Under the pieces are notes generated by a model. That model saw only the letters and a list, made by a program, of their open reading frames with translations. It was not told the DNA's origin and did no database searches. The position numbers were made by a program, and so were the translations under genes. A stretch of DNA of 64,000 nucleotides, from NCBI GenBank assembly GCA_964462015.1, contig CAYWXI010000026.1, positions 233-64,232 on the forward strand, in the 5' to 3' direction. Shown in pieces: positions 1-64,000 of this stretch (the first letter of the stretch is position 1; each line of letters starts with the position of its first letter). Origin of the DNA: an uncultured Bacteroidales bacterium (GTDB lineage: Bacteria > Bacteroidota > Bacteroidia > Bacteroidales > JAEINX01).

Positions 1-1
1 T

Positions 2-154
2 CAAAAGAAAGCAAAAGAAATCATTGAAGAACGAGAGAAAATAATTGCATCAAATAGAGATAGCGAAATATTCTTCGATGCTATTTCAAATCCTGACAAA
101 CCAAACAAGGAATTGCTTTCAGCAGCAAAAGAATTTAATTCTTTGCTTTCATAA
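2..154 (+). CDS. DUF1778 (TacA-like) antitoxin, C-terminal part; the 5' end lies outside the window
   Basis: The frame is open from the window edge and translates to QKKAKEIIEEREKIIASNRDSEIFFDAISNPDKPNKELLSAAKEFNSLLS*. Its TAA overlaps the ATG of the downstream GNAT gene (TAATG at 152-156), the usual TacA-TacT layout. Confidence 0.7.
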   Translation, partial: QKKAKEIIEEREKIIASNRDSEIFFDAISNPDKPNKELLSAAKEFNSLLS

Positions 155-657
155 TGGAGCAATTAACAGAGGTTCTAAACCCAAAACACAGAAAAAAAGA
201 TTTTTCGTGTGGCAAGGATATTCTTGACAAGTATCTTCATCAACAGGCTAGTCAAGATATAAAACGAAAACTTTCAGTTTGTTTTGTGCTAACAGACTCA
301 AATTCAGAAATCATAAAGGGATACTACACTCTATCTAACAATAGTATATCTCAAGAATTTGTACCATTAAAGTTAAGGAAAAGACTTCCGAGCTCATACT
401 CTTCAATTCCAGTGACTTTACTTGGAAGATTAGCAATAGAAAAGAAATTTCAGAGAAAAGGTGTCGGTAAAATATTACTAATTGACGCTTTAAAAAGATG
501 TTATGAAATTTCAAAGAGTATTGGTTCTTATGCAGTAATTGTAGACCCATTAGATAATGATGCTGAAACATTTTATGGAAAATATGGTTTTATAAAATTA
601 CCAGACAGTGGAAAAATGTTTTTGACCATGATAACAATTAAGAGTCTATTTGAATAA
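154..657 (+). CDS. GNAT-family acetyltransferase toxin (TacT-like) of a type II TA pair
   Basis: 167 aa. It has a GNAT core (RLAIEKKFQRKGVGKILLIDAL, ETFYGKYGF) and is translationally coupled to the upstream DUF1778 ORF. Confidence 0.8.
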   Translation: MEQLTEVLNPKHRKKDFSCGKDILDKYLHQQASQDIKRKLSVCFVLTDSNSEIIKGYYTLSNNSISQEFVPLKLRKRLPSSYSSIPVTLLGRLAIEKKFQRKGVGKILLIDALKRCYEISKSIGSYAVIVDPLDNDAETFYGKYGFIKLPDSGKMFLTMITIKSLFE

Positions 658-666
658 AAATACTGT

Positions 667-725
667 GCCCAATAAATAGGCAGGATTATTCGGCGAAGCC
701 GCATTAATCTTGCCTAATGTTGGAC
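667..725 (+). other. Short attC-like site S1 (59 bp)
   Basis: Sequence is GCCCAAT-AAATA-GGCAGGATTA...TAATCTTGCC-TAAT-GTTGGAC. It is an imperfect palindrome with an inner CGGC-GAA-GCCG hairpin. The right end fits GTTRRRY. It starts 10 bp after the GNAT stop. Confidence 0.55.
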
Positions 726-1186
726 TATTACCCGTTTTTGGAGACTCATGTGTTTTCAATTGAGAAGTTTGGTTTTTCCGGGGAGAATGTTCCGGGAATT
801 GTTCACCGTGGAATGCTTTTGGTGAAGTAAAACCGTTAATTTTTCACTTGTGATCTTGTGATTTTCCATAAATCTGTTCGTAAACCAAATACCACTTTAA
901 TCCTTTCTGATAAACCGGGAAGGTGTAAATCTCATCTGTCGAGATATTCCGGGGATGTTTGTTGTAATACTCTATCAGACGCTTTGGCCCGTTAAGGTAA
1001 CTTATTATGGTTCGAGATGCAAGATTCTCTATCACCATACGTTGACGCATTTTTTCGAGAAGTGCATCTACTCCTTTTGATTTTAAAATACTTTTTTTGA
1101 CATAATACAAATTTTTTAATTTATCGAAATAAGTATAAACATTTTTTCTAACTTAGCCCCCCATGAAAGGGTTTAGTTCAACAGCA
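674..1186. repeat. Direct repeat copy 1 of a ~515-bp module (inner attC part + spacer + reverse int-N ORF + left arm of the long palindrome)
   Basis: Aligns by eye with 2533-3056. Positions 1047-1186 versus 2917-3056 showed no differences that I could see; the remainder is roughly 80 percent similar with small indels. Confidence 0.85.
844..1110 (-). CDS. Stand-alone tyrosine-recombinase N-terminal (SAM-like) domain protein, copy 1
   Basis: 88 aa with an apparent TTG start. The pattern LLEKMRQRMVIENLASRTIISYLNGPKRLIEYYNKHPRNISTDEIYTF matches the N-terminal helix bundle of Xer/IntI-type recombinases (LL..R..i......RT...Y......f......HP......ei..f). No catalytic domain follows in any frame. Confidence 0.55.
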   Translation of the reverse strand: MYYVKKSILKSKGVDALLEKMRQRMVIENLASRTIISYLNGPKRLIEYYNKHPRNISTDEIYTFPVYQKGLKWYLVYEQIYGKSQDHK

Positions 1187-1307
1187 AATCATAGCCCATA
1201 GCCGCTTTAGTGCTACCAAGACAAATGAGTATAAGCATAAACATACGATTAATCAAGAAACAAACTGCAAGTGAACGGCTACGGGCCATATTTGCAACAC
1301 GTTACCG
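1176..1307 (+). other. Long attC-like site L1 (132 bp)
   Basis: Left arm GTTCAACAGCAAATCATAGCCCATAGCCGC pairs with right arm GAACGGCTACGGGCCATATTTGCAACACGTTACCG. GTTCAAC fits RYYYAAC. The right end is GTT followed by the start of the next cassette. Confidence 0.6.
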
Positions 1308-1323
1308 CCAAGCAAGCCCCAAT

Positions 1324-1418
1324 GCGGAGAATGAAACAAGTATTCCGGGCAAAATTTGCGGAGAAAATAGCTTTTGCGGAGAATAAGCAGTATATTTGTC
1401 GCTTAATTTGCGGAGAAT
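1324..1418 (+). promoter_or_regulatory. Four direct GCGGAGAA(T/A) boxes upstream of and overlapping the Fic start codon
   Basis: GCGGAGAAT at 1324, GCGGAGAAA at 1358, GCGGAGAAT at 1376 and GCGGAGAAT at 1410, the last one containing the ATG at 1417. Spacing is 34/18/34 bp. Confidence 0.35.
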
Positions 1419-2538
1419 GAAAATTTACATACACGAAAAAGAAAACTGGACGGACTTCACTTGGGATAATAGACAAGTTATGTTAAAACTTGGAGAGGCA
1501 AGGAACCTGCAGGGAAAACTAATGGGTAAAATGGAATCCATAGGCTTTGATTTACAGGATGAAGCCGTATTGAATACACTAACTTTGGATGTTTTAAAAT
1601 CATTTGAAATTGAGGGTGATTATTTAGACAAAGTGCAAGTTCGGTCATCCATAGCAAAACGGCTTGGAATTGATATTGCAGGAGCGGTAGAATCAGAACG
1701 ACACGTTGAAGGTATAGTTGAGATGATGCTAAACGCCACACAACATTATGACTTACCCTTAACAAAAAACAGGCTGTTTGGATGGCATGCAGCACTATTC
1801 CCATCAGGCTGGAGTAATCTTTATAAAATAACTGTTGCTGATTGGAGAAAAGATACTACAGGGCCGATGCAGGTAGTTTCTGGTCCAATGGGGAAAGAAA
1901 AAGTTCATTTTCAGGCACCAAATTCTGACAGGGTAAAATTTGAAATGGAAGAATTCTTACAATGGCTTGAAGGCAAAACTGACATAGATTTAGTCCTTCA
2001 GGCAGCCATTGCACACTTATGGTTTGTGACAATTCATCCTTTTGATGATGGAAATGGAAGAATTGCAAGGGCCATCACCGATATGATATTGGCACGTTCA
2101 GACAATAGTAAGAGACGGTTTTATAGTATGTCTGCTCAAATCAGGATTGAAAGGAAACAGTATTATGAGAATCTTGAAAAAACACAAAAAGGTGATTCGG
2201 ACATTACAGAATGGATTCTATGGTTTTTACAATGTTTAATAAATTCAATTGAATCTACAGATGTTACTTTGTCCAGAATACTTTATAAAGCTGAATTTTG
2301 GAAGTTTCATTCCACTACAATTTTAAACGCAAGACAACAAAAAATAATAAAAAGACTACTCGATGGGTTTGATGGAAAGCTGACAACATCAAAATGGGGA
2401 AAAATTAATAAATGTTCACAAGACACAGCGCTTCGAGACATTCAAGACTTAATTCAAAAAAATATTTTAAGAAAGGAAGCAAGTGGAGGAAGAAGTACAA
2501 ACTATGAATTAGTAGAATTGCCAGGCGGTAACAAATAG
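1417..2538 (+). CDS. Fic family protein (AMPylase-type, with a Fic/DOC N-terminal domain)
   Basis: Contains the HPFDDGNGRIARA motif (HxFx[DE]GNGRxxR). The N-terminus MKIYIHEKENWTDFTWD is typical of this family. The track start at 1396 is a TTG, so the ATG at 1417 is preferred. Confidence 0.85.
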   Translation: MKIYIHEKENWTDFTWDNRQVMLKLGEARNLQGKLMGKMESIGFDLQDEAVLNTLTLDVLKSFEIEGDYLDKVQVRSSIAKRLGIDIAGAVESERHVEGIVEMMLNATQHYDLPLTKNRLFGWHAALFPSGWSNLYKITVADWRKDTTGPMQVVSGPMGKEKVHFQAPNSDRVKFEMEEFLQWLEGKTDIDLVLQAAIAHLWFVTIHPFDDGNGRIARAITDMILARSDNSKRRFYSMSAQIRIERKQYYENLEKTQKGDSDITEWILWFLQCLINSIESTDVTLSRILYKAEFWKFHSTTILNARQQKIIKRLLDGFDGKLTTSKWGKINKCSQDTALRDIQDLIQKNILRKEASGGRSTNYELVELPGGNK

Positions 2539-2601
2539 ACAGGATTATTCGGCGCAGCCGCATTAATCTTGTTCCTGAGGCCTCGGGATTGAACGTTACC
2601 C
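2524..2601 (+). other. Short attC-like site S2
   Basis: Sequence is GGCGGTAAC-AAATA-GACAGGATTA...TAATCTTGT...ATTGAAC-GTTACCC. The left end overlaps the Fic stop codon and is the exact reverse complement of GTTACCGCC at 1301-1309. The inner part is near-identical to S1. Confidence 0.6.
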
Positions 2602-3056
2602 GATTTTGGAGACTACTATGTGTTTTCAATTGCTAAGTTTGGTTTTGCGGGGAGGGATTATCCGGAGATTTTTCACCGTGGAATGTTTATGGTGAGGTAA
2701 AACTTATTATTTTTCAATTATGATGTTGTGATTTTCCATAAATCTACCCGTAAACCAAATACCACTTTAATCCTTTCTGATAAACCGGGAAGGTGTAGAT
2801 ATCATCTGTCGTGATTTTCCGCGGATGTTTGTTGTAATACTCTATCAGGCGTTTCGGCCCGTTTAAATAACTGATGATAGTTCGTGGCAAAAGGTTCTCA
2901 ATCACCATACGTTGACGCGTTTTTTCGAGAAGTGCATCTACTCCTTTTGATTTTAAAATACTTTTTTTGACATAATACAAATTTTTTAATTTATCGAAAT
3001 AAGTATAAACATTTTTTCTAACTTAGCCCCCCATGAAAGGGTTTAGTTCAACAGCA
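2533..3056. repeat. Direct repeat copy 2 of the ~515-bp module
   Basis: See copy 1 (674-1186). Confidence 0.85.
2744..2980 (-). CDS. Stand-alone tyrosine-recombinase N-terminal (SAM-like) domain protein, copy 2
   Basis: 78 aa paralog of 844-1110. In the codons for T-I-I-S-Y-L-N-G-P-K-R the two copies differ at 9 nucleotides and all are synonymous (ACC/ACT, ATA/ATC twice, TAC/TAT, CTT/TTA, CCA/CCG, AAG/AAA, CGT/CGC). Confidence 0.55.
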   Translation of the reverse strand: MYYVKKSILKSKGVDALLEKTRQRMVIENLLPRTIISYLNGPKRLIEYYNKHPRKITTDDIYTFPVYQKGLKWYLVYG

Positions 3057-3177
3057 CCTCATAGCACATGGCCACATTTGAGTCATCAAGAAAAATGAAT
3101 AGTAAATTAAACATACAGGAAATCAACATAAATTTGAGTAGCAAACGGCCACGTGCCATAGCTGCAACACGTTGACA
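3046..3177 (+). other. Long attC-like site L2 (132 bp)
   Basis: Left arm GTTCAACAGCACCTCATAGCACATGGCCAC pairs with right arm AAACGGCCACGTGCCATAGCTGCAACACGTTGACA. The arm sequences differ from L1 but pairing is retained (covariation). Confidence 0.6.
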
Positions 3178-3252
3178 ATCATTAAAATGATAATTATTAA
3201 AGGCGGAACCCGAAAGCCTATAAAGTAGGGATAAAATTAAAATCAATTTACA

Positions 3253-3825
3253 ATGAAAAAAATTATATTTAGTTTAATTATGGCTTTACTATCAACAATT
3301 TGCTTTGCACAAGAGAAGGGCACAAATGACATCTCATGTGGAGTCGGTTTTGCAACGACTAATGATCTTTTAAATTCTGTCGATGACATTATTTCAGATA
3401 TCTTTGGAGTATCTACCGCCAACATTTCGGCCACACCTGCAATCAGTTTAACATATAAGTATACTATTATGAATGATTGGCTATTATATGCAGATGGGAT
3501 TTATCAAACTATTAATAACGATCTTATAAAGCATGACACAATTATAGGTAATGCAAATAACAGATACTACACAATTGGATTTGGAACTGAATATCATTAT
3601 ATAAATAAGGATTGGTTTCAAATGTATTCAGGTGTAAGTTTAGCCTACACTTATCAAAATTCTAATTTTTCACAGTCATCAAACATTAAAGACGACACTG
3701 ACAACTATTTTAACTTTCAGGTTAATGCGGTAGGTCTTCGATTTGGAAAGCAACTTGCCGGAGTACTTGAATTAGGATTTGGGTATAAAGGAATTGCGAA
3801 TTTTGGTGTTTCTTATCAATTCTAA
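3253..3825 (+). CDS. Small outer-membrane beta-barrel protein (OmpW/porin-family-like)
   Basis: Has a signal peptide (MKKIIFSLIMALLSTICFAQ), alternating aromatic/hydrophobic strands and a C-terminal ...FGVSYQF. It starts 76 bp after L2. Confidence 0.6.
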   Translation: MKKIIFSLIMALLSTICFAQEKGTNDISCGVGFATTNDLLNSVDDIISDIFGVSTANISATPAISLTYKYTIMNDWLLYADGIYQTINNDLIKHDTIIGNANNRYYTIGFGTEYHYINKDWFQMYSGVSLAYTYQNSNFSQSSNIKDDTDNYFNFQVNAVGLRFGKQLAGVLELGFGYKGIANFGVSYQF

Positions 3826-4102
3826 TGTAATAAGAAAAACGATTTCTTTATTTCTCATGAATCTGAAGATAAAGAAAATTTGGCATTAAGTATCAACTGC
3901 TTTACCTTCTATTTGGATACAGCTCACCCACGGATAAAATCATATTATCGTTTTGAGTACCTGGAATTAAATTATATAAATCGAATTCCTTTAGGAACTT
4001 TTTTTAAAAATTTGTCATGAAAATATTTTTTTTATAAATTGCAAAATGATATTTACCGACAAATTTTTTAAAGATCAAACCACCGAGCGATATTGAGGTT
4101 TA

Positions 4103-4223
4103 GTTCAACAGCAAGTATATCACATAGCCGCGTAGCGGTCATTAAGACAAAGAATTGTAAAATTGATAATCGTACCAATCAGATTAAGGAACGGCTACAT
4201 GCCATACTTGCAAAACGTTAGCG
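4103..4223 (+). other. Long attC-like site L3 (121 bp)
   Basis: Left arm GTTCAACAGCAAGTATATCACATAGCCGCG pairs with right arm GGAACGGCTACATGCCATACTTGCAAAACGTTAGCG. It shares the flank GGTTTAGTTCAACAGCA and the ...TGCAAnACGTT end with L1 and L2. Confidence 0.6.
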
Positions 4224-4242
4224 GCAAGGTAATTAAGAGGAC

Positions 4243-4956
4243 ATGAAGGTATTAATCAATAAAGGAAGAAATTATTCTGGAAAATGGAATATTAACTATG
4301 TTTCAGTATCTAATAATATTTGTATAATGGATAACCATCGTGTTGCTTTTTGGTTTTGGATAAATAATTTAAATAAGACAAAAAAATATCGGATTATTCA
4401 TGCAGATAAGCACTTTGTCACTCAGGAAGGTTGCTTGAGTGAATGGAAACCAACTATACCTGAAAACCTTGAAGAATTGACATTGGAACAACTAATGGAA
4501 ATCGGTTATGAAAAAGAAAACTTTTTCTGTAAAACAATTCAATATGATAACTATCTAACGCTTTTTCATGAATATTATTCAGACAATGTTTTTGATTATT
4601 TTTTCTTTACTCATAATGTTGGTAAGTTGCCAACTAAATTAGATCATTTATATAATTGGGGCCCTAATGCACTTATTGAACAATTGCCTGACTTAATTTT
4701 TGATTGCGAAAGTAAATTAATTGTCAATATAGATTTGGATTACTTTTTTGTAAATGGACATATGCTATTATCTGATTATTCAATCAATCATATTCTTAAA
4801 ACTATAAAGAAAGGAATAGACAAAAAGAATGTGGAAATTTTAACCATAGCATTAAGTCCGGAAGATTGTGAAAATTGGACAAAAAGCATATCGTTTTTTA
4901 ACAAATATGTTTCTGAAATTTTAGAAATAGATAAAATTAAAATACCCAGCCGCTAA
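4243..4956 (+). CDS. Hypothetical protein, possibly UPF0489-like (family assignment from memory, uncertain)
   Basis: 237 aa. The motifs MDNHRVAFWFW and NIDLDYFF resemble UPF0489. It starts 20 bp after L3. Its last codons contain GCCGCTAAC, the reverse complement of GTTAGCGGC at 4217-4225. Confidence 0.4.
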   Translation: MKVLINKGRNYSGKWNINYVSVSNNICIMDNHRVAFWFWINNLNKTKKYRIIHADKHFVTQEGCLSEWKPTIPENLEELTLEQLMEIGYEKENFFCKTIQYDNYLTLFHEYYSDNVFDYFFFTHNVGKLPTKLDHLYNWGPNALIEQLPDLIFDCESKLIVNIDLDYFFVNGHMLLSDYSINHILKTIKKGIDKKNVEILTIALSPEDCENWTKSISFFNKYVSEILEIDKIKIPSR

Positions 4957-5027
4957 CATTTTAGGATTTATGGCTCAGTTGGCAAAAAAAAGCAAGAAAG
5001 CTTGAATCTTCTTGCTTTTTGTTTTAT
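4949..5027 (+). other. Terminal short attC-like site S3, overlapping a rho-independent terminator
   Basis: GCCGCTAAC-ATTTT-AGGATT...GAATCTT has the same AGGATT/AATCTT inner boxes as S1 and S2. It is followed by the hairpin AGCAAGAA-(loop)-TTCTTGCT plus TTTTTGTTTT (4991-5027). There is no similarity to array elements to the right of this point. Confidence 0.4.
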
Positions 5028-5274
5028 CAGCAAAAAGCAGGCAAATCTTAAATGTGCAATTCTCCTCCCCTTTTCCGGTTTTTAGGAAAAACATGACGTT
5101 TTCATGCAATTTTTTCTGCTAAAAATCCACTAAAATCACGGTATTTTCGTCCAAAATCAGCAAAAAATGAAAAAAAAATAAAAATTTTTAATTTTTTTTC
5201 GATCCTTATTATACTCATATTCTTAATAATACATTTTTTACAGTATCATGCTATAAATAATAATTAAAAAAATG

Positions 5275-5299
5275 TAGTACTATGTGTTGCATGGTACTA
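5275..5299. promoter_or_regulatory. 25-bp palindrome, candidate PadR operator
   Basis: TAGTACTATG-TGTTG-CATGGTACTA (10-bp arms, 1 mismatch) lies 22 bp upstream of the padR-like ATG. A TATATTTG (TAnnTTTG) box sits at 5309-5316. Confidence 0.35.
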
Positions 5300-5320
5300 A
5301 AAAAGTATTATATTTGTATC

Positions 5321-5674
5321 ATGAATTTAGAAAAAACAAAAGCACAGATGAGGAAAGGAGTACTCGAACTTTGTATCCTTTCAATAATATCGGAAAGCGA
5401 TGTTTATGCTTCTGATATTATCAATAAATTAAAAGAATCGAAATTAATAGTTGTTGAGGGGACATTGTATCCGCTGCTGACAAGGCTGAAAAACGAAGGC
5501 TTTTTAAGTTATCGCTGGGAGGAGTCGAAATCAGGCCCGCCACGAAAATATTATCAAATAACTGAAATCGGGAAAAAGGTTCTTGAGGAACTTAATATGA
5601 ACTGGCAGGAACTTGTTGAAGCAGTTAATAATATAACCATTAAAGAAAATTCTGAAGTAGAAACAAATCAATAA
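5321..5674 (+). CDS. PadR family transcriptional regulator
   Basis: Sequence RKGVLELCILSIISESDVYASDIINKL...GTLYPLLTRLKNEGFLSYRWEES...PRKYYQITEIGK is the PadR winged helix. The ATG at 5321 is preferred over the track start at 5282. Confidence 0.85.
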   Translation: MNLEKTKAQMRKGVLELCILSIISESDVYASDIINKLKESKLIVVEGTLYPLLTRLKNEGFLSYRWEESKSGPPRKYYQITEIGKKVLEELNMNWQELVEAVNNITIKENSEVETNQ

Positions 5675-5682
5675 GATATAAA

Positions 5683-7356
5683 ATGAAAAAAACATTCACA
5701 ATCAATGTTAGTGGAATAATATTTCACATCGACGAAGACGCTTACGAAAGATTAAACAATTATATAAACAGCGTAAAGAACCATTTTTCAAAAGCTGATG
5801 GAAAAGAAGAAATAATAAATGATATCGAAAGTAGGATCGCCGAGATTCTGCAGGAAAAAATTACCGATAGTAAGCAGGTAATAAATATCGAGGATATCAA
5901 ACACGTGGTTTCAATTATGGGACAACCATTTGAATTTGATGAAGAAGAACAGGAAAAAAAAGAGGAATCATATTATTACCAGCCAAGGCCTGTAAAACGA
6001 CTATACAGAGATACTGAAGACAGCGTAATTGCTGGTATTAGTAGCGGTATAGCTGCTTATTTTCATACCGATCCTATTTGGTTTCGAATTGGATTTATTA
6101 TAGCTCTATTTTCTGGATTCGGATTTTTCCTTTACCTGATCTTGTGGATTGCAATTCCTGAAGCAAGGACAACAGCCGAACGACTTGAAATGAGAGGCGA
6201 AAAGGTCAATATTTCCAATATAGAAAAATCCATTAGTGATGAAGTCAATAATTTAAAAGATAAGATCAACGATCTTACTAATCAGGCTAAGACCACCTAC
6301 AAAAAAAAAAGTTCACAATATAAACCCGGCTACGATCACGTACTAATTGCTTTTGGGAATATTTTCAAATATTTCTTTAAAGCAATTATTATTTTCATAG
6401 GAGTTATTTTATTTATTCTTGGAATTTCTCTCTTTATCACATTTCTCGCTGCTATCTTTGGTTGGGGAGGATTCGTTTTCAGCAATAGTTCAGATATTTT
6501 CTTTGGCCAATTCCCGGTATTTGCCGACAGGTTTCTTTATGGAGTTGCTAACATTGGTTTACTTAAAGTCGGACTTTTCTTCTTTATTGGTGTCCCTTTA
6601 ATTATGCTATTATATAGCGCAATAAGATTAATTTTCCACATCGACAGGATTAGATATATCGGTTTTACAGCATTTAATATTTGGATAGCCGGACTAATTA
6701 TAACTGCGTTTTTTGCTTTTAGAATTCTTAAAGATTTCAGACATCAGGATTATTCGGAAAAAGAATTTGTAATTGAACAACCCATGTCGGATATTTTGTA
6801 CCTTGATGTTAAACAAAACCGAGGGTATCATTATTATAATGATGAAGAATATGCGATTGTCTTTGATAATGATGTAATTATTACTGAAGATGGAAGATTC
6901 TACCGTGAACCTAAGCTAAGATTTGAAGAAAGCAATACAGATCAATATCAAATGATAATTTATTCGTATGCAAGAGGTAAAACACGAAGTGCTGCCCGAA
7001 AGCTTGCAGAGAAGACAATTTATAATATTAACCAAAGAGATAGCTTACTTACATTTGATTCATATTTAGAGCTGCCAAATAATGTAAATTGGAGAGATCA
7101 ATATTTAAAAATTGAATTATTAATACCTCTTGGAAAAAAAATTCATTTAAGTTATGATATGGACGAAATAATTGAATATCATTTTAATTATTATCCATAC
7201 AATTTACCCGGTAAAACATGGATTATGACTACGAACGGACTTAAAAGGGAAAAAAATGAATTTAGTTTTAAAGATGAAACAGAAAGCACTGGGAATATAA
7301 AAAAAGAAATTAGAAAGAATCGTTTTGTACTAAATATAATATCATGTAGCTTATAA
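5683..7356 (+). CDS. PspC domain-containing membrane protein
   Basis: Contains the PspC motif LYRDTEDSVIAGISSGIAAYFHTDPIWFRIGFIIALF..LYLILWIAIPEA and multiple TM segments. Pairing with PadR is common in Bacteroidota. Confidence 0.8.
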   Translation: MKKTFTINVSGIIFHIDEDAYERLNNYINSVKNHFSKADGKEEIINDIESRIAEILQEKITDSKQVINIEDIKHVVSIMGQPFEFDEEEQEKKEESYYYQPRPVKRLYRDTEDSVIAGISSGIAAYFHTDPIWFRIGFIIALFSGFGFFLYLILWIAIPEARTTAERLEMRGEKVNISNIEKSISDEVNNLKDKINDLTNQAKTTYKKKSSQYKPGYDHVLIAFGNIFKYFFKAIIIFIGVILFILGISLFITFLAAIFGWGGFVFSNSSDIFFGQFPVFADRFLYGVANIGLLKVGLFFFIGVPLIMLLYSAIRLIFHIDRIRYIGFTAFNIWIAGLIITAFFAFRILKDFRHQDYSEKEFVIEQPMSDILYLDVKQNRGYHYYNDEEYAIVFDNDVIITEDGRFYREPKLRFEESNTDQYQMIIYSYARGKTRSAARKLAEKTIYNINQRDSLLTFDSYLELPNNVNWRDQYLKIELLIPLGKKIHLSYDMDEIIEYHFNYYPYNLPGKTWIMTTNGLKREKNEFSFKDETESTGNIKKEIRKNRFVLNIISCSL

Positions 7357-7404
7357 CGTTTTCAATAGCACTTCTTTCACTATTTTTTGAGTGATGTTTT
7401 TTTT

Positions 7405-7443
7405 ACCGGATCGAATATTTGATATTTTATCCGGTTTTTTGTT
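7405..7443 (+). terminator. Rho-independent terminator
   Basis: ACCGGAT-(17 nt)-ATCCGGT followed by a T run, 49 bp after the PspC-domain gene stop. Confidence 0.6.
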
Positions 7444-7549
7444 TTAAGAACGGTTCAATATATATACAATTCAAAAAAAATATTAATTTAGCAGCCGAAG
7501 CATTCGGATTGAATAGAAAACGTTTGTAAAATCTTAATAAAAAAGGAAA

Positions 7550-8257
7550 ATGGAATATAAAAGAATACTTTTAAAACTTAGCGGAGAAGCTCTAAGGGGT
7601 ACACAACAGTATGGAATTGATCCAAAAAGGCTTTCGGATTACGCCGACGAGATAAAAAGTATTGTTGAAAAAAAAGTTCAGGTTGGAATAGTAATTGGCG
7701 GAGGAAATATTTTTAGAGGCTTGCAGGGGGCCGGTGAAGGTATGGACAGAGTACAAGGCGATTATATGGGTATGTTGGCAACAACAATAAATAGTCTGGC
7801 TTTGCAGGGAGCACTCGAAAAATCAGGTGTTAAGACTAAGGTTTTATCAGGCCTACCGATTGAACCAATTGCTGAAGCTATGAGTCGCCGTACTGCAAAC
7901 GATTACATGGAAGAAGGAAAAGTAGTTATTATAAGTGGAGGAACCGGAAATCCATATTTTACAACTGATAGCGCTTCAGCTTTACGCGCAATTGAAATCC
8001 AGGCTGATGTGCTTCTGAAAGGAACACGCGTTGACGGAGTTTATACTGCCGATCCGGAAAAATTTCCAGATGCTCAAAAATATGACACCATAACTTTTGA
8101 TGAAGCTTATAGTAAAGGTTTGAAAATTATGGATCTTACAGCTTTTACACTTTGTAAGGAAAATGATATGCCCATACTGGTTTTCGATATGAATATTAAA
8201 GGAAATCTGATAAAAATTATTTCCGGTGAAAAAATCGGGACAATTGTAAAAAACTAA
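7550..8257 (+). CDS. pyrH: UMP kinase
   Basis: Sequence KRILLKLSGEAL...GIVIGGGNIFRG...VIISGGTGNPYFTTDSASALRA. The gene order pyrH-frr is conserved. Confidence 0.95.
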   Translation: MEYKRILLKLSGEALRGTQQYGIDPKRLSDYADEIKSIVEKKVQVGIVIGGGNIFRGLQGAGEGMDRVQGDYMGMLATTINSLALQGALEKSGVKTKVLSGLPIEPIAEAMSRRTANDYMEEGKVVIISGGTGNPYFTTDSASALRAIEIQADVLLKGTRVDGVYTADPEKFPDAQKYDTITFDEAYSKGLKIMDLTAFTLCKENDMPILVFDMNIKGNLIKIISGEKIGTIVKN

Positions 8258-8311
8258 TTTGTTTTTAAAATTCAAATACTATATTTGTATCCAAAATAAG
8301 AAAAAATAACA

Positions 8312-8878
8312 ATGATGACTGAAGATGCCCAATTTTGTTTAGATGAAGCCGGTGAAAGCATGCAAAGTGCTATTTCACATCTTGAAAGAGAATTTCAAAA
8401 AATAAGGGCCGGAAAAGCAAGCCCTCAAATGTTAGAGGGTGTAATGATTGATTATTACGGCTCTATGACACCCATTGAACAAACGGCTAACATTAATACT
8501 CCCGATCCGCGGCAAATAGTTGTTCAACCTTGGGATAAAAGCATTCTCCCCGTTATTGAAAAAGCAATTATTGCAGCCAACCTTGGTTTCAACCCACAAA
8601 ACGAAGGTGAAATTTTGCGCATAAAAGTTCCGATAATTACCGAAGAGCGCAGGATAGAAATGGTAAAGAAAGCAAAAGCCGAAGCAGAAAACTCAAAAAT
8701 CAGTATTAGAAACACGCGACGCGCTGCTAACGACATGGCAAAAGACCTGGAAAAAGAAGGAACACCTGAAGACGAGGTAAAAAAACTACTGGAAAAAATT
8801 CAGGAACTAACAAATGATTACATTGCAAAGGTCGACAAAGTATTAGAAGCCAAGGAAACTGATATTATGACAGTTTAA
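8312..8878 (+). CDS. frr: Ribosome recycling factor
   Basis: 188 aa. Sequence FQKIRAGKASPQMLEGVMIDYYGSMTPIEQTANI...ERRIEMVKKAK. Confidence 0.95.
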   Translation: MMTEDAQFCLDEAGESMQSAISHLEREFQKIRAGKASPQMLEGVMIDYYGSMTPIEQTANINTPDPRQIVVQPWDKSILPVIEKAIIAANLGFNPQNEGEILRIKVPIITEERRIEMVKKAKAEAENSKISIRNTRRAANDMAKDLEKEGTPEDEVKKLLEKIQELTNDYIAKVDKVLEAKETDIMTV

Positions 8879-8887
8879 AATTTATTT

Positions 8888-10603
8888 CTATTTATTGGGG
8901 GTGTTTTTATCATCCAAACTTATATGCTTTTTCCCGGGGCTTGCAGTTACTTTTATTCCGCTTAAAACAGTTTTCCAGAGGTAATTTAGTATGCCCTTGT
9001 TTTTATCTCTTTCAAAATACATTTCAGCAATTCGTACCGGTTTATCACCAACCGGATTACTTCTCTTAATAATTTCATTAGCCAAAAAAGAAAGGAATTT
9101 TCTTTCTTTAACTTCTTCTCCATCTATATTTTTTAAAATTTCTATACTCAAATCGTCATATAAAAATTCCATCCTTCCTTTTGCGAAATCATTGTTTGCA
9201 TTTGCTGAAAAATTTACACTCTTAACATTTCCTTTTTCAATTTTCACCGAAGCATTAGGTATTGTTATTGTATTCAAATTTTCCATTACCATGCATCCTA
9301 ATGAACCGGAAAATGAAAAAGTATCAATTTTCCCTGTCAAAGGAAGGAAAACTTTGGCTTTTAAAAGACCTTTATTCATCAACATGCCTTCTGAGTAGAT
9401 CTTCATTAATTTGTTTTTCTTCAGCATTTCCGGGTCGTTTGTAATATTTTCAATTAAAACATTCATCGTATCAAAAAATACCATTCCGGGTTTATCAGCA
9501 TTTTCAACCTGTTCTTCATAAGTTACTTTAGCATTTGTTATGGAAATAGAATCAATATTTACAGGAAATTTCATTTCATGAACCAATTCCTGTGGCAGTT
9601 TTGGAAAGTGGTTGTAATTAAAAGGCAGACGCTTATCCCTGTATATTTTAGTTTTAAAACCACTTATTTCAATAAATCTTAAATTCAATTTTCTATTAAA
9701 AATAAGCTCGCCAACGTCAAAATATTTTAATTTAACATCCTTCATTGCAAGCTCAATGTAGTCGGTTTGATATTTGGTTTTCTGTCCAAAAGTACCTCTA
9801 TCATATAAAGGAATTAATTTAAAAGATTCAATAGATAAGTTTGATTTTGAATAACAAACATCAGCTTTATCAAAATGAATTTTGTATAAATTACCAGGTA
9901 GAATGTAATTTTGATCTTGAATATTAATCTTTAAATCTTTAAGGTCAATACTCCTCCTACCATTATCTGAATTATCCGGATTAATAATAAGGTCGGTTAA
10001 AAGCAACGAAAAACTTGCAATACTAATTGTTGGTGTTTTAGTATTTAACTCAAACACTTCAAGCGAGCTCTCGTCAATATTGAATTTATCAATTGTTATT
10101 GAAAGTAAGGGTTTGATGTTTATTGAATCAAAATTAAATTCTTTTGTCGGTTTACTATTTGTATCTGACTCGTGAAAACCATTTGATTTAAATACCTTAA
10201 TATTTGATTTTTTAATTATAAATTTATTGATGTCAACCATTTTATCTTTATAAGCTTTCAGAATTTTAATTCCTGATAATTTTATAAAAGGTATTTGTAC
10301 TTCAAAAAGATTTGAATAATTTTTTCCAACATTTTTGGTGTTGTTTAAAATTAAACTGTCGGGAGTAATATTCAGGTTTTTAATTTTTACACTCCTTGTA
10401 AAAACATTAACACTGATTTTATCAAAACTTATTAAATATGGTTCAACCGGATGTTCGGACAAATAAGCAGTAAGTTTATTTTTAATAAATTTTCCGGAAA
10501 AGATATTAATAACTATTGTAGTAATTAACAGAAACAATATTATCGATCCTAATGTCAAAACTAATCTTCGGTATAATTTATTTTTTTTTATCTTTATTAA
10601 CAA
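8888..10603 (-). CDS. Hypothetical membrane-anchored protein (AsmA/DUF748-like by composition only)
   Basis: 571 aa with a single N-terminal TM segment. It is a long beta-rich body with repeated N/K/I-rich segments and no catalytic motif was recognised. Confidence 0.3.
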   Translation of the reverse strand: MLIKIKKNKLYRRLVLTLGSIILFLLITTIVINIFSGKFIKNKLTAYLSEHPVEPYLISFDKISVNVFTRSVKIKNLNITPDSLILNNTKNVGKNYSNLFEVQIPFIKLSGIKILKAYKDKMVDINKFIIKKSNIKVFKSNGFHESDTNSKPTKEFNFDSINIKPLLSITIDKFNIDESSLEVFELNTKTPTISIASFSLLLTDLIINPDNSDNGRRSIDLKDLKINIQDQNYILPGNLYKIHFDKADVCYSKSNLSIESFKLIPLYDRGTFGQKTKYQTDYIELAMKDVKLKYFDVGELIFNRKLNLRFIEISGFKTKIYRDKRLPFNYNHFPKLPQELVHEMKFPVNIDSISITNAKVTYEEQVENADKPGMVFFDTMNVLIENITNDPEMLKKNKLMKIYSEGMLMNKGLLKAKVFLPLTGKIDTFSFSGSLGCMVMENLNTITIPNASVKIEKGNVKSVNFSANANNDFAKGRMEFLYDDLSIEILKNIDGEEVKERKFLSFLANEIIKRSNPVGDKPVRIAEMYFERDKNKGILNYLWKTVLSGIKVTASPGKKHISLDDKNTPNK

Positions 10604-10866
10604 TTCTTATAATTTTCTAATGAAAATTGTTCTAATATTCACCACATATTACACTTTTAATTTTTGTTAAAGATAAAATATTTTGATGATTTTTTGTTAT
10701 TTATGGAAATTTTATTTTTTGATAATACTAATTTCAGCTTCCATGCACAAAATAGTAATCATTAGGATAAAGAGGAAAGAATACGATGCAATACTTTTTG
10801 GTATAAAGAAGAGAGTATAAAATCGGAAGTTTTTTTTGTCGGATTTTTAGTCAATAAACAAACACA

Positions 10867-11697
10867 TTACCAACTACCGCCGGCTCCTCCGCCTCCGAAG
10901 CCTCCGCCACCAAAGCCTCCAAAACTACTGCCTCCACCAAAGCTTCCCGAACCGGAAGAAAAATTACTCCAACTACCTGAATGACCCCGATGGCCACCCA
11001 TGCTGCCGGCTAACCAAAGTGCTGTCCAGAAAGGAACTCCGTGCCCGACAGAATGCGACCTGGCCCGACCAACACGCATTAAGAGAAAAACAAGAGCAAT
11101 AACAATTATTGGAACCATCCCTGCATAAGGAACTTGTTCCGTTCGTTTTCTATATTCAGATGATGAGTATTCACCTTTTGCCAAATCCATTAAAACATTT
11201 GTGGCTCTGTCAATTCCGGCATAATAATTTCCTTTTATAAACTCAGGGATCATTTCATTATCAACAATTCTCTTAGTAATGGCATCGGGAATTGCACCTT
11301 CAAGTCCGTAACCTGTCGCAATAAATGCCTGACCTTTAACCCGTCCTTTTTTTGGTTTAACCAGAATAACAATACCATTATCGAATTTTTTCTGCCCTAC
11401 TTTCCATCTATGGCCCAATAGAGAAGCATATTCGGCTTTATCATAACCCTCGAATGAGTTAACAAAAACTACTGCTATCTGATTTGAAGTGGAATTGCTG
11501 AAATCAACAAGCTTACGTTCCAGCTTATTAACCTGGGCCTTTGAAAGTGTTCCCGTTAAGTCGTTAATAAGGCGTGGAGGATTTGGCCGTTTGATAATAT
11601 TTTGGGCATTTAGTATTGAAGTACTAAATATGCTTAATATTAAAACACTCACCCAAATTTTAGTTGTAATTTTCATTCTATTGTTAACTTTAGGCAC
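10867..11697 (-). CDS. TPM domain-containing protein (YgcG-like) with a Gly-rich C-terminal tail
   Basis: Has a signal peptide and a TPM core (LINDLTGTLSKAQVNKLERKL...QIAVVFVNSF...GIVILV...ATGYGLEGAIPD), followed by a TM segment and a GGFGGGGFGGGGAGGSW tail. Confidence 0.8.
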   Translation of the reverse strand: MPKVNNRMKITTKIWVSVLILSIFSTSILNAQNIIKRPNPPRLINDLTGTLSKAQVNKLERKLVDFSNSTSNQIAVVFVNSFEGYDKAEYASLLGHRWKVGQKKFDNGIVILVKPKKGRVKGQAFIATGYGLEGAIPDAITKRIVDNEMIPEFIKGNYYAGIDRATNVLMDLAKGEYSSSEYRKRTEQVPYAGMVPIIVIALVFLLMRVGRARSHSVGHGVPFWTALWLAGSMGGHRGHSGSWSNFSSGSGSFGGGSSFGGFGGGGFGGGGAGGSW

Positions 11698-11739
11698 TCA
11701 TAACTTTAGTTCACTCTAAGTACTTTTTTTATATGATTC

Positions 11740-12180
11740 TCACCCAAATGAAATTTCATCAGAAAGTTCGTTGATATCATCGGTTTGATAGGGGAAATGC
11801 TTTTTCAATTGTATTCCTGTGCAGTTAATTCCTCCGATCAAGCCTTCTGTGAATTCATTTTCACGGAAATGATCCATCATTGAATTCTTTATTTTATCCC
11901 AAAAGTTTTCAGGGACAACCGAATTAATTCCCTGATCGCCAAGTATTGCAAATTTTCTGTTTTTAATTGCAAGATAAAACAAAACTCCATTTCGCAATTC
12001 GGTTTTATGAATTCTAAGTTTATTAAAAATATAGGCTGCCCGGTCTTTAACATCACCGTTACAATTGTTTTCAATATGTACCCTGATTTCACCTGATGTA
12101 TCTAGTTCGGCATTTAAGATTGCCTGTTTTATATCTTCTTTTTGTTGTTTTGTAAAAAAACTTTTTGCTGTTTGTGGCAT
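11740..12180 (-). CDS. TPM domain-containing protein (small cytoplasmic type)
   Basis: 146 aa. Sequence EIRVHIENNC...NGVLFYLAIKNRKFAILGDQGIN. It is part of the LemA-TPM-TPM operon. Confidence 0.7.
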   Translation of the reverse strand: MPQTAKSFFTKQQKEDIKQAILNAELDTSGEIRVHIENNCNGDVKDRAAYIFNKLRIHKTELRNGVLFYLAIKNRKFAILGDQGINSVVPENFWDKIKNSMMDHFRENEFTEGLIGGINCTGIQLKKHFPYQTDDINELSDEISFG

Positions 12181-12229
12181 TACTTTTCAATTTAATATTT
12201 AGTGTGCTTAGAGGCAATAATAAGTGATC

Positions 12230-12820
12230 TTAGAATTCAACTACAGGAGCTTTCTCACTTCCTTCCTGTGCTTTAAAATATGGCTTCTCTTCAAAACCAA
12301 AAATACTTGCATATATGTTTTTGGGAAATTTTTTAATAAAAACATTATAAATTTTTGTTGCATCATTAAATTTCCGGCGCTCATTAGCTATTCTGTTTTC
12401 AGTTCCTTCCAACTGTGCCTGCAATTCCAGAAAATTTTGATTTGCTTTCAGATCGGGATATTTTTCAACAACTACCATTAATTTTGAGAGTGCGGAACTT
12501 AAACCTGCTTGTGCCTGTTGAAATTGCTGTAAAGAAGCAGTTGTCAGATTGGATGGATCAATATTTACTGACGTGGCTTTTGCGCGGGCACTTATCACAT
12601 CAGTAAGGGTTTTCTTTTCATGTTCTGCATATCCTTTAACTGTATTCACCAGATTTGGAATAAGATCGGCACGCCTCTGATAAACATTTTCAACTTGAGC
12701 CCATTGGTTTTCAACGCTTTCATTAAAATCAACCATATTATTGTATGAGCCTTTAAAAGAGCTGTATATAACAATAACTACAATTACAATAACAGCAATA
12801 ACTATCCATTTCTTTTTCAT
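12230..12820 (-). CDS. lemA: LemA family protein
   Basis: Has an N-terminal TM segment. Sequence WAQVENVYQRRADLIPNLVNTVKGYAEHEKKTL...ELQAQLEGTENRIANERRKFN. Confidence 0.9.
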   Translation of the reverse strand: MKKKWIVIAVIVIVVIVIYSSFKGSYNNMVDFNESVENQWAQVENVYQRRADLIPNLVNTVKGYAEHEKKTLTDVISARAKATSVNIDPSNLTTASLQQFQQAQAGLSSALSKLMVVVEKYPDLKANQNFLELQAQLEGTENRIANERRKFNDATKIYNVFIKKFPKNIYASIFGFEEKPYFKAQEGSEKAPVVEF

Positions 12821-12835
12821 GTGTTTGTGTTTTTT

Positions 12836-12883
12836 AGAAATTAGAAATTGGAAATTGGGTTTTCTTCCAAATTTCCAATTTCG
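12836..12883. repeat. GAAATT-word hairpin (family member 1)
   Basis: AGAAATTAGAAATTGGAAATTGGG-ttttctt-CCAAATTTCCAATTTCG. Confidence 0.6.
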
Positions 12884-13083
12884 TTATATAATCTTTCCCT
12901 GCTTGTTTAAAATTAAACATGAACGATTCTTATTTGTTTTTCATTTATTGTATTTTAATTACGATATTTATTATTTCTTATTGTGTTTTAAGTAAAATAA
13001 TATTAGTAAATTAATAAAAATATTAAAAGCAAAAAAGTGATGCTAACCTGAATAATTTATGAATTTAAATTTATTTGAAAAAA

Positions 13084-13145
13084 TAGCCCCGTCCTTTAGC
13101 CCGGGGATTGAAATACACTGGTCAACGCCCTAAAGGACGGGGCTA
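13084..13145 (-). terminator. Hairpin with a 16-bp perfect stem, probable htpG terminator
   Basis: TAGCCCCGTCCTTTAG-(30 nt)-CTAAAGGACGGGGCTA, followed on the minus strand by TTTTTTTCAA. Confidence 0.55.
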
Positions 13146-13341
13146 CCTTTGTTTTTATTGTAAAATTCCTAAATTATTCAGACTAAATTTCACACCTCTT
13201 TTTATTTTATATCCGTTTAGAATTAAAATTTCCTTGTTCCTTGTTTCAATTTTCCGGCTTTTGACCTTTCGTTATCAACAATTTAATAATATAGCCATTT
13301 AAGCATTTGCAGAACAATAATTTAAAGCAGTTTATGAATAC

Positions 13342-15249
13342 TTACTTAATAATATCAACACTTCGTTTAATAAAATCAGTCATTTCCTGACCTTTCAACA
13401 GGTTTTGTGACAATAAAGCTAAATCATAAATTTGTTTTATTATTTTGCTCTGATTTTCGGCCTCCTTATCGTCGAGAATTTTTGTAACTAAAGGATTGTT
13501 TGAATTTACGACCAAATTATATTGTTCAGGCATATTTCCCATAAAATTCATACCTCCACCACCAAGAGCCGACATATCTTTCATTCGACGCATAAATTCG
13601 GGTTGAACTATCATAAACGGAAGGTCGCCCTCACTTAAATTTTCAAAGACAACAGTGAATTTTTCTTTGTTTATATTTTTTTCTATCACACCTTTTAATT
13701 CTTCCTTTTGTTTTTCATCGAGTTTTGAAATCTGATTATCCTCTTTATTAATTAATTTATCAATTGTGTCGGAGTCAACACGTTTGAAAGTGGAATCAGA
13801 AGCTTTTTGCTCATAAGAATTAATAAAATGATTATCCAAAACACCGTCCATAATTAAAATATCGTAACCTCTTTCTTTTGCAGCTTCGATATAACTATGT
13901 TGGCTATCAATATCATTAGTATAAAGATAAACCAATTTTTTGTCTTTATCTTTTTGAGCCTTTTCGATGTGATCTTTGTATTCTTTGAGAGTAAAATATT
14001 TACCTTCGATATTTTTCAATAAACAAAATTTCTCGGCTCTTTCGTAGAATTTTTCATCCGAGATCATTCCGTATTCAATGAAAACTTTAATATCGTCCCA
14101 TTTTTGCTCGAAAGTTTTACGATCGGTTTTAAATAATTCTTCTAATTTATCGGCAACTTTACGTGTAATGTAATTTGAGATTTTTTTAACATTTGAATCA
14201 CTTTGAAGATATGAACGTGAAACGTTTAAAGGAATATCAGGTGAATCGATCACTCCATGAAGCAATGTTAAAAAATCAGGTACAATACCTTCAACCTGAT
14301 CGGTTATAAAAACCTGATTGCTATATAATTGAATTTTGTCTTTTTGAACTTCAAGATTCTTTTTTACTTTTGGGAAATATAAAATTCCGGTTAGGTTAAA
14401 TGGATAATCCACGTTAAGATGAATATGGAAAAGTGGCTCATCAAAAGTCATTGGATATAATTCCCTGTAGAAATTTTTATATTCTTCGTCGGTACAATCT
14501 GCCGGTTTCTTTTTCCATAAAGGATTGGTATTGTTTATGATTCTCGGTTTTTCAACTTCAATTTGCTTGTCGTTGCCATCTTTATCTTTTTCGCCTTCAA
14601 CCTTTTCCCAAACTTTTTCCATTCCAAACTGAATAGGTACGGGTAAAAATTTGCTATATTTTTTCAATAACTCAAGAATCTTATGTTCTTCGAGAAATTC
14701 TTTTGAATCACTATCGATATGCAAGATAATTTCTGTTCCCCTATCGGTTTTGTCAATATCCGATAAAGTATATTCTGTACTTCCGTCACAAGTCCATTTT
14801 ACGGCTTTTGTTGAACCACCTTTTTTATATGTTTTTGTTAAAACTTCAACTTTATCAGAAACCATGAACGCCGAATAAAATCCCAAACCAAACTGGCCTA
14901 TGATAGCATTACGATCGGCTTCGGTTTTGGTTTTAAATTTTTTAACGAAATCTTCAGCACTCGATAGAGCAATTTCGTTGATATATTTATTCACTTCTTC
15001 GGCTGTCATACCAATTCCTCTATCCTTGACAGTGATAGTTTTCTTCTTTTTATCAACACTAACGTGTATGGTTAAATCACCAAGATCGCCGGTAAATTTT
15101 CCCAACGAGGCTAAAGTCTTCAGTTTCTGTGTAGCATCAACAGCATTCGAAATAATTTCTCTTAAAAAAATATCGTGATCAGAGTATAAAAACTTTTTTA
15201 TAATCGGAAAAATGTTTTCCGTTTGTACATTTATCTTTCCTTTTTGCAT
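13342..15249 (-). CDS. htpG: Molecular chaperone HtpG (Hsp90)
   Basis: 635 aa. Sequence FQTENIFPIIKKFLYSDHDIFLREIISNAVDA...IGQFGLGFYSAFMV. Confidence 0.95.
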   Translation of the reverse strand: MQKGKINVQTENIFPIIKKFLYSDHDIFLREIISNAVDATQKLKTLASLGKFTGDLGDLTIHVSVDKKKKTITVKDRGIGMTAEEVNKYINEIALSSAEDFVKKFKTKTEADRNAIIGQFGLGFYSAFMVSDKVEVLTKTYKKGGSTKAVKWTCDGSTEYTLSDIDKTDRGTEIILHIDSDSKEFLEEHKILELLKKYSKFLPVPIQFGMEKVWEKVEGEKDKDGNDKQIEVEKPRIINNTNPLWKKKPADCTDEEYKNFYRELYPMTFDEPLFHIHLNVDYPFNLTGILYFPKVKKNLEVQKDKIQLYSNQVFITDQVEGIVPDFLTLLHGVIDSPDIPLNVSRSYLQSDSNVKKISNYITRKVADKLEELFKTDRKTFEQKWDDIKVFIEYGMISDEKFYERAEKFCLLKNIEGKYFTLKEYKDHIEKAQKDKDKKLVYLYTNDIDSQHSYIEAAKERGYDILIMDGVLDNHFINSYEQKASDSTFKRVDSDTIDKLINKEDNQISKLDEKQKEELKGVIEKNINKEKFTVVFENLSEGDLPFMIVQPEFMRRMKDMSALGGGGMNFMGNMPEQYNLVVNSNNPLVTKILDDKEAENQSKIIKQIYDLALLSQNLLKGQEMTDFIKRSVDIIK

Positions 15250-15479
15250 CTTTTAAAATGTTTTAAATTTTTCATGCAAATTATCAAAGCCTATGCCAAT
15301 AAAAAATAACTGACAAAATGACGGCTTTGAGAATGAATGATTAAATGATTGAATGCTAAAATACCAGAATAAAAAGGCTAAATTTTATTTTGATGTGCTG
15401 AAAATAAAATAATTTCTATCTTTTACGACTTGTTTATTCAACATTATCAACAAAACCTGGAAAAATCAGCACAGACAAA

Positions 15480-15723
15480 CTTCTATTAATAAGGTTAATA
15501 AGGTTTTATGCAATCTAATATTTTTTTATTAAGGTTAAAGGTTTAAAAATAAGGTTTTTGTAATTTTAAATTTTATTATAATATTGTTGTATATTTCAAA
15601 ACCGTACAATACAAAGTAAACACATTTGAGTGGATGGATTTACAACCTTATTTTAATAAAAAAACCTTAGTAAAAAAACCACAATGACCACATCATAGAC
15701 CTTATTAACCTTATTATAAGAAG
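15480..15723. repeat. ~245-bp palindromic AAGGTT/AACCTT-word element with 25-bp terminal inverted repeats
   Basis: CTTCTATTAATAAGGTTAATAAGGT (15480-15504) versus ACCTTATTAACCTTATTATAAGAAG (15699-15723) match at 23/25 as reverse complements. Additional AAGGTT and AACCTT words lie symmetrically inside. Confidence 0.5.
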
Positions 15724-15937
15724 TAAGTTCTTAAGAAATGAAAACCTTCTGTACGATACAAAGTAAATCCATAAAAATGGATGTATGCGTTTGGAGAGTA
15801 TTATAATAGTATTTCATAAAATATTATAAATACTTTTTGACTCATAACACATCATAATAGTAGTAGACCAAAATAATAATAGGCTTTGATAAACTTTTTT
15901 ATTTATATCTTCGTTTTATGAAATCGAAAGAATATCT

Positions 15938-17872
15938 ATGCCAAAAAGAGTAATTAATATACTATTGTTTATCATTGTTTTCATCGCAGGATTTAATGTA
16001 ATTGCCGATAATAATGATTCAATTGATGTTCATATTGATTCAATTAATGTTCATATTGATTCTTCGGCTATTTATTATTTTTATTCAAAACTTGATACTT
16101 CTGCGTTTTCGGAATTGCATCACATCGACACTTCTTTGATTGATTTTCAAGAAAAAGACAGAATCCAAATTGATGATAATTTTGTTTCAAGCCTCGGAAA
16201 TCTTGGTTTAGCTTCAGAAAACATTGTTTTCAAAATTAATAATGATCTAGGTTTTAACTTCGGAAATAATGCTTTCGATAATTATTTATTAACAAATAAT
16301 AAAGTCAAATATTATAAATTATACATTCCTTACACCGAATTATTCTATGAAATGGGTAAGAGGAAGGAACAATATTTCTCAGGCGTCCATAGTCAAAATC
16401 TGGCACAATATTTTAATGCAGGAATGTTTTTCAGGTTTATTCATTCTCCGGGATTATACACTCGTCAAAGAACTGATGATAAAAGTTTTGATATTAATAC
16501 AAGATTTCAAACAAAGAATGAAAGATACGGTGCCATAGTCAATTATGTTCATAATAAAATCGTCGTTGAAGAAAATGGTGGAATAAAATACGATTCTACT
16601 TTTGAACAAAATATTGAAACCGACAGGAGGTTAATAAAGGTTAATTTAGATGACGCTGAAAATCAGATAAAACAATCGGAATTTCTTTTTCAACAATATT
16701 TTTATATATCTGATAATTTATCAAAACTCAATGATTCAATTGAAAAAACAAGAAAAAGAAATCTATTTTCATTTGGAAAATTATCATATACATTCAGGTA
16801 TAAACGAAAATCAATTCTATATACCGAAGATTCACCATTAAATGATTTTTATCAAAAATATGATTTAGTTCTTGACTCAACTGCAACTTATGATTCCGTT
16901 GCAACTTCAAAGCTTGAAAATCAAATAATGTGGTCAAATGAAAATTTAAGAAATCTTAGTATCTATAAACCTTTTAATATTTATTTCGGTTTAAGACATG
17001 TAAAAATAAATTTATGGTCAGAAAACGAGCAAAATAATTATAATCAACTAATTTCTTTTGGAAACATTTCTTTTCTTGTTTTTAAGAGATTCAGACTAAG
17101 CACAGGAATGAATTATGTAGCCGGTGGTTATAACGATGGTGATTTTTCGTGGAAAGCAAAACTTGATAAAATTTTCTGGAGAGAAAAGAAACAAGTCGGA
17201 ACTTTGTCATTTACCTTGAATTATGTTTTGAAAGAACCCGGATGGTTTTTTGAACATTATTATTCTAATCATTTCAGATGGGAAAATAATTTTAACAAAC
17301 ATGGTTTTGGCTCTTTTGAAGCTTCTTTTAAAAAAAAGAATTTAAAAGCCGGAGTGGTTTTTAACAATCTGAAAAATTATGTTTATCTTGATACTATTGC
17401 GAGGCCTGCGCAATACGAAAAATCATTTAATGTTTTGAAAGCCTATATAAATAAATCATTTCTCTTCGGGAACTTTTATATTAAAAACACCTTATTGTAT
17501 CAAAATGTTTCTAACGAAAATGTCTTAAGATTGCCGAAGTTAGTTCTAAATACTACATTATCATATAATTTAAAATTGTTTAAAGGAGCTGCATATATTC
17601 AACCGGGACTTGATGTTTATTATAATACCGAATATTATGCCAATGCATATATGCCGGCCACAAGAAGTTTTTATTTGCAGAATGATATTAAAACCGGTAA
17701 TTATTTTTATGCTGACGCATTTATCAATGTAAAAATTCAGCGAACAAGATTTTTCCTAAAATACAGGCATTTTAATACTCATTTCTCAGGCTACCGTTAT
17801 TTCATGGTTCCTCATTATCCGATGCGTGATGCTGAAATAAAATTTGGTTTATCATGGATATTTCATGATTAA
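15938..17872 (+). CDS. Putative outer-membrane beta-barrel porin (large, Porin_10-like; assignment tentative)
   Basis: 644 aa with an N-terminal signal/anchor. It is Y/F/N-rich with an alternating pattern and a C-terminal ...IKFGLSWIFHD. Confidence 0.4.
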   Translation: MPKRVINILLFIIVFIAGFNVIADNNDSIDVHIDSINVHIDSSAIYYFYSKLDTSAFSELHHIDTSLIDFQEKDRIQIDDNFVSSLGNLGLASENIVFKINNDLGFNFGNNAFDNYLLTNNKVKYYKLYIPYTELFYEMGKRKEQYFSGVHSQNLAQYFNAGMFFRFIHSPGLYTRQRTDDKSFDINTRFQTKNERYGAIVNYVHNKIVVEENGGIKYDSTFEQNIETDRRLIKVNLDDAENQIKQSEFLFQQYFYISDNLSKLNDSIEKTRKRNLFSFGKLSYTFRYKRKSILYTEDSPLNDFYQKYDLVLDSTATYDSVATSKLENQIMWSNENLRNLSIYKPFNIYFGLRHVKINLWSENEQNNYNQLISFGNISFLVFKRFRLSTGMNYVAGGYNDGDFSWKAKLDKIFWREKKQVGTLSFTLNYVLKEPGWFFEHYYSNHFRWENNFNKHGFGSFEASFKKKNLKAGVVFNNLKNYVYLDTIARPAQYEKSFNVLKAYINKSFLFGNFYIKNTLLYQNVSNENVLRLPKLVLNTTLSYNLKLFKGAAYIQPGLDVYYNTEYYANAYMPATRSFYLQNDIKTGNYFYADAFINVKIQRTRFFLKYRHFNTHFSGYRYFMVPHYPMRDAEIKFGLSWIFHD

Positions 17873-18078
17873 TTTTGGCTCTCAGTCAGTAGTTTTCAGT
17901 CAACTGTCTTCAGTCAACTGTCTTCAGTCATCAGTCTTCAATCCATTACTCCATTACTCCATTAAATCCATCTGAAAATTCAAAATATTATTTATCTTAT
18001 TTCAATTACTTGTAATATAAAATTTCTATTTTTGCAAAATAATAGAGTAAATTTATTCATATTTAAATTAATAAAAAT

Positions 18079-18483
18079 ATGACAAACAGGTCTTCAAGGT
18101 TTTTTTCGACATCAATCACAAAGGATCAGGCAAAGGATAGTGGAATGGCTATTATGCTGATACTTATGTTAATTGGATTTTTTACAGAGAATGATTTATT
18201 TTACAAGATAGCAATACCTGTATTATTGATGAATATGATATACCCGATGTTTTATTATCCGTTTGCCATTTTTTGGTTTGGATTTGCAAATATGTTGGGT
18301 ACAATTGTTTCAAAAATATTGCTATCTGTTGTTTTTTTTATTATTGTTTTGCCGATAGCTTTACTAAGGCGATTGTTAGGAAAAGACTCTCTGTTATTAA
18401 AGAAATTTAAAAAATCCAATGAATCGGTCATGAAAACCCGTAACCAGACTTTCGTCGCTGCCGATTTGGAAAAACCATTTTAA
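18079..18483 (+). CDS. SxtJ-like small membrane protein
   Basis: 134 aa with 3-4 TM segments. Position immediately upstream of DUF5989 and a carbamoyltransferase matches the conserved SxtJ/DUF5989/carbamoyltransferase arrangement. Confidence 0.5.
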   Translation: MTNRSSRFFSTSITKDQAKDSGMAIMLILMLIGFFTENDLFYKIAIPVLLMNMIYPMFYYPFAIFWFGFANMLGTIVSKILLSVVFFIIVLPIALLRRLLGKDSLLLKKFKKSNESVMKTRNQTFVAADLEKPF

Positions 18484-18495
18484 AAAATATTTCAC

Positions 18496-18645
18496 ATGGA
18501 ATTTTTAAGAGATTTATGGGCATTTTTAAAAGTGCGTAAAAAATTCTGGCTATTGCCATTAATAATTGTTTTGTTAATATTCGGAGTTTTAATAGTTCTG
18601 ACAAGCGGCTCTGCTATTGCACCTTTCATTTACACCTTATTTTAA
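18496..18645 (+). CDS. DUF5989-like small membrane protein (49 aa, below the ORF-track cut-off)
   Basis: My translation is MEFLRDLWAFLKVRKKFWLLPLIIVLLIFGVLIVLTSGSAIAPFIYTLF*. It lies between the SxtJ-like gene and the carbamoyltransferase. Confidence 0.6.
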   Translation: MEFLRDLWAFLKVRKKFWLLPLIIVLLIFGVLIVLTSGSAIAPFIYTLF

Positions 18646-18746
18646 TGCTTAAATGATAGAATGCTTAAATGATAGAATGGGAAAATAACATTTATGCATT
18701 CAATCAATTTCAACAAAAAAACACAAACCATTAAAAACCACAACCT

Positions 18747-20606
18747 ATGCCGGAAGCAATCCTGGGAATATCAGCTTATTATCACGATAGCGCAGCAGCA
18801 ATTATTGTTGATGGAGAAATAATTGCAGCAGCTCACGAAGAACGTTTTACAAGAAAAAAACACGATTATTCTTTTCCTATAAATGCAGCAAAATATGTTC
18901 TTGAAGAATCAGGGATTGAATACGGTGATTTGCTTGCAATAGCTTTTTACGATAAACCATTGATAAAATTCGAGCGACTGCTTGAAACCTATCATGCCTT
19001 TGCACCAAAAGGTTTAAGAAGTTTTCTTTCGGCCATTCCGGTTTGGATAAAAGAGAAGCTTTTTATGAAAAAAATGTTGAGGGAAGAATTGCAAAAACTC
19101 GGAAAAGGAAACGTTCAGATATTATTTCCCGAACATCATCTATCGCATGCTGCCAGTGCATTCTATCCTTCACCCTTTGAAGAAGCTGCAATCCTAACAA
19201 TTGATGGCGTTGGCGAATGGGCTACTTCGACAATTTGCCATGGAAAAGGAAATAAAATTGAGATAAAAAAAGAACTCGACTTTCCCCATTCAATAGGATT
19301 ATTATATTCTACATTTACTTATTACACAGGCTTTAAAGTTAATAGCGGTGAATATAAATTAATGGGGCTGGCTCCTTACGGGAATCCCGATTCCAAACAG
19401 GTTCGTGAATATAAAGAAAAAATACTGAGTGAATTGGTTGACATTCGTGAGGATGGTTCAATACTTTTAAATATGAAGTATTTCAATTTTGCTACCGGCC
19501 TGAAAATGTCTAACGATAAAAAGTGGACAGAATTATTTGGTATTCCACCCAGATCGGAAGAATCCAAATTAACTCAGGATTATATGAATATGGCTTTAGC
19601 AATTCAGCAAATCACCGAGGATGTTGTTATTAAATTGGCCAAAACCGCAAAAGAACTTACCGGCAGTAAAAACCTTGTAATGGCAGGTGGAGTTGCTTTA
19701 AATAGTGTAGCAAACGGAAAATTGTTGGCAACCGGAATTTTTGATGATATTTGGATACAACCTGCTGCAGGAGATGCGGGTGGTGCACTTGGAGCGGCTT
19801 ATGCAGGCTGGTATATCTGGAAAGGAAAAGAACGCAAGGTCGATCCATCAACCGATTCGATGAAAGGAGCATATCTTGGCCCTGAATTCGGGAATGGTGA
19901 CATAAAAAAAGTTATAAGGAAATATAATGCAAAATATCAGTATTTTGAAGATTTCGATGATCTTACAAAAGTAGTTGCAAAACATATCGACGAAGGAAAA
20001 GTAATCGGGTGGTTCCAGGGAAGGATGGAGTACGGCCCGCGTGCTCTCGGAAATCGTAGTATTCTCGGCGATGCCCGAAGCCCGGAAATGCAGAAAAAGA
20101 TGAACCTGAAAATTAAATATCGTGAAGGATTCAGGCCTTTTGCTCCCACTGTTCTTGAAGAGGATATTCAGGAATATTTTGTTATGAATTGCCCATCTCC
20201 TTATATGTTACACGTTATTCCCGTTAAAGAAGACAGGCTTAAACCATTACCTGAAGGTTATAACGAATTGGAACTTTATGACAGATTATATCATCTTCGT
20301 TCCGATGTACCGGCAATTACGCATATTGATTTTTCAGCACGAATTCAGAGTGTTAAGCGCGAAACAAACCCAAGATACTGGAAGGTTATCAATGAATTTA
20401 AAAATCAGACCGGCTATGGTGTGATCGTAAATACAAGTTTTAATGTCAGGGGCGAACCCATTGTATGTACACCCGACGATGGCTTCCGTTGTTTTATGAG
20501 AACCGAAATGGATTATCTCGTTTTGGGTAATTATCTATTCGATAAAACGCAACAACAGGAGCTTACTCACGATTCTAATTGGAAAGAGGAGTTTAAATTG
20601 GATTAG
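18747..20606 (+). CDS. Carbamoyltransferase (NodU/CmcH family)
   Basis: 619 aa. Sequence ILGISAYYHDSAAAIIVDGEIIAAAHEERFTRKKHD...FPEHHLSHAASAF...MAGGVALNSVANG...NTSFNVRGEPIV. Confidence 0.9.
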   Translation: MPEAILGISAYYHDSAAAIIVDGEIIAAAHEERFTRKKHDYSFPINAAKYVLEESGIEYGDLLAIAFYDKPLIKFERLLETYHAFAPKGLRSFLSAIPVWIKEKLFMKKMLREELQKLGKGNVQILFPEHHLSHAASAFYPSPFEEAAILTIDGVGEWATSTICHGKGNKIEIKKELDFPHSIGLLYSTFTYYTGFKVNSGEYKLMGLAPYGNPDSKQVREYKEKILSELVDIREDGSILLNMKYFNFATGLKMSNDKKWTELFGIPPRSEESKLTQDYMNMALAIQQITEDVVIKLAKTAKELTGSKNLVMAGGVALNSVANGKLLATGIFDDIWIQPAAGDAGGALGAAYAGWYIWKGKERKVDPSTDSMKGAYLGPEFGNGDIKKVIRKYNAKYQYFEDFDDLTKVVAKHIDEGKVIGWFQGRMEYGPRALGNRSILGDARSPEMQKKMNLKIKYREGFRPFAPTVLEEDIQEYFVMNCPSPYMLHVIPVKEDRLKPLPEGYNELELYDRLYHLRSDVPAITHIDFSARIQSVKRETNPRYWKVINEFKNQTGYGVIVNTSFNVRGEPIVCTPDDGFRCFMRTEMDYLVLGNYLFDKTQQQELTHDSNWKEEFKLD

Positions 20607-20713
20607 TTCTACACTTTAATATTCTGGTTAAAGAATCTTTACAAATATTTTCATTAATATAAATTTTATTTCCTTTTCAATTTCTATTCATTTGTAAAAA
20701 ATCTAAAAATATC

Positions 20714-22004
20714 ATGAATAAATCCAATTCCCGAATAATAAACATCTCAATTTTTGTTTTTGTTTTGATATTAGGATTCATTATTGCAGAATATGCATTT
20801 CGTGCTATGTTATTTAGTGAGTATAAAGCATTTGATAATTTAAAAAATCCCGGTGATTATTGCAATTCGGATATTCATGAAGATTATTGGAAATTATTTT
20901 ATAAATTTAATGAAGAGTATAGACCACCGGAAAATCCTCATCCATTACTTGGTTGGAAGGGAGGTTTTCATCCTGAAAGTTATATTCATCATGCCTTTAG
21001 ATATTTAGGAAACAAGAAACCTGTTTTATTATTCGGCGATTCCTTTGCAAGATGTGTTGATCAATCGAAATGTTTTCAAGAAATTTTAAATAATGATGAT
21101 GAATTTACAAACGATAATTATTTGTTAAATTATGGTGTAGGTGGCTATGGTGTAGGACAAATTTCTTTGCTATCACAAAAAGTTATACCTCTTTTCAAAA
21201 ATCCTTTTGTGGTTTTCAGTCTTTTAACCTACGATCTTGATCGAAGTGTACTTTCGGTAAGAACCGGTCAAAAACCATATTATAAAATAGAAAATGACTC
21301 CCTAAAACTTTGTGGTATCCCTATAAACTCAAATCCAAAAGAGTTTTTTGATAGCAATCCGCCTGAAATTACATCATATTTATTTAATAAATTCTTATTC
21401 AGTAATTTGAACTTCCTTCCTAAAAATATAACTTCCTATCTTATAGGTGAAAAAGAGGATATAAAAAATAAAATTGAAGTAAATGAAAGTATTCTTCTTG
21501 ATGTTGTAAACAGATTAAAAAAAAAATAATATTGAATTTATTTTTGTAATATTTCATACACTAAAATGGGATATTGATAATTTTGGGAGTGAGGCAAAAA
21601 ATAACTGGAGAAATGTTTTTTTGAAGAATTTTTTAGAAAAACACAATATTCCATATATATGGACAATTGATTTAATTGAACAAGATACGCTTTATGATAA
21701 ATATGATATTCCTAAATACATTATTCCCGGTGACGGACACCCAACAACTTATTTCAATACGCTAATTGCAAATGAGATTAAACGTGCTGTTATTGAGGAT
21801 AATTATGAACACATTAAAATATTTAATAATACAGTTGAATATTACTCATACCAAATTAGAAAATCTGAAGAATGGTTGAACCTTGTCAGGAAAAAGGCTG
21901 AGGAAAGAAATATTAGTTTGGAAGAAATGATTAAAATTGATGCTAAATATTTGGTTAAGATTAATTCAAAAAAAACTGATACTAATGAAAACATGATTAA
22001 ATGA
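20714..22004 (+). pseudogene. SGNH/GDSL-like hydrolase split by a frameshift in an A10 tract (track ORFs 20714-21529 and 21621-22004)
   Basis: The N-terminal part has LLFGDSFARC (block I) and GVGGYGVGQ. After A10 (21517-21526) the other frame is open from 21519 and reads NNIEFIFVIFH...PGDGHPT (block V DxxH-like). A run of A9 would fuse the two frames. Confidence 0.55.
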
Positions 22005-22425
22005 TAAAATACTTAAATACAATATCTTCCCTAACGGTTTAATCTTTGATAATAAATGAACTGAACATTACAATATTTGATTTATTCATTTTGCGTATTA
22101 TGTTATTTTCACATTTTAGCCACAAAGTATCAGCGATTTTCTATCAATAAATTAATTTAAGATTATATCTGTTTATTTATAAATTTACAATTTTCTTAAT
22201 GATCCTGAAAAGGTTTGAATAAGTATAGTTGAGAAAAAGAAAGAAGAATATCAAAATAGTCTGTTTCCAAAAATATTAGGGGCTTACTTCTGATGTTTGA
22301 ACAAACAGATGCTGATTATCTGATGAAAAAATAAGATATTCATCGTAAAATAAATTTAACCGGATAATAATAAATATCATTTTTTATTTTATTCCCCTTT
22401 GTACCGATTTATTAAGGACTTAGAC

Positions 22426-22635
22426 TTGGGGATTGTCTTCATCCCCTTGGGGATATTGTCTATCCCCCTGGGGATATTGTCTATCCCACTGGGGATAATG
22501 TTCATCCCCCTGGGGATAATATCCGTCCCCCTGGGGATAATGTCCGTCCCCTTGGGGATATTGTTCATCCCCTTGGGGATAATGTCCGTCCCCTTGGGGA
22601 TAATGTCTGTCCCCTTGGGGATATTGATGATCCCC
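22426..22635. repeat. Tandem array of ten exact-period 21-bp units, each carrying a GGGGAT..ATCCCC-type inverted repeat
   Basis: Units are YTGGGGATAWTGTYYRTCCCC. Units 2 and 3 are GGGGATA-TTGTC-TATCCC(C/A). The array is intergenic between convergent genes and has no spacers. Confidence 0.9.
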
Positions 22636-22717
22636 CAATATGTAATGATAGAATGAGTGAATGATAGAATGATAGAATAGTGCTTTTATTCAATCATTTA
22701 AGCATTCATTCATTCTA

Positions 22718-23998
22718 TCATTGTTTGTTAATGAATAATAATTTATTGAATTGAGAAGAAATGTTCTCATAATTTATGTTGTAGAAATAAATTCCATTTG
22801 TTACAGGATTTCCATTCCAATCCCTGCCATCCCATTGCTGTGATTTTTTTCCAGCAATGTTGTATTGCCTGATGATTCTTCCCTGCATATTGTAAATATT
22901 TAATACAGGGGTTTTAAAATCACCTGGTAATGTAAATGCTATTGTTGTTTCATTCGAAAAAGGATTAGGATAATTGTAGGTTATAAAATTGGAGTTATTT
23001 TTATTCTCATGTATTGACACTGTTGAATTAATACTTTTATACAATGGGGTTGGTGAATTATTTTTGTTTACATACAGGTGTTCTTCCGGTCCTAAAATAA
23101 TGTCTTCAATATCATAGTTGCACATAGTTTCTAAGGAAATGTCTTCCCATGTTTGTCCATTATCCATCGAACGGCGCACCCCTCCCCAGTAAAAATCAAG
23201 CATTGAACAAGCGATATATATTTCATCTTGCGAATTAATAACCATTGAGGTTACTAATTCCTCATTATTTAAATTCATCCACTCCGATTGCCCATTCTGT
23301 AAAATATATACTCCCCCTGAATAAAGATAGTGATGTCCCCTTGTTCCTGCAAACAGATCGCCTGAAGAGTTTAAAGCTAATGAAGAAACATAATGATTGG
23401 TTAAACCAAAATGCTCCCATGTATCACCTCCATCTTCAGAAAGGTAAACACCTCCTCCACCGATGAAATTGATAGTGCCTGCATACAATTTCCCTGTATT
23501 AGCATCCTCAATTATAGCACTAACTACCTCCGTATTTCCAAGAGATAAAACTTGTACCCAATTTGAACCAATAGTATCAGTTTTATAAATTCCACCCCAC
23601 TTCCCAAAAATAATTGAATTATCTGAATTTCTTAAAACACTGTTAATTCCAAGCCCTTGGACATTGAATATCAGACTCCAACTTATACCATTATTATCAG
23701 AAAAATAAAGACGATCAGATGCTGCAAAAACATTGTCTGATTTATCAATATAGATTTTTCCAATAACATCATTATTAAAAAAAAGAGAAGTATCCCATGA
23801 GTTCAAATTGTTTAAGTTTCGAAGAACACCTCCTCCGGGTGAAAAGGGAACAGCAATAAATATATCTCCATTTGAATTTACTTCAATTGAATAAATGTCT
23901 ATTTCTAGTGGAGTATTAATAATTTCCCAATAATCCTGGCTGTTTACAATGTTTGTGTTTAGTATTAGAACTGTAAAAATTAGTATTAGCTTTTTCAT
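22718..23998 (-). CDS. Secreted beta-propeller (BNR/sialidase-fold-like) protein with a T9SS C-terminal sorting domain
   Basis: Has a signal peptide and repeated S.D.G..W-like motifs. The C-terminus YPNPFSNETTIAFTL...LNIYNMQGRII...NGIYFY is a type A T9SS CTD. Confidence 0.7.
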   Translation of the reverse strand: MKKLILIFTVLILNTNIVNSQDYWEIINTPLEIDIYSIEVNSNGDIFIAVPFSPGGGVLRNLNNLNSWDTSLFFNNDVIGKIYIDKSDNVFAASDRLYFSDNNGISWSLIFNVQGLGINSVLRNSDNSIIFGKWGGIYKTDTIGSNWVQVLSLGNTEVVSAIIEDANTGKLYAGTINFIGGGGVYLSEDGGDTWEHFGLTNHYVSSLALNSSGDLFAGTRGHHYLYSGGVYILQNGQSEWMNLNNEELVTSMVINSQDEIYIACSMLDFYWGGVRRSMDNGQTWEDISLETMCNYDIEDIILGPEEHLYVNKNNSPTPLYKSINSTVSIHENKNNSNFITYNYPNPFSNETTIAFTLPGDFKTPVLNIYNMQGRIIRQYNIAGKKSQQWDGRDWNGNPVTNGIYFYNINYENISSQFNKLLFINKQ

Positions 23999-24199
23999 TA
24001 TTAAAAGTTTTGTGTATTACTTTATTTTTGCAATACCATTTTTTTAAATGTGTGAATACTGCCGGCAGAAAGTTCGTAATATTAAATACCTGTTGGCAAT
24101 TCTTTAGAATTAAACTTTAATGATAGTCTAATCTCCATATATTGAAGAATTGAACATCTTTTATTTTAATATTTTTCATTTTCTGCATTATGTTTGATA

Positions 24200-24278
24200 G
24201 TCACGGTGTGAATTGTTATTTTAAAGTGCAAATTTAATTATTACAACTTCCTGTTTCATGAGTTATTCACACCGTGAC
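24200..24278. repeat. Hairpin with a 14-bp perfect stem and ~51-nt loop
   Basis: GTCACGGTGTGAAT (24200-24213) and ATTCACACCGTGAC (24265-24278), just downstream of the minus-strand stop at 24297. Confidence 0.6.
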
Positions 24279-24296
24279 TTGCCAAAAAATTATTCC

Positions 24297-25543
24297 TCAT
24301 TCCTTTGTCATTTTCATTGCCTGTATTCCCCCTCCTTCAGTTTTATAATTAATTAAATCACCATTTATGGTATAAGGGAATATTTTAAAATAATAAACTG
24401 TTGCCGGTATTAAGTTTGTAAAAGTACATTTCTCTACTCCATAAGGAATGTTTTTTGCTGTGTCACTATCAGATACAGCAACATTATCAATAGGTATTTC
24501 AATAGCTTCAAAGCTTATATCACTCATAAGTACTAAATTGGCATGAGGTAAAATCCCGTTTACAGGATCATTCCATTGCAGCTCAATATTATGTGCCGAG
24601 AAATTCTCAGGGTAATTGCTTGGTTGTGGGGATGGAGCACCATGGAAATAAGTAGTGAAAGTTTCCCCGTAATCAGAACTATAATCAATATATATAAAGG
24701 AATACTGTGTTGCATAATCATAAGTTGAGCGTTTTACAAAAAACGAGCCGGGTTGTCGTCCGGCAGTATATTGTACACCCCAATTATAAATATCGATATA
24801 CCAAGATTCAAACTTTTCCGTCCAGGTATAGCCGGTATCAGCGCTATGGAATATCTTATAATGATAATCGGGCCACCAGGAAACAAGGTAAAGTTCACCC
24901 TCTTCCGTTCCCCTGCTAATTTGAGGATATTGTCCACTTACCGACCAAAAGGCGACTGAACTGTCAATTGGGATTTCAGTATAGGTGTTTGCATAATCTA
25001 ATGAGTGATAAAGATAAAAACCTTCTCCCGCATTACCATCAATACCATAAAACTCACCATCTAAATATCCTATGTCTGAAATAGGACAATTTGGCGGGTC
25101 AGAAACAACTTCAAAAGTTAGTGCATAATCATTACTTTTATGCAATAATCCCCAACCTCCTTTATAAATTACACCTTCAAAGCCCCCCCCCAATATCTGG
25201 TATAACTTATAAAATTCTCTCTAAAGTCCCAATTCACACCATAATCAAAACTCACCCAAAGCTCATTATTACCATAGTTATATAATGCTCCGGGGGTGGC
25301 ATCTCCCAAAACTTTTCCAATTCCCATTGCTCCCCCTGTAGGAGGATCTGTTGCTTCATATTGTACAGTAAGTGTTTCTCCATTATCAGCAGAACGGAAA
25401 ATTGCTTTATGGATAATTCCGTTTTCAGTAAACCAATGGTTGTTGATATAGATTTCACCGGGTGTAGCTCCTCTTGTTATCTGGGCTTGTGGGATGCTGC
25501 CAAGCAGGCAGCATAAAATTAGAAGTAAAATTGTTTTTTTCAT
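24297..25543 (-). pseudogene. Secreted beta-propeller/FN3-like protein split by a frameshift in a G9 tract (C9 on + strand, 25183-25191)
   Basis: The N-terminal ORF 25169-25543 has a signal peptide and ends ...SYTRYWGGALKV*. The C-terminal ORF 24297-25193 begins at the same run as (L)GGGFEGVIYKGGWG. A run of G10 would give ...RYWGGGFEGVIY... in one frame. Confidence 0.55.
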
Positions 25544-25894
25544 GGTTTAATAAATTTAGTTTAGTGAAAACTTAGTGTCATTTTTGTTCACTTATTTAAA
25601 TTTTTAAACAAACATTATATTTTCTTAAAAAAACTTTGATTGTTCGATCAAATAATTTCTATTTCTCTTGAAAATACTCGCCTTTATTGTATTCTATCGA
25701 CAATCAGTACAAAGTTAAATCAATATTTTTAATATTTCCAAGAAAGATATAAAAAATATTTATTTATGAAAAATCATTAAACATTCAACACTCAACATTC
25801 AATTTTCAACGACTAAAGGGAGTCACGAAACAAAGTAAGTCCATCCATACGTACTCCTTTTAGTCGTATAGATGGATTTTCAATTCCCGCTTTT

Positions 25895-26746
25895 TTACTT
25901 TATTCCTCTTTGTTTTTTAATCTCTTCATAAGCAGCATTTAATTTCTGAAACTTTTCTTTGGCTGCGGTTTTTATGTCTTCACCAAGATGAGCAACTTTA
26001 TCGGGATGGAATTTTACTGCCATTTTATGATAAGATTTTTTAATTTCATCATCGCCTGATTCGGGAGAGGTTTCAAGAATTTTGTAGGCACTATCAATAT
26101 CTTTTACAAACATTGCTTTAATTGAATCATAATCATTATGGCTTATTCCAAGGTATGAACTGATTAAGTCAATTGTATCAACCTCCTGTGAATGATATTG
26201 TCCATCGGCAGAGGAAATTCCAAAAAGAAAATGAAGTAATTGCAATCGTGCGGGATAATCCATATATTGCTTGATTTGCAAACTAACTTCCTGAACATTT
26301 ATTTCCTGCTTCAGTATTTCTCTCAATAATTTAATTTTTTGTTGAGCTTCGTAAGCGCCGAACTGGCGGATGAAAAGTTGCTTAACATATTCTAATTCCG
26401 AACGCATAATACGGCCATCGGCTTTCATAATTGCAGCCGAAAGAATTAATAAACTAATACTGAAATCACCTGACTGTGTTGGTTTGTACTCGTACTTCCC
26501 TGTTTGCATCCCATCGTACATCGAACCGAAAGCAAAACCCATGATCGCTCCGATAGGCCCTCCAAAGGCCCATCCCAGCCCCCCTCCTATCCATTTTCCA
26601 TATGATTTCTTAGTTTGGGCTTGAGTCGAATTAGGTTCAGAAGAATTTCCAGATCCCTCGTAAGGATGCTGTTTTTGCTTTTTATTTATGTTCATTGCAA
26701 AATAAACAATAATACCGATTACTAAGATAATTATAATGAATGTCAT
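25895..26746 (-). CDS. DjlA-like membrane co-chaperone (TM + TerB-like domain + C-terminal J domain)
   Basis: The J domain reads YKILETSPESGDDEIKKSYHKMAVKFHPDK. The central region is TerB-like (AAIMKADGRIMRSELEYV) and there are N-terminal TM and Gly-rich segments. Confidence 0.7.
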   Translation of the reverse strand: MTFIIIILVIGIIVYFAMNINKKQKQHPYEGSGNSSEPNSTQAQTKKSYGKWIGGGLGWAFGGPIGAIMGFAFGSMYDGMQTGKYEYKPTQSGDFSISLLILSAAIMKADGRIMRSELEYVKQLFIRQFGAYEAQQKIKLLREILKQEINVQEVSLQIKQYMDYPARLQLLHFLFGISSADGQYHSQEVDTIDLISSYLGISHNDYDSIKAMFVKDIDSAYKILETSPESGDDEIKKSYHKMAVKFHPDKVAHLGEDIKTAAKEKFQKLNAAYEEIKKQRGIK

Positions 26747-27012
26747 GATCTATATGGTTATATGGCTACTATTTGATTATGTTTCACTCAGTTATTTACT
26801 TATGCTTTTGGATAAAATCACATTACTTTTTATGAATTCCGGTTTTACCGGAAAAACCATGTAAAAATAATAAAAAAAAATGCCATTGCAACTTAAGGTA
26901 AGCAAATTCATTTTTTTATTTTAAATTAGCTGTTAATTTACAGCTTGCTTTTCCTTAATAATGTTGCAATGACATCAATAATTAGATAATACCTCTTCCC
27001 AGGATTAAATAA

Positions 27013-28350
27013 TTAAGAAATATTTTCACTAACAGGCAAACCATATTCTTCAATCATTTTAATATCCATTGTTTCAAGATGATCAAGAATTGGGTTGTAG
27101 ATTTCAGGTATTACAGGAATATGAACACCGGTTGTTTTGATTTTTCCTTCAAGTAGCATTTCAACTGCACAAGCAGCAGGTAATGCTACGGTTCTGGCAA
27201 TTGATGTATCGGTTTTCAATGTACCAAAATCCAACATCCTTGATTTAATTACTTCCTGTTTTCCGTCAGGATATTCAGCAAGAAAAGTATGTTGCATTAC
27301 TACCATATCACGTTCATCTTCACCTATCATCATTTTTTCGATCATTAGGTCGGATACGATCTCAAATACTGAGTCTTCTTTTCTGTTCATCGGTTCTGAT
27401 GAGAATAAACCAAGCCATTCCAGAGCAATAACCGGATCGGAATCCTCTGCAATATTTAATTTTTCGGCTACTTTTTTTCTAATATCATCTGAATTATCAG
27501 CACCAATCATTTTTGCCATAAAACCGGCATAAGTCATTCCTTCAGCATCAAATTTATCATACGATAATAAATTAATAGCTTTGAAAGCATCAATTATTTC
27601 ACACCATTTGTCGTAACGGAAAGTTCCACGGAATATAGTTTCGGTTTCCGGAATACCGTAAAGTTCGGTATATGGCAATGAATCCCGGTTCGGATAAACT
27701 TCTAATTCTCCGACTTCCGGAAAATCTAATTCTATAGGATTTTTGAAAAGATCTTCGGTGGGAATATAATTTACTTTTCCATGGCGTAAATAGTTTCCAT
27801 CATTATTTCCTGCCATTACAACTCCTTTTGGAGCCCAGGAGAATTTATATTTGAAAGGATTTTTCTCAACCTCAGGTGCTACCAATGCACCACAGAAAGA
27901 ATAAAATTCTTTTATTTTTCCGTTTTTATTATGAACATTGTCAATAATTCTCATTGCCGACATATGATCAATCCCCGGATCGAGTCCGATTTCGTTTAAA
28001 ATAAGAATTCCTGCATTCTTTGCTTCTTTATCCAAAGCTTTCATTTCAGGTTTTACGTAAGAAGTAGTTACCATATTCTTTTTATGTTTGATGCAACTTT
28101 TTGCAACCATAACATGGTAAGCATAAGGTAATAGACTAACAGAAAGATCATGATCTTTTACAAGTTTATCAAGTGTATCTTCATCGTCAACAGTCCATTT
28201 CATTGCGGTTCCATTCGGATGGCCATCAATCATTTTTTCTGCTTTCGATTCTGTTCGGGTTGCAACAGTTACAGCATATCCTTGTTTTAAAAGATATTGA
28301 ACTATTGGTTTTACAACCATTCCTGCTCCAAGAATTAATACTTTTTTCAT
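27013..28350 (-). CDS. Saccharopine dehydrogenase family protein (NADP+, L-glutamate-forming type)
   Basis: 445 aa. Rossmann motif KKVLILGAGMVVKP. LNEIGLDPGIDHM is typical of Sdh/LYS9-type enzymes. Confidence 0.75.
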   Translation of the reverse strand: MKKVLILGAGMVVKPIVQYLLKQGYAVTVATRTESKAEKMIDGHPNGTAMKWTVDDEDTLDKLVKDHDLSVSLLPYAYHVMVAKSCIKHKKNMVTTSYVKPEMKALDKEAKNAGILILNEIGLDPGIDHMSAMRIIDNVHNKNGKIKEFYSFCGALVAPEVEKNPFKYKFSWAPKGVVMAGNNDGNYLRHGKVNYIPTEDLFKNPIELDFPEVGELEVYPNRDSLPYTELYGIPETETIFRGTFRYDKWCEIIDAFKAINLLSYDKFDAEGMTYAGFMAKMIGADNSDDIRKKVAEKLNIAEDSDPVIALEWLGLFSSEPMNRKEDSVFEIVSDLMIEKMMIGEDERDMVVMQHTFLAEYPDGKQEVIKSRMLDFGTLKTDTSIARTVALPAACAVEMLLEGKIKTTGVHIPVIPEIYNPILDHLETMDIKMIEEYGLPVSENIS

Positions 28351-28508
28351 ATTTTTCTAATTTCTTCCCGAATATCCGGGTGCGTTTTTTGTATTTTGTG
28401 AATTATAAAAAGAAATCTGTTTTACTTTTTGATTTATTACTTTTTGTTAGATTTTTTGATAATCTTTATTTTTCAGTAGCCTCATAAACGAAAACTATTA
28501 GCAAGTTA

Positions 28509-29819
28509 TTATTTCAAATATTCAGAAATATATTCATAATCGGGTGTTAGCTTTCCTTTATGAATAATAAGTGCTTTTTTGATCGGTTTTGGCAAATTAA
28601 GAAATTCAAAAGGAACATCATAGTTAGTAGATACAATAACATTTACAAATCTCAGCATTGCATCGCCAAACGAAATTGATGATTCGCGGGGAAGTTCACT
28701 CGGAAGAATATCCACAGGCATTATTAACAAACCATCACCCTTAGCCCCCATTTCGTAAGTATCTGTAGCCGGATTGTAAACAAAAATCGGGTCTTCAATT
28801 TCGGTACCTTTGTGAGTGCATTCAATAGAGCCGTTGGGATCACAGGTAACATCACCGATTACAATCAGTTTCGGATTATTGTTTTTAAATAATTGTTTCA
28901 AATACTGTTTTGTTACAATTCTCGGATAGCGGGCATCCCAATACATACAATTCATAAGAACAGTAAGATGAGGTATGTATTTTTCAAATTGACTTTTATA
29001 TTTTTCCGGATGTTGATAATAATCCTGTAATTCGAATTCATTTTTTTCGTCGATAGGTTCCGAAAGGTCTTCTTCTTTAAAGATTATTTTATATAAAACA
29101 TTATCGGGCAAATTTTTATTTCCCTTTAATTTAAGAAGCTCGACAGGCGAAATTTCCATTATCGGTAAAAGCTGTGCAATTTCCTGAGCACCTATTGAAA
29201 CATTTCCATAACCGGTTATTCCTATAGTTAGCGGACATAATTCTTTTGGCAAACCTTTTTCGGCAATCTCAAAACCAACTTCAGAAATATCATTCTTAGC
29301 TTCTTCAAGCGAATTATATTTATGCGATTGTTTAAGTTTCAGAAATGGAGTTTCGTATCCGAGTTCCTTTAATCTTAATCCCAATGACCACAACGAATTG
29401 ATCATTCCGGCCAGGCCTGCATATTTTCCAAAAAATATAAGCCGCTTTCCTTCCTCGTTTTCAATTTTCTCGTAATCAATTAAATTACATCCCAACTCCA
29501 TCATTTTTTTCAGCATTGGCATATTATATTCCTGCCCTTTTATTACATGCGAAAAAAAGATGTATGTTTTTCCCTTTTCAAAAAATGAGACCGGCATTTC
29601 TTTAACGCCAAAAATAACCGGTGCTAATGATAGTTCATTAACAATTTCAGCACCGGCATCTTTAAACTCATTATCAGTAAATATTCGTTTCGGTGAGCTT
29701 TCAACTAAAAACTTTAAATCATGATCTTTTACTATTTTGCGTACCTGCTTTGGGGAAATTGCAACGCGTCTTTCCATTTTATATTTATCCTCATGTCGAA
29801 TGCCAACTATCTTATTCAT
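28509..29819 (-). CDS. Lysine-ketoglutarate reductase / saccharopine dehydrogenase (L-lysine-forming)-like, AlaDH/PNT-fold protein
   Basis: 436 aa. It begins IGIRHEDKYKMERRVAISP and has the dinucleotide site ITGYGNVSIGAQ. It is adjacent to the Sdh gene. Confidence 0.6.
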   Translation of the reverse strand: MNKIVGIRHEDKYKMERRVAISPKQVRKIVKDHDLKFLVESSPKRIFTDNEFKDAGAEIVNELSLAPVIFGVKEMPVSFFEKGKTYIFFSHVIKGQEYNMPMLKKMMELGCNLIDYEKIENEEGKRLIFFGKYAGLAGMINSLWSLGLRLKELGYETPFLKLKQSHKYNSLEEAKNDISEVGFEIAEKGLPKELCPLTIGITGYGNVSIGAQEIAQLLPIMEISPVELLKLKGNKNLPDNVLYKIIFKEEDLSEPIDEKNEFELQDYYQHPEKYKSQFEKYIPHLTVLMNCMYWDARYPRIVTKQYLKQLFKNNNPKLIVIGDVTCDPNGSIECTHKGTEIEDPIFVYNPATDTYEMGAKGDGLLIMPVDILPSELPRESSISFGDAMLRFVNVIVSTNYDVPFEFLNLPKPIKKALIIHKGKLTPDYEYISEYLK

Positions 29820-30083
29820 CTCTTATTAGGTATTTTACATTAATTTAATTTTATTGAACAAAAGTAAATAATTTTAAATCACAAATATCAATGAAAGAAT
29901 ATATTTTTTCTTCTTTTGTTTTAGACTTTATGAGTGGGAAAGACAGATAGAGTCCGAAGTCGGAAGTCCCAAGTTTTTTATACGTCGAACGGAGTAAAAT
30001 CCATCCATACTAACTTCGTATCGTTTGCTTCGCTTCATATGGACAAGTTTGAACTTCTGTCTTCAGTCTTCTGACTTCGAGCT

Positions 30084-30341
30084 TCAGTCTTCAATTTTTA
30101 TTAGCGACTCCTTCGAGAAAGTTCCGTTTTTAAGTTCATTACCTTCAAACCATTGGCAAATTATATCGCCATCTTTAAAGCCTTTCATCATTTTAATATA
30201 ATCGTCAACCATTTGAAACGAAACTTCGTGTTCAACACCAATAAATCTTTGAATAGTCATTTTCGGGCCACCTGTTTTTAGTTGTACTATATCACCGGAT
30301 TTAAATTTTTCCATTTTTTCTTTTATAATTTTTTTTAACAA
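30084..30341 (-). CDS. DUF2158 (YodC-like) small protein
   Basis: FKSGDIVQLKTGGPKMTI matches the YodC signature. The true start may be the internal MEKFKSGD. Confidence 0.6.
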   Translation of the reverse strand: MLKKIIKEKMEKFKSGDIVQLKTGGPKMTIQRFIGVEHEVSFQMVDDYIKMMKGFKDGDIICQWFEGNELKNGTFSKESLIKIED

Positions 30342-30537
30342 ATGTATTAATAATTTTGGTTCTAAAATTAAATGAAAGCATCATTTTCATTTCATATTTT
30401 TCAAAACGAATATTATTTAACCATTTTATTTACTAATAATTTATCATATTGTAAAGATAAATAAAATTGCTTCTTATTTATCAAGAAACAAATTGTATAT
30501 TTGTCTTTTATTTCAAGAAATATAACATATAAATTAT

Positions 30538-31860
30538 ATGGAAAACAAGAAAGAACTATTAAAACAACTAATAATAGAATTCCAAAAAAGAATTCCTTTT
30601 GCAGTTTTTCCGAGAGAAACAACTCTCCCTATTAAATCAAATAAAATTATATCTGTAAGTGGTGTACGGAGAAGTGGCAAAACTCATATCTTGTTTGAAA
30701 CAATTAATGGAATTATAAAGAGTGGTGTTCCTAAGGAAAATATACTATTTATTAATTTCGATGATGAGCGATTAATGTTAAAAACAGAGGAGTTTGATTA
30801 TATTCTCTTATCTTATATTGAGCTATTTCCTGATATTGATTTAAATGAAGTATATGTTTTTTTTGATGAGATTCAGATGCTTGATAAGTGGGAACAATAT
30901 GTTAGAAGGCTATATGATAAAAATATTAATAATATATTTATTTCAGGATCAAATTCTAAATTATTAGCTACTGAGATTGCCACTTCATTACGCGGCCGAG
31001 CATTGCAATATGAAGTATTTCCTTTATCATTTAACGAATTTTGTAGTTTTAGGAAATTGGATACTAACTATTATGATTTACAAAATAGAGCTAAACTTAT
31101 AAATGCTTTTAATGAGTTTCTTAGCAAAGGTTCATTCCCTGAAGTAGTATTAAACAACTATTTGTTTTTCGAAAGAACTCTTCATGAGTATTATCATGTA
31201 ATGATTTATAAGGATTTAATAGAACGCTATCAGATTACAAATATTCCTGTGTTAAAATATTTTGTATTACGACTAATTTCAAATTTAACAAAACCTGTTT
31301 CAATAAATAAAATTTACAATGAAATCCGCTCTGCCGGCTTAAAACTGGATAAAAATTTTCTTTACAAATTGGCAGATTATCTCAATAGCATTTATTTTTC
31401 ACAGACTATTGGCAAATATGATAATTCAATAATTAAAACAGAACTTGCCAATACAAAAAAAACATATTTGATAGACAATGGTTTAATAACTTCTTTGAGT
31501 TTTACAACAAATAAAGACTATGGCAAGCTACTTGAAAATTCTGTATATTTATGGTTGCGTACAAAAACTTATTTCAATAAAGGGCTATATTTTTATAGCC
31601 ATAAGCATGAATGTGATTTTGTTGTAGTAAAAAAAGACAAAACAAGTCTTTTAATACAAGTTAGTTATGATATTAGTAGTTTGGAAACCAGAAAAAGAGA
31701 AATTGCCGGTATTATTGAAGCATCAAAATATTTAGATTGTCGGAATGCTATTATAATAACTTATAATAATGAAGATGAAATTAAATATAAAGAGCTAACA
31801 ATTAGTGTTATTCCTGCGTATAAGATTTTTTTAAACAATGATTATGCTAAATTATCTTAA
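30538..31860 (+). CDS. AAA+ ATPase with a DUF4143-type C-terminal domain
   Basis: 440 aa. Walker A is GVRRSGKT and Walker B is VFFDEIQ. The architecture is typical of the AAA_14/DUF4143 family. Confidence 0.75.
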   Translation: MENKKELLKQLIIEFQKRIPFAVFPRETTLPIKSNKIISVSGVRRSGKTHILFETINGIIKSGVPKENILFINFDDERLMLKTEEFDYILLSYIELFPDIDLNEVYVFFDEIQMLDKWEQYVRRLYDKNINNIFISGSNSKLLATEIATSLRGRALQYEVFPLSFNEFCSFRKLDTNYYDLQNRAKLINAFNEFLSKGSFPEVVLNNYLFFERTLHEYYHVMIYKDLIERYQITNIPVLKYFVLRLISNLTKPVSINKIYNEIRSAGLKLDKNFLYKLADYLNSIYFSQTIGKYDNSIIKTELANTKKTYLIDNGLITSLSFTTNKDYGKLLENSVYLWLRTKTYFNKGLYFYSHKHECDFVVVKKDKTSLLIQVSYDISSLETRKREIAGIIEASKYLDCRNAIIITYNNEDEIKYKELTISVIPAYKIFLNNDYAKLS

Positions 31861-32170
31861 TCACAGTATTTTTTTTCTTTCACTTGATATAAAACAACAC
31901 CCACTCGTTTTATATGGTCTAATAGCTCAGGATTAGATATTTGATCAAAAATTGATATATCAAAAGTATAAGGCAACAGTAAGCTCTCAATATCTTCACT
32001 AATTCTGTTTATTACATATAAATCTATGTTTCCTTTAATGGTCAGGTCAATATCTGAACCGTTTTTATAATTACCTTTTGCCCTTGATCCATAAAGTATT
32101 ACTGTTAAAATTTGTTTATATTTTGCAATAACCTGACAGGTTTAAATTCAGACAGAACAAAAGATTCCAT
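31857..32170 (-). pseudogene. MNT-type nucleotidyltransferase, N-terminus out of frame (1-nt frameshift) or non-canonical start
   Basis: My minus-strand translation is VIAKYKQILTVILYGSRAKGNYKNGSDIDLTIKG...HIKRVGVVLYQVKEKKYCD* (GSxxxG...DIDL motif), with no in-frame start codon. An ATG at 32170 opens MESFVLSEFKPVR in another frame, which stops after 21 codons. No HEPN partner was seen. Confidence 0.5.
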
Positions 32171-32260
32171 CTTTTGAAAAGATTGAATCTTTAAAAATCC
32201 GTGTTATCCGCGTCATCCGTGTTCTATTTATTTTCAATCATCAATTAAAAATCAACAATA

Positions 32261-33019
32261 TTAAATAATCCTGACATCAGATGACTTCAACCATCCAATG
32301 CTACCATTTGCAATTCTGATTTCGTACCAATCACCAAGATGTTGAATAATTCGAACTTTTGATCCTTCATGCATAACAAACAAGTCAACACTATTTTGAT
32401 TAGGTGAACTTTTTATTGTAATTGTCGGGGTGAAAACAATTGCTTGTTGTTTTGAACTGAAGGAATTGAATTTTTGATAAGAAAGTATGAATGAAGTAAT
32501 TGAAAAAACAAAAAATAATACCCCAAACCAAAAAGATAGTTTTCGGTAGATAAAAACATTTGACAGGAAAAATATTGCCAGCAATATTAAGGTTATGAAA
32601 AATGTTGCCAAACAAATTATTGCAAGTGTGTTTGTTGAAAATAAATTATACATTGAATTCCACCAACGAACATAAAACAACACCGGAACCGATTCAATTT
32701 TATCGGGTATCTTGTTTCTTGCAATATTCAGATTGAAATCAATATCACTATCATTTGGATCAAGTTTTTTAGCTTTTTCATAATATAAAATTGCTGGAGC
32801 CATTTCATTAATTTTGAAATATGCATTTCCAAGGTTATAATATAATTTCGGGGATTCATATCCGCTATTTACAAGACTCATATAACTTTCAATTGCATTA
32901 TTATATAAACCTTCAGAATATTCCTTATTAGCTTTAATAATTAAAGAATCACTTTTCTCTTCAGCTTTAAGGTTTAAAAAAGAGACAAAAAATGCTATAA
33001 TGAATATTGTATGTTTCAT
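32261..33019 (-). CDS. batE: BatE-like protein (TPR + TM segments + C-terminal SH3b)
   Basis: Has a signal peptide and TPR repeats (YNLGNAYFKINEMAPAILYYEKAKKLDPND). The C-terminus reads GDWYEIRIANGSIGWLKSSDV. It is the last gene of the bat operon. Confidence 0.65.
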   Translation of the reverse strand: MKHTIFIIAFFVSFLNLKAEEKSDSLIIKANKEYSEGLYNNAIESYMSLVNSGYESPKLYYNLGNAYFKINEMAPAILYYEKAKKLDPNDSDIDFNLNIARNKIPDKIESVPVLFYVRWWNSMYNLFSTNTLAIICLATFFITLILLAIFFLSNVFIYRKLSFWFGVLFFVFSITSFILSYQKFNSFSSKQQAIVFTPTITIKSSPNQNSVDLFVMHEGSKVRIIQHLGDWYEIRIANGSIGWLKSSDVRII

Positions 33020-33232
33020 AAGTTTAAAATTTGTTTCCCGCAGATTACGCTGACCTGTCTGCCGACAAGGCAGGTTTTCGCTGATGTTTTATTAGCGTTT
33101 ATCATCGTGGGATTAGGGTCTAAGCCCCCATTTTTATAAACATTGTACGTTAAATCCAAAGGTTCAACGGCTTATTTCACTTCGGGGGCTTAGACCCTGT
33201 TATTTCACTAATTTTTTCATTTGTTTATTTTT

Positions 33233-33277
33233 GGGAAATTAGAAATTTGGCACTCTTCCTAATTTCTAATTTCTAAC
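33233..33277. repeat. GAAATT-word hairpin (family member 2), abutting the batD stop codon
   Basis: GGGAAATTAGAAATTTGG-cactctt-CCTAATTTCTAATTTCTAAC. The right arm ends 1-2 nt from the minus-strand TGA at 33279-33281. Confidence 0.6.
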
Positions 33278-33278
33278 T

Positions 33279-35195
33279 TCATTTCAATTCTTTTTCAATT
33301 TTAATTATTATTTCAAGAGCTTCATTGTAAATATTATCCATGTTTTTTGAGCTGTCGCCGGGTGCGAATCTTGCAAATTCACAATTATTAAGGGTTTTAA
33401 TGAACTGATTTATTATTTCTTCTTTAACATTCTTTTTCATTAAAGCATCATTTACCGAATCCATTGATAATTCTGCGAGTGGAATACTGAATTTATCGCT
33501 TAGATATCCCCAGAGAGCTTGAGAAATCTCAATATAAAATTGTTCTTTTTCGTTTGCTTTCAAACAATTAAATGCTTTTCTCAAACGATTTTTAGAAACT
33601 TTGGTCGCCTTTTTATTTTTCATCAGAGAAACATTACTCCTTTTCCTGATCTGATCTTTCCAAATTATTATAATTAAAATGAAAAGAATAAAAGGTGAAA
33701 TCAAAAGTATCCAGAATAAAGTTGATCCAAATAAAAATAAACCTGCCTTCTTAATGTGATAAGGTGGTGATTTAATATGTCTGATATCGCTACCGATATA
33801 TTTTATTTCTTCTTTATTTACACCTGTAAAAGTGAGATTTTGTTGATCTTCAATTCCTTTTTCAACCTTAATTACATATTGCGGTGAAGAAACAGTATTA
33901 TACTTTTTTGTTTTCGGATTAAAATATGAAAAAATTATAGGTTTAATAGTGAATTCACCGGCATTTCGCGGGATAATAAGGTACTCAAATATCCTGCGGC
34001 CTGTGATTCCATCCTCTGCCGGTATGATCTTTTTTGTTATTTTCGGATCATACACTTCAAAATCAGGTGGAAAAACGATATTAAATTTGTCGATAAGTTC
34101 AATGTTTCCTTCTCCGTAGACAGTTAATTTTAGTGTTAATGCTTCATTTACTTTTAAATCGGTTTTATCAATACTCGTTTTAAAATTAAAATCACCGACA
34201 GCTCCACTAAAATCGACTGGTTTATCATGTAAAGGCAAAGGTTTTACATCTACTGTTAAAGCTTCCGAAGCAACTGTTTTTTCTACATTTTGATAGGAGC
34301 CAAAAAACGGATCATTAAAAAAACTATCGAAAAATGGATCGACTCTCCTTCTTTTACTCTGAGACCTGATTTGTGCCACACATTCCATTTCAAGAGGCTC
34401 GATTTTAAGTTCACCACTTTTAACGGGAATCAGAGCTGTTTTTTTTAAATCGGCTACCACATATTCTTCACCATCAATGTATTCGTTGTATTGATTAAGG
34501 CGAGTATTATCTTTTAACAAGTTGTAAGACCAAAAGCCTGGAAATGATGAAAGCTTATTGATACCTATATTTGATAATGGTACTTTAGTATAAATTTTAT
34601 AAGTGATAACAATTTGCTCACCTTGATAAGGTTTTTTTTTGTTTACTATGGCTTTTAAAAAAACATCCTTAGTATTTGTATTAACCTGCTTATTTTGAGA
34701 AGGATTTTGACGTTGATTTCTTTGTTGATTGCTTTGTGGCCTTCTGTTGTTTTGCCTTTGACCGGAAGAACTTGCCATAGGCTTGTTTGCATTGCTTTTA
34801 ACAACTTTAATTGTCAGTGGATTTGATTCATATTTCTTTTTATCGACAACAATTGAAGCTGCCGGAATAAGAAATTCACCTTCCTTTGTAGCTTCCAAAA
34901 CATAAGAAAAAGTATAAGTTTCCGATCGCGACATATTACCGTTTATAAATCGAATGTTCGAACTACTTGATGTGTTTGGGCCGGAAAGCACTTTAAAGTC
35001 TCTGATCTTAGGGCCTCGAAACTGTTTTCCCTGTGAGTTTAAAGTAAAAGTTAAATTAAACATCTCACCAACCACAACAACACGTTTTGCTTCGGCCGAA
35101 AAAACTATATCCTCAGCTAATAATCTGTTTGAGAATATCAGAAATATTGAAAATATAAATATAAAGTATTTCTTCATTATATAATGCTTGTGCAA
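33279..35195 (-). CDS. batD: BatD (oxygen-tolerance) protein
   Basis: 638 aa with a signal peptide and a C-terminal TM segment. Position and size match batD. The start may be the internal MKKYFIF at 35177. Confidence 0.7.
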   Translation of the reverse strand: MHKHYIMKKYFIFIFSIFLIFSNRLLAEDIVFSAEAKRVVVVGEMFNLTFTLNSQGKQFRGPKIRDFKVLSGPNTSSSSNIRFINGNMSRSETYTFSYVLEATKEGEFLIPAASIVVDKKKYESNPLTIKVVKSNANKPMASSSGQRQNNRRPQSNQQRNQRQNPSQNKQVNTNTKDVFLKAIVNKKKPYQGEQIVITYKIYTKVPLSNIGINKLSSFPGFWSYNLLKDNTRLNQYNEYIDGEEYVVADLKKTALIPVKSGELKIEPLEMECVAQIRSQSKRRRVDPFFDSFFNDPFFGSYQNVEKTVASEALTVDVKPLPLHDKPVDFSGAVGDFNFKTSIDKTDLKVNEALTLKLTVYGEGNIELIDKFNIVFPPDFEVYDPKITKKIIPAEDGITGRRIFEYLIIPRNAGEFTIKPIIFSYFNPKTKKYNTVSSPQYVIKVEKGIEDQQNLTFTGVNKEEIKYIGSDIRHIKSPPYHIKKAGLFLFGSTLFWILLISPFILFILIIIIWKDQIRKRSNVSLMKNKKATKVSKNRLRKAFNCLKANEKEQFYIEISQALWGYLSDKFSIPLAELSMDSVNDALMKKNVKEEIINQFIKTLNNCEFARFAPGDSSKNMDNIYNEALEIIIKIEKELK

Positions 35196-35207
35196 ATTTA
35201 ATATTAT

Positions 35208-36032
35208 TTACCAATCCTTTTCAATTTTTACTCTTTGTGCTTTTGCGGCTTTTGCTTTTTTAAGCTTTTCAAGAGTTTCTTTTTCACCATTTTTTAAGGC
35301 CTGAAGCATACGCTCGGCATCCTTTTTTGAAATCTCCTTTGGTTTAGGTTGCTGTTTTTGTTGATCTTGTTTATCTTGTTTATCTTGTTCCTGTTTTTGT
35401 TGATCCTGATTTTGCTCCTGTTTGTCTTTATTTTCGTCTTGTTTATCTTCGTTTTTCTCTTGTTGGTCCTTATTTTGATCTTGTTTATCCTGATTTTGTT
35501 CTTTTTCGTCTTTATTCTGATCTTGCTTATCCTTATTTTCGTCTTGCTTGTCCTTATCTTGCTGGTCTTTATTATCCTTATTTTGATCTTGTTGTTGCTG
35601 TTGCTTTTTCAGCAATTGTTTTGCATATTCAAGATTATACTTTGTTTCTTTATCTTTGGGATTATTTCTAAGCGCATTTTTATAAGCTTCAATACTTTCT
35701 TCAATTTTCTGCTGGTCTAATAATGAATTTCCAAGATTATGATAAGCATCTGCTTTAACTTTTTTACTTAGATTTTTTGAAGCAATATCGTTAAACAATT
35801 TTGAAGCTTCTTCATAATTTTTTTGTTCATATAAAGCATCAGCAAGATTAAAGTTTCCTTTGAATGACTTTGGAGCAACCTCCAATGATTTCCGGTATTC
35901 AATTTCAGCTTCCGGATATTTTTTTTCTTCGAATAACTTATTTCCTTCACGAATTAAGGAATTTTCGTTTTGTGAGAATCCATTAATCGAAAACAAGAGA
36001 ATTATTGAAAAAATTGTTAGTATGTTTTTCAT
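35208..36032 (-). CDS. batC: BatC-like TPR protein with a long K/Q/D/E low-complexity region
   Basis: Has a signal peptide and TPR repeats, followed by QQQQQDQNKDNKDQQDKDKQDENKDKQ.... Confidence 0.65.
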   Translation of the reverse strand: MKNILTIFSIILLFSINGFSQNENSLIREGNKLFEEKKYPEAEIEYRKSLEVAPKSFKGNFNLADALYEQKNYEEASKLFNDIASKNLSKKVKADAYHNLGNSLLDQQKIEESIEAYKNALRNNPKDKETKYNLEYAKQLLKKQQQQQDQNKDNKDQQDKDKQDENKDKQDQNKDEKEQNQDKQDQNKDQQEKNEDKQDENKDKQEQNQDQQKQEQDKQDKQDQQKQQPKPKEISKKDAERMLQALKNGEKETLEKLKKAKAAKAQRVKIEKDW

Positions 36033-36161
36033 GTGTTTAAAATTTTCTCGCAGAGACGCAAAGACCGCAGAGAAAATTCTTTTTAATCATTCTCCTGTGT
36101 GTCAAATTGCCTTGCCATGGTTGTTTCATCTGTTTATATTTTTGTAGTTGATGCATATTTT

Positions 36162-36224
36162 GAAATTGGAAATTAGAAATTGGAAATTCTGTTGCTCCTG
36201 AATTTCCAATTTCTAATTTCCAAC
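36162..36224. repeat. GAAATT-word hairpin (family member 3) with a 24-bp perfect stem, abutting the batB stop codon
   Basis: TTGGAAATTAGAAATTGGAAATTC (36166-36189), 10-nt loop, GAATTTCCAATTTCTAATTTCCAA (36200-36223). The batB stop codon is at 36225-36227. No U-tract follows on either strand. Confidence 0.85.
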
Positions 36225-37256
36225 TTATCTATCAAATAATTTAATCTTCATCATTAATTTACTTTTCTTTTCATAAATCAAGAACTCAATTATTAAAAAC
36301 AATATTGCAACAGCGAGAAAATACTGAAACCTGTCTTCATAATCGGAAAACATCTTACTTTCGTACTCGGTTTTTTCAAGTTTATTGATTTCTTTAAATA
36401 TTTTTACCAGGCCTGCCTGAGAATTATTTGCCCTTACATAGCTACCGTTTCCTGCGACTGCAATTTGCTGAAGCATTGATTCATTTAATTTTGTAATAAT
36501 GGTTTGATTTTTATTATCTTTCTTAAAACCAACTTGTTTATCATATTTATTATAAATTGGGATTGGACCTCCGTCGGGCAAACCCATTCCTATTGTGTAA
36601 ATTGATATTCCCAGTTCGGCTGCAGCTTGGGCTTCTTCCATTGCATTCCCTTCATGGTTTTCACCATCGGTGATAATAATTATGGCTTTGCTATGGTCAT
36701 TGTCATCAAATGAGCCGACAGCAAGCTGAATTGCATCGCCAATTGCAGTTCCCTGAACAGGAACAATATCAGGTGTAATTGTCGATAAAAACAATTTTGC
36801 AGCAGCATAATCGGTAGTGATTGGTAGCTGGATAAAAGCTTTACCGGCAAATACAATTATTCCTATCCTGTCATTATTTAGTTTGTCGATAAGATTAGAT
36901 ACCGCATGCCTTGCACTTTCAAGCCTGCTTGGCTTTATATCCTGAGCAAGCATGCTGTTTGAAACATCAATAGCAATAACAATATCAATTCCTTTTCTTT
37001 CAATTTTTTCCAATTTTGAACCTATTTGAGGATTTGCAAGAGCCAGAATCAGGAAGGTATAAGCAAACATCATCAGTACAAATTTCAAAACAGGTTTGCT
37101 TTTTGAAGTAAATGGAATCAGTTGCTTTAAAATTGAAATCTCACCGAATTTTTTTATAGTTTTTTTCTTCCAGGCTAGCATCAAACTGAATAACAGAACA
37201 AAAACAGGAATTAAAAATAATCCGTAAAGAAAATATATGTGTTCAAATCTTATCAT
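36225..37256 (-). CDS. batB: VWA domain-containing protein BatB
   Basis: N-terminal TM segments, a VWA MIDAS motif (DVSNSM) and a C-terminal TM segment. Confidence 0.8.
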   Translation of the reverse strand: MIRFEHIYFLYGLFLIPVFVLLFSLMLAWKKKTIKKFGEISILKQLIPFTSKSKPVLKFVLMMFAYTFLILALANPQIGSKLEKIERKGIDIVIAIDVSNSMLAQDIKPSRLESARHAVSNLIDKLNNDRIGIIVFAGKAFIQLPITTDYAAAKLFLSTITPDIVPVQGTAIGDAIQLAVGSFDDNDHSKAIIIITDGENHEGNAMEEAQAAAELGISIYTIGMGLPDGGPIPIYNKYDKQVGFKKDNKNQTIITKLNESMLQQIAVAGNGSYVRANNSQAGLVKIFKEINKLEKTEYESKMFSDYEDRFQYFLAVAILFLIIEFLIYEKKSKLMMKIKLFDR

Positions 37257-37362
37257 TTTTTTATTTTGTTTTAATATGAATTATTGTGCAAGTCCGAAGA
37301 CAGAAGTCCGAAGTCGGAAATATCCAGCATCTTGTATCTTGTATCCTGTATCTTGCATCTTG

Positions 37363-38358
37363 CTATGGTGTTGTTTTATAAATAGTATTTCTTAAAATAA
37401 TTTCAAAAGCAAATAAAGCTATAGCTATCAAGGCAAAAATCAAATATTCTTCTTTCTTTTTTTTGAATTCGGTTACATCAATTTTTGATTTTTCGAGTTT
37501 ATCGATCTCACCGTAAATTTCACGAAGTTTCTTATTACTTGTTGCTCTGAAATATTTACCTTCGGTAAGTTGAGCAACCTCTTTTAGAAGTGCTTCATCA
37601 ATTTGCACTTCCATATCCTGATATTGTTTACCGAAAGGTGTTTGAACCGGGTATGGTGCCGTACCAAGTGAACCAACACCAATAGTATAAACTCTTACAC
37701 CGTATAATTTTGCAATTTCGGCTGCCGAAAGTGGGTCGAGCGAACCCATATTATTAACCCCATCAGTAAGTAGAATAATAACTTTACTGATTGCTTTACT
37801 GTCTTTTAGCCTGTTAACTGATGTTGCCAAACCATCACCAATTGCGGTACCATCTTCAATCATTCCGCTTTTAATATCTTTAAACAGGTTTCTGATAACT
37901 GCATGATCAGTAGTTAAAGGGCATTGAGTGAATGTTTCACCACTGAAAACCACAAGCCCTACTCTATCGTTTGGCCTGCCCTGAATAAATTCGGAGGCAA
38001 CATTTTTTGCGGCTTCTAAGCGGTTTGGTTTAAAATCTTCGGCAAGCATACTTCCTGAAATGTCAATTGACATTACAATATCAATACCTTCGATGGTTAC
38101 ATCCTGGCTGCTTGAACTTGTTTGGGGGCGGGCAAAAGCAATTATCAATAATGCAAGCACCAACATTCTGATTATAAACAAACCATGATAAAGCCTTTGC
38201 CTTAAACTTAATGGAGTATTCTCAAATCCGGCAGTTGTTGAAAGCTGGATATCAGGTTTATATTTTTTTCGTTTGTACCAATACCAAACACAAAGTAAAG
38301 GTATTACCAGTAAAAGGTACAGAAAATATGGTTGAGCAAATTCTATTTCTCTTAGCAT
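37363..38358 (-). CDS. batA: VWA domain-containing protein BatA
   Basis: N-terminal TM segments, the VWA motif MSIDISGSM...LLTDGVNN and a C-terminal TM segment. Confidence 0.8.
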   Translation of the reverse strand: MLREIEFAQPYFLYLLLVIPLLCVWYWYKRKKYKPDIQLSTTAGFENTPLSLRQRLYHGLFIIRMLVLALLIIAFARPQTSSSSQDVTIEGIDIVMSIDISGSMLAEDFKPNRLEAAKNVASEFIQGRPNDRVGLVVFSGETFTQCPLTTDHAVIRNLFKDIKSGMIEDGTAIGDGLATSVNRLKDSKAISKVIILLTDGVNNMGSLDPLSAAEIAKLYGVRVYTIGVGSLGTAPYPVQTPFGKQYQDMEVQIDEALLKEVAQLTEGKYFRATSNKKLREIYGEIDKLEKSKIDVTEFKKKKEEYLIFALIAIALFAFEIILRNTIYKTTP

Positions 38359-38360
38359 TT

Positions 38361-39374
38361 TTAATTATTTTTTTCAGTTTCTTTGAGCTTGGAAGCTACA
38401 GTTTCACTTTTTTCAGAAGCTATTTCAATTCTTTCAATTGTCTCTCTTACAAATGCTATTGCATTGATCAAACTCAGATCCTGTTGAGCAGGCAATGGTT
38501 TTTCTTTTGCAAATTTTACGAGGTCGGCTAAAACCAGCATCTCTTTAAGTTTAACTTTCAGTTCATTGGATATTTGTAGATTTTTTACAGCCGATAAAAT
38601 TTCATCGGTAGTCATTTCTATTGCATTTATTCCGAATCTTTCTTCAAGATACCTCCTGATAATATCAGTCAGGATTGTGTGATAAGCTTTAGTTTTTCCA
38701 CTTTGCCATAATTTTTCTTTCCTCAGATTTTCCAATGCATTTAAAGCAATAATATGAGGTGGTAGTTTGGGTTTAGGTTTAGCTTTGAATAAAGGTTCGT
38801 TTTTTTTCCGCTTTATCAGAAAATAAATTAAAAATGCTATTAATAATAATGCAACGGCCCCTCCAATAATCCAGGGTAAAATCTCCTTAAACGTCAAAGG
38901 AGCTTTTACAGGCCCTTTTATTGGGAAAATCCCTTTTGTTGTATCAATAGTAATCGTGTAAACCTCAAGATATAACGGATATGTTTCAAGAGAAAACTTT
39001 GTAGTATCCTCAGGCTTGGAATATTCAAAGCGAAAAGGTGGAATCTCATAAAATCCCGAATCGAATGATGTTATTTTTATTTTTTGCAAAAGAGTTTTAT
39101 ATGTTTTATCATCCGAGAAAATAGTATCAATTTTTGATTTTTCTATAATTTCGACATCCTTAGTTAAAGTATCCAATATTTGTGGCCAATAAATTTTATT
39201 ATTTGCCGGAAAAGATGCTTTCAGATTCAAATTAATCTGATCTCCAATCAAAATTGCTGTAGAATCCAGATCAGCGCCAACATAAGTTGTTTGAGCATAA
39301 ATAAAATCTCCACCGATAATTAATATCAAAAATAATAGACTCTTGAAATTTAATTTTAAATATTTTTTCTCCAT
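38361..39374 (-). CDS. Bat-operon membrane protein (DUF4381-like C-terminal region)
   Basis: 337 aa with a signal peptide and a central TM segment. It sits between DUF58 and batA, as in Bacteroides bat operons. Confidence 0.45.
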   Translation of the reverse strand: MEKKYLKLNFKSLLFLILIIGGDFIYAQTTYVGADLDSTAILIGDQINLNLKASFPANNKIYWPQILDTLTKDVEIIEKSKIDTIFSDDKTYKTLLQKIKITSFDSGFYEIPPFRFEYSKPEDTTKFSLETYPLYLEVYTITIDTTKGIFPIKGPVKAPLTFKEILPWIIGGAVALLLIAFLIYFLIKRKKNEPLFKAKPKPKLPPHIIALNALENLRKEKLWQSGKTKAYHTILTDIIRRYLEERFGINAIEMTTDEILSAVKNLQISNELKVKLKEMLVLADLVKFAKEKPLPAQQDLSLINAIAFVRETIERIEIASEKSETVASKLKETEKNN

Positions 39375-39460
39375 CTAAATAATATAACTATATAACAATT
39401 TAACAATTTGCATTTTATAATATATAATGATAAAATTCATTAAACCCAATTTTATTAACT

Positions 39461-40336
39461 TTAAATCCTCGCTTCCCGTTTTTTAAACATATTAATAAGT
39501 GGTTTAACATAATCCTGATCAGTACGGATCTTAGCCACATCAACACCACTTCGGTTAAAAATATCGGAAAGATATTTATCTTTCTCCATTGCCCAATTCA
39601 TAAAGTTTCTTCTCACTTTAGAATCAGCAGTATCAACCCACATCTTTTTTCCTGTTTCGGCATTCTTAACCTGAATTAAACCAACATTCGGAATTTCAAC
39701 TTCTCTTTTATCAAAAATCCTGACTGCGATCAGATCATGTTTTTTATTTGCAATTCTAATTGCATCATCAAAACCTTTATCAATGAAATCGGACAAAATA
39801 AAAGCCGTACAACGTTTTTTAATAACATTTGTCAAATACCTAAGTGCTTCAGCAATATTTGTTTCACGATTGTCGGGTTTAAAATCAATTAGCTCACGTA
39901 TGATCCTTAAAATGTGTGTTGTTCCTTTCTTAGGAGGAATGAATTTTTCAATTCTGTTACTAAAAAAGATCACTCCAACTTTATCGTTATTTTGAATTGC
40001 CGAAAAGGCAAGAACAGCGGCTATTTCGGTGATCATTTCCTCTTTTAGTTGTTTTTGAGTCCCGAATTCATTGGAACCGCTGACATCAATTAGTAACATT
40101 ACTGTTAGCTCACGTTCTTCGTCAAAAATTTTAATATAAGGATGATTAAAACGTGCTGTAACATTCCAGTCGATACTCCTGATATCATCTCCATATTGAT
40201 ATTCTCTAACCTCGCTGAAAGCCATACCTCTTCCTTTGAAAACACTATGATATTGTCCTGAGAATATCTGATTAGAAAGTCCCCGGGTCTTTATTTCTAT
40301 TTTTCTTACTTTCTTAAATATTTCAGCAGTTTCCAC
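39461..40336 (-). CDS. DUF58 domain-containing protein
   Basis: Sequence GQYHSVFKGRGMAFSEVREYQYGDDIRSIDWNVTAR. It follows the MoxR ATPase. Confidence 0.85.
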   Translation of the reverse strand: METAEIFKKVRKIEIKTRGLSNQIFSGQYHSVFKGRGMAFSEVREYQYGDDIRSIDWNVTARFNHPYIKIFDEERELTVMLLIDVSGSNEFGTQKQLKEEMITEIAAVLAFSAIQNNDKVGVIFFSNRIEKFIPPKKGTTHILRIIRELIDFKPDNRETNIAEALRYLTNVIKKRCTAFILSDFIDKGFDDAIRIANKKHDLIAVRIFDKREVEIPNVGLIQVKNAETGKKMWVDTADSKVRRNFMNWAMEKDKYLSDIFNRSGVDVAKIRTDQDYVKPLINMFKKREARI

Positions 40337-40608
40337 TCGTTATTTTTGATTTTTAATTGTTTATTTTTAATTGGCACTTAAATCTAAAATCTCAATTCCC
40401 CTAATCCAGATACTGGAAATGATAAATATCAAAAAACAAAATACAAATAAATTCCAAATTTATAAATTCTAAAATTCCAAACCATCTCTTATCTATAGTG
40501 AGCAATTTGTGATTTTTATATTGAATTTTGTGATTTATTTGATTTTTGATCATTGTGATTTATTATTTTCTGTCAAAAAAAGTAGAATGTTAGATTAGAA
40601 ATAAGTTA

Positions 40609-41601
40609 CTAAGGTACTTCAACCGTGTTGAGAATTTCATTAATAATATCTTCGGTTGTAATATTTTCAGCTTCCGCTTCATATGTCAAACCTATTCGAT
40701 GACGCATTACATCATTTGCCACAGCCCGGATGTCTTCAGGAATTACATATCCTCGTCGTTTGAGGAAAGCATAAGCTTTCGCAGCCAGAGCAAGATTGAT
40801 ACTTGCACGCGGTGAAGCACCGTAATGGATCAAGCCATCAAACTTTTTCAATTTATATTCAGCCGGATAACGTGAAGAAAATACAATATCGGTAATATAA
40901 TTCTCAATTTTTTCATCAAGGTAAACTTCCCTTACAACCTCTCTTGCTTTTATAATATCGGTGGTTTTTAAAACCGAATTTGTTGAAGCAAAAGTATTGG
41001 TAATATTTTGCCTGATAATTGCTTTCTCTTCCTCTTTTTCCGGATAACCTATAACTACTTTAAGCATAAAACGGTCAACCTGAGCTTCAGGTAAAGGATA
41101 AGTTCCTTCCTGCTCGATAGGGTTTTGAGTTGCCAGAACAAGAAAAGGTTCGGTTAAAGAATACGTGCTATCACCGATTGTAACCTGTCGTTCCTGCATA
41201 GCTTCAAGCAAAGCACTTTGAACTTTTGCAGGTGAACGGTTTATTTCGTCGGCGAGGATAAAGTTTGCGAATATGGGGCCCTTTCTTACAACAAATTCCT
41301 CTTTTTTCTGACTGTAGATCAATGTTCCGATGAGGTCGGCAGGTAAAAGATCGGGAGTGAATTGTATTCGACTGAATTTTGCATCAATTGTATTTGCAAG
41401 AGATGTTATGGCTAATGTTTTGGCCAGGCCGGGAACTCCTTCAAGTAAAATGTGCCCGTTTGACAACATTCCAATCAAAAGACGTTCTATCATATGTTTT
41501 TGCCCGATTATCACTTTGTGCATTTCCATGTTAATCATGTCAACAAAAGCACTTTCTTTCTCGATTCTTTCGTTTAATTCTTTAATATTAGTTTGCATCA
41601 T
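40609..41601 (-). CDS. MoxR family AAA+ ATPase
   Basis: Sequence GHILLEGVPGLAKT...ILADEINRSPAKVQSALLEAMQE...ATQNPIEQEGTYPLPEAQVDRF. Confidence 0.9.
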   Translation of the reverse strand: MMQTNIKELNERIEKESAFVDMINMEMHKVIIGQKHMIERLLIGMLSNGHILLEGVPGLAKTLAITSLANTIDAKFSRIQFTPDLLPADLIGTLIYSQKKEEFVVRKGPIFANFILADEINRSPAKVQSALLEAMQERQVTIGDSTYSLTEPFLVLATQNPIEQEGTYPLPEAQVDRFMLKVVIGYPEKEEEKAIIRQNITNTFASTNSVLKTTDIIKAREVVREVYLDEKIENYITDIVFSSRYPAEYKLKKFDGLIHYGASPRASINLALAAKAYAFLKRRGYVIPEDIRAVANDVMRHRIGLTYEAEAENITTEDIINEILNTVEVP

Positions 41602-41762
41602 AGTACTTTAAAATTTTTATCTTTTTAACGCAAATATAAATCATCATATTTTATGATTTTTGGTGCTTTATGTTAAAAGATGTTAAACGTTTTGTTAAGA
41701 ATTGTTAAAAGAAAACTTTGTACTTTTATCCCTTTCTATTTAAACATAAACAATGCCGAAAA

Positions 41763-42260
41763 ATGAAAATCAGAGAAGCAACTTTCGACGATATTTATTC
41801 AATTAATGATATTTATAATCAATCAATTCCATCGAAAATATCAACTGCTGATATTTTACCGGTGCCAATCTCAAAACGAAAAAAATGGTTAAAAGACCAT
41901 CAAAAGCAAAATTACCCGGTTTTTGTTGCTGAAATAAACGGCGAAGTTATTGGATGGATATCTTTGAGTCCATACCGACCAGGCAGGCTTGCTTTGAAAC
42001 AAACGGCTGAAGTCAGCTATTTTATTAAAAAAGAGCATCAAAAAATGGGTATTGGTACAAAATTGATGAATCTAATCATTAAAGAATCACCTGAATATGG
42101 GTTTAAAAACATTTTTGCTATCCTTTTAGATCGCAATATTGCAAGTATTAAGCTTTTAGAAAAATTAGGTTTTGAGAGATGGGCATTTCTCCCAAAGGTG
42201 GCTAATTTTGATGGAACTGAATGCGGACAATTTTACTATGGAAAAAGAATTTTTGATTAA
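41763..42260 (+). CDS. GNAT family N-acetyltransferase (phosphinothricin-acetyltransferase-like)
   Basis: Begins MKIREATFDDIYSINDIYN and contains HQKMGIGTKLM. The ATG at 41763 is preferred over the track start. Confidence 0.75.
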   Translation: MKIREATFDDIYSINDIYNQSIPSKISTADILPVPISKRKKWLKDHQKQNYPVFVAEINGEVIGWISLSPYRPGRLALKQTAEVSYFIKKEHQKMGIGTKLMNLIIKESPEYGFKNIFAILLDRNIASIKLLEKLGFERWAFLPKVANFDGTECGQFYYGKRIFD

Positions 42261-42264
42261 TTAT

Positions 42265-42957
42265 TTAGTCGCTTGTTAAACGATAACCACTTCCGTGGAT
42301 ATTAATAATTTCAATTGAATTATCATCCTTAAAATATTTCCTTAATTTGGTGATAAACACATCCATACTTCTTGTTGTAAAGTAGTTATCTTCACCCCAG
42401 ATGGATTTTAAAGCTTTTTCGCGTGGCAGAATATCATCAGCATGCAGACATAAAAGCTTTAATAATTCTGCTTCTTTTGGCGAAATCTTTGTTTTTTTGT
42501 CATTCAAATAAATAGCTCTCAAAATATAATTGAAAGTATATTTTCCAATCCTGAAAACATCTTTACTTATTTGATTTTTAGGAATTTTGTTTCTTTTTAA
42601 AATGGCATTAATTTTACAAAGCAAAACTTCCGAATCGAAGGGTTTTGTAATATAATCATCGGCTCCAATTTTAAATCCTTTCAAAATATCTGATTTTAAT
42701 GATTTTGCAGTAAGAAAAATTAAAGGAATATCCTGATCTATATTCCTCATTTGCTTTGCAATTTCAAAACCGTCAATGTTTGGAAGCATCACATCAAGGA
42801 TACAGATGTTAAATTTTTCCTGATCGAATTCCGAGATGGCATTTATTCCGTCATCAACCCACGTAACATTGTAATGGTGGATTTCGAGATAAGATTTTAG
42901 CACTGCGCCGAAATTATGATCATCCTCAACAAGTAAAACTTTAAACTGTTTTTCCAT
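42265..42957 (-). CDS. OmpR-family response regulator
   Basis: Receiver domain (KVLLVEDD...ILDVMLP) plus a winged-helix output domain (...IHGSGYRL). The start MEKQFKV at 42957 is preferred. Confidence 0.85.
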   Translation of the reverse strand: MEKQFKVLLVEDDHNFGAVLKSYLEIHHYNVTWVDDGINAISEFDQEKFNICILDVMLPNIDGFEIAKQMRNIDQDIPLIFLTAKSLKSDILKGFKIGADDYITKPFDSEVLLCKINAILKRNKIPKNQISKDVFRIGKYTFNYILRAIYLNDKKTKISPKEAELLKLLCLHADDILPREKALKSIWGEDNYFTTRSMDVFITKLRKYFKDDNSIEIINIHGSGYRLTSD

Positions 42958-44479
42958 TTCTATAATTATTAAATGGTAAGAAAATTTCAAATTTACTACC
43001 TTTTCCAACCTCACTTTTTACTGAAATATTACCGTCATAAGCTTTAATAATAGCTTTTACATAACTTAATCCCAAACCAAATCCTTTTATATTATGAATA
43101 TTACCTGTTGAAATCCTGTAAAATTTGTCAAAAATTTTACTCTGAGTTTCTTTTGACATTCCTATTCCTTTGTCTTCAACCGAAATAATAATTCCCGAAG
43201 AATTATTCATGGTTTTCACAAATATCTCCGGTGTGTTTTTCGAATACTTATTTGCATTATCAAGAAGATTGAAAATCACATTAGCAAAATAAACTTTATC
43301 AAGGAAAAATTCATGCTTATCTGCCATTAACTCTACATGAATTAAACCTTTCCGATTTTCAACTTGAAGCCTGATGTTTTTTACAGTCGTTTTGATTACT
43401 TCATGAACATCAATCAGTTGCTTCCTAAACTCAAGTTCTCTTTTGTCAATTAACGACATTTGAAGAACATTTTCAACCTGTGAATTCATTCTTTTATTTT
43501 CTTCCTTAATAATATCCGTAAAATATTGGATTTGCTTTTTATCTTCAATTATTTGTGGATTTTTTATTGAATCAACGGCAAGCGAAATTGTTGCAATCGG
43601 AGTCTTAAATTCATGGGTCATATTGTTAATAAAATCCGATTTGATTTCGGATATTTTCTTTTGCTTCAAAATTATTTTTATTGTAATCGAGAAAGTTATA
43701 AGAATTATCAGCGTAAAAATTATTGATCCTGTAAGTAATAATGCAATTGATCTGAAAATATGATTGTTTTTATTTGGGAAATGCAGGAAAAGAATATTTG
43801 AATTGTTGTATATGTTTTCTGGAAATAAATTTGTTTTATATTTTTTATCAAGATTTGTATTCGAAAAACCTATTGAGGAATACAAATAAGATGAGTCGTT
43901 TTCAGTATCGGTAATTGCAAATTCATAATCAAGATTGATATTCATTCTATCAAGTTCGTTATATAAAACAGTATCAATTTTCTCGATTTTTATTCGTGAT
44001 TTGAAGGGCTGATCATGTGTTTCGTACTCAAACAATATTTGATTTACTACTTTAGTAAGCTTGTTTGCTTCATACCTTATTCTTTTTATTTTTTTTTCTT
44101 TTAAATTATTTTCATTGGTAATCACAATTCTATCAAACAATTTTAATTCATCATCATTGTCAATTAATAACGTTGAGCTTTTTGAATGATATGGCCTGAA
44201 TCGTAATATATTAGTATCTTGTGATATAAGATATTTCCCATTATAGTGAATATCAAATGTATCGGGGTAGCTAATGACAAATTTCTCATTAAGTTGATTT
44301 AATGCTTCTTTGGTTTCAAGTCTTTCGACTGTTGACCTAAGAGCTTCGTTAACTGCCCTGTCAAACAACTCTTCTTTTTCTTTAATTGCATTTTTAATCC
44401 AAAACAATTGCACAATTATAATTCCAATCAATGAAATACTCATTAAGAAAATTATTATAATTATTTGTTTCTTATTCAT
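42941..44479 (-). CDS. Sensor histidine kinase
   Basis: Two TM segments, the H-box FINNMTHEFKTPI, N/G boxes (LDNANKY, DKGIGM, GFGLGLSYV), and a 17-nt overlap with the response regulator gene. Confidence 0.85.
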   Translation of the reverse strand: MNKKQIIIIIFLMSISLIGIIIVQLFWIKNAIKEKEELFDRAVNEALRSTVERLETKEALNQLNEKFVISYPDTFDIHYNGKYLISQDTNILRFRPYHSKSSTLLIDNDDELKLFDRIVITNENNLKEKKIKRIRYEANKLTKVVNQILFEYETHDQPFKSRIKIEKIDTVLYNELDRMNINLDYEFAITDTENDSSYLYSSIGFSNTNLDKKYKTNLFPENIYNNSNILFLHFPNKNNHIFRSIALLLTGSIIFTLIILITFSITIKIILKQKKISEIKSDFINNMTHEFKTPIATISLAVDSIKNPQIIEDKKQIQYFTDIIKEENKRMNSQVENVLQMSLIDKRELEFRKQLIDVHEVIKTTVKNIRLQVENRKGLIHVELMADKHEFFLDKVYFANVIFNLLDNANKYSKNTPEIFVKTMNNSSGIIISVEDKGIGMSKETQSKIFDKFYRISTGNIHNIKGFGLGLSYVKAIIKAYDGNISVKSEVGKGSKFEIFLPFNNYRNGKTV

Positions 44480-44622
44480 AGCTCAAAGGTAGGAATTCTT
44501 GATTTGACCGTAAAAACTTTAACCTTTCCTTAACTTTTTTTAACCAGGCTTTAACTATTAAGCGTCTGAAGTCTTGATAGTTTTGTAAAGAGAATTTATT
44601 ATAAATTAAAACTACAAAAAAA

Positions 44623-45546
44623 ATGAAACGAATTAATTTATTTTCCTTAGTAATAACAACTACGATAATATTTGGAGTATTATTTCAAACGCCAATATCA
44701 GCCCAGGAAGTTAAGAAAACAAAAAAAACAAAAGAAATTATTTTAATTTCCGATGATGATGATAATGACGATTTAAAAACAATTTCTTTTTCGGTTTATG
44801 ATGATGAATTAATCGGAAAAGATCTCGTTCATTATACATTAAATAATGATTTTAGCGACAGTGCAATTAATGCACTTAAAGAAAAACTATCAGAACATGG
44901 ATTAGACATTAATGTGTCGAAAGAAAATGGTGATGTGAAAATTTGCATTAATTCGGACACAGTTAATTTATCAGATGAAAGCCATATGAAAGTCATTAAA
45001 AGAATAAAAACTTGTCGTGACGATTCGGTTAAAAAAATAAAATATATTATTTCTGGTGATAAAGATTGCAAAGAAATTATTGAGGAAGAATTAATCTTTG
45101 AAAAAGGATCATGGACTGCTATTGCACCTGATGGAGGAGTAAAAGAACTGATTATCAAATATTGTTTTGACTCAATGGATAATAGTGGGAGTTTGTCGGA
45201 AATCATTCATAAGGAGATTAAAATCCTTGATATTAAATCTTTAGCTGAAGGCGACAGCTGCCTAAAAATTCTTTTGAAGTGCGATGATGATGGAAAAAAC
45301 ATTATCAAAAAAATAAAAATTGAAATGGATAAAGATTGTAACGAAAAGACATTTCATATTTATTCATCTGATGAAGGGGAGATAAAACTTGATGGTGATT
45401 GTAAAATTATTATTTTTAAAAACGAAGATGATTGCAAATCAAGAGTTAAGATTTTGGTTAATGATGAAGAAGCTGAAAAAGTAGGCAAAGACTCAAAAAA
45501 AGAAGAAAAGAAAAAAGATAAAAAGAAAAGAAAAAAGACAGACTGA
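44623..45546 (+). CDS. Hypothetical secreted D/K/E-rich protein with recurrent Cys-containing modules
   Basis: Has a signal peptide and repeated DxDC/KxC contexts (DKDCKEI, DKDCNEK, DGDCKII, EDDCKSR). The tail is lysine-rich. Confidence 0.4.
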   Translation: MKRINLFSLVITTTIIFGVLFQTPISAQEVKKTKKTKEIILISDDDDNDDLKTISFSVYDDELIGKDLVHYTLNNDFSDSAINALKEKLSEHGLDINVSKENGDVKICINSDTVNLSDESHMKVIKRIKTCRDDSVKKIKYIISGDKDCKEIIEEELIFEKGSWTAIAPDGGVKELIIKYCFDSMDNSGSLSEIIHKEIKILDIKSLAEGDSCLKILLKCDDDGKNIIKKIKIEMDKDCNEKTFHIYSSDEGEIKLDGDCKIIIFKNEDDCKSRVKILVNDEEAEKVGKDSKKEEKKKDKKKRKKTD

Positions 45547-45839
45547 AAAGGCGAATAACAAATACTTTTCTTTATTTATTTTGATTTAGGAAATAAAGGA
45601 ATTTTGGCAAATAATCATTGAATGACAATGAAAGATCTGCTCTGATTAAAACTACAGCAACTAACCAACTGTATTACATTTTATTTTATATATTTCTATC
45701 GTATTACAATTGTATTTCTTTCGTACATAAAGTATCCATAATTCCGAGAAAGATATTAACAACAGGCATTTGATAAATATTTTGAAAAGCATCAAAATCT
45801 ATTATTGTAATGATTATTTTTGCAGCCTAAAAAAATAAG

Positions 45840-47693
45840 ATGTCGGAAAAATACACTGAAGATAGCGTTAAATCGCTTGACTGGAAGGAACATATAAGAT
45901 TGCGCCCCGGAATGTACATCGGGAAACTCGGTGACGGAGCTTCACCGGATGATGGTATTTACGTATTAATAAAAGAAATCATTGACAATTCGATTGATGA
46001 ATTTGTAATGGGATACGGTAAAAACATCGAACTAAATATCGTTGGCAGAGAAGTTATTATCAGGGATTACGGCAGAGGAATGCCTTTAGGAAAAGTTATC
46101 GACTGTGTATCGAAAATTAATACGGGAGCAAAATACGATTCAAAAGTATTTAAAAAAGCAGTCGGGCTTAATGGTGTTGGTGCTAAAGCCGTAAATGCCA
46201 TGACATCATTTTTTAAAGCACAGTCAATCAGAGAAGGAAGAACAAAGATAGTTGAATTTAACAGAGGTAAAATTATCAAGGATCAACCCGAACAAAGTTG
46301 TGATGAAAAGCCCGGAACGATTATCAGTTTTCTCCCCGATACCGAAATTTTCGGTAATTTTCATTACATCTCCGAATACATCGAAAAAATGCTTTGGAAT
46401 TATGCATTTTTGAATAATGGTTTGTCAATGTGGTTCAACGGTGAACGTTTTCATGCAAAAAACGGTTTGTTAGACCTTTTGCAAAGAAATATTAATGGAA
46501 ACGGAGGAGTTTTATATCCTATAATTCATATAAAAGAAGATGATCTGGAATTTGCATTCACACATAGTTCAAAACAATATGGTGAAGAATATTATTCTTT
46601 TGTAAATGGTCAAAATACAACTCAGGGGGGTACGCACCAGGCTGCTTTTCGTGAAGCAATCGTAAAGACTATCAGAGAGTTTTACAATAAAGATTTTGAA
46701 ACAAGTGATGTGCGTACATCAATTCTGGCAGCAATCAGTATTAAAGTACAGGAGCCGGTTTTTGAATCTCAGACTAAAACCAAACTTGGATCAACACATA
46801 TCGTCCCCGAAGGAATGACTGTCAGAAATTATATTAATGATATAGTCAAACGTAACCTCGATAATTATCTTCATAAAAATCCTGAGACTGCCGAGGCTCT
46901 GTTAACAAAAATTCAGCAGTCTGAAAAGGAAAGAAAAGAGATGGCCGGAATTAAAAAACTGGCGAGAGAAAGTGTAAAAAAGGCAAGCCTTCACAACAAA
47001 AAACTTCGTGATTGCAAGGTTCATTTAAATACAAATCACGAAAACAGGCTTGAATCCACATTATTTATTACCGAGGGAGATTCGGCAAGCGGTTCTATTA
47101 CCAAATCAAGGAACGTTAGAACACAGGCTGTTTTTAGTCTTAAAGGAAAACCTCTGAACTGCTTTGGATTAAGTAAAAAAATTGTTTACGAAAATGATGA
47201 ATTTAACCTGCTTCAATCAGCATTGAATATTGAAGATGGTTTGGATAATCTTCGTTATAATAATATTGTAATAGCTACTGATGCCGATGTCGATGGTATG
47301 CATATCAGGCTTTTATTACTTACTTTTTTCCTGCAGTTTTATCCCGACCTTGTCAAAGCCGGACATTTATATATTCTTCAGACTCCACTTTTCAGGGTAA
47401 GAAATAAACAAAAAACTTTTTATTGCTACTCTGACAAAGAAAAAGAAAAAGCAATTTTTAAGACCGGGAAAAATCCCGAGATCACACGGTTCAAAGGTCT
47501 TGGTGAAATATCACCCGATGAATTCAAGCATTTTATCGGAACAAATATCCGTCTCGACCCTATTCTGCTAAAACGCACATCTTCGGTTGCCGACATTCTT
47601 TCATTTTATATGGGAAAGAACACACCGCAGCGACAGCTTTTTATTATTGATAATCTGAAGGTTGAAGAGGATGTTGTTGATAAGGTGGCTTAG
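45840..47693 (+). CDS. parE: Type IIA topoisomerase subunit B (topoisomerase IV ParE-like)
   Basis: 617 aa. Sequence [11 protein letters not shown]...EIIDNSIDE...[11 protein letters not shown]...TEGDSASGS...[11 protein letters not shown]. The short length favours ParE over GyrB. Confidence 0.7.
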
Positions 47694-47714
47694 GGGAAAA
47701 ACCACTTCTCCAGT

Positions 47715-49937
47715 CTATCTTATTATCAATTTCTCTCTGATTTTCGATTCGTTTAAGACCAATTCAATAATATAAACTCCTTGCCGAAGCATTGAAACAT
47801 CAACTGTATTGTTAATTTGTTTTTCATATAATACCTTTTCCCCAATTTGATTATAAATATTTATTTCTTTAATTGTAACATCAGAATGACATAATAAAGT
47901 AATTGTTTTTTTTGCAGGATTAGGGAAGATTTTTATATCATTTCCTGTATAATAGAATTCAATTGTTCCTAATGCGCAAGCTTCTTGAACTTTCGCTTCA
48001 TAACTACATTCCGCAATATTATTATCAATAGAAACATCAGCAGAGGAATTGGAAATAAAATCACAAATACTTTTTACATGGCATGTAGATAAAGAATTAT
48101 TTTGTACTATTTGTAGTTTAGTAATTGAATATGGATTTATGTTTTCAAGACCAGTAAGGCTTGTTAGAGCATCATTGTTACGAATACTTATAAACCCATT
48201 AATTGCTGATAAACTTTCTAATTCTGAAAGGTCGGTTAATGCAGAATTATTCGATAAAGCAAAATAGGTATCAATTGTTGTTAAATTTTCGAGACCAGAT
48301 AAATTTGTCAGGGCATCGCAACCTGAAATAATGAGTTCTCCAATATGAGTTACATTATTCAAACCATATAAATTTTGAATTGCATCGCAGCCACTTATGT
48401 TTAATATACCCCCAATATAAGTTAAATTGTTCAGGCCTGTTAAATTTGTTAGTGAAGCATTGCCATTAATCCTTAAGCTTTCCCCAATATAGTTCAGGTT
48501 TTCAAGGCCAATTAAACTCGCCAATAATGGATTACCACCATGATCTCCACCAATAATAAGGCTACTTTTAATATTAGAAAGATTTCCCAAACCCGTTATA
48601 CTTGTCAAAGCATTGTTCTTTTCAATCCTTATATCTTCCCCAATATATGACAAATTGTTCAAGCCTGCTAAACTGGATAGGGTATCATTATACTTAATGT
48701 CAAGGTATTTCCCAATGGAAATTAAACTGTTTAATCCTATTAAACTTATTAAGGAATTATTTTTTTCAATTCTTAGAAATCCTCCAATAGAAGTCACATT
48801 ATCAAGTCCTGATAAATTTATTAGAGCATCATTATAGTATATCCATAGAGATCCGCCTATTGAAGACAAACCGTTAAGACCTGTTAAACTGGTTAGGTAA
48901 TCCTGCTCATAAAAAAATAATTTCCCCCCTATTGTGGTTAAATTTTCAAGGCCAATTAAACTTACTAGTCCATTATGTCCTTCAATTGACATATCACCTT
49001 CAATAGTTTTCAAATTAGTTAGGCCCGTTAAATTAGTTAGTGAGGAATTGTTGTAAATAAGCAGATTTCCACCAATAGATGTTAAATTTTCAAGACCTGA
49101 TAAACTCGTCAGCCCCTTATTATTTTCAATATGAAGGTCATCACTAATAAAACAAAGAGAATCCAGTCCTGTACAATCTGTCAACCCAAAGTTTTTATTT
49201 ATCAGCATGTTTCCTCCAATTGAATCCAATCCATACAATCCAGATAAACTTGATAATGTACTATTGCTATACAACGAAAAGTCACCTCCTATATAAGTTA
49301 AACTTTCAAGACCTGACAAGTTGGATAATTCTTGGCAGTAATTAATTACCAGATTGCTATCTATAGAACTTATGTTATTTAATCCCGACAAACTAGTAAG
49401 GGCATCGTTATTTATAATTGAAAGGCATCCTCCAATGCTAGTCACATTGTCCAATCCAGTAAAACTGGTCAGGACATCGTTACCAATAATCTTAATGTCT
49501 CCCCCAATGGAAGTAACATTGTCAAGGGTTGTTAAACTTGTCAGGGTACCGTTGTTCTGAATCCATAGGTGTCCTCCAATAGAAGTTACATTGTCTAGCC
49601 CCGTTAGACTGATCAGTTCATATTCGCTAGAAATATATAGGTCTCCCGCGATGGAAGTTACATTATCCAGCCCCGTTAAACTGGTCAGGGCATAATTGTT
49701 ATGAATCCAAAGATCTCCCCAAAAAGCAGTCAAAACATTTAATCCATTCAAATTAGCGATATCATTTCCTGTAATTTCAACATCTCCTTCTATTTCAGTA
49801 CAGTTAGGGTAATTGGTTTGAAAATTGTCTATCTGTGCTTGATTTGAAAATGTAATGCCTTCTGGCAGGCAGGATTGAGATAATGATATAGTCCGAATGA
49901 TTAAGGATAAAACTATAAATAAAGTTAATTTCTTCAT
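47715..49937 (-). CDS. Leucine-rich-repeat surface protein with a T9SS C-terminal sorting domain
   Basis: About 25 tandem ~23-aa units (LTSLTGLDNVTSIGGxLxIxxN) with a signal peptide. The C-terminus is IKIFPNPAKKTITL...GVYIIEL. Confidence 0.75.
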   Translation of the reverse strand: MKKLTLFIVLSLIIRTISLSQSCLPEGITFSNQAQIDNFQTNYPNCTEIEGDVEITGNDIANLNGLNVLTAFWGDLWIHNNYALTSLTGLDNVTSIAGDLYISSEYELISLTGLDNVTSIGGHLWIQNNGTLTSLTTLDNVTSIGGDIKIIGNDVLTSFTGLDNVTSIGGCLSIINNDALTSLSGLNNISSIDSNLVINYCQELSNLSGLESLTYIGGDFSLYSNSTLSSLSGLYGLDSIGGNMLINKNFGLTDCTGLDSLCFISDDLHIENNKGLTSLSGLENLTSIGGNLLIYNNSSLTNLTGLTNLKTIEGDMSIEGHNGLVSLIGLENLTTIGGKLFFYEQDYLTSLTGLNGLSSIGGSLWIYYNDALINLSGLDNVTSIGGFLRIEKNNSLISLIGLNSLISIGKYLDIKYNDTLSSLAGLNNLSYIGEDIRIEKNNALTSITGLGNLSNIKSSLIIGGDHGGNPLLASLIGLENLNYIGESLRINGNASLTNLTGLNNLTYIGGILNISGCDAIQNLYGLNNVTHIGELIISGCDALTNLSGLENLTTIDTYFALSNNSALTDLSELESLSAINGFISIRNNDALTSLTGLENINPYSITKLQIVQNNSLSTCHVKSICDFISNSSADVSIDNNIAECSYEAKVQEACALGTIEFYYTGNDIKIFPNPAKKTITLLCHSDVTIKEINIYNQIGEKVLYEKQINNTVDVSMLRQGVYIIELVLNESKIREKLIIR

Positions 49938-50317
49938 TGTAGTATATTTTAAGTTTAAAATTTTTATTACACTAAAATCAATTCGATATATTTTAATAAA
50001 ACTTTCCCAAAGATAACAAAATATATTTCATATATAATAATCAATAATAAAGACTTAATTATTATCATACATTAAACTACTGTAAACAATGTCAATCCCG
50101 TCATCACATGAAAAATATCCATTTTCCCATTTTTTATAATTTATCGAAAATCAATTAGTAAAACATTTTTACAATAAATCGTAACAAAGTTAACAAAATA
50201 TATTTCATTAATTTAAAATTTAAATCTAAAATCTTAAATCATAAATAAAACCGGACTCAAAACATTTGATACAATTAATTTTTCTTAATTTCGTGCCAAA
50301 ATTCAAACACAATTAAA

Positions 50318-51562
50318 TTGAAAAAGAAAATTTTAATACAAAATATAAAAGAGCTTGTTCAGGTTGAAGAAAAGCCAAGAAGAAAAGTCTGCGGAAAGGA
50401 TATGGCAAAACTTTCAACAATAAAAAAAGCTTATTTGATTATAGAAGACGGAATAATTTCAGGATTTGGAAAAATGCAGGATTTACATGATTATTCAACA
50501 GATTTAATAATCAACGCTAAAGGCAAAATGGTTTTTCCTTCGTTTTGTGACTCACACACTCACCTGGTTTATCCGGAAAGCCGTGAAATTGAATATATTG
50601 ATAAGATAAAAGGATTATCATATGAAGAAATTGCAAAACGTGGTGGTGGCATATTAAACTCGGCAAGAAAAATGCACGAAACTTCGGAAGAACAACTGAT
50701 TGAGTCGGCGATTGAACGCTTAAATGAAATAATGCTACACGGCACAGGTGCTGTAGAAATAAAAAGTGGCTACGGCCTGAACACCGAAGATGAACTAAAA
50801 ATGTTAAGAGTGATTAAAAAATTAAAAAAAATATCACCTCTTACAATTAAATCTACTTTTTTGGGAGCTCATGCTGTACCGCAAAAATATAAAGCTGATC
50901 AATCTGAATACGTTGATTTGATAATCAATGAAATGATCCCAATGGTTGCAGCAGAAGAACTGGCCGATTACATCGATGTTTTTTGCGATCGTGGCTTTTT
51001 TACCGGTAAAGAAACAGACAGAATATTAAATGCAGGAATGAAATACGGTTTACGACCAAAAATTCATGCTAACGAACTTGATTATTCCGGTGGAATTCAG
51101 GTTGGAGTAAAATATAATGCACTTTCTGTCGATCATTTGGAATTTACGGGTGCTGAAGAAATCAAGGCCTTGTTGGATTCCGAAACGATGCCGACTGTTT
51201 TACCAGGTGCTGCTTTTTTCCTGGGAATGGTTTATGCACCTGTCCGAAAAATGATTGATGCCGGTTTACCCGTAGCTTTAGCAAGCGATTTCAATCCGGG
51301 TTCTTCTCCTTCCGGTAATATGCAATTCATACTTTCGATGGGAAGTATTGCATACAAAATGACTCCCGAAGAAGGAATTAATGCAACTACTATTAATAGT
51401 GCTTATGCTATGGATGTCAGCGAAGAACTTGGAAGTATCGCTATAGGAAAAAAGGCAAATATTTTTATTACCAAAAAAATCCCGACTTATGAATTTATGC
51501 CTTATTATTATGGTACAAACAAAGTTGAAACTGTGATTTTGAATGGGGAAATATGCAATTGA
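50318..51562 (+). CDS. hutI: Imidazolonepropionase
   Basis: Sequence PSFCDSHTHLVY...EIKSGYGL...KIHANEL...ASDFNPGSSP. Confidence 0.9.
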   Translation: MKKKILIQNIKELVQVEEKPRRKVCGKDMAKLSTIKKAYLIIEDGIISGFGKMQDLHDYSTDLIINAKGKMVFPSFCDSHTHLVYPESREIEYIDKIKGLSYEEIAKRGGGILNSARKMHETSEEQLIESAIERLNEIMLHGTGAVEIKSGYGLNTEDELKMLRVIKKLKKISPLTIKSTFLGAHAVPQKYKADQSEYVDLIINEMIPMVAAEELADYIDVFCDRGFFTGKETDRILNAGMKYGLRPKIHANELDYSGGIQVGVKYNALSVDHLEFTGAEEIKALLDSETMPTVLPGAAFFLGMVYAPVRKMIDAGLPVALASDFNPGSSPSGNMQFILSMGSIAYKMTPEEGINATTINSAYAMDVSEELGSIAIGKKANIFITKKIPTYEFMPYYYGTNKVETVILNGEICN

Positions 51563-51589
51563 TTATTTTTGCATTTAAATGATTATACA

Positions 51590-52606
51590 ATGAAAATTGA
51601 ATCTATAAATATTAAAAATTATAAATCGCTTGTTGATATAAAAATTAATAAACCGAATCCTTTTACGGTTTTTGTTGGGCCAAATGCCTCAGGAAAGTCT
51701 AATATTTTTGAGGCAATTGATTTTGAGTCTTTTGCTGAAAACAACAAAGAATTTAATAAAATTTTTAATGTATTTGGTAGTTTTTCTGACTTAATTAATA
51801 AAAATGCCTATCAAAAAAGTCAAAATTCAAAAATTGGTTTTCATATCAATTTAAATATGGACGGGGAAAGTAATACAATTTCTATGCAATTAGATGCAGA
51901 AGGTCGTATTTTTCCTAAATATGATATTCCTAATCAAAATCTAATGATTAAGACGATTTTAAAGGAACCGTCATTACTCCAATTATATTTCAAAATCGTA
52001 CAAAGATTATTTATCAATAATTATAGCATTGAACGCCAAAAATATCAAGATGATCAAAAGCTTGATATTTACGCTTCTAATCTTGAAAAAGTTTTAAAAA
52101 GATTGTTAAAAAATAGAGATAAAAAAGATGAATTAATTGAGTTGCTTCAATTATTTATTCCCGAATTTGAAAATATTGAAGTAAGTACAAATGAACTTTC
52201 AGGTGATGATTCATTATTGATTTATGAGAAATTCACAAAAAAACCATTTTCAAAGAATTTGATTTCCAATGGAACTTTCAATATTCTTGCATTATTAACG
52301 GCAGTTTATCAGTCGGATGAACCACAGTTTTTATGTATAGAAGAACCTGAAAACGGTCTAAATCCTCAAGTGATTAAAGAACTGGTTGGATTTTTCAGGG
52401 AAGCATGTGAAGAAAAAGGCCATTACATTTGGCTTACAACACATTCACAAACATTGGTTTCCGAACTTCAACCAAAAGAAGTAATAATTGTTGATAAAGA
52501 AAACGGGGAAACAAAAATCAAACAATTTGAAAATCTGAATCTACATGGCTTGAAAATGGATGAAGCCTGGCTTTCAAATGTACTTGGTGGAGGATTGCCA
52601 TGGTAA
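51590..52606 (+). CDS. ABC/SMC-type AAA ATPase (AAA_21-like), first gene of a two-gene candidate defence module
   Basis: The N-terminus MKIESINIKNYKSL and Walker A GPNASGKSN, signature-like SNGTFN, Walker B FLCIEEPENGLNP and H-loop TTHS. Its stop overlaps the next start (ATGGTAA at 52600-52606). Confidence 0.75.
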   Translation: MKIESINIKNYKSLVDIKINKPNPFTVFVGPNASGKSNIFEAIDFESFAENNKEFNKIFNVFGSFSDLINKNAYQKSQNSKIGFHINLNMDGESNTISMQLDAEGRIFPKYDIPNQNLMIKTILKEPSLLQLYFKIVQRLFINNYSIERQKYQDDQKLDIYASNLEKVLKRLLKNRDKKDELIELLQLFIPEFENIEVSTNELSGDDSLLIYEKFTKKPFSKNLISNGTFNILALLTAVYQSDEPQFLCIEEPENGLNPQVIKELVGFFREACEEKGHYIWLTTHSQTLVSELQPKEVIIVDKENGETKIKQFENLNLHGLKMDEAWLSNVLGGGLPW

Positions 52607-53202
52607 AAGCAGGCTTTATCGGCGAAGGAAAATCAGAAGAAATGATTCTCAATTCCAAGCCATTTTCATCTTTTTTGAAAAAAAATAACGTTAAAAACAT
52701 CGGTGTTTTCGATGCAGGTGGTGAAGGAAATTTTAAAGTTGAAAGTGAAAAAATCATCAGCTTCTTCAATATATTTTCTGATAGAAATGCTGATTTTGTT
52801 TTTTTGCTTACCGATTTAGAAGATGATCCTTGTATTACAGAAACAAAAAGCCAAATTTTTAAATTTTGTAAAGAGCGACAAGTTGAGATCATTGCAGTAA
52901 AAGCCATAGAATCCTGGTTTCTTGCCGATTCAGAATCTTTATCTAAGATTTTTAAAAAAAAGTATTACTTTGAATACCCTGAGAATACAGATGGAAAACC
53001 TTTTTTTTTAATTAAAAAGGAATTTTTAGAAAATACCGGCAGAGGAACAAGTAAAGGCAGGTTGACTAGAAAAATGTTAAAACATGGTTTCACAATTGAA
53101 AATGCCGCAAAACACGATAATTGTAGAAGTGCAAAATATTTTATCAATAAATTAAAAGAAATATCCATGACCCCGAGAATTCGGGATCACACAAAAAAAT
53201 AA
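52600..53202 (+). CDS. DUF4276/TOPRIM-like protein, second gene of the module
   Basis: 200 aa. An N-terminal acidic motif GFIGEGKSEE, a DxD-like LLTDLEDD and AIESWFLAD match the DUF4276/Toprim pattern as I recall it. Confidence 0.55.
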   Translation: MVKAGFIGEGKSEEMILNSKPFSSFLKKNNVKNIGVFDAGGEGNFKVESEKIISFFNIFSDRNADFVFLLTDLEDDPCITETKSQIFKFCKERQVEIIAVKAIESWFLADSESLSKIFKKKYYFEYPENTDGKPFFLIKKEFLENTGRGTSKGRLTRKMLKHGFTIENAAKHDNCRSAKYFINKLKEISMTPRIRDHTKK

Positions 53203-53217
53203 TTATTTTATAAATTT

Positions 53218-53270
53218 TGAAACTTGAAATTTGGATTCCCCCGAATTTCTAATTTCCAATTTCTAATTTC
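53218..53270. repeat. GAAATT-word hairpin (family member 4, imperfect)
   Basis: TTGAAACTTGAAATTTGG-attcccc-CGAATTTCTAATTTCCAATTTCTAATTTC, 16 bp after the DUF4276-like stop. Confidence 0.5.
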
Positions 53271-53318
53271 TAAAAATAAAATCAACTAAAAATATATTAA
53301 AATAAAAAACACAAAAAC

Positions 53319-55007
53319 ATGAAACAATTAATTGAATGCGTTCCGAATTTTAGCGAAGGACGTGATATGAATATTATAAAACAGATCACCGACGAAATTG
53401 AAAAAGTCGAAGGAGTTAAATTGTTAGACGTTGATCCGGGTGCGGCAACAAATCGTACGGTTGTAACCATTGTCGGAACTCCTGACGAAGTTTGCGAGGC
53501 TGCCTTTCGTGCCGTTAAAAAGGCATCACAAATAATTGATATGAGTAAACATAAAGGCGAACACCCTAGAATGGGAGCTACTGATGTTTGTCCATTGGTT
53601 CCTGTTTCAAATATTACAATGGAAGAAACTGTGGAGTATGCCCGTAAACTTGCAAAACGTATCGGTAAAGAACTTGAAATTCCGATTTATTGTTACGAAA
53701 ATGCAGCTTTTACTGAAGAAAGAAGAAATTTGGCTACCTGCCGTTCAGGCGAATACGAAGGCATGGCAGAAAAACTTACCATTCCAAAATGGAAACCCGA
53801 TTTCGGCCCGGCAAAATTAAATGTTAAGGCAGGCGTTACTGCCGTTGGAGCAAGAGATTTTCTGGTTGCTTTTAATGTTAATCTCAATACAACTTCAACG
53901 AGGCGTGCAAATGCAATTGCTTTTGATGTCCGTGAACGAGGACGCACAAAACGTGAAGGTGATCCTGTTACCGGAAAAATTGTTAAGGATGAAAAGGGTA
54001 AACCTGTGATGATTCCGGGTAGCCTGAAATGCGTTAAAGGAATTGGCTGGTTTATCGAAGAATACGGTATTGCTCAAATTTCCATGAACCTTACAAATAT
54101 CAGTGTAACACCGGTTCATGTTGCTTTCGACGAAACCTGTAAAAAAGCCGAAGCCAGAGGGATCAGGGTAACAGGTTCCGAACTCGTTGGATTGATACCT
54201 TTACAAGCAATGCTTGATGCCGGAAAATATTTCCTTCGCAAACAAGAACGTTCTCTTGGTGTATCACAGGATGAATTGCTGAAAATTGCCGTAAAATCGA
54301 TGGGCCTTGATGACCTCAAACCATTCAATCCGAAAGAAAGAATAATAGAATTTATTCTTCAGGATGACAATAAAAACAAACTCATCGATATGAATCTCGC
54401 TGAATTTGCAGATGAAACTGCTTCAGAATCACCAGCCCCCGGTGGTGGATCAATTTCAGCTTATGTTGGAACTCTCGGTATTTCTTTAGCAACGATGGTT
54501 GCAAATCTTTCATCACACAAAAGAGGTTGGGATAAACGTTGGGAAGAATTTAGCTCGTGGGCTGAAAAAGGCCAGAAAATAAAAGATGAACTTTTACACC
54601 TAGTCGATGAAGATACAATTGCATTTAATAAAATAATGGATGCATTCGGACTTCCTAAGAAAAGTGAAGAAGATAAAACTGCCCGTGCTCAAGCTATCGA
54701 AGATGCATCAAAATATGCTATTGAAATTCCGTTTAAAGTGATGCAAAAATCCTATGAATCAATGGATGTTATTAAAGCTATGGCAGAAATCGGTAACCCA
54801 AATTCGGTTTCCGATGCAGGTGTAGGAGCTTTATGTGCCAGAACGGCAGTAATGGGTGCTTATTTGAATGTAAAAATCAATGCTTCAGGCGTTGAAGATA
54901 AAGATTTTGTAAATAAAAAATTATCCGAAGGATTGGAAATTGAAACGAAATCTAAGCAACTTGAAGATGAAATCTTAGAAACTGTAAACGAGAAGATTGC
55001 CTCTTAG
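53319..55007 (+). CDS. ftcD: Bifunctional glutamate formimidoyltransferase / formimidoyltetrahydrofolate cyclodeaminase
   Basis: Begins LIECVPNFSEGRD and contains GATDVCP. The C-terminal half carries the cyclodeaminase motif SPAPGGGS. Confidence 0.85.
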   Translation: MKQLIECVPNFSEGRDMNIIKQITDEIEKVEGVKLLDVDPGAATNRTVVTIVGTPDEVCEAAFRAVKKASQIIDMSKHKGEHPRMGATDVCPLVPVSNITMEETVEYARKLAKRIGKELEIPIYCYENAAFTEERRNLATCRSGEYEGMAEKLTIPKWKPDFGPAKLNVKAGVTAVGARDFLVAFNVNLNTTSTRRANAIAFDVRERGRTKREGDPVTGKIVKDEKGKPVMIPGSLKCVKGIGWFIEEYGIAQISMNLTNISVTPVHVAFDETCKKAEARGIRVTGSELVGLIPLQAMLDAGKYFLRKQERSLGVSQDELLKIAVKSMGLDDLKPFNPKERIIEFILQDDNKNKLIDMNLAEFADETASESPAPGGGSISAYVGTLGISLATMVANLSSHKRGWDKRWEEFSSWAEKGQKIKDELLHLVDEDTIAFNKIMDAFGLPKKSEEDKTARAQAIEDASKYAIEIPFKVMQKSYESMDVIKAMAEIGNPNSVSDAGVGALCARTAVMGAYLNVKINASGVEDKDFVNKKLSEGLEIETKSKQLEDEILETVNEKIAS

Positions 55008-55107
55008 AGATTTTCCTTTTATTCAAATAATTAGTTGTTTTCTAAAGAATGGTTAAATTGTTATATTGTAATAAAAACAACAATATAACAATTTAACCAT
55101 TTAGCAA

Positions 55108-55650
55108 TTATTTTTCCTGCTGAGCTTTGGCTCTCTCTTCAATTTCTTTGATGATTTGCTCAGGTGTTTTTCCTAAGTTTTGAATTGATACTCTCGCATC
55201 GTCGGCAAATTCATTATCAGGGTATTTCTCAATAAACTCTGTATATAATTTTCGTGCAAGATCATAGCTTTGCATATTATTATCATACACATAAGCCTTT
55301 AAAAACATACTTTCCGGTACTTTTCTGTAATCAGGATACTCTCTGATAATCCTGTCGAAAAACAAAACTGCTTTGCTTGGATTAAGAATATTCATGCAAA
55401 TGTCGGCACCCTTAAATATATATTCAGGAGAAAGTGTATCATCCGGAAATTTATCGGCATATTCAATATATGCATTTACCAATTCGGATGCCTGTTTGCG
55501 GTTTACAACCATGTCTTCGCTTGAAAACAAATTGCCTTCTAATTCTTTTATTTTAGATTTTGCTTCATCTTCAGGCGATGAACACGCAAAAACCAATACT
55601 GAAATGATAGCAAAAAATGCCAATTTTCTCAAAATATTCATGTCTGTCAA
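55108..55650 (-). CDS. TPR-like lipoprotein, function unknown
   Basis: Lipobox VLVFAC and TPR-like helices (YPDYRKVPESMFLKAYVY). Confidence 0.5.
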   Translation of the reverse strand: MTDMNILRKLAFFAIISVLVFACSSPEDEAKSKIKELEGNLFSSEDMVVNRKQASELVNAYIEYADKFPDDTLSPEYIFKGADICMNILNPSKAVLFFDRIIREYPDYRKVPESMFLKAYVYDNNMQSYDLARKLYTEFIEKYPDNEFADDARVSIQNLGKTPEQIIKEIEERAKAQQEK

Positions 55651-55672
55651 GTTTTGTTATTAAATATATTTA

Positions 55673-56242
55673 TTATCGTTTTTTCTTTTTGTTTACAAAT
55701 AACATTTTATAAGTTGCTGTGACATTTCCTTTCGAAATATCAAGCAATTTTCTTTTTAAAAGTGTTTTACGAAGATTGTGTATTTTCTCAACAAATACTA
55801 TTCCCTGCAAATGATCATATTCATGTTGGATGACCCTGGCAATCATTCCCGAATATTTTTCATCACAAAAATTAAAATTCTCATCAAAATACTGAATTCT
55901 AATTGTTTGTGGACGGGAAACATATTCTGCAAGGCCCGGAACACTTAAGCAGGATTCTTTAAACTCCCAATCGTCTCCTTCCTCTTCTATAATTTCAGGA
56001 TTAATAAAAACCTGTTTAAAATTTTCAGTCTCAGGATATTCCTCTTTATAAGGATCTGCGTCAATGACAAAAAGACTAATAGAAAGATTTACCTGAGGAG
56101 CAGCCAAACCAACACCAACAGAATAATACATTGTTTCAAACATATCCTCAATAATTTCTTTAATTCGGGGATAATCTTTATCAATTATTTCTGCTTCTTT
56201 TTTCAAAACAGGATGACCATAAGCTGTTATAGGTAAAACCAT
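55673..56242 (-). CDS. def: Peptide deformylase
   Basis: Motifs GVGLAAPQV, ESCLSVPG and HEYDHLQG. Confidence 0.95.
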   Translation of the reverse strand: MVLPITAYGHPVLKKEAEIIDKDYPRIKEIIEDMFETMYYSVGVGLAAPQVNLSISLFVIDADPYKEEYPETENFKQVFINPEIIEEEGDDWEFKESCLSVPGLAEYVSRPQTIRIQYFDENFNFCDEKYSGMIARVIQHEYDHLQGIVFVEKIHNLRKTLLKRKLLDISKGNVTATYKMLFVNKKKKR

Positions 56243-56246
56243 TTTT

Positions 56247-56660
56247 CTATTGATTTGCTTCTAAATATGATTGTAAAATCAAAGTTGCACTAACTCTATC
56301 AATTATTTCTTTATTTCGTCTGTCTTTTTTCTTCAATCCGCCATCTATCATCGACTGAAAAGCTATCTTTGAAGTGAAGCGTTCATCGAATTTTCTGATT
56401 GGAATTTCAGGAAATTCTTTTGCTAACTTTTTTATAAAAGCATCAACAAATTTGGCAGATTCCGAGGGTGTATTATTCATTTGTTTAGGTTCACCAATAA
56501 CAAATAGTTCGACATTTTCTTTTAAATTATAATCTTTTAAAAAAGAAATTACATCTTTAGAATGAACTGTAGTCAAGGCATTAGCAATAATTTTTTGCTC
56601 ATCGGTAACTGCAAGTCCAACTCGTTTTTGTCCGTAATCAATTGCTAATATTCTTCCCAT
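56247..56660 (-). CDS. ruvX: Holliday junction resolvase-like RuvX (YqgF)
   Basis: 137 aa. Sequence RILAIDYGQKRVGLAVTD...DERFTS. Confidence 0.9.
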   Translation of the reverse strand: MGRILAIDYGQKRVGLAVTDEQKIIANALTTVHSKDVISFLKDYNLKENVELFVIGEPKQMNNTPSESAKFVDAFIKKLAKEFPEIPIRKFDERFTSKIAFQSMIDGGLKKKDRRNKEIIDRVSATLILQSYLEANQ

Positions 56661-56772
56661 TTAATTATTAATAAATGAAATCAAACGTAAAATAAAATGC
56701 AAAAGTACAAAATGTATAATTTTCTTCAAAATTTATCTAATTTTGAAAAATAATTCAAATTAAAACTTTTTT

Positions 56773-57588
56773 ATGAATTCAATACAAAATTTCATTGAGC
56801 AGGCCTGGGAAAATAAAGAACTATTAAGGGAAGAAAACACTAAAAAAGCTATCAGAGAAGTTATTGAATCCCTCGACAAGGGAATATTACGTGTAGCGGA
56901 AAAAATTGATAATGACTGGATAGTTCATGAGTGGATTAAAAAAGCCGTTATTTTATATTTCCCGATTCAACAAATGGAAACAATTGAGATCGGGCCTTTT
57001 GAATTTCATGATAAAATAAAGTTAAAAAACAATTATGCTAAAAAAGGTATCAGGGTTGTACCTCATGCAATTGCAAGATATGGGTCATTTATTTCAAGAG
57101 ATGTAATTTTGATGCCCTCCTATGTAAATATTGGTGCTTATGTTGATTCGGGAAGCATGATTGACACTTGGGCAACAGTAGGTTCATGTGCTCAGATCGG
57201 TAAAAATGTTCACATTAGCGGAGGTGTTGGTATTGGAGGAGTTCTTGAACCTGTTCAGGCAGCACCAGTTATTATTGAAGATAATTGTTTTATAGGTTCA
57301 AGATGTATTATTGTTGAGGGTGTTAAAATTGAGAAAGAAGCTGTTCTCGGGGCAAATGTAACAATAACAAAATCAACAAAGATTATTGATGTAACAAAAG
57401 AAAAACCGGAAGAATTCCATGGAATTATCCCCTCACGATCGGTGGTTATACCCGGAACTTTTCCTAAAAAATTCCCCGCAGGTGAGTTTCAGGTTTCTTG
57501 TGCTTTGATTATTGGCAAACGAAAAAAATCAACAGATTTGAAAACTTCACTTAACAATGCCTTACGTGATTACGGAATTCAGGCATAG
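56773..57588 (+). CDS. dapD: 2,3,4,5-tetrahydropyridine-2,6-dicarboxylate N-succinyltransferase
   Basis: 271 aa with hexapeptide repeats (GAYVDSGSMIDTWATVGSCAQIGKNVHISGGVGIGG). Confidence 0.85.
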   Translation: MNSIQNFIEQAWENKELLREENTKKAIREVIESLDKGILRVAEKIDNDWIVHEWIKKAVILYFPIQQMETIEIGPFEFHDKIKLKNNYAKKGIRVVPHAIARYGSFISRDVILMPSYVNIGAYVDSGSMIDTWATVGSCAQIGKNVHISGGVGIGGVLEPVQAAPVIIEDNCFIGSRCIIVEGVKIEKEAVLGANVTITKSTKIIDVTKEKPEEFHGIIPSRSVVIPGTFPKKFPAGEFQVSCALIIGKRKKSTDLKTSLNNALRDYGIQA

Positions 57589-57684
57589 ATTTCAATAAAA
57601 AAAAATAAAAAAACTATCATTTCATTTGAAAAATTGCAGATTTGATAATATTTTTGTATCATCATATATTAATAGTATTATAAT

Positions 57685-58674
57685 TTGAAAAAAATACTTA
57701 TAATTCAAACTGCGTCAATAGGTGATGTTATTCTGGCTACGCCCTTAATAGAAAAACTTTATGATTATTTTCCCGATGTTTTAATTGATTTCCTATTAAA
57801 AAAAGGAAATGAAAGTTTGTTTTTTAATCATCCTAAATTGAATAAAGTATTAGTTCTTGATAAAAAGAATAAGAAAATTCAGAATTTGTTTAAAATTTTT
57901 GAATTAATCAGGAACACTGAATACGATTATATAATAAACATTCAACGATTTGCTTCAAGCGGATTAATCACAGCTTTTTCAAGCGCAAAACATACTATTG
58001 GCTTTAATAAAAATCCTTTTTCAATTTTCTTCAATAAAAGGATTAAGCATAACATTGATACGAAAACAGGAATTCACGAAATCGAACGAAATTTGAAATT
58101 GATTGAGAGTTTTACAAATAAGGAAAAATATTCTGTAAAACTATATCCATCACAAAAAGATTTCGCAAAGATGTCGCAATATAAGACTAATTCATATATT
58201 TGTATTTCACCTGCTTCACTCTGGTTTACAAAACAATTACCGGTAAAAAAGTGGATTGAATTTGTTAAAGAGATTCCAAAAAACTATTATATTTTTTTTT
58301 TAGGCTCGAAAGCTGATTTTGAACTTTGTGAAAAAATCATCAGAGATTCGAATTTTCAAAATTCCTTGAATCTTACGGGAAAATTAAGCTTTCTTGAATC
58401 GGCTGCCTTAATGAGGGATGCACACATGAATTTTGTTAACGATTCGGCACCTATGCACTTAGCCTCCTCGATGAACGCTCCGGTTACGGCTATTTTTTGC
58501 TCAACGATAAGTAATTTTGGTTTTGGCCCTTTATCTGACAATTCGGCAGTTATTGAGATCGACTATAAATTAAGTTGTCGGCCTTGCGGCTTACATGGGC
58601 ATAAACAATGTCCGAAAAGCCATTTCAAATGTGCATACGAAATTAAAAAGGAACAATTATTGAAGAGAATTTAA
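57685..58674 (+). CDS. Glycosyltransferase family 9 (heptosyltransferase-like)
   Basis: Begins KILIIQTASIGDVILATPLIEKL and contains NDSAPMHLA. The start is a TTG. Confidence 0.8.
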   Translation: MKKILIIQTASIGDVILATPLIEKLYDYFPDVLIDFLLKKGNESLFFNHPKLNKVLVLDKKNKKIQNLFKIFELIRNTEYDYIINIQRFASSGLITAFSSAKHTIGFNKNPFSIFFNKRIKHNIDTKTGIHEIERNLKLIESFTNKEKYSVKLYPSQKDFAKMSQYKTNSYICISPASLWFTKQLPVKKWIEFVKEIPKNYYIFFLGSKADFELCEKIIRDSNFQNSLNLTGKLSFLESAALMRDAHMNFVNDSAPMHLASSMNAPVTAIFCSTISNFGFGPLSDNSAVIEIDYKLSCRPCGLHGHKQCPKSHFKCAYEIKKEQLLKRI

Positions 58675-58675
58675 C

Positions 58676-59239
58676 ATGAGAGATGAAGTAATAAATTGTG
58701 TAAAAGCCCTCAATGACGGTAAAGTAATACTCTATCCGACCGATACAATTTGGGGAATAGGGTGTGATGCAACAAACAATAAGGCTGTTCAGAAAATCTT
58801 CAAAATTAAAAAACGTCATGAACGCAAAAGTTTGATTATTTTGCTCGATAAAGCAGAAAAACTTGAAAAATATGTTCAAAAAGTACCCGAAATTGTTTAT
58901 GACCTTATTAAAAGTGTTGACAAACCTTTGACTATAGTATATCCTGAAGCAAAAAATCTTGCAAAAGGTGTGATAGCAGAAGACAAATCTATTGCCATAA
59001 GAATTGTTAAAGATGAGTTTTGCAAAAGAATTATTAATCTATTGGATAAACCAATTGTGTCGTCTTCCGCAAACTTATCAGGTGAAAAACCTCCTTTGGT
59101 TTTTAGTAAAATTTCTGATGAAATAACTAAAAAAGCTGATTACATTGTTGATTTTAATAAGTTTCTGGTTAAAGAAGTAAAAGCCTCAACTATAATTAAA
59201 ATCAATCAAAATGGTGAATTTACGGTTTTACGTTCGTAA
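58676..59239 (+). CDS. tsaC: L-threonylcarbamoyladenylate synthase (YrdC/TsaC domain)
   Basis: 187 aa. Sequence ILYPTDTIWGIGCDA...SSSANLSGEKPP. Confidence 0.8.
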   Translation: MRDEVINCVKALNDGKVILYPTDTIWGIGCDATNNKAVQKIFKIKKRHERKSLIILLDKAEKLEKYVQKVPEIVYDLIKSVDKPLTIVYPEAKNLAKGVIAEDKSIAIRIVKDEFCKRIINLLDKPIVSSSANLSGEKPPLVFSKISDEITKKADYIVDFNKFLVKEVKASTIIKINQNGEFTVLRS

Positions 59240-59257
59240 AAATTATTTAATAGAACA

Positions 59258-60052
59258 ATGATCAAAGTTGCCTACATCCAATTTGCTCCTGTCCTTAACG
59301 ATCTTAACTTAACAATTAAAAATCTTGATCCTTTAATAGAGAAAGTTTCAAATGCAGATATTGTAGTTTTACCGGAACTTGCAAACTCAGGATATAATTT
59401 CAGAAATAAAGAACAAGCTTTTCAAACAGCAGAATCTACTGAATCTGGAATTTTCACTAAATTTTTAACAGATAAATGCAAACAGCATAATTTCCACATA
59501 GTTTCAGGAATTAATGAGATTGAAGATGGTAAATTATATAATTCAGCAATTCTGTTGAATGCTGAAGGATGTTTAGGAAAGTACCGAAAAATTCATCTTT
59601 TTATGAACGAAAAAAAATATTTTCATCATGGAAATGAATTAGATGTATTTGATTTAGGTTTTTGTAAAATCGGCATTCTGATTTGCTTCGACCATTTCTT
59701 CCCCGAAAACTGGAGAATACTCGCACTAAAAGGTGCTCAGATTATTTGTCATCCTTCAAACCTTGTTACAAGCCTTGCATTTAAAACTTTACCTGCTCAG
59801 GCATTAATGAATAAATTTTTTATAATTACGGCAAATCGCATCGGCAATGAAGACGATCTTAGTTTCACCGGTAAATCAAGTATTATTAATCCGTTAGGGG
59901 AAATAACTCATCTGGCTTCAGCTGATAATGAAGAAGCAACAACATTTGAGATTGATCCAAATAATGCTGATGATAAAATGATTACTTCAATGAACCACAT
60001 TTTTAAAGACCGAAAACCTGAAATTTACGCAAAATATCCGAATGGATTTTAG
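59258..60052 (+). CDS. Carbon-nitrogen hydrolase family protein
   Basis: E-K-C triad context (VLPELANSGY, YRKIHLF, GILICFD). Confidence 0.8.
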   Translation: MIKVAYIQFAPVLNDLNLTIKNLDPLIEKVSNADIVVLPELANSGYNFRNKEQAFQTAESTESGIFTKFLTDKCKQHNFHIVSGINEIEDGKLYNSAILLNAEGCLGKYRKIHLFMNEKKYFHHGNELDVFDLGFCKIGILICFDHFFPENWRILALKGAQIICHPSNLVTSLAFKTLPAQALMNKFFIITANRIGNEDDLSFTGKSSIINPLGEITHLASADNEEATTFEIDPNNADDKMITSMNHIFKDRKPEIYAKYPNGF

Positions 60053-60355
60053 GATTTCTGATATATTATAATAAGTCGTACAGTTTTCATTCTGTGGTCA
60101 TTCGATAGTGAATTTTTGCTTATCCCCCCTATTTCTCTTAATTCCACCCATTTCCTTTTTCTTATTTAACAAAATTTAACATAATTAAAAGATAAGTTAT
60201 TTCCATTCTATTCGTTTTTTATTTTAGATTTGAACATAATTTGAATTCAATAAAAAATGAATGAATTTTAAGACAGTATTTTTCGGAACTACTTCTAACC
60301 TTAGGATTTAGTATAATGAAATTAACTAATAATTAGCAACAAAAAAATATAACCA

Positions 60356-61978
60356 ATGAAGAAATATAATTCTACAATTCTAAGTCTCGCATTAATATTA
60401 ACATTCATTGTGGTTTTTCTAAATACCAATAATGTTTTCTCACAAAACGAAGACCCGAATAAAACGATTAAAAAAATGGCTACAGCAATGCAAATTATTC
60501 GTTTTGCTTACGTTGACAGTATTGATGAGCCGGAATTAATTGAAAATGCAATTATTGAAACCTTGAAGGATCTTGATCCTCATTCAGCATATATTTCAAA
60601 AGAGGATATTGACAAAGCTAACGAACCACTTGTAGGGAATTTTGAAGGTATAGGTGTTTCTTTTCAATTGTTTAAAGATACAATTCTTGTGATTGCTCCT
60701 GTTCCCGGAGGGCCATCCGATAAACTGGGAATATTATCAGGCGATAAAATTGTAAAAATAAACGGTGAAGATGCCACAGGCCCAAAGATTGATAATAATT
60801 ATGTTTTTGAAAGACTCCGCGGTAAAAAGGGAACAGTTGTCGATGTTTCTATTTACCGAAAAGGAAAAAAAGAATTGATTGATTATTCAATTACTCGCGA
60901 TAAAATCCCTATAAACAGCATAGATGCAACATTTATGGCTGATCCTGAAACCGGTTATATTAAGTTAAATCGTTTTTCGCGCACCTCAATGGATGAATTC
61001 CATGAATCATTAAATGATTTAAAAGATCAGGGAATGAAAAATCTTATCCTCGACCTGAGAGGAAATACGGGTGGTTATTTGGATATTGCCGTTCAGCTTT
61101 CCGATGAATTTTTAAATACAGGTAAATTAATTGTTTATACAAAAGGTTTAAAAAGTCCACTACAGGAATTTAAAGCAAGTTCGAAAGGTGAATTTAAGGA
61201 AGGAAAATTAATTGTAATGATCAACGAGGGCTCAGCTTCTGCAAGCGAAATAGTTTCAGGTGCGGTTCAGGATTGGGACAGGGGTATTGTTGTCGGACGA
61301 CGTTCATTTGGGAAAGGCCTGGTTCAGCGACCATTTCGGCTTCCCGACGGTTCGGTAATAAGACTTACAACCGCAAGATATTATACTCCAACCGGAAGAT
61401 GCATACAAAAACCTTATGAAAATGGTACTGAAGATTATTTAACTGATTTGAGAAAACGTCTTGAAAATGGGGAACTTATTCATGCCGACAGCATTCATTT
61501 TCCCGATTCCTTGAAATATTATACTTCAAAAAACAGGCTTGTTTATGGTGGTGGAGGTATTATGCCCGATGTTTTTACTCCCTGGGATTCTACACGAATT
61601 TCCGATTATTATTCTGATCTTATCAGAAAAGGAGTTTTGAATAGCTTTACCCTCACTTATGTTGACAATAACCGAAAAAAAATTGAAAAAGAATATCCGA
61701 CATTTGAGTCGTTTAATGAGAAATTTACGATTGATGATAAATTTATGGATAAGTTTTTTAAATATGCAGAAAAAGAAGGTGTTAATTTCGATGATGAGGG
61801 ATATGAAGATTCTGAAACATTTATAAAACACCAGCTAAAAGCATTAATTGCCCGTAATTTTTGGGATATGAACGCATACTTTGAGGTAATTACCGAAGTT
61901 GACGACGGATATTTGAAAGCAGTTGAAATTATTAATAATGATGAATTATTTGAGAAGTTTCAGATATCAGATAATTAG
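60356..61978 (+). CDS. S41 family C-terminal processing peptidase
   Basis: PDZ domain (GGPSDKLGILSGDKIVKINGED) and catalytic region (GSASASEIVSGAVQD...GKGLVQ). Confidence 0.85.
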   Translation: MKKYNSTILSLALILTFIVVFLNTNNVFSQNEDPNKTIKKMATAMQIIRFAYVDSIDEPELIENAIIETLKDLDPHSAYISKEDIDKANEPLVGNFEGIGVSFQLFKDTILVIAPVPGGPSDKLGILSGDKIVKINGEDATGPKIDNNYVFERLRGKKGTVVDVSIYRKGKKELIDYSITRDKIPINSIDATFMADPETGYIKLNRFSRTSMDEFHESLNDLKDQGMKNLILDLRGNTGGYLDIAVQLSDEFLNTGKLIVYTKGLKSPLQEFKASSKGEFKEGKLIVMINEGSASASEIVSGAVQDWDRGIVVGRRSFGKGLVQRPFRLPDGSVIRLTTARYYTPTGRCIQKPYENGTEDYLTDLRKRLENGELIHADSIHFPDSLKYYTSKNRLVYGGGGIMPDVFTPWDSTRISDYYSDLIRKGVLNSFTLTYVDNNRKKIEKEYPTFESFNEKFTIDDKFMDKFFKYAEKEGVNFDDEGYEDSETFIKHQLKALIARNFWDMNAYFEVITEVDDGYLKAVEIINNDELFEKFQISDN

Positions 61979-62085
61979 GTAGTTTTTTTAAGATCGGGAA
62001 AATAGTTTATACTTTCGTTTTTTATGCAAAATAGTTTGATTATATGTAATCAAACTAAAATTGCAGCAAAACAAAAAAACAAACC

Positions 62086-63285
62086 ATGAAAATCTTTGTT
62101 GCCCTTCCCGCCATGAATGAGGCAGAAAATATACCGGCATTTATTTCTGATATTAGAAACCAAACTTTTAGGAATTTTAAATTATTTATTTGTGTAAACC
62201 AACCTGATGATTTTTGGAATGATAAGGACAAAAAAAATATTTGTGAAAACAATAAGCAAACGATTGATTTATTAAAAGAAATCACTGATTTTCCAATCAC
62301 TATAATCGACAAAAGCAGTCGTGGAAAGGGATGGACAGGGAAAAAGTTCGGTGTCGGGTGGGCACGAAAAATTTGCATGGATACAATCAATGAAAAAGCC
62401 GATGAAAATGATTTGATAGTATGCCTTGACGCCGATACACGGTTTTCTAAAAACTACTTTTCTTCTTTAATTGACAACTTAAATTCCAATCCTGATGTAA
62501 CTGCACTTTCCGTTCCTTATTATCATAAGCTTGTCGATGATGAGGTTGCCAATCGTGCTATTTTGCATTACGAGATTTATATGAGATATTACTCCATTAA
62601 TCTTAGGAGAATTAAAAATCCTTATAGTTTTTCGGCGCTTGGCTCGGCAATTGTTTTGCCTGTGAAATCCTATCGTCATATTGGAGGAATTACTCCTCAT
62701 AAAAGCGGCGAGGATTTCTATTTCCTTCAAAAGTTATGTAAAACAGGAAAGATTCTTTGTCGAAATTCCGAAAAAGTTTTTCCGGCTGCCAGATTTTCCG
62801 ATAGAGTTTTTTTTGGAACCGGCCCTGCTATGATAAAAGGCAGCAAAGGTGACTGGTCATCTTACCCGATTTATAATTATATGTTTTTTGATGAAATAAA
62901 ATCAACATTTGATCTTTTCCCGAAACTTTTCACCGAAGACATTGAAACTCCCATGACTTCATTTTTACAAGTTCAATTTAACACAACTGCCTTATGGGAA
63001 CCTTTGAGGAAAAATTTTAAAACTCAGGATCAATTTGTTAAAGCATGTCAAAACAAGGTTGACGGGCTACGAATTCTTCAGTTTTTGAAAACAAAGCAAA
63101 AAGAAAACAATTTATCGGATGAAGAAAATCTTTTTTCTTTTTTATTTAATTTCTTCGATAAAACCGATTTAGAAAATCTCGGAATAAATTTAAGTGAGTT
63201 TTCTTTTTTTAAGTCATCTATTGAGGATTTGGATAGAATGAGGGATTATTTGGTTATAAAAGAAAAAGAAGGATCAAAGGATTAA
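62086..63285 (+). CDS. Glycosyltransferase family 2
   Basis: Begins KIFVALPAMNEAENI and contains the DxD motif CLDADT. Confidence 0.7.
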   Translation: MKIFVALPAMNEAENIPAFISDIRNQTFRNFKLFICVNQPDDFWNDKDKKNICENNKQTIDLLKEITDFPITIIDKSSRGKGWTGKKFGVGWARKICMDTINEKADENDLIVCLDADTRFSKNYFSSLIDNLNSNPDVTALSVPYYHKLVDDEVANRAILHYEIYMRYYSINLRRIKNPYSFSALGSAIVLPVKSYRHIGGITPHKSGEDFYFLQKLCKTGKILCRNSEKVFPAARFSDRVFFGTGPAMIKGSKGDWSSYPIYNYMFFDEIKSTFDLFPKLFTEDIETPMTSFLQVQFNTTALWEPLRKNFKTQDQFVKACQNKVDGLRILQFLKTKQKENNLSDEENLFSFLFNFFDKTDLENLGINLSEFSFFKSSIEDLDRMRDYLVIKEKEGSKD

Positions 63286-63406
63286 TGAACGAATATTAAT
63301 CTTGATTTATTTATTTAAAAACTATGAATATTTATTTCGTTATGGAAAGTGTGCAGGGTATTAAGTATTTAAGAGTTCGTGGTCAAATTAAAAACACATT
63401 ACTAAA

Positions 63407-63943
63407 ATGATAAGGAAAGAAAACATAGAATCAATTTTAATAAAACAGGGATTCCCGGATTACAAATGGATAAATCCTAAAGAGATTGCTGTTGCACATT
63501 GGGTGAGGGTAAAATGCATTTTTGGATGCAACGACTATGGATTAGGTACTTGTCCTCCAAATACCCCATCAGTAAATGACTGTGACAGTTTTTTTAAGGA
63601 ATACGAGAGAGGATTAGTAATTCGATTAAAAATAAATGCTGATAAAAATTCTTATCCCTCTGAATGGTCACGAGAAATGACTAATAAATTATTAGATATT
63701 GAACGAGAGGTTTTTCTATCAGGATTTCAAAAAGTATTTTTACTCAACCAGACATGTTGTACAATATGCAAAGATTGTTCGGACAACAGGTTGGACTGCA
63801 AGGATAAAGCTAAATCCAGGCCAAGTCCTGAGAGTTTTGCTGTGGATGTTTACAAAACTGTTAGAAATGCAGGATTAGATATTAATGTAATTGCTGATAA
63901 TCCGGCAGAAATAAATAGAATAGCAATTTTGTTGATTGAATGA
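63407..63943 (+). CDS. DUF2284 metal-binding protein
   Basis: Cys clusters CIFGCNDYGLGTCPP and CCTICKDC. Confidence 0.65.
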   Translation: MIRKENIESILIKQGFPDYKWINPKEIAVAHWVRVKCIFGCNDYGLGTCPPNTPSVNDCDSFFKEYERGLVIRLKINADKNSYPSEWSREMTNKLLDIEREVFLSGFQKVFLLNQTCCTICKDCSDNRLDCKDKAKSRPSPESFAVDVYKTVRNAGLDINVIADNPAEINRIAILLIE

Positions 63944-64000
63944 AATATTAAATTCAATTATCGAATAATCAATTTTTTAAATTCCGATATTTCTTTATTG

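Follow-up and report, generated by a model that had tools for sequence, protein, structure and literature searches.

Gene Content and Cassette Boundaries

The window, by which we refer to the whole 64 kb stretch of DNA analyzed here, derives from a Bacteroidales-like bacterium and begins with a region of 5,027 bp that precedes genes for PadR, PspC, pyrH, and frr. The features of this region are as follows.

2-657, + strand: 3' part of cargo cassette 1, with a tacA-like antitoxin gene (2-154, partial) and a GNAT toxin gene (154-657)
665-673, + strand: R'' box of cassette 1 (GTGCCCAAT), read from the sequence
674-1182, - strand: element remnant X1, a direct repeat of 2533-3052 (PF13495), with a 3' hairpin (674-725, short site A), a 3' subterminal region, a truncated recombinase ORF (844-1110), and a 5' leader
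1170-1182, - strand: terminal 13-mer of X1 (GGTTTAGTTCAAC)
1176-1307, + strand: long attC-like site B, 132 bp, G|TT at 1301
1302-2532, + strand: cargo cassette 2, with a DUF4172-Fic gene (ATG 1418, stop 2538; Pfam call from 1396/1418)
2533-3052, - strand: element remnant X2, in direct repeat with X1, with a 3' hairpin (2533-2601, short site C), a truncated recombinase ORF (2744-2980), and a terminal 13-mer (3040-3052)
3046-3177, + strand: long attC-like site D, 132 bp, G|TT at 3171
3172-3897, + strand: cargo cassette 3, with a small outer-membrane beta-barrel-like ORF (3253-3825)
~3898-4109, - strand: element remnant Z, of a second IS91/recombinase family, with a terminal 13-mer (4097-4109) that is that of X
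4103-4223, + strand: long attC-like site F, 121 bp, G|TT at 4217, listed as an inverted repeat
4218-4957, + strand: cargo cassette 4, with a UPF0489-like ORF (4243-4956; weak Pfam UPF0489 match)
4958-5027, no strand: right end of the array, with a degenerate stub (ATTTTAGGATTTATGGCTCAGTTGGC) in place of a site, then a hairpin, then core genes

The original prediction of four + strand, ORF-bearing cargo units was borne out, as every sizeable ORF between 1 and 4956 lies on the + strand. Pfam agrees with the predicted cargo, identifying TacA1/DUF1778 (2-151, 3.4e-09) and GNAT families in cassette 1 and DUF4172 (2.4e-28) and Fic (2.4e-17) in cassette 2; agreement is weak for cassette 3 (OMP_b-brl, 0.0034) and cassette 4. 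The ORFs were also expected to start shortly after palindromes ending in GTT, and the measured distance downstream of G|TT is 26-117 nt. The first bases of X2, AAATAG, provide the stop codon for the Fic gene.

Cassette starts after G|TT are complementary over 8-10 nt to an R'' box (...AAC) at the 3' end of the same unit, and this was observed in four cases: TTGGGCAC/GTGCCCAAt, TTACCGCC/GGCGGTAA, TTAGCGGC/GCCGCTAA, and, in contig L001, TTATAAAAA/TTTTTATAA. L001 is 100% identical to window positions 1-703 and reaches 1.8 kb further upstream, which places the start of cassette 1 (G|TTGGGCAC) 231 nt left of the window (L001 1556-1564); its R'' box GTGCCCAAT is complementary at 8/9 positions to its own start GTTGGGCAC. 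The start of cassette 2 (TTACCGCC) is complementary to R'' GGCGGTAAC (2524-2532), the window's match in the inverted-repeat test, and that of cassette 4 (TTAGCGGC) to R'' GCCGCTAAC (4949-4957), likewise found as an inverted repeat. The 3' end of cassette 3 is the least certain boundary in the array; the match between its start GTTGACAATC and the putative R'' TATCAAC (3891-3897) is weak (6/8). Cassette 4, the last in the array, contains its stop codon inside its own R'' and lacks a proper site; the stub ATTTTAGGATTTATGGCTCAGTTGGC does not fold, and a bidirectional terminator-like hairpin (~4984-5025) separates it from the core genes. The predicted right edge at ~5027, followed by padR, PspC, pyrH, and frr, was confirmed, and the same junction occurs in two independent contigs (L004 and L005) that both begin inside site F.

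Related loci were recovered with the hairpin of X as bait, so that the link between arrays and X carries an ascertainment bias. Among 41 non-redundant junctions in these loci, 18 have a 10-nt complementary partner 576-3157 nt upstream, as compared to 1.7 on average, and never more than 5, in permutation controls. All 18 of these units have their longest ORF on the + strand; it starts 20-170 nt past G|TT in 16 (later in two multi-gene units) and ends 0-26 nt short of the R'' end in 17. Cassette-wise differences among relatives were also detected, in that the first cassettes of L021 and L034 differ at the same chromosomal position, which in both follows a gene for an FtsX-like protein and the remnant of an integrase. 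Cargo in related arrays includes ParDE, Shedu (SduA_C), ROC-COR, restriction-modification, and RhuM, alongside toxin-antitoxin (TA) and Fic in the window, and cargo of this type has been reported for sedentary integrons (bioRxiv 10.1101/2024.07.02.601686).

Long Sites and Their Strand Polarity

Three long palindromes of 121-132 bp ending in GTT had been proposed, and all three were recovered, with G|TT at 1301, 3171, and 4217. A scan of both strands of the whole window for AAC...hairpin...GTT ranked sites B, D, and F among the four most stable candidates (-39.8, -33.5, and -32.9 kcal/mol); a generic hairpin scan at loose thresholds returned 191 candidates in the window. Site B comprises R'' GTTCAAC (from X), an imperfect 21/20-nt stem with one extra C in the 5' arm, a variable center of ~75 nt, and R' G|TTACCG, and folds at -39.8 kcal/mol on the minus strand versus -27.3 on the plus strand. 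It is functionally the site of cassette 1, separated from its R'' by X1.

Collectively, the sites of the window and related loci are sequence-diverse palindromes of 40-135 nt that end in (A)CCG|TT. Complementarity to the own arm (20.9) exceeds that of cross-site arm pairs (10.0 +/- 2.6), and the own arm is the best-scoring partner in 14 of 19 sites. Extra bases in cargo sites of related contigs are distributed 25:1 between the 5' and 3' arms, and transition mismatches favor G.T pairing on the bottom strand (60:16, p = 4e-7). The extra bases and the bottom-strand bias are shared with attC sites; the unpaired spacers, of 1-4 nt on the 5' side and 3-6 nt on the 3' side, are unlike those of textbook attC. 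Judged from sequence, B, D, and F probably behave as attC-like recombination sites with bottom-strand polarity marks.

Short Sites and Inverted Element Remnants

X1 and X2 form a direct repeat of 510-520 bp (85% identical) that encodes, on the minus strand, a truncated tyrosine-recombinase N-terminus (Pfam PF13495). Approximately 50 X copies have conserved ends and variable internal deletions. MITE-like copies of ~300 bp keep the ends alone, and P0004 is a recombinase-transposase deletion chimera. Full-length relatives (L052, which lies outside any obvious array, L026, and L013) encode a recombinase of 271-274 aa and a Zn_Tnp_IS91/Y2_Tnp transposase, and in intact copies both genes are in sense on the minus strand and are followed by the short hairpin. 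The transposase of L060 scores 433 bits on NF033538 (cutoff 125). X was derived by deletion from an IS91-family element with a tyrosine recombinase and a Y2 transposase.

The short hairpin is conserved in the ~50 X copies, beginning directly after a variable N7-YAAC, and is always joined to the X body, with a variable site flanking the other side of X. Its wobble polarity is the reverse of that of cargo sites by 9:1. X is inserted exactly at AAC| of the cargo site in opposite polarity. Empty sites in L022 and L018 read YAAC|AAAAAATATAGT, and occupied sites of the same attC family in L020 and L050 read YAAC|X...TAGTTCAAC|AAAAAATATAGT in the same register. The flank at the transposase-distal end of X is GTTR in every case.

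Z is inserted like X, exactly at AAC| of the cargo site in opposite polarity. Positions 3953-4109 are 77% identical to the 5' end of an intact Z recombinase and transposase element in L041, and a shorter Z copy in L030 matches the same stretch. The 13-mer with the crossover box is common to three otherwise unrelated subterminal families. Short site E (~3891-3960), at the far end of Z, folds no better than shuffled sequence (3880-3975, z = +1.19), nor does short site G (4949-4985; z = +1.5), and neither is supported as a cassette site.

Of the short sites proposed as a second class, A and C are X hairpins and E and G do not fold above shuffled sequence. Rather than six sites of two mixed classes, the array thus holds four cargo units together with three good sites and the remnants of three elements; the short class represents terminal hairpins of inverted, nested IS91/recombinase remnants, and the ORF-less or integrase-fragment "cassettes" are the remnants themselves.

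Recombinases Associated With the Arrays

No integron integrase was identified in the 64 kb window, as had been noted, or in ~450 kb of related loci. Related arrays begin beside co-oriented, Xer-like recombinase genes, truncated in all copies seen, that are followed by a hairpin and, ~50 nt on, the first G|TT; these lack the IntI-specific domain, as judged from their closest complete relatives. The recombinases of X, Z, and array starts resemble IntI in having a SAM-like N-domain, a catalytic domain, and strong partial matches to TIGR02249. They differ in that all scores (~98-226 bits for the longer sequences) are below the cutoff of 265 and in that the IntI-specific region is skipped: matches comprise two stretches that omit profile positions ~180-240, or the C-terminal end alone. 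In relatives whose catalytic domain is complete, ~62 residues separate GKGKKDR from HxLRHSFA, too few to accommodate the additional domain of IntI.

Origin of the Array and Alternative Explanations

We consider it probable (roughly 0.78) that window 1-5027 represents the distal end of an integron-type gene-cassette array on the chromosome of an uncultured Bacteroidales-like bacterium, and that sites of this array were invaded by IS91-type elements. Each of the four promoter-poor cargo cassettes on the + strand begins at the TT of a G|TT crossover and extends to an inverse core (...YAAC) complementary to its own first bases, and each would originally have been trailed by an attC-like hairpin of ~120-130 nt. 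Three sites would later have been invaded, exactly at AAC| of R'', by IS91-type elements encoding an Xer-like tyrosine recombinase and a Y2 HUH transposase. Such elements are themselves built like cassettes, starting at G|TTGAAC... with genes in sense and ending in a short attC-like hairpin of their own; in this array they are inverted and internally deleted, with the two ends left. These nested, decayed elements explain why short and long sites seem to alternate. The data show the anatomy, what the elements are, the register of the junctions, and the polarity of the sites; elements may have inserted through site-specific strand exchange at G|TT, and cassettes may have moved as folded single strands. 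Points that count against the overall reading are the lack of an integron integrase in the window and related loci, the spacers unlike textbook attC, the weak R'' of cassette 3, the missing proper site of cassette 4, the location of full-length L052 outside any obvious array, and the bias from retrieval with the X hairpin.

Several alternatives bear on this reading. If all six palindromes were ordinary attC sites of two classes belonging to six + strand cassettes, the 0.5 kb repeats would be cassettes with an integrase pseudogene. The short hairpin can be written on the + strand as R''(cargo)-stem-G|TTGGAC (fold z = -3.4), and the start of X (GTTGGACTA) is complementary to TAGTTCAAC at its opposite end. 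However, an invariant, X-linked hairpin paired with a variable site on the other side is the opposite of what a + cassette would have, the wobble polarity is reversed relative to cargo sites, intact copies carry minus-strand recombinase and transposase genes in sense before this hairpin, and E and G do not fold, which renders this explanation improbable. Less probable still, the region may be an accessory-gene island with IS debris in which palindromes are terminators or REP-like repeats. The terminator-like hairpin at 4984-5025 and the 191 loose-scan candidates are compatible with this; the unit-specific start/end complementarity of 8-10 nt at 10 times the chance rate, the fixed G|TT and AAC| registers, the arm asymmetries (25:1 and 60:16), and the different cargo at the same position in relatives argue strongly against it.

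Classical IS91 elements prefer GTTC/CTTG targets. As a further alternative, X and Z may reflect ordinary rolling-circle insertion of IS91 elements at a preferred tetranucleotide that occurs in sites, with coincidentally cassette-like ends. The constant GTTR at the transposase-distal flank would fit this, and the IS91 family also lacks target duplications and terminal inverted repeats (PMC5714925). Yet excision of the element between its two G|TT boundaries returns the site to its exact register, which removal of a classical IS would not, the same crossover-box 13-mer occurs in three otherwise unrelated subterminal families, the ends show R-box-type covariation, and the 3' end is attC-like with the expected strand polarity, so that we regard coincidence as unlikely. 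Somewhat more plausible, if still a minority view, is that the anatomy is as described and the mover is not a canonical IntI but an Xer-like tyrosine recombinase without the IntI domain (element-borne or of the ~380 aa array-start type), possibly with single-stranded circles supplied by the Y2 HUH protein. No other kind of recombinase adjoins these arrays in 64 loci, arrays start with the co-oriented Xer-like remnant, hairpin, and G|TT described above, the intact element of L060 occupies the first-cassette position in sense orientation, and element ends follow cassette rules and covary (GTTGTAC/GTACAAC in L013 versus GTTGAAC/GTCCAAC in X); IS91 transposition also has a circular single-stranded intermediate (PMC5714925). 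Conversely, the extra-helical asymmetry of cargo sites is the feature read by the special domain of IntI in known integrons, the array-start recombinases seen are all truncated, and the contigs are short and broken at repeats, so that intI could be located elsewhere. One distant locus (L061/L062) contains fragments that share 67-71% identity with the IntI1 C-terminus. IntI-bearing integrons have been reported in Bacteroidota (PMC9668308).

Relationship to Known Systems

CALINs are clusters of attC sites without an integrase (Cury et al., 2016, PMC4889954; Neron et al., 2022, PMC9024848). The integron-type array that we favor shares with sedentary integrons and CALINs its one-directional, tight packing, mostly promoterless ORFs, G|TT boundaries with an inverse core complementary to the cassette start, palindromes variable in sequence and length with extra bases on the R''/L'' arm and bottom-strand bias, TA and defense cargo, and the absence of an integrase adjoining the visible part. 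It differs in its Bacteroidales-like host (for Bacteroidetes, RefSeq surveys recorded nothing beyond In0 elements and a single complete integron, in Salinibacter), in spacers between R and L boxes that are shorter than textbook, and in array-start recombinase remnants of related arrays that share the orientation of the cassettes and have no IntI-specific domain. The logic of sedentary integrons or CALINs, as originally predicted, is upheld by the unidirectional tight packing, attC-like sites, and typical cargo. No IntI was found, and the array is a putative member of the integrons proper.

IS1111-attC insertion sequences and group IIC-attC introns target attC in a fixed register and orientation and split the site into hybrid halves. 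X and Z likewise insert specifically at attC sites, in fixed register and orientation, and split them. In contrast to these, X and Z have an Xer-like recombinase and an IS91 Y2 HUH protein rather than a DEDD transposase or reverse transcriptase, an attC-like hairpin of their own with cassette-type ends, and an inverted polarity at the R'' crossover point where they sit. Among IS91/ISCR elements, ISCR1 occurs in association with class 1 integrons, and some IS91 members in ISfinder may have an integrase gene upstream. X and Z share a Y2 HUH rolling-circle transposase and the lack of target duplication with IS91/ISCR elements, including ISWz1 of Weeksellaceae, truncated copies of which flank cargo in Bacteroidota islands and form circles (PMC5714925; PMC11322121). 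They lack classical ori91/ter91 ends and GTTC/CTTG targets; instead, their ends mimic cassette boundaries and their targets are attC R'' boxes.

Collectively, these observations indicate that the array is, as far as visible, CALIN-like by sequence, and that the IS91/recombinase element residing in its attC sites is of a kind without earlier description.

Cassette Organization and Cargo Genes

Reading of the ORFs at positions 1–4956 placed genes exclusively on the + strand. These genes, the sites that separate them, and the element remnants discussed below are as follows.

Features of the cassette array and its right border
2–657, + strand: partial TacA-like antitoxin and GNAT toxin (TA; Pfam)
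674–1182, − strand: X1, remnant of element X, probably of IS91 type
1176–1307: long attC-like site B
1418–2538, + strand: DUF4172-Fic protein (Pfam)
2533–3052, − strand: X2, second remnant of X
3046–3177: long attC-like site D
3253–3825, + strand: small barrel-like outer-membrane ORF (weak Pfam match)
3953–4109: remnant of a second element family, Z
4103–4223: long attC-like site F
4243–4956, + strand: UPF0489-like ORF (weak Pfam match)
From about 5030 onward: core genes padR, pspC-domain gene, pyrH, and frr

The original prediction described + strand cargo bounded by palindromes that end in GTT and followed by core genes; the ORFs, the Pfam matches, and the palindromes themselves show this arrangement to be real. 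Base composition did not set the array region apart from the rest of the window. The border with the core genes is marked by a bidirectional terminator-like hairpin (4984–5025) flanked by runs of A and T (AAAAAAAAGCAAGAAagcttgaatcTTCTTGCTTTTTGTTTT).

The window begins within the array, the head of which, where a complete integron has its attI site and Pc promoter, lies outside the DNA examined, and a leftward walk, in which metagenomes were scanned for the 428 aa protein encoded upstream, gave no match. Exact look-ups of window proteins returned only short same-strain contigs that end at the repeats, and comparison partners for the window's own locus were limited to these same-strain contigs.

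Unit Starts Match Their Own 3′ Boxes

The first bases of the cargo units, directly after the crossover point G|TT at the right end (R′, core G|TTRRRY) of a site, are complementary to the unit's own 3′ box, the inverse core R″ (...YAAC|). The Fic unit starts with TTACCGCC (1302), complementary to GGCGGTAA (2524), and the UPF0489-like unit with TTAGCGGC (4218), complementary to GCCGCTAA (4949). The TA unit starts 231 nt left of the window, as read from the identical contig L001, with TTGGGCAC, complementary to GTGCCCAAt (665). One unit further upstream in L001, the start/end pair is perfect over 10 nt. The R″/R′ core rule thereby holds for three units that start or end in the window and for one in L001. 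Start/end complementarity is the mark left by a circular cassette opened at G|TT.

Among related contigs, 18 of 41 non-redundant junctions had a 10-nt partner 576–3157 nt upstream, with GTT required and no more than one mismatch allowed, whereas a control in which boxes were exchanged among loci yielded 1.7 partners on average and 5 at most. The longest ORF was on the + strand in all 18 partnered units. It started 20–170 nt past G|TT in 16 of them (later in the two multi-gene units) and ended 0–26 nt short of the box end in 17. The first cassette differs between related arrays at the same position (392 aa in L021 vs 140 aa in L034).

Three further details concern the 3′ ends. The UPF0489-like stop codon (TAA, 4954–4956) falls within the R″ box. 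The Fic frame ends at a TAG contributed by the opening bases of X2 (AAATAG, 2533–2538), and without X it would extend three more codons to a TAG within the long site. In many cassette 3′ ends (about 40 loci), an A-rich motif (AAAA(T)AC(G)...) precedes the variable R″, 20–30 nt upstream of the AAC| junction; because the motif is common there, the paired R box may reach 11–12 bp (AT-N7-AAC/GTT-N7-AT).

Long Sites Share the Asymmetry of attC

The three long imperfect palindromes (B, D, and F) end in G|TT at 1301, 3171, and 4217 and have outer arms common to all three. Sites in related arrays are likewise palindromes between ...AAC and G|TT, with an inner length of 39–120 nt and little sequence conservation between site families. 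With sites delimited by hand, own-arm pairing scored 20.9 vs 10.0 ± 2.6 for the right arms of other sites, and the own right arm was the best partner in 14 of 19 sites. Extra unpaired bases numbered 25 on the 5′ (R″-proximal) arm vs 1 on the 3′ arm, and transition mismatches that give bottom-strand G.T pairs outnumbered the reverse kind 60:16 (p = 3.9e-7). Both features, extra bases on the 5′ arm and bottom-strand wobble, are those of attC sites.

Sites B, D, and F fold better on the minus than on the plus strand, by 9–12.5 kcal/mol with RNA parameters and 1.5–6.3 kcal/mol with DNA parameters; their minus-strand folds are more stable than shuffled sequence (z = −2.1 to −2.8). In a generic AAC-hairpin-GTT scan of the 64 kb, permissive (191 matches) and used for ranking only, all three sites placed in the top four for stability. 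A search of the whole window against Rfam 15 returned no match. Another strong fold (54107–54252) was dismissed as chance; it falls within a coding gene. Start/R″ complementarity, palindromes, and strand asymmetry together bear out the integron-style reading where the cargo units and the long sites are concerned.

Short Sites Are Ends of Probable IS91-Type Elements

The array had also been described as a mixture of two site classes, which does not hold: the short class represents nested, decayed elements, probably of the IS91/recombinase type, with a conserved hairpin tied to the element body. X1 and X2 form a direct repeat of 510–520 bp (85% identical), the minus strand of which encodes an 88 or 78 aa ORF corresponding to the SAM-like domain (PF13495) at the N-terminus of a tyrosine recombinase. 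A reading of this integrase fragment as the 5′ piece of an intI beside attI was considered and dropped. A word-index protein search with the 88 aa fragment returned two fragments only, and an exhaustive search with a longer relative of it returned full-length proteins of 268–291 aa along with one chimera (P0004), in which the recombinase N-terminus is fused to an IS91 transposase. In the parent element (L013, L052, L026, and L060), a recombinase gene precedes a gene for a Zn_Tnp_IS91/Y2_Tnp transposase, which scores 433 bits on NF033538 in L060. No transposase sequence remains in the window copies of X and Z; full-length relatives with the same ends do encode a Y2 HUH transposase (L013 and L052). 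In L052, the full-length X (4740–7175; recombinase of 273 aa plus transposase) has no obvious cassette array around it and is flanked by minus-strand ORFs, beside sulfatase genes and a CTn-type integrase.

A scan for the short hairpin identified 46 loci (5 from GTDB genomes and 41 from JGI metagenomes) and, counting the window and L003, about 50 element copies. In all copies, conserved element sequence starts directly after a variable N7-YAAC and runs into the element body. Internal deletions are of all sizes, and the smallest copies (about 300 bp) comprise both ends only. The other end is a 13-mer, G(G/A)TTTAGTTCAAC, beyond which come diverse attC interiors; it is common to at least three element families (X, Y, and Z) with unrelated subterminal sequence. 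The segment at 3953–4109 belongs to family Z, and the apparent "ORF-less cassette" before site F is therefore a third remnant. IS91-family elements lack terminal inverted repeats, make no target duplication, and have a fixed tetranucleotide beside the ori end. All copies have GTTR next to their transposase-distal end, and no target duplication was seen at copies of X or Z, but the ends of X and Z form a 7–9 nt inverted pair that resembles a cassette R box.

Element X Occupies the R″ Crossover Point

Read on the minus strand, X has the anatomy of a cassette. It starts with G|TTGAACTAAACCC, carries its genes in sense, and ends in an R″ box (TAGTCCAAC) separated by 3 nt from an 11-bp hairpin stem, whose returning strand, beyond the loop, is followed by a 4-nt spacer and G|TT. 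Its ends covary, with GTTGTAC accompanied by GTACAAC in L013 and GTTGAAC by GTTCAAC in the L010 variant. The wobble polarity of the X hairpin is reversed relative to that of cargo sites (9:1), which agrees with the opposite orientation of X.

When X is removed from crossover to crossover, what remains is a normal long site with its register exactly preserved (GTGCCCAA|CAGCAAATCATAGCC... and GGCGGTAA|CAGCACCTCATAGC...). One attC family is empty in L022 and L018 (...YAAC|AAAAAATATAGT...) and occupied in L020 and L050, in the same register; an X-free allele of the same cassette is represented by one ambiguous case (L027 vs L011). In L060, an intact element is in the first-cassette position in sense orientation. 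These junctions suggest an integration in which strands would be exchanged within the R″ box, at its AAC|/G|TT point. Use of the strand of the cargo site other than the usual one would leave the element inverted, with two hybrid sites flanking it. Transposition of IS91 is reported to proceed via circular single-stranded DNA (PMC5714925), which is the substrate that a hairpin site requires.

Recombinases at Array Starts

The absence of an integrase from view, as originally described, was borne out: tblastn of the 64 kb window with four recombinase queries detected two N-terminal fragments only and no further tyrosine recombinase. No recombinase in 64 related loci reached the cutoff of the integron integrase (IntI) profile TIGR02249, in a sample of short contigs that end at repeats and were retrieved with X as bait, nor did any of the 20 recombinases scanned from X, Z, array-start sequences, and relatives. 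Matches to the profile either fell into two pieces, with the IntI-specific region left out between them, or covered the C-terminal end only. In the nearest relatives whose catalytic domain is complete, GKGKKDR and HxLRHSFA are about 62 residues apart. The adjacent intI of a complete integron, encoding a tyrosine recombinase with the IntI-specific additional domain, was thus not found and, judged by their sequences, the recombinases that were found are not IntI.

At the start of related arrays stands a recombinase gene remnant that is conserved and co-oriented with the array; next come a hairpin and, about 50 nt on, the first G|TT, and these roughly 90 nt between remnant and first G|TT are themselves conserved. 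Remnants measure about 50–60 aa in L021, L034, and L051, 80 aa in L055–L058, 122 aa in L059, and 194 aa in L060.

Remnant length is nearly fixed within lineages: 122–123 aa in three paralogous loci of Labilibaculum manganireducens (P0182, P0272, and P0273) and 80 aa in the lineage of L055–L058; the L060 remnant also heads an array. Such conservation of length and sequence is not expected of simple pseudogenes. In L. manganireducens (L059, 9640–9860), at least eight direct repeats of CAACTG(G/A)A stand between a 249 aa ORF with no Pfam match and the 122 aa remnant, and a similar ORF, of 226 aa, is present in L055–L058 with a gap of about 350 bp. The 226/249 aa ORF was considered as the missing N-terminal half of the array-start recombinase and rejected, having no similarity in Pfam. 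In L055 (7785–8231), L056, and L058, a gene for an IS200-type Y1 HUH transposase separates the recombinase remnant from a MacB/FtsX permease gene, about 2 kb upstream of where the array begins. The recombinase P0024 (L063; 383 aa) is intact and comprises an N-terminal extra domain, a SAM-like domain, and a catalytic domain with no IntI insertion; downstream of it (1497–1612) are two direct repeats of AAATAAACGAAGTTC and then AGTTATG, an attI-like layout.

In a distant locus, short + strand fragments (L061, 12393–12518; L062, 12299–12517) directly upstream of a HindIII-type restriction-modification pair are 67–71% identical to what we take to be the IntI1 C-terminus. A true integron integrase of a distant array may be their source, which speaks against reading too much into the lack of an IntI elsewhere.

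Comparison With Known Systems and Implications

Integrons are the best-understood gene-capture platforms and are sparsely reported in Bacteroidota. The array resembles sedentary integrons and CALINs (clusters of attC sites without an integrase) in logic, site architecture, and cargo. RefSeq surveys identified only In0 elements in Bacteroidetes, with one complete integron in Salinibacter (PMC9024848), and MAG-based work counts Bacteroidota among integron-bearing phyla (PMC9668308). The sites alternate in polarity, as do those flanking pdif/Xer modules; here the nested elements explain the alternation. Modules of that type have 28-bp XerC-spacer-XerD sites; the sites described here are hairpins with 39–120 nt inner length and G|TT/AAC| cores, and we rejected this assignment.

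Elements that target attC are known (IS1111-attC and group IIC-attC introns), and the IS91-like ISCR1 accompanies class 1 integrons. Truncated copies of the IS91-family element ISWz1 flank resistance genes in Weeksellaceae (PMC11322121). IS91/recombinase elements that have cassette ends and reside in attC sites were not described in the literature searched.

A broader reading is that these arrays represent a widespread Bacteroidales integron-like system without canonical IntI, which would pair an Xer-like recombinase with an IS91 Y2 HUH transposase and act on folded attC-like hairpins. We put the probability of this reading, and of the system running without canonical IntI, at roughly one in five. 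Under this scheme, an Xer-like recombinase lacking the IntI domain and carried in cassette form would recombine hairpins at G|TT, the Y2 HUH transposase would make the single-stranded circles, and together they would both assemble and invade arrays serving as stores of toxin-antitoxin and anti-phage genes.

X is present on 41 contigs of the JGI metagenome collection and in three Bacteroidales MAGs (for L007–L011, CAZBSL01, JAEINX01, and JAAYIU01), and arrays headed by recombinase remnants are also present in Labilibaculum and Mangrovibacterium genomes. The array family recurs in many contigs, among loci whose retrieval by the X hairpin as bait brings ascertainment bias, with toxin-antitoxin, Fic, and anti-phage cargo. 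The array shows elements, probably of IS91 type, that have acquired cassette ends and live inside attC sites, where the resulting hybrid sites would be miscounted by annotation pipelines. Should the partner recombinase prove not to be an IntI, it would be necessary to reconsider how the IntI-specific domain relates to single-strand recombination of the attC type.

Follow-up and report, generated by a model that had tools for sequence, protein, structure and literature searches.

The attC sites of integrons, and especially the long homogeneous ones such as the Vibrio VCRs, are imperfect palindromes of 57–141 nt that are conserved in structure rather than in sequence. They carry RYYYAAC and GTTRRRY boxes with a GTT crossover, fold better on one of their strands, contain a fixed unpaired base, and follow the 3' end of closely spaced ORFs that lack promoters and share one orientation, with cassette starts that are complementary to R''. 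The cargo of such arrays includes toxin-antitoxin, Fic and resistance genes. The pdif modules of Acinetobacter plasmids are small gene modules bounded by Xer-group recombination sites, without a dedicated IntI. The IS1111-attC elements and the group IIC-attC introns are mobile elements that are found specifically in or next to the attC sites of arrays.

In Bacteroidetes, IntegronFinder reported In0 elements, in which an integrase is present without recognised attC sites. The tet(X)/catB/aadS/blaMYO regions of Weeksellaceae and Flavobacteriaceae hold ISWz1-like elements (the name is taken from the papers) with a tyrosine recombinase gene. In the literature these regions are read as ISWz1/IS91 composites or as products of one-ended transposition, and circles were detected by PCR; the papers on these regions that we searched speak of neither R boxes nor single-gene cassettes nor hairpin sites. 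According to a published classification, the recombinases of IS91 elements belong to an integron-like subgroup that lacks the IntI insertion.

We analysed a 64-kb stretch of DNA (the window), in which the initial annotation had described three palindromes, L1 (1176-1307), L2 (3046-3177) and L3 (4103-4223), with conserved ends and arms that differ between sites yet stay complementary within each. All three were found, with every quoted arm present, with GGTTTAGTTCAACAGCA as the shared left end and with TGCAAMACGTT (at 1293, 3163 and 4209) as the shared right end. The 17-mer GGTTTAGTTCAACAGCA begins 6 nt to the left of these starts, at 1170, 3040 and 4097, and its three exact matches compare with 0.17 matches expected at up to 3 mismatches. 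The coordinates correspond to R''-to-R' spans, since the R'' box GTTCAAC starts at 1176, 3046 and 4103, and R' ends at 1307 (GTTACCG), 3177 (GTTGACA) and 4223 (GTTAGCG). On the plus strand, L1 occupies 1170..1309, with R'' at 1176-1182, the hairpin, a candidate crossover triplet GTT at 1301-1303 and the R' box GTTACCGCC at 1301-1309. L2 (3040..3179, plus strand) has R'' at 3046-3052, GTT at 3171-3173 and R' GTTGACAAT, and L3 (4097..4225, plus strand) has R'' at 4103-4109, GTT at 4217-4219 and R' GTTAGCGGC. At 132, 132 and 121 nt (129, 129 and 118 nt with a tighter trim; the L3 loop is 11 nt shorter), the sites lie within the attC length range, and about 90% of 51 relatives are 128–130 nt long at a slightly tighter trim.

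Each site has the following anatomy. R'' (RYYYAAC, here GTTCAAC) and R' (GTTRRRY) pair into an R box that holds the crossover triplet. There are also an unpaired spacer (5x0 or 5x1), an 18-bp stem that tolerates any sequence in which pairing is kept, a G.T wobble and a bulge, both fixed, and a loop of about 80 nt. The bulge is a conserved single base, C or A, in the 3' arm of the minus strand, alongside the wobble and a 2x2 loop; the loop is of near-constant length and carries a periodic nCAC motif. These details set the sites apart from classical attC, in which the unpaired central spacer is not asymmetric as it is here, the bulged bases are G and T rather than C or A on the better-folding strand, and the loop does not have this constant length and motif.

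When both strands were folded, a long imperfect hairpin was obtained on each strand of L1–L3. The minus-strand folds reached -16.7, -16.6 and -16.0 kcal/mol, against -12.6, -8.5 and -14.9 kcal/mol for the plus strand. The advantage of the minus strand comes from the A-opposite-C positions, which turn into G.T there. The A-opposite-C mismatch noticed in all three sites is real, and it corresponds to G.T in 50/51 family members and in 32/33 further sites. The minus strand was the more stable one in 35/51 L sites (by a mean of 2.0 kcal/mol, p about 1e-4), whereas in 9/11 sites of a short class, S, it was the plus strand; two site classes with opposite strand preference are a further difference from integron attC.

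Covariation among aligned copies had been set beforehand as a test of the proposed structure and was strongly positive both in the 51 sites and in a second set of 33 cargo-type sites. In the 51 sites, 97.1% of cells were paired, compared with 73.8% in shuffles and 38–54% when the partners were slid, and 227 cells were doubly changed against 68. Compensatory changes were seen in 14/23 pairs of this set and in 18/23 pairs of the second. The covariation score was 0.559, against 0.142 in shuffles and 0.045–0.110 when slid. The AAC/GTT pairs were invariant (51/51 sites). A covariance model scored L1, L2 and L3 at 98.2, 91.1 and 79.8 bits (E 1e-17 to 3e-22); nothing elsewhere in the 64-kb window exceeded 13 bits, and the top score in 582 kb of unrelated DNA, including chance matches to both end anchors, was 19 bits.

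The wobbles would also be explained, as G.U pairs, if the element were a structured RNA transcribed from the minus strand, such as a leader of the gene for the recombinase described below: these positions pair on the minus strand only, and for that gene this is the sense strand. We consider this very improbable. A search of Rfam, which holds no attC family, gave no family at E <= 1 at L1–L3, and most family members lie between cargo genes of the other strand, with no minus-strand gene downstream. The complementarity and the breakpoints reported below are, moreover, features of the DNA.

The sites belong to a family of at least 90 members, found in about 50 Bacteroidota contigs and on two complete Myroides plasmids. 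All sites of a locus lie on one strand in 22/22 multi-site loci, with a median spacing of about 1 kb in arrays. ORFs stop 10–35 nt before a site and the next ORF starts 20–60 nt after it, and 64/72 downstream neighbours are co-oriented. Locus L110 contains five consecutive cassettes bounded by L-type sites. The small-module layout resembles that of pdif modules; pdif sites are, however, 28-bp, double-stranded, dif-like and alternating in orientation, whereas those described here are hairpins of about 130 nt with covarying stems in a single orientation.

In the window, the array lies at the left end and runs past the left edge, further upstream. Its order is TacAT, mini-module, Fic, mini-module, OMP-like and UPF0489-like, after which housekeeping genes follow; the features given here are on the plus strand unless stated. 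The first cargo gene encodes the GNAT toxin (TacT-like) of a TacA/TacT pair (154..657), and its cassette, which starts upstream of the window with GTTGGGCAC (position 1555 of locus L120), is closed by the short-class site S1 (665..725; R'' GTGCCCAAT, a 14-bp stem with G.T on the plus strand, R' GTTGGAC). Mini-cassette B (720..1301) ends with L1. A DUF4172-Fic protein (1417..2538) occupies the cassette at 1302-2588 and is closed by the short-class site S2 (2524..2601), which is 93% identical to S1 over 42 nt and whose R'' GGCGGTAAC shares bases with the 3' end of the Fic ORF. Mini-cassette D (2589..3171) ends with L2. An OMP beta-barrel-like protein (3253..3825; a weak Pfam match) is the cargo of the cassette closed by L3 (3172-4217), and no recombinase remnant was detectable to the left of L3. 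The last cargo gene encodes a 237-aa protein with a weak UPF0489 match (4243..4956), in a cassette that extends from 4218 to about 4978. The shortened short-class site that ends the array (4949..4983; R'' GCCGCTAAC, R' GTTGGC) holds the stop codon of this ORF in its R''.

The segments between sites begin with the complement of the R'' box of the next site, 1–2.5 kb away. The start GTTACCGCC after L1 is the exact complement of GGCGGTAAC (9/9, Fic), GTTAGCGGC after L3 is that of GCCGCTAAC (9/9, UPF0489-like), and GTTGGGCAC pairs with GTGCCCAAT at 8/9 positions (TacAT). For the mini-modules the complementarity is 11/14; mini-cassette B starts with TTGGACTATTACCC, the complement of GGGTTTAGTTCAAC at L1. 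Such complementarity between start and R'' is what would be expected of a circular cassette intermediate.

The two mini-cassettes are deletion derivatives of a larger module. The site of full-length relatives is found immediately upstream of a gene for an IntI-like tyrosine recombinase, which is followed by an IS91-family transposase gene; these genes are annotated as ISWz1, XerD or intI. In all loci of sufficient length the pair adjoins the site, and every full copy is flanked by L and S at its two ends. The transposase in related loci matches NF033538 (HUH Y2) at E 1.7e-128 and is annotated as an IS91 family transposase in the plasmid copies. The module recombinase scores 146–164 bits against TIGR02249, below the cut-off of 265, with the best match (164 bits) in two stretches. 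The tyrosine recombinases near the sites have 92–93 aa between box I and box II and do not contain the IntI-specific insertion. The window itself contains no recombinase or transposase gene, and the transposase gene has been deleted from its module copies. Of the recombinase gene, mini-cassette B retains the initial ~50 codons (ORF 844-1110, minus strand, PF13495) and mini-cassette D, a second copy of the same type of derivative, keeps a fragment at 2744-2980 (minus strand). The two are 100% identical over 137 nt (1050-1186 and 2920-3056), about 85% identical in the body and about 68% within the hairpin. Both ~580-bp units thus retain the module start, ~50 recombinase codons and the L end, as MITE-like non-autonomous derivatives do; related shortened forms also occur in other metagenomes. 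Many contigs break about 110–130 nt left of L, which indicates that the module is multicopy.

The module boundary is marked by an L subclass with an extended left end, (ACCGAAGG/GGG)TTTAGTTCAAC. Module starts match the L left flank, with subfamily covariation, and the module begins with the complement of the extended left end, so that a circular form would pair both ends into a 19-bp R box. The IS1111-attC elements and group IIC-attC introns, in contrast, rely on a reverse transcriptase or on a DEDD transposase, and attC-like ends of their own are absent. In integrons, the recombinase is not carried within the array as a multicopy module with an IS91 transposase, nor does it lack the insertion or fall below the integron-integrase cut-off, as is the case here. 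An alternative is that these are ordinary attC sites on which a classical IntI with the IntI-specific insertion acts, its gene lying upstream of the window or at another place in the genome, and that the recombinase-IS91 modules are passengers or parasites inserted in the array. The anatomy of the sites and the cassette architecture are canonical, the array extends past the left edge, and the In0 elements in Bacteroidetes would fit attC sites missed by the IntegronFinder model. We nevertheless regard this as unlikely, given that no IntI-type recombinase was found in about 50 related 8-kb loci and that the PLSDB gene tables (incomplete) of the two complete array-bearing plasmids list IS91-linked tyrosine recombinases only. 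The recombinases that are present are the short IS91-linked ones, and they directly adjoin sites with an extended R box specific to these recombinases.

Homology between copies is lost at the conserved triplets AAC and GTT, to within a few bases. Breakpoints at both triplets are not predicted by the simple one-crossover integron model and distinguish these sites from integron attC. That model also does not predict the behaviour of the S hairpin, which travels with the module although its outer R'' half is part of the cargo cassette to its left. Together, the breakpoints, the complementarity of cassette starts and the co-oriented arrays argue for recombination sites and against an RNA or a chance palindrome.

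On clinical Myroides plasmids, sites of this family lie between resistance genes, those for tet(X) and metallo-beta-lactamase among them. The initial annotation had named as an outcome against its reading that the sites turn out to be the ends of a known IS or MITE family. This holds in part, as L1 and L2 terminate decayed ISWz1-like modules, but cargo genes are bounded by such sites too. Since ordinary cargo is also bounded and the recombinase is of the integron-integrase subgroup, this outcome refines the interpretation and does not overturn it. Another alternative takes the hairpins as ori/ter ends of an ISWz1-like IS91 element, nicked by the HUH Y2 enzyme, with one-ended rolling-circle arrays and MITE-like mini-units. 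It agrees with the L and S sites at both ends of the recombinase-transposase pair in every full copy, with a multicopy module of which the window holds two ~580-bp derivatives, and with the published reading of ISWz1/IS91 composites and circles; GTTC, the IS91 target tetranucleotide, is contained in the R'' box. ISWz1/IS91 elements share with this system the same gene pair next to L in every full-length relative, the multicopy state and the ties to resistance clusters and circular forms, although the window has only the two deletion derivatives. L-type sites are not, however, confined to element ends: some separate single cargo genes at a distance from any transposase, as in the aadS, blaMYO-1, blaOXA and GNAT cassettes and in the five consecutive cassettes of L110. 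On plasmid p63039, R-box complementarity is seen for the aadS, blaMYO-1 and exo-BRCT cassettes and is poor for blaOXA, tet(X2) and GNAT. In their conserved triplets and boxes the sites agree with the integron core site, and a 9-bp complementarity between cassette start and R'' fits a circular cassette and not a rolling-circle end. The end palindromes of IS91 are short, unlike these 128-nt sites with variable stems strictly paired over 18 bp. We find this alternative quite improbable.

We conclude that L1–L3 are probably attC-type sites, active as folded single-stranded DNA in an integron-like array of promoterless cassettes. The reading as single-strand-folded recombination sites, already put forward in the initial annotation, is supported at the sequence level by the covariation, the breakpoints, the complementarity and the co-oriented arrays. 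L1 and L2 each close a ~580-bp deletion derivative of a module and L3 a cargo cassette; the mobile module encodes a Y2 transposase of the IS91 family together with an IntI-like tyrosine recombinase that belongs to the Xer/IntI group but has no IntI-specific insertion. We propose that the module recombinase would act in trans in this genome and, like IntI, would cut and rejoin the folded strand at the triplet. The L-type sites would be used via the minus strand, and the module with its short S hairpin would behave as a cassette of opposite orientation. Single-stranded copies may be provided by the rolling-circle transposase.

These data raise the possibility, which we put forward tentatively, that a second kind of integron, independent of IntI, exists in Bacteroidota. 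Its cassette arrays would be built on attC-like hairpins and recombined by the insertion-less IntI-like recombinase, which would be no fixed platform gene but itself a multicopy cassette coupled to an IS91 transposase, and module and cargo cassettes would use opposite strands. If so, this system, and not IS91 composite transposition, would assemble the tet(X), blaMYO, blaOXA, aadS and catB clusters of Flavobacteriia, and an IS91 rolling-circle transposase may provide the single-stranded substrate.

The left 17-mer GGTTTAGTTCAACAGCA, which the initial annotation had described as shared by three long palindromes, occurs exactly three times in the window, at 1170, 3040 and 4097, against an expectation of 0.17 at up to 3 mismatches. 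The right end TGCAAMACGTT was found at 1293, 3163 and 4209, and the spans annotated for the three sites, L1 (1176-1307), L2 (3046-3177) and L3 (4103-4223), are those from GTTCAAC to GTTRnnn. Folding gave a long hairpin on both strands; the minus strand was the better one (-16.0 to -16.7 vs -8.5 to -14.9 kcal/mol), because the positions noted as A opposite C turn into G.T there.

To find relatives, GTDB species representatives were scanned with the query GTTCAACAGC-N85-115-GCAAMACGTT. The scan returned 119 loci, among which hairpins of the same kind made up 48 matches in 47 loci and the remainder were chance matches to both anchors. Nearly all hairpin matches were from Bacteroidota (Saprospiraceae, Flavobacteriia, Marinilabiliaceae, Chitinophagales and Sphingobacteriales). 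In the consensus fold of 51 minus-strand sequences, the R box is TAACG/TGTTG and a TTTT stays unpaired; the 18-bp stem contains a 2x2 loop and, in its 3' arm, a single-base bulge, and the loop spans about 80 nt. The covariation proposed among the copies was recovered in this alignment, with compensatory changes at 14 of 23 pairs and up to five pair types per compensatory position, and the mismatch thought to be fixed at one arm position is G.T in 50 of the 51 sequences. Paired cells amounted to 97.1%, vs 73.8% when shuffled and 38-54% with slid partners. A covariance model built on the alignment, R1, detected the three sites alone in the window at 80-98 bits (next best 13), did not exceed 19 bits across 582 kb of unrelated DNA containing chance anchor matches, and found about 40 more sites in the family loci. 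Of these, 33, mostly cargo-associated, were aligned separately; they were picked by R1 and are therefore biased towards its structure, and they gave 18/23 compensatory pairs and the same wobble in 32/33. Both the slid and the negative controls speak for a real covariation signal, and a chance palindrome is ruled out by the 17-mer expectation together with the R1 scores in the window and in unrelated DNA.

Site length is near-constant at 128-130 nt among the 51 sites (for example at the family loci L006:2603-2750 and L026:1366-1514), and the loops carry a periodic nCAC motif which, counted on the minus strand from the AACG anchor, stands at +35/36, +54, +72 and +91. By eye, L1-L3 seem to retain only its first and last copies. 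The loops of classical attC sites are variable, so the motif may mark candidate binding sites for an accessory protein.

The first 5 kb of the window hold co-oriented ORFs with palindromic sites between them, and housekeeping genes (a PadR-like regulator, a PspC-like protein, pyrH and frr) lie beyond. First come the tail of a TacA antitoxin gene and, at 154-657, a gene for a GNAT toxin, then the short site S1 (665-725) and a 456-bp repeat (720-1175) placed before L1. After L1 come a DUF4172-Fic gene (1417-2538), the short site S2 (2524-2601) and the second copy of the repeat (2590-3045), which precedes L2. An OMP-like ORF (3253-3825) is flanked by L2 and L3, and a UPF0489-like ORF (4243-4956) follows L3 and leads into the last, truncated short site (4949-4983). 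The R'' box (an outer half-site) of S2 (2524-2538 region) is within the final codons of the Fic ORF, and the stop of the UPF0489-like ORF is the TAA within GCTAAC of the last site (4949-4957). The array runs on upstream of the window, where a Logan contig, L120, adds 1.8 kb with another long site (L120:1431-1557) and half of one more. L120 and a second Logan contig, L121, which come from independent short reads and carry an identical TacT gene, both stop inside S1; the S hairpin or the sequence beyond it is thus repeated in those populations. Between L2 and the OMP-like ORF there is a match to the Rfam DUF805b RNA motif (3200-3231, plus strand; 31.7 bits vs a gathering score of 35.6, E 3.8e-6). 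Two tandem arrays of 21-nt period and a 72-nt periodic repeat (22406-22657, 35339-35600 and 48336-49687), the latter with 14 copies of a 44-nt unit, are without relation to the hairpin sites.

The 22 multi-site loci show a regular organization. All sites are on one strand in 22/22, with spacings clustering around 0.6-1.5 kb; the co-oriented upstream ORF typically leaves 10-35 nt between its stop and the site, the start of the next ORF follows the site at 20-60 nt, and downstream neighbours are co-oriented in 64/72 cases. In the window, the start of each segment after the preceding site's GTT is the reverse complement of the bases before the next site's AAC. The Fic cassette starts with GTTACCGCC (1301-1309) and meets GGCGGTAAC (2524-2532) as the R'' box of the next site; the corresponding pairs are GTTAGCGGC (4217-4225) and GCCGCTAAC (4949-4957) for the UPF0489-like cassette, GTTGGGCAC (L120:1555) and GTGCCCAAT (665-673) for the TacAT cassette, and GTTGGACTATTACCC and GGGTTTAGTTCAAC for the units that contain the 456-bp repeat. 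Judged from sequence, this complementarity is the signature of a cassette that would circularise through its own attC site. Although the minus strand gives the more stable fold, it is highly improbable that the hairpins belong to a structured RNA read from that strand: there is no Rfam match to a known RNA family at the three sites, and the complementary starts and R'' boxes sit 0.6-1.3 kb apart, so that local RNA structure cannot account for them.

Many contigs of the family stop about 110-130 nt left of an L-type site, indicating that the left flank is multicopy. In most loci with enough left flank, the opposite strand carries a tyrosine recombinase gene of 260-310 aa, truncated in several of them, that begins at a distance of 60-240 nt from the site; behind it lies an IS91-family Y2 transposase gene (NF033538, E 1.7e-128). 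The recombinase of this module is nearest to archaeal XerA and integron integrases. It scores 146-164 bits against the integron-integrase model (cut-off 265), with the match split into two stretches, and its box I-box II distance is 92-93 aa, Xer-like; the distance in IntI is about 130 aa. A published classification assigns IS91 recombinases to the integron-like subgroup and points out that the IntI insertion is missing from them. A short S-class hairpin is always found 250-300 nt past the transposase stop, and after it comes GTTGAAC-nnn-ACCTTCGGT. Its reverse complement, ACCGAAGGT-nnn-GTTCAAC, forms the left edge of L. The R-box extension covaries by eye among module subfamilies (ACCTTCGGT, ATCCC, GCTTCGCT and CACCC); the match between module start and L flank rests on this subfamily pattern, since further sites of the family had contaminated the count-based control. 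Homologues of the module recombinase (34-47% identity) were present on 104 plasmids of a plasmid collection, including Persicobacter, Arenibacter, Tenacibaculum, Sphingobacterium and Chryseobacterium, and also 48 Acinetobacter and 15 Clostridium records.

The 456-bp repeat of the window encodes an ORF of 88/78 aa on the minus strand, the first ~50 residues of which match PF13495 (E 2e-7 and 1e-6), the SAM-like domain found at the N terminus of phage-type integrases. Each of the two window units, about 580 bp long, keeps both halves of the module R box and is therefore a deletion derivative of a module of this kind. The two agree at 100% over 137 nt up to GTTCAACAGCA, against only about 68% within the hairpin. 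Truncated relatives occur in other metagenomes; the closest relatives of the window recombinase fragment are just two truncated proteins, with no full-length one found. One 97-aa ENA protein, P0001, is 92% identical to the fragment before a CPAC...MVKV tail and may be another deletion derivative of the module. Its tail resembles by eye the zinc-ribbon end of the IS91 transposase, a likeness that was not significant by BLASTP. DNA and protein similarity searches for a decayed module left of L3 (3826-4096) gave nothing significant.

Modules also occur on two complete Myroides plasmids. On pFM-G13 (Myroides odoratimimus), one L site, the recombinase, the IS91 transposase and an S hairpin are followed by a three-gene segment and a further long site, and the sole other recombinase in the PLSDB gene table is of the serine type. 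Plasmid p63039 (clinical strain PR63039) has four recombinase-IS91 modules among tet(X2), catB, two copies of aadS, blaMYO-1, blaOXA and a GNAT gene. On this plasmid R1 found eight L-type sites, all on one strand, and none elsewhere on it: these lie at exonuclease/tet(X2), tet(X2)/module, catB/module, aadS/module, aadS/blaMYO-1, blaMYO-1/blaOXA, blaOXA/GNAT and GNAT/module. R-box complementarity is present in the aadS, blaMYO-1 and exonuclease-BRCT cassettes and absent from those of blaOXA, tet(X2) and GNAT. The exonuclease-domain and BRCT-domain ORFs (6939-7538 and 24346-24804), each abutting an ISBbi1 copy, bear complementary halves of one R box (GTTATATGCC / GGCATATAAT), and from these halves the pair looks like one cassette split by IS-mediated inversion.

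Best supported is a model in which L1-L3, folded as single strands, are recombined at AAC/GTT by the IntI-like recombinase of the module, which would be supplied in trans in the window's genome. The 64-kb window itself has neither a recombinase nor a transposase gene at full length. It is unlikely that a classical IntI encoded outside the window serves the sites; every tyrosine recombinase seen in the family loci was of the module's kind, and the PLSDB gene table of p63039 (such tables are incomplete) lists no other tyrosine recombinase. Bacteroidota proper are considered to have almost no integrons. For Bacteroidetes, the IntegronFinder 2.0 paper reports just In0 elements and one Salinibacter integron.

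Homology breakpoints lie at both triplets, AAC and GTT, among them the drop in identity between the two window units at the hairpin. One hairpin core (AACAGCAC...CTGCA...CGTT) is 91-99% identical across taxa with unrelated flanks on both sides (L063:3836-3983, L091, L007, L006, L022, L105:7622-7764, L083:267-405 and L080:1367-1511; hosts Chitinophaga, Flavobacterium, Crocinitomicaceae, Saprospiraceae and other MAGs), and adjoins recombinase genes in some loci and cargo genes in others, with 97-99% identity between such copies from different taxa. On p63039 the module and its hairpin are identical in two copies that diverge just past GTT; both aadS copies are alike from GTT onwards, with different hairpins in front. 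The sole cargo common to two loci (L040/L118, 78% identity) has unrelated hairpins on either side, so that shared cargo does not assign hairpins to segments. Breakpoints at both triplets do not fit a plain integron model, nor does an S core that is always with the module though its outer R'' half is that of the left cargo cassette, and neither a single forward nor a single reverse cassette parse covers all breakpoints. One reading reconciles both misfits: the module and S would together be a cassette, oriented with the recombinase forward, whose insertion point is the triplet of an L-type site, with module and cargo cassettes using opposite strands. Such use is consistent with the folding bias, since L sites are more stable on the minus strand (35/51, p about 1e-4) and S sites on the plus strand (9/11). 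The IS91 transposase might, as a guess, supply the single-stranded copies.

Papers on these regions name the gene pair ISWz1 (IS91 family) plus XerD or intI and ascribe the clusters to IS91 one-ended transposition or composites; one of them detected circular forms by PCR. Their open-access text makes no mention of hairpin sites or single-gene cassettes. We consider it quite improbable that the hairpins are IS91 ori/ter ends processed by the transposase, which does adjoin many of them, and none of the alternatives accounts for the full set of observations as well as recombination of folded sites by the module recombinase.

On this reading, the first 5 kb of the window would be the distal part of a cassette array, abutting housekeeping genes. 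Resistance clusters of Myroides, Chryseobacterium and Elizabethkingia, with tet(X), metallo-beta-lactamases, OXA, aadS and catB, are now explained by IS91/ISWz1 composites; if the hairpins are working attC-like sites, those clusters would be arrays of single-gene cassettes, with a predictable mobility unit, a site signature searchable by covariance model and a candidate recombinase. The system would also be a natural experiment on the recognition of folded DNA by an Xer/IntI-group recombinase that lacks the IntI insertion, and a first example of folded-DNA sites on which a tyrosine recombinase and a rolling-circle transposase are coupled.

Follow-up and report, generated by a model that had tools for sequence, protein, structure and literature searches.

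The left end of the window, by which we mean the whole 64-kb stretch of DNA analysed, raises the question of whether its units, which begin with the reverse complement of their own 3' ends, were assembled by integron-type cassette recombination, and which enzyme would have moved them. Judged from its sequence features, the region 1–4957, together with at least 1.8 kb leftward, is probably the far end of a mobile gene cassette array in a low-GC Bacteroidota chromosome.

Array layout and complementary unit ends

The units alternate with hairpin-forming sites of about 120–130 nt (long) or 45–60 nt (short), framed by AAC and GTT. Analysis of window 1–5000 with Pfam and the site models R1 and R2 gave five hairpin sites and no intact integrase. 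The features are as follows.

2–657, plus strand: TacA (partial, stop codon 152–154) and TacT GNAT toxin (154–657); Pfam TacA1 E 3e-9, GNAT families E 2e-7
656–733, plus strand: short hairpin site S1, with left box TGTGCCCAAT 664–673, hairpin 674–718 and right box GTTGGACTATTACCC 719–733; model R2
719–1182, minus strand: repeat unit 1, an internally deleted recombinase and IS91-transposase module with ends GTTGGACTATTACCC and GGTTTAGTTCAAC; tblastn, repeat family D1
1170–1312, plus strand: long hairpin site L1, with left box GGTTTAGTTCAAC 1170–1182, covarying stem, variable loop and CAACAC-GTT (GTT 1301–1303); R1 94.5 bits
1301–2532, plus strand: Fic/DUF4172 cassette (ORF 1417–2538), starting GTTACCGCCAAG and ending CCAGGCGGTAAC; Pfam DUF4172 2e-28, Fic 2e-17
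2521–2601, plus strand: short hairpin site S2, with left box CCAGGCGGTAAC 2521–2532, hairpin 2530–2571 and right box ATTGAACGTTACCC 2588–2601; repeat family D4, sequence reading
2588–3052, minus strand: repeat unit 2, a second internally deleted recombinase and IS91-transposase module; tblastn, Pfam Phage_int_SAM_4 on ORF 2744–2980
3040–3181, plus strand: long hairpin site L2, with GTT 3171–3173 and right box GTTGACAATC; R1 86.7 bits, bottom-strand fold z −2.75
3171–4109, plus strand: OMP beta-barrel unit, ORF 3253–3825 and 270 nt of non-coding DNA (3826–4096), ending with the module-type box GGTTTAGTTCAAC; Pfam OMP_b-brl E 0.003, under the curated cut-off
4097–4228, plus strand: long hairpin site L3, with GTT 4217–4219 and right box GTTAGCGGCAAG, which opens the last cassette; R1 82.1 bits, bottom-strand fold z −2.98
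4217–4957, plus strand: last cassette, ORF 4243–4956 with weak UPF0489 similarity, starting GTTAGCGGCAAG and ending CCAGCCGCTAAC; inverted repeat I7, 23 nt, 83%
4984–5027, plus strand: terminator-like hairpin dividing the array from ordinary chromosome; inverted repeat I25, fold

The Logan contig L006 overlapped the left edge of the window and added 1786 bp and two array units leftward. The TacA/TacT two-gene toxin–antitoxin cassette begins on this contig, outside the window, with GTTGGGCACA at L006 position 1556. On the right the array terminates at AAC 4957; no R1 or R2 match was found in the window rightward of the last cassette, and Pfam detected the chromosomal genes PadR at 5282 and PspC at 5683. 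The leader of the Fic cassette carries four TGCGGAGA repeats.

Both box pairs described in the initial annotation were exact. GTTACCGCC (1301–1309) is the reverse complement of GGCGGTAAC (2524–2532), which overlaps the Fic stop codon, and GTTAGCGGC (4217–4225) is that of GCCGCTAAC (4949–4957), which overlaps the stop of the UPF0489-like ORF. All four 9-mers were single-copy in the window, with 0.04 copies per strand expected by base composition. They are the core of inverted repeats that are longer but interrupted: the Fic boxes GTTACCGCCAAGCAAG and the reverse complement GTTACCGCCTGGCAAT agree at 13/16 positions, and the UPF0489-like boxes GTTAGCGGCAAGGTAA and GTTAGCGGCTGGGTAT also at 13/16. 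Two positions distinguish one box pair from the other, and both show compensatory changes. The right box of L1, GTTACCGCCAAG, doubles as the start of the Fic cassette. In the TacA/TacT unit, GTTGGGCACAATAT matched the reverse complement of window 656–673 at 12/16, the left box of S1 being cassette-specific, and the lipoprotein unit on L006 showed a complementary run of 10 and 14/16, so that four gene units of the array keep the rule. Units ending in a long site had been said to begin with an approximation of GTTGAAC. This held for both repeat units, whose starts GTTGGACTATTACCC (719) and ATTGAACGTTACCC (2588) matched the reverse complement of GGGTTTAGTTCAAC at 10/16 each, and was weak in the OMP unit, where the start GTTGACA gave a run of 5 and 7/16 against the end. 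The OMP unit has probably lost its own 3' box.

The 1.5 kb after each unit start was permuted in 20000 trials, and AAC-anchored complementary runs of at least 9 were scored. Shuffled DNA rarely reached the observed complementarity (62/20000 for Fic and 12/20000 for the UPF0489-like unit). The start/end complementarity is a real feature and not a product of chance.

The boundary rule and the hairpin sites in other loci

The module's own box was part of the pattern by which metagenome loci were picked. In unrelated arrays among them, the cassette start matched its own 3' box with a run of at least 9 in 17 of the 23 cassettes, compared with 1% of 506 pairs when starts were set against the boxes of other cassettes; the remaining six cassettes break the rule. 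Three further cassettes ending in a short site follow it. At least two same-strand long sites were present in 29 loci, with co-oriented ORFs packed between them.

The same ORFs had been expected to recur with different neighbours and the same boxes, and the Fic homologues bore this out. Fic cassettes 82–86% identical in other genomes (Labilibaculum manganireducens and other contigs) keep the same boxes, GTTACCGCCAAG...CCAGG(C/T)GGTAAC, whereas the DNA beyond GTT and AAC differs. Together with the shuffles and the own-versus-other comparison, these homologues support the proposal that the unit boundaries follow integron cassette rules.

In an alignment of 114 long-site sequences from more than 100 contigs, 14 of 15 stem pairs showed compensatory changes. 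In the short site 12 of 18 pairs did so, and the AAC and GTT cores were invariant. S1 gave an R2 match at 659–734 (40.5 bits) and a DNA fold of −13.6 kcal/mol (z −3.05); its hairpin is 93% identical to that of S2. No Rfam family matched the hairpin sites. The covarying stems and invariant cores mark the inter-unit sites as structured, attC-like elements. The bottom strand folds better than the top in the three long sites of the window (−16.7 vs −12.6 kcal/mol for L1), but it was the more stable strand in only 68 of all 117 long sites, so there is little strand bias in folding energy. Two near-invariant oppositions read A.C on the top strand and G.T on the bottom, and one base in the right arm is unpaired.

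These results bear on the view that the complementarity is incidental, arising from chance 9-mers beside terminator-like or REP-like hairpins or from transposase-recognised terminal inverted repeats of small transposons. The hairpins do sit just past stop codons, where a terminator would be expected; chance, however, is contradicted by the shuffle statistics and the own-versus-other comparison, and terminal repeats recognised by a transposase would be common to all copies, whereas these boxes are unit-specific. As the stems also covary across more than 100 contigs and the boxes stay with the Fic cassette in different contexts, we regard incidental complementarity as scarcely credible.

Cassette and hairpin are not inherited together. 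Fic homologues showed four different arrangements downstream of the cassette; the homology of L1 to another contig, L126 (92%), ends at 1303, and the L2 hairpin recurs about 90% identical with other flanks in L030 and L126. Homology breakpoints cluster directly after AAC and directly after GTT, on either side of the hairpin, and because of this the crossover is not assignable to G/TT over the AAC beyond the hairpin. The initial annotation had proposed that each unit was once a circle closed by crossover at G/TT. The box-pair footprint supports circle closure, while the placement at G/TT is not separable from AAC; a crossover at G/TT only would link each hairpin to the cassette on its 5' side, and such linkage was not found. 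A simple integron mechanism predicts neither the non-inherited hairpin nor the two-sided breakpoints. Some of this unlinking could be mimicked if sites become homogenised within a lineage, as Vibrio VCRs do.

The recombinase and IS91-family transposase module

The repeated 460-bp units (719–1182 and 2588–3052) were identified by tblastn as internally deleted copies of a module composed of a tyrosine recombinase and an IS91-family transposase. In repeat unit 1, recombinase residues 1–52 (1050–895) are fused to transposase residues 338–357 (918–859), with 88% and 85% identity to the full-length pair of locus L003 and a Pfam Phage_int_SAM_4 match on ORF 844–1110. Repeat unit 2 retains recombinase residues 2–52 at 2917–2765 and transposase residues 338–357 at 2788–2729, the only part of the transposase that survives in the window. 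Neither tblastn nor Pfam found a further relative of the module recombinase in the window beyond these two N-terminal fragments. Since both copies are dead, the array either needs an intact copy elsewhere or is frozen.

Intact modules, themselves bearing cassette boxes, adjoin arrays of this kind in over 100 contigs. Wherever a metagenome locus extended leftward beyond the GGTTTAGTTCAAC site, the recombinase and IS91 transposase genes lay there. This association is biased because the selection pattern includes the module's own box; a search begun from the recombinase instead of the site gave the same association (L003, L004 and L138). The related locus L138 also encodes a group II intron reverse transcriptase. 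The module has its own box pair, GTTGAACnnAACC...GGTTnnGTTCAAC, and is therefore itself a cassette. The L003 partner protein is an IS91-family Y2 HUH transposase, scoring 428 bits with NF033538 (cut-off 125) and containing both Pfam domains, Zn_Tnp_IS91 and Y2_Tnp. The Int-side end of the module reads GGTTTAGTTC/AAC and the Tnp-side end GTTGAACGGAACC (reverse complement GGTTCCGTTC/AAC). GTTC/CTTG is the target and terminal tetranucleotide of the IS91 family, and GTTC is contained in both module ends, which is consistent with IS91-type termini.

The transposase alone might have built such rows by ISCR-type rolling-circle, one-ended transposition that captures neighbouring genes, the hairpins being the origin and terminator of the element. 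The window order of module remnant, gene, module remnant, gene has this appearance, as do GTTC in both ends and a solitary module in a 7-Mb genome with a hairpin on either side. However, unit-specific complementary boxes at both ends of every captured gene are not expected from rolling-circle capture; many arrays contain consecutive cassettes with no module between them (L015, for example, with five sites), and the transposase was always accompanied by the recombinase in the loci examined. We consider capture by the transposase alone very improbable.

The best match of the module recombinase among solved structures was VchIntIA (2a3v; E 3e-29), relative to which it is about 40 residues short: in the full-length recombinase, the region matching IntI residues 177–241 is cut to 23 residues. 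It scored 151 bits against TIGR02249 (integron integrase; cut-off 265) and 85 bits against PRK15417 (cut-off 435). IS91-associated recombinases have been described as the closest homologues of IntI, without its insertion (bioRxiv 10.1101/542381). Published work regards the IntI helix as necessary for single-strand attC recombination (PMC7790495); the module recombinase lacks this helix, which counts against its acting on single-strand attC-like sites. Array-bearing loci totalling about 500 kb yielded 37 tyrosine-recombinase ORFs, none of them IntI-like, and in the 18 with locatable motifs the catalytic spacing was 66–82 residues, against about 108 in IntI (2a3v). No IntI-type integrase with the specific insertion was found adjoining an array in the window or the array-bearing loci, the DNA left of this array lying outside the data. 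Because no integron integrase is present, the cassette rules are supported but an integron as such is not established.

An ordinary sedentary chromosomal integron could still have produced the cassettes, with a canonical IntI and attI to the left of the window and the modules as parasitic cassettes or attC-targeting insertion sequences that play no role in array formation. The cassette rule, the structured sites and the toxin–antitoxin cargo are all integron-typical, a Shewanella integron is reported to contain the IS91-like element ISShvi3 beside an attC, in a cassette-like arrangement (PMC9229058), and contigs ended at the repeats, short of the array's left end. Against it stand the lack of IntI-like ORFs among the 37 and of any other recombinase relative in the window, the 13-kb Labilibaculum array locus L132, in which no integrase was found, the unlinking of hairpin and cassette, boxes of 14–16 nt instead of 7, and the great rarity of complete integrons in Bacteroidetes (IntegronFinder 2.0 preprint). 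An ordinary integron is thus unlikely, but it is the strongest of the rival readings.

Each cassette runs from GTT to AAC, its opening 9–16 bases being the reverse complement of its closing 9–16. These comparative footprints point to integron-type cassette recombination, in which a site-specific recombinase would act on folded hairpins as it does in integrons. In the free circular unit, the two boxes would flank one hairpin and pair together into the core site of the recombinase; strand exchange within the invariant GTT/AAC triplet would open the circle and therefore leave one box at each end of the integrated unit. From its association with the arrays, the best candidate for the enzyme is the tyrosine recombinase encoded in an operon with the IS91-family HUH transposase. 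We speculate that the latter may provide the single-stranded circle in which the hairpin folds.

Comparison with known systems

A more far-reaching reading, possible though short of probable, is that Bacteroidota have a second widespread integron-like gene-capture lineage. Its recombinase, from the IS91-linked sister group of IntI, would dispense with the extra helix in acting on folded hairpins, perhaps of either strand. Single-stranded circles would come from the IS91 rolling-circle transposase, and arrays would be seeded and maintained by the module as a self-mobilising cassette.

IS91-family insertion sequences with an extra tyrosine-recombinase gene include ISShvi3, ISSod25, ISAzo26 and others (ISfinder/TnPedia). 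The module shares with ISShvi3-type elements a recombinase gene immediately upstream of the Y2 HUH transposase (Zn_Tnp_IS91 and Y2_Tnp) and GTTC at the ends. In the literature on recombinase-carrying IS91 elements, we found no description of attC-like hairpins at both ends, of complementary terminal boxes, or of the IS91-linked recombinase as the sole recombinase beside cassette arrays. The attC-homing elements (IS1111-attC group and group IIC-attC introns) are likewise mobile elements within cassette arrays at inter-cassette sites, but they insert inside attC by their own distinct chemistry and are themselves without attC-type boxes or an IntI-like recombinase.

Compared with integrons, the recombinase here is without the IntI-specific insertion (about 40 residues), falls below the NCBI integron-integrase cut-offs and is co-transcribed with an IS91 transposase. 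The module is bounded like a cassette inside the array and not placed on a fixed platform, and an attI was not identified, the window stopping short of the array's left end. The complementary boxes have a fixed A.C opposition at position 11 and measure 14–16 nt, against 7 nt in integrons, the hairpin does not travel with its cassette, and the host belongs to the Bacteroidota, where integrons are reported to be rare. Both systems nevertheless consist of rows of mostly single-gene, co-oriented cassettes, separated by structured imperfect hairpins whose left core (...AAC) and right core (GTT...) are conserved. In both, a cassette begins with the complement of the left box found at its own 3' site, the cargo comprises toxin–antitoxin genes and genes without known function, and the recombinase gene, from the IntI-like subgroup of tyrosine recombinases, is directed away from the cassettes.

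Complementary unit ends in the window array

The first bases of the Fic unit (GTTACCGCC, 1301-1309) are the exact reverse complement of its 3' end (GGCGGTAAC, 2524-2532), which lies over the stop codon of the Fic ORF. The last unit shows the same arrangement, with GTTAGCGGC at 4217-4225 and GCCGCTAAC at 4949-4957 over the stop of its ORF, and both pairs were found where the initial annotation had placed them. The parts of the array, window 1-4957, and its right flank are listed below.

Features of the array in the window
to 657, TacA/TacT toxin-antitoxin genes
656-733, short hairpin site S1
719-1182, first 460-bp repeat unit
1170-1312, long hairpin site L1
1301-2532, Fic/DUF4172 cassette (Fic ORF 1417-2538)
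2521-2601, short site S2
2588-3052, second repeat unit
3040-3181, long site L2
3253-3825, ORF of an outer-membrane beta-barrel gene, then 270 nt non-coding
4097-4228, long site L3
4217-4957, last cassette (ORF 4243-4956)
4984-5027, strong terminator-like hairpin 3' of the array end
from 5282, ordinary genes (PadR, PspC)

Each of the four 9-mers is unique in the 64-kb window (32% G+C), for a composition expectation of 0.04 copies per strand. When the 1.5 kb downstream of a unit start was shuffled, AAC-anchored complementarity over at least 9 contiguous bases arose in 62 of 20000 trials for the Fic unit and in 12 of 20000 for the last unit; the complementarity thus exceeds chance. In both units the 9-mer forms the core of a longer inverted repeat, complementary at 13 of 16 bases and interrupted by two bases at positions 10-11. 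Between the Fic and the last unit the boxes differ at two positions, and at each of these the change on one side is compensated on the other. The feature is real.

The Logan contig L006 is identical to the window start and adds 1786 bp leftward, with two further long-type sites and a 428-residue lipoprotein unit. This unit follows the rule that a cassette begins with the reverse complement of its own 3' end (run of 10, 14/16), and so does the TacA/TacT unit (12/16). Four gene units of this one array (Fic, last, lipoprotein and TacA/TacT) therefore comply, each with its own box sequence. At the right end of the array (AAC at 4957) no recognisable hairpin site was detected in window 4958-5027.

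Two further structures were seen in the array. Window 3200-3231, upstream of the outer-membrane beta-barrel ORF, gave a sub-threshold match to the Rfam DUF805b RNA motif (RF02914; 31.7 bits vs a gathering score of 35.6, E 4e-6). A small extra stem-loop, GCTACC-GAA-GGTTTAG, lies at 1150-1182, in the stretch that links the recombinase start to the long site; a stem-loop upstream of the long site is also present in loci L062, L066 and L128, and some loci have it as a perfect palindrome, GTTGAACTAAACCTCCC-GAAA-GGGAGGTTTAGTTCAAC.

Hairpin sites and the rule in other arrays

A metagenome collection was searched by a pattern built from the long site, and at least 120 contigs from many biomes were obtained. 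The sites are structured and covary. In the long site (alignment n=114) compensatory changes occur in 14 of the 15 stem pairs, the flanks GGTTTAGTTCAAC and CAA(A/C)(A/C)CGTT are kept, and 110 of the 114 sequences have an A.C opposition within the stem, in addition to the one at position 11 described below. The short site (n=20) has 18 pairs, 12 of them with compensatory changes, and its AAC and GTT cores are predicted to pair. The long-site covariance model, R1, found only L1-L3 in the window and at least two same-strand sites in 29 loci among the matches listed. Downstream sites match R1 only from its AAC onward, and the left boxes are therefore cassette-specific. No site in window 1-6000 matched Rfam, so no curated family was usable, and the viral collection gave a chance-level match only. 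An RNA gene with a Bacteroidetes-type promoter beside the site was considered only from promoter-like words seen by eye in the flanks; the idea was set aside because the box rule is explained by DNA recombination and not by RNA.

Internal direct repeats of at least 8 nt, about 37 nt apart, were observed in 32 of the 114 long-site loops, for example AGTGCTTCGT (L011:4798-4940, a locus outside the window). These repeats could be binding sites for an accessory protein.

Among cassettes lying between two long-type sites, 17 of 23 begin with 9-10 bases that are the reverse complement of their own left box, usually with 10-11 of the first 12 bases matching, and a run of 9 was found in 1% of 506 comparisons of non-own pairs. 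Three more cassettes, which end in a short site, comply, including the pair GTTACAGGGCATT / AATGCCCTGTAAC. Units carry their own specific complementary boxes. At position 11, 106 of 110 cassette starts have A, usually opposed by C; the bottom strand thus carries a G.T wobble where the top strand has A.C. In the metagenome loci the ORFs between sites are co-oriented and the gaps are filled. Their cargo is mostly of unknown function, and also includes an SPFH protein, an AAA_13 ATPase and proteins with a type IX secretion sorting tail, which points to Bacteroidota hosts.

The recombinase-IS91 module and the Fic unit in other contexts

Minus-strand ORFs 844-1110 and 2744-2980, within the two repeat units, match the N-terminal domain of phage-type integrases. 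A genome-collection scan with this recombinase fragment gave three short contigs (one MAG), and the full module was found on the MAG contig L003, where a 273-residue tyrosine recombinase gene overlaps that of a 391-residue IS91-family transposase. The window repeat units are internal deletions of this module, since recombinase residues 1-52 are joined to transposase residues 338-357. The pair lies on the opposite strand left of the GGTTTAGTTCAAC site in every metagenome locus with enough leftward DNA. The recombinases of these loci are only 30-37% identical to that of L003, and the family is therefore old. Starting from the recombinase gave an agreeing result: L003, L004 and L138 have a long site by the recombinase start, and in L138 the transposase end is accompanied by a short site and a Fic cassette. 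The arrays are tightly associated with the module.

The module has its own box pair, GTTGAACnnAACC at 200-400 nt past the transposase stop and GGTTnnGTTCAAC before the long hairpin, and is therefore bounded like a cassette. In the window repeat units the boxes are GTTGGACTATTACCC and ATTGAACGTTACCC; the unit starts previously described as approximating GTTGAAC proved to be these window versions of the module boxes. The long hairpin as a component of the module was rejected, as one hairpin can accompany several module variants, and one module flank several hairpins. A strict link of the short hairpin to the module was weakened by the Labilibaculum short hairpin, which precedes an ordinary cassette.

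Other module arrangements were also observed. Locus L090 (547-6106) has two tandem modules whose protein matches are identical, as are their left-end flanks with the short hairpin; they are separated by one 1-kb cassette and one long site, and the left boxes before the two short hairpins differ. In L137 (9700-12460) a solitary module lies outside any array in a 7-Mb genome, with a hairpin site on each side and a box pair complementary at 13 of 15 bases. A group II intron reverse transcriptase (RVT_1 + GIIM) is present at L138 6725-7978, in the gene row beside the intact module; group II introns home to integron attC sites.

The Fic/DUF4172 protein (window 1417-2538) has more than 8000 relatives at E <1e-60, the best of them 80-86% identical and most on contigs cut short at repeats, at about 1.3 kb. 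The Fic cassette is probably very widely spread. Flanks were read for four contexts.

Starts and ends of the Fic unit in four contexts
Window: start GTTACCGCCAAGCA, end CCAGGCGGTAAC
Labilibaculum manganireducens, two strains: start GTTACCGCCAAGCA, end CCAGGTGGTAAC
L130: start GTTTACCGCCAAG, end GGCGGTAAC
L135: start not recognisable, end AAGCGGTAAC

The DNA left of GTT and right of AAC is different in each context, so the expectation that the same ORF would keep its boxes among different neighbours was confirmed. Read from these flanks, the Fic unit, at least, is evidently mobile as a GTT...AAC block. In an all-against-all comparison of the loci, homology ended at GTT in 182 events, with a second cluster of about 63 events just after AAC. 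The two Labilibaculum strains (L132 vs L133) gave one junction exactly at AAC and the other 16 nt inside a cassette, and are therefore no case of clean cassette insertion or deletion. The hairpin 3' of the Fic cassette was of two short types, one long type or none; as it is different each time, the cassette departs here from those of integrons.

In the Fic leader (window 1323-1416) TGCGGAGA occurs four times (1323, 1357, 1375 and 1409; spacing 34/18/34 nt), and the motif is absent elsewhere in the 64 kb. Fic homologues of three other sources have this spacing too, and the set looks like operator-like repeats.

Proposed mechanism and comparison with integrons

Units probably pass through a circular form, in which the two boxes would flank one hairpin and pair, and a tyrosine recombinase would swap strands within GTT/AAC. 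The predicted junction of the Fic circle is ...CCAGGCGGTAAC-[hairpin]-GTTACCGCCAAG.... The IS91-family transposase is of a type known for making single-stranded DNA, and we speculate that it may supply single-stranded circles.

Among solved structures, the module's recombinase is closest to the Vibrio integron integrase (2a3v, E 3e-29). This match comes in two pieces and skips residues 177-241 of the integron integrase (IntI), where the recombinase has only 23 residues; the GKGxKxR-HxLRH spacing is 66-82 residues in 18 locus recombinases vs about 108 in 2a3v, and scores with the NCBI integron-integrase models were well below their cut-offs. IS91-associated recombinases have already been classified as the closest homologues of IntI, without its insertion (bioRxiv 10.1101/542381), and in another paper gain of the IntI-specific helix is held to have enabled folded single-strand recombination (PMC7790495). 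The module's recombinase is the likelier acting enzyme, but a canonical IntI may lie left of the window, and this is the main uncertainty. The array is known leftward only to 1.8 kb beyond the window and its origin lies further out; look-ups of identical proteins gave only contigs of 0.9-2.5 kb, broken at repeats, for Fic, TacT and the ORF of the last cassette, and no record for PadR. The array-bearing loci, about 500 kb in all, showed no longer recombinase of the IntI-like kind.

Integrons are the textbook bacterial gene-capture device, and their origin and the genesis of cassettes and sites are standing questions. Here the nearest relatives of IntI, without its helix, adjoin arrays that obey the rule, and their partner is a transposase of the single-strand-making type. 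Should the module recombinases prove to act on these arrays, they would provide a testable model for a system that either preceded integrons or runs parallel to them. They would then also account for cassette arrays in a phylum from which few integrons are reported, and a large number of mobile accessory genes that have gone unrecognised would come to light; for the Fic cassette by itself, close relatives number in the thousands. If a canonical IntI were found instead, large chromosomal integrons would be documented in Bacteroidota, and the IS91 plus recombinase elements would be a family living as cassettes.

Integrons are stated to be rare in Bacteroidetes (IntegronFinder 2.0 preprint, among others), and an IS91-like element was reported in passing as a cassette-like structure next to attC in Shewanella (PMC9229058). 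A full-text literature search, with subscription journals outside its scope, found no description of cassette arrays beside IS91-linked recombinases. The cassette system of the window array and that of integrons are alike in function. On present data the window array does not show the integrase by which an integron is defined. The two also differ in box length and in the linkage of the hairpin, and here the recombinase lies inside a cassette-like unit.
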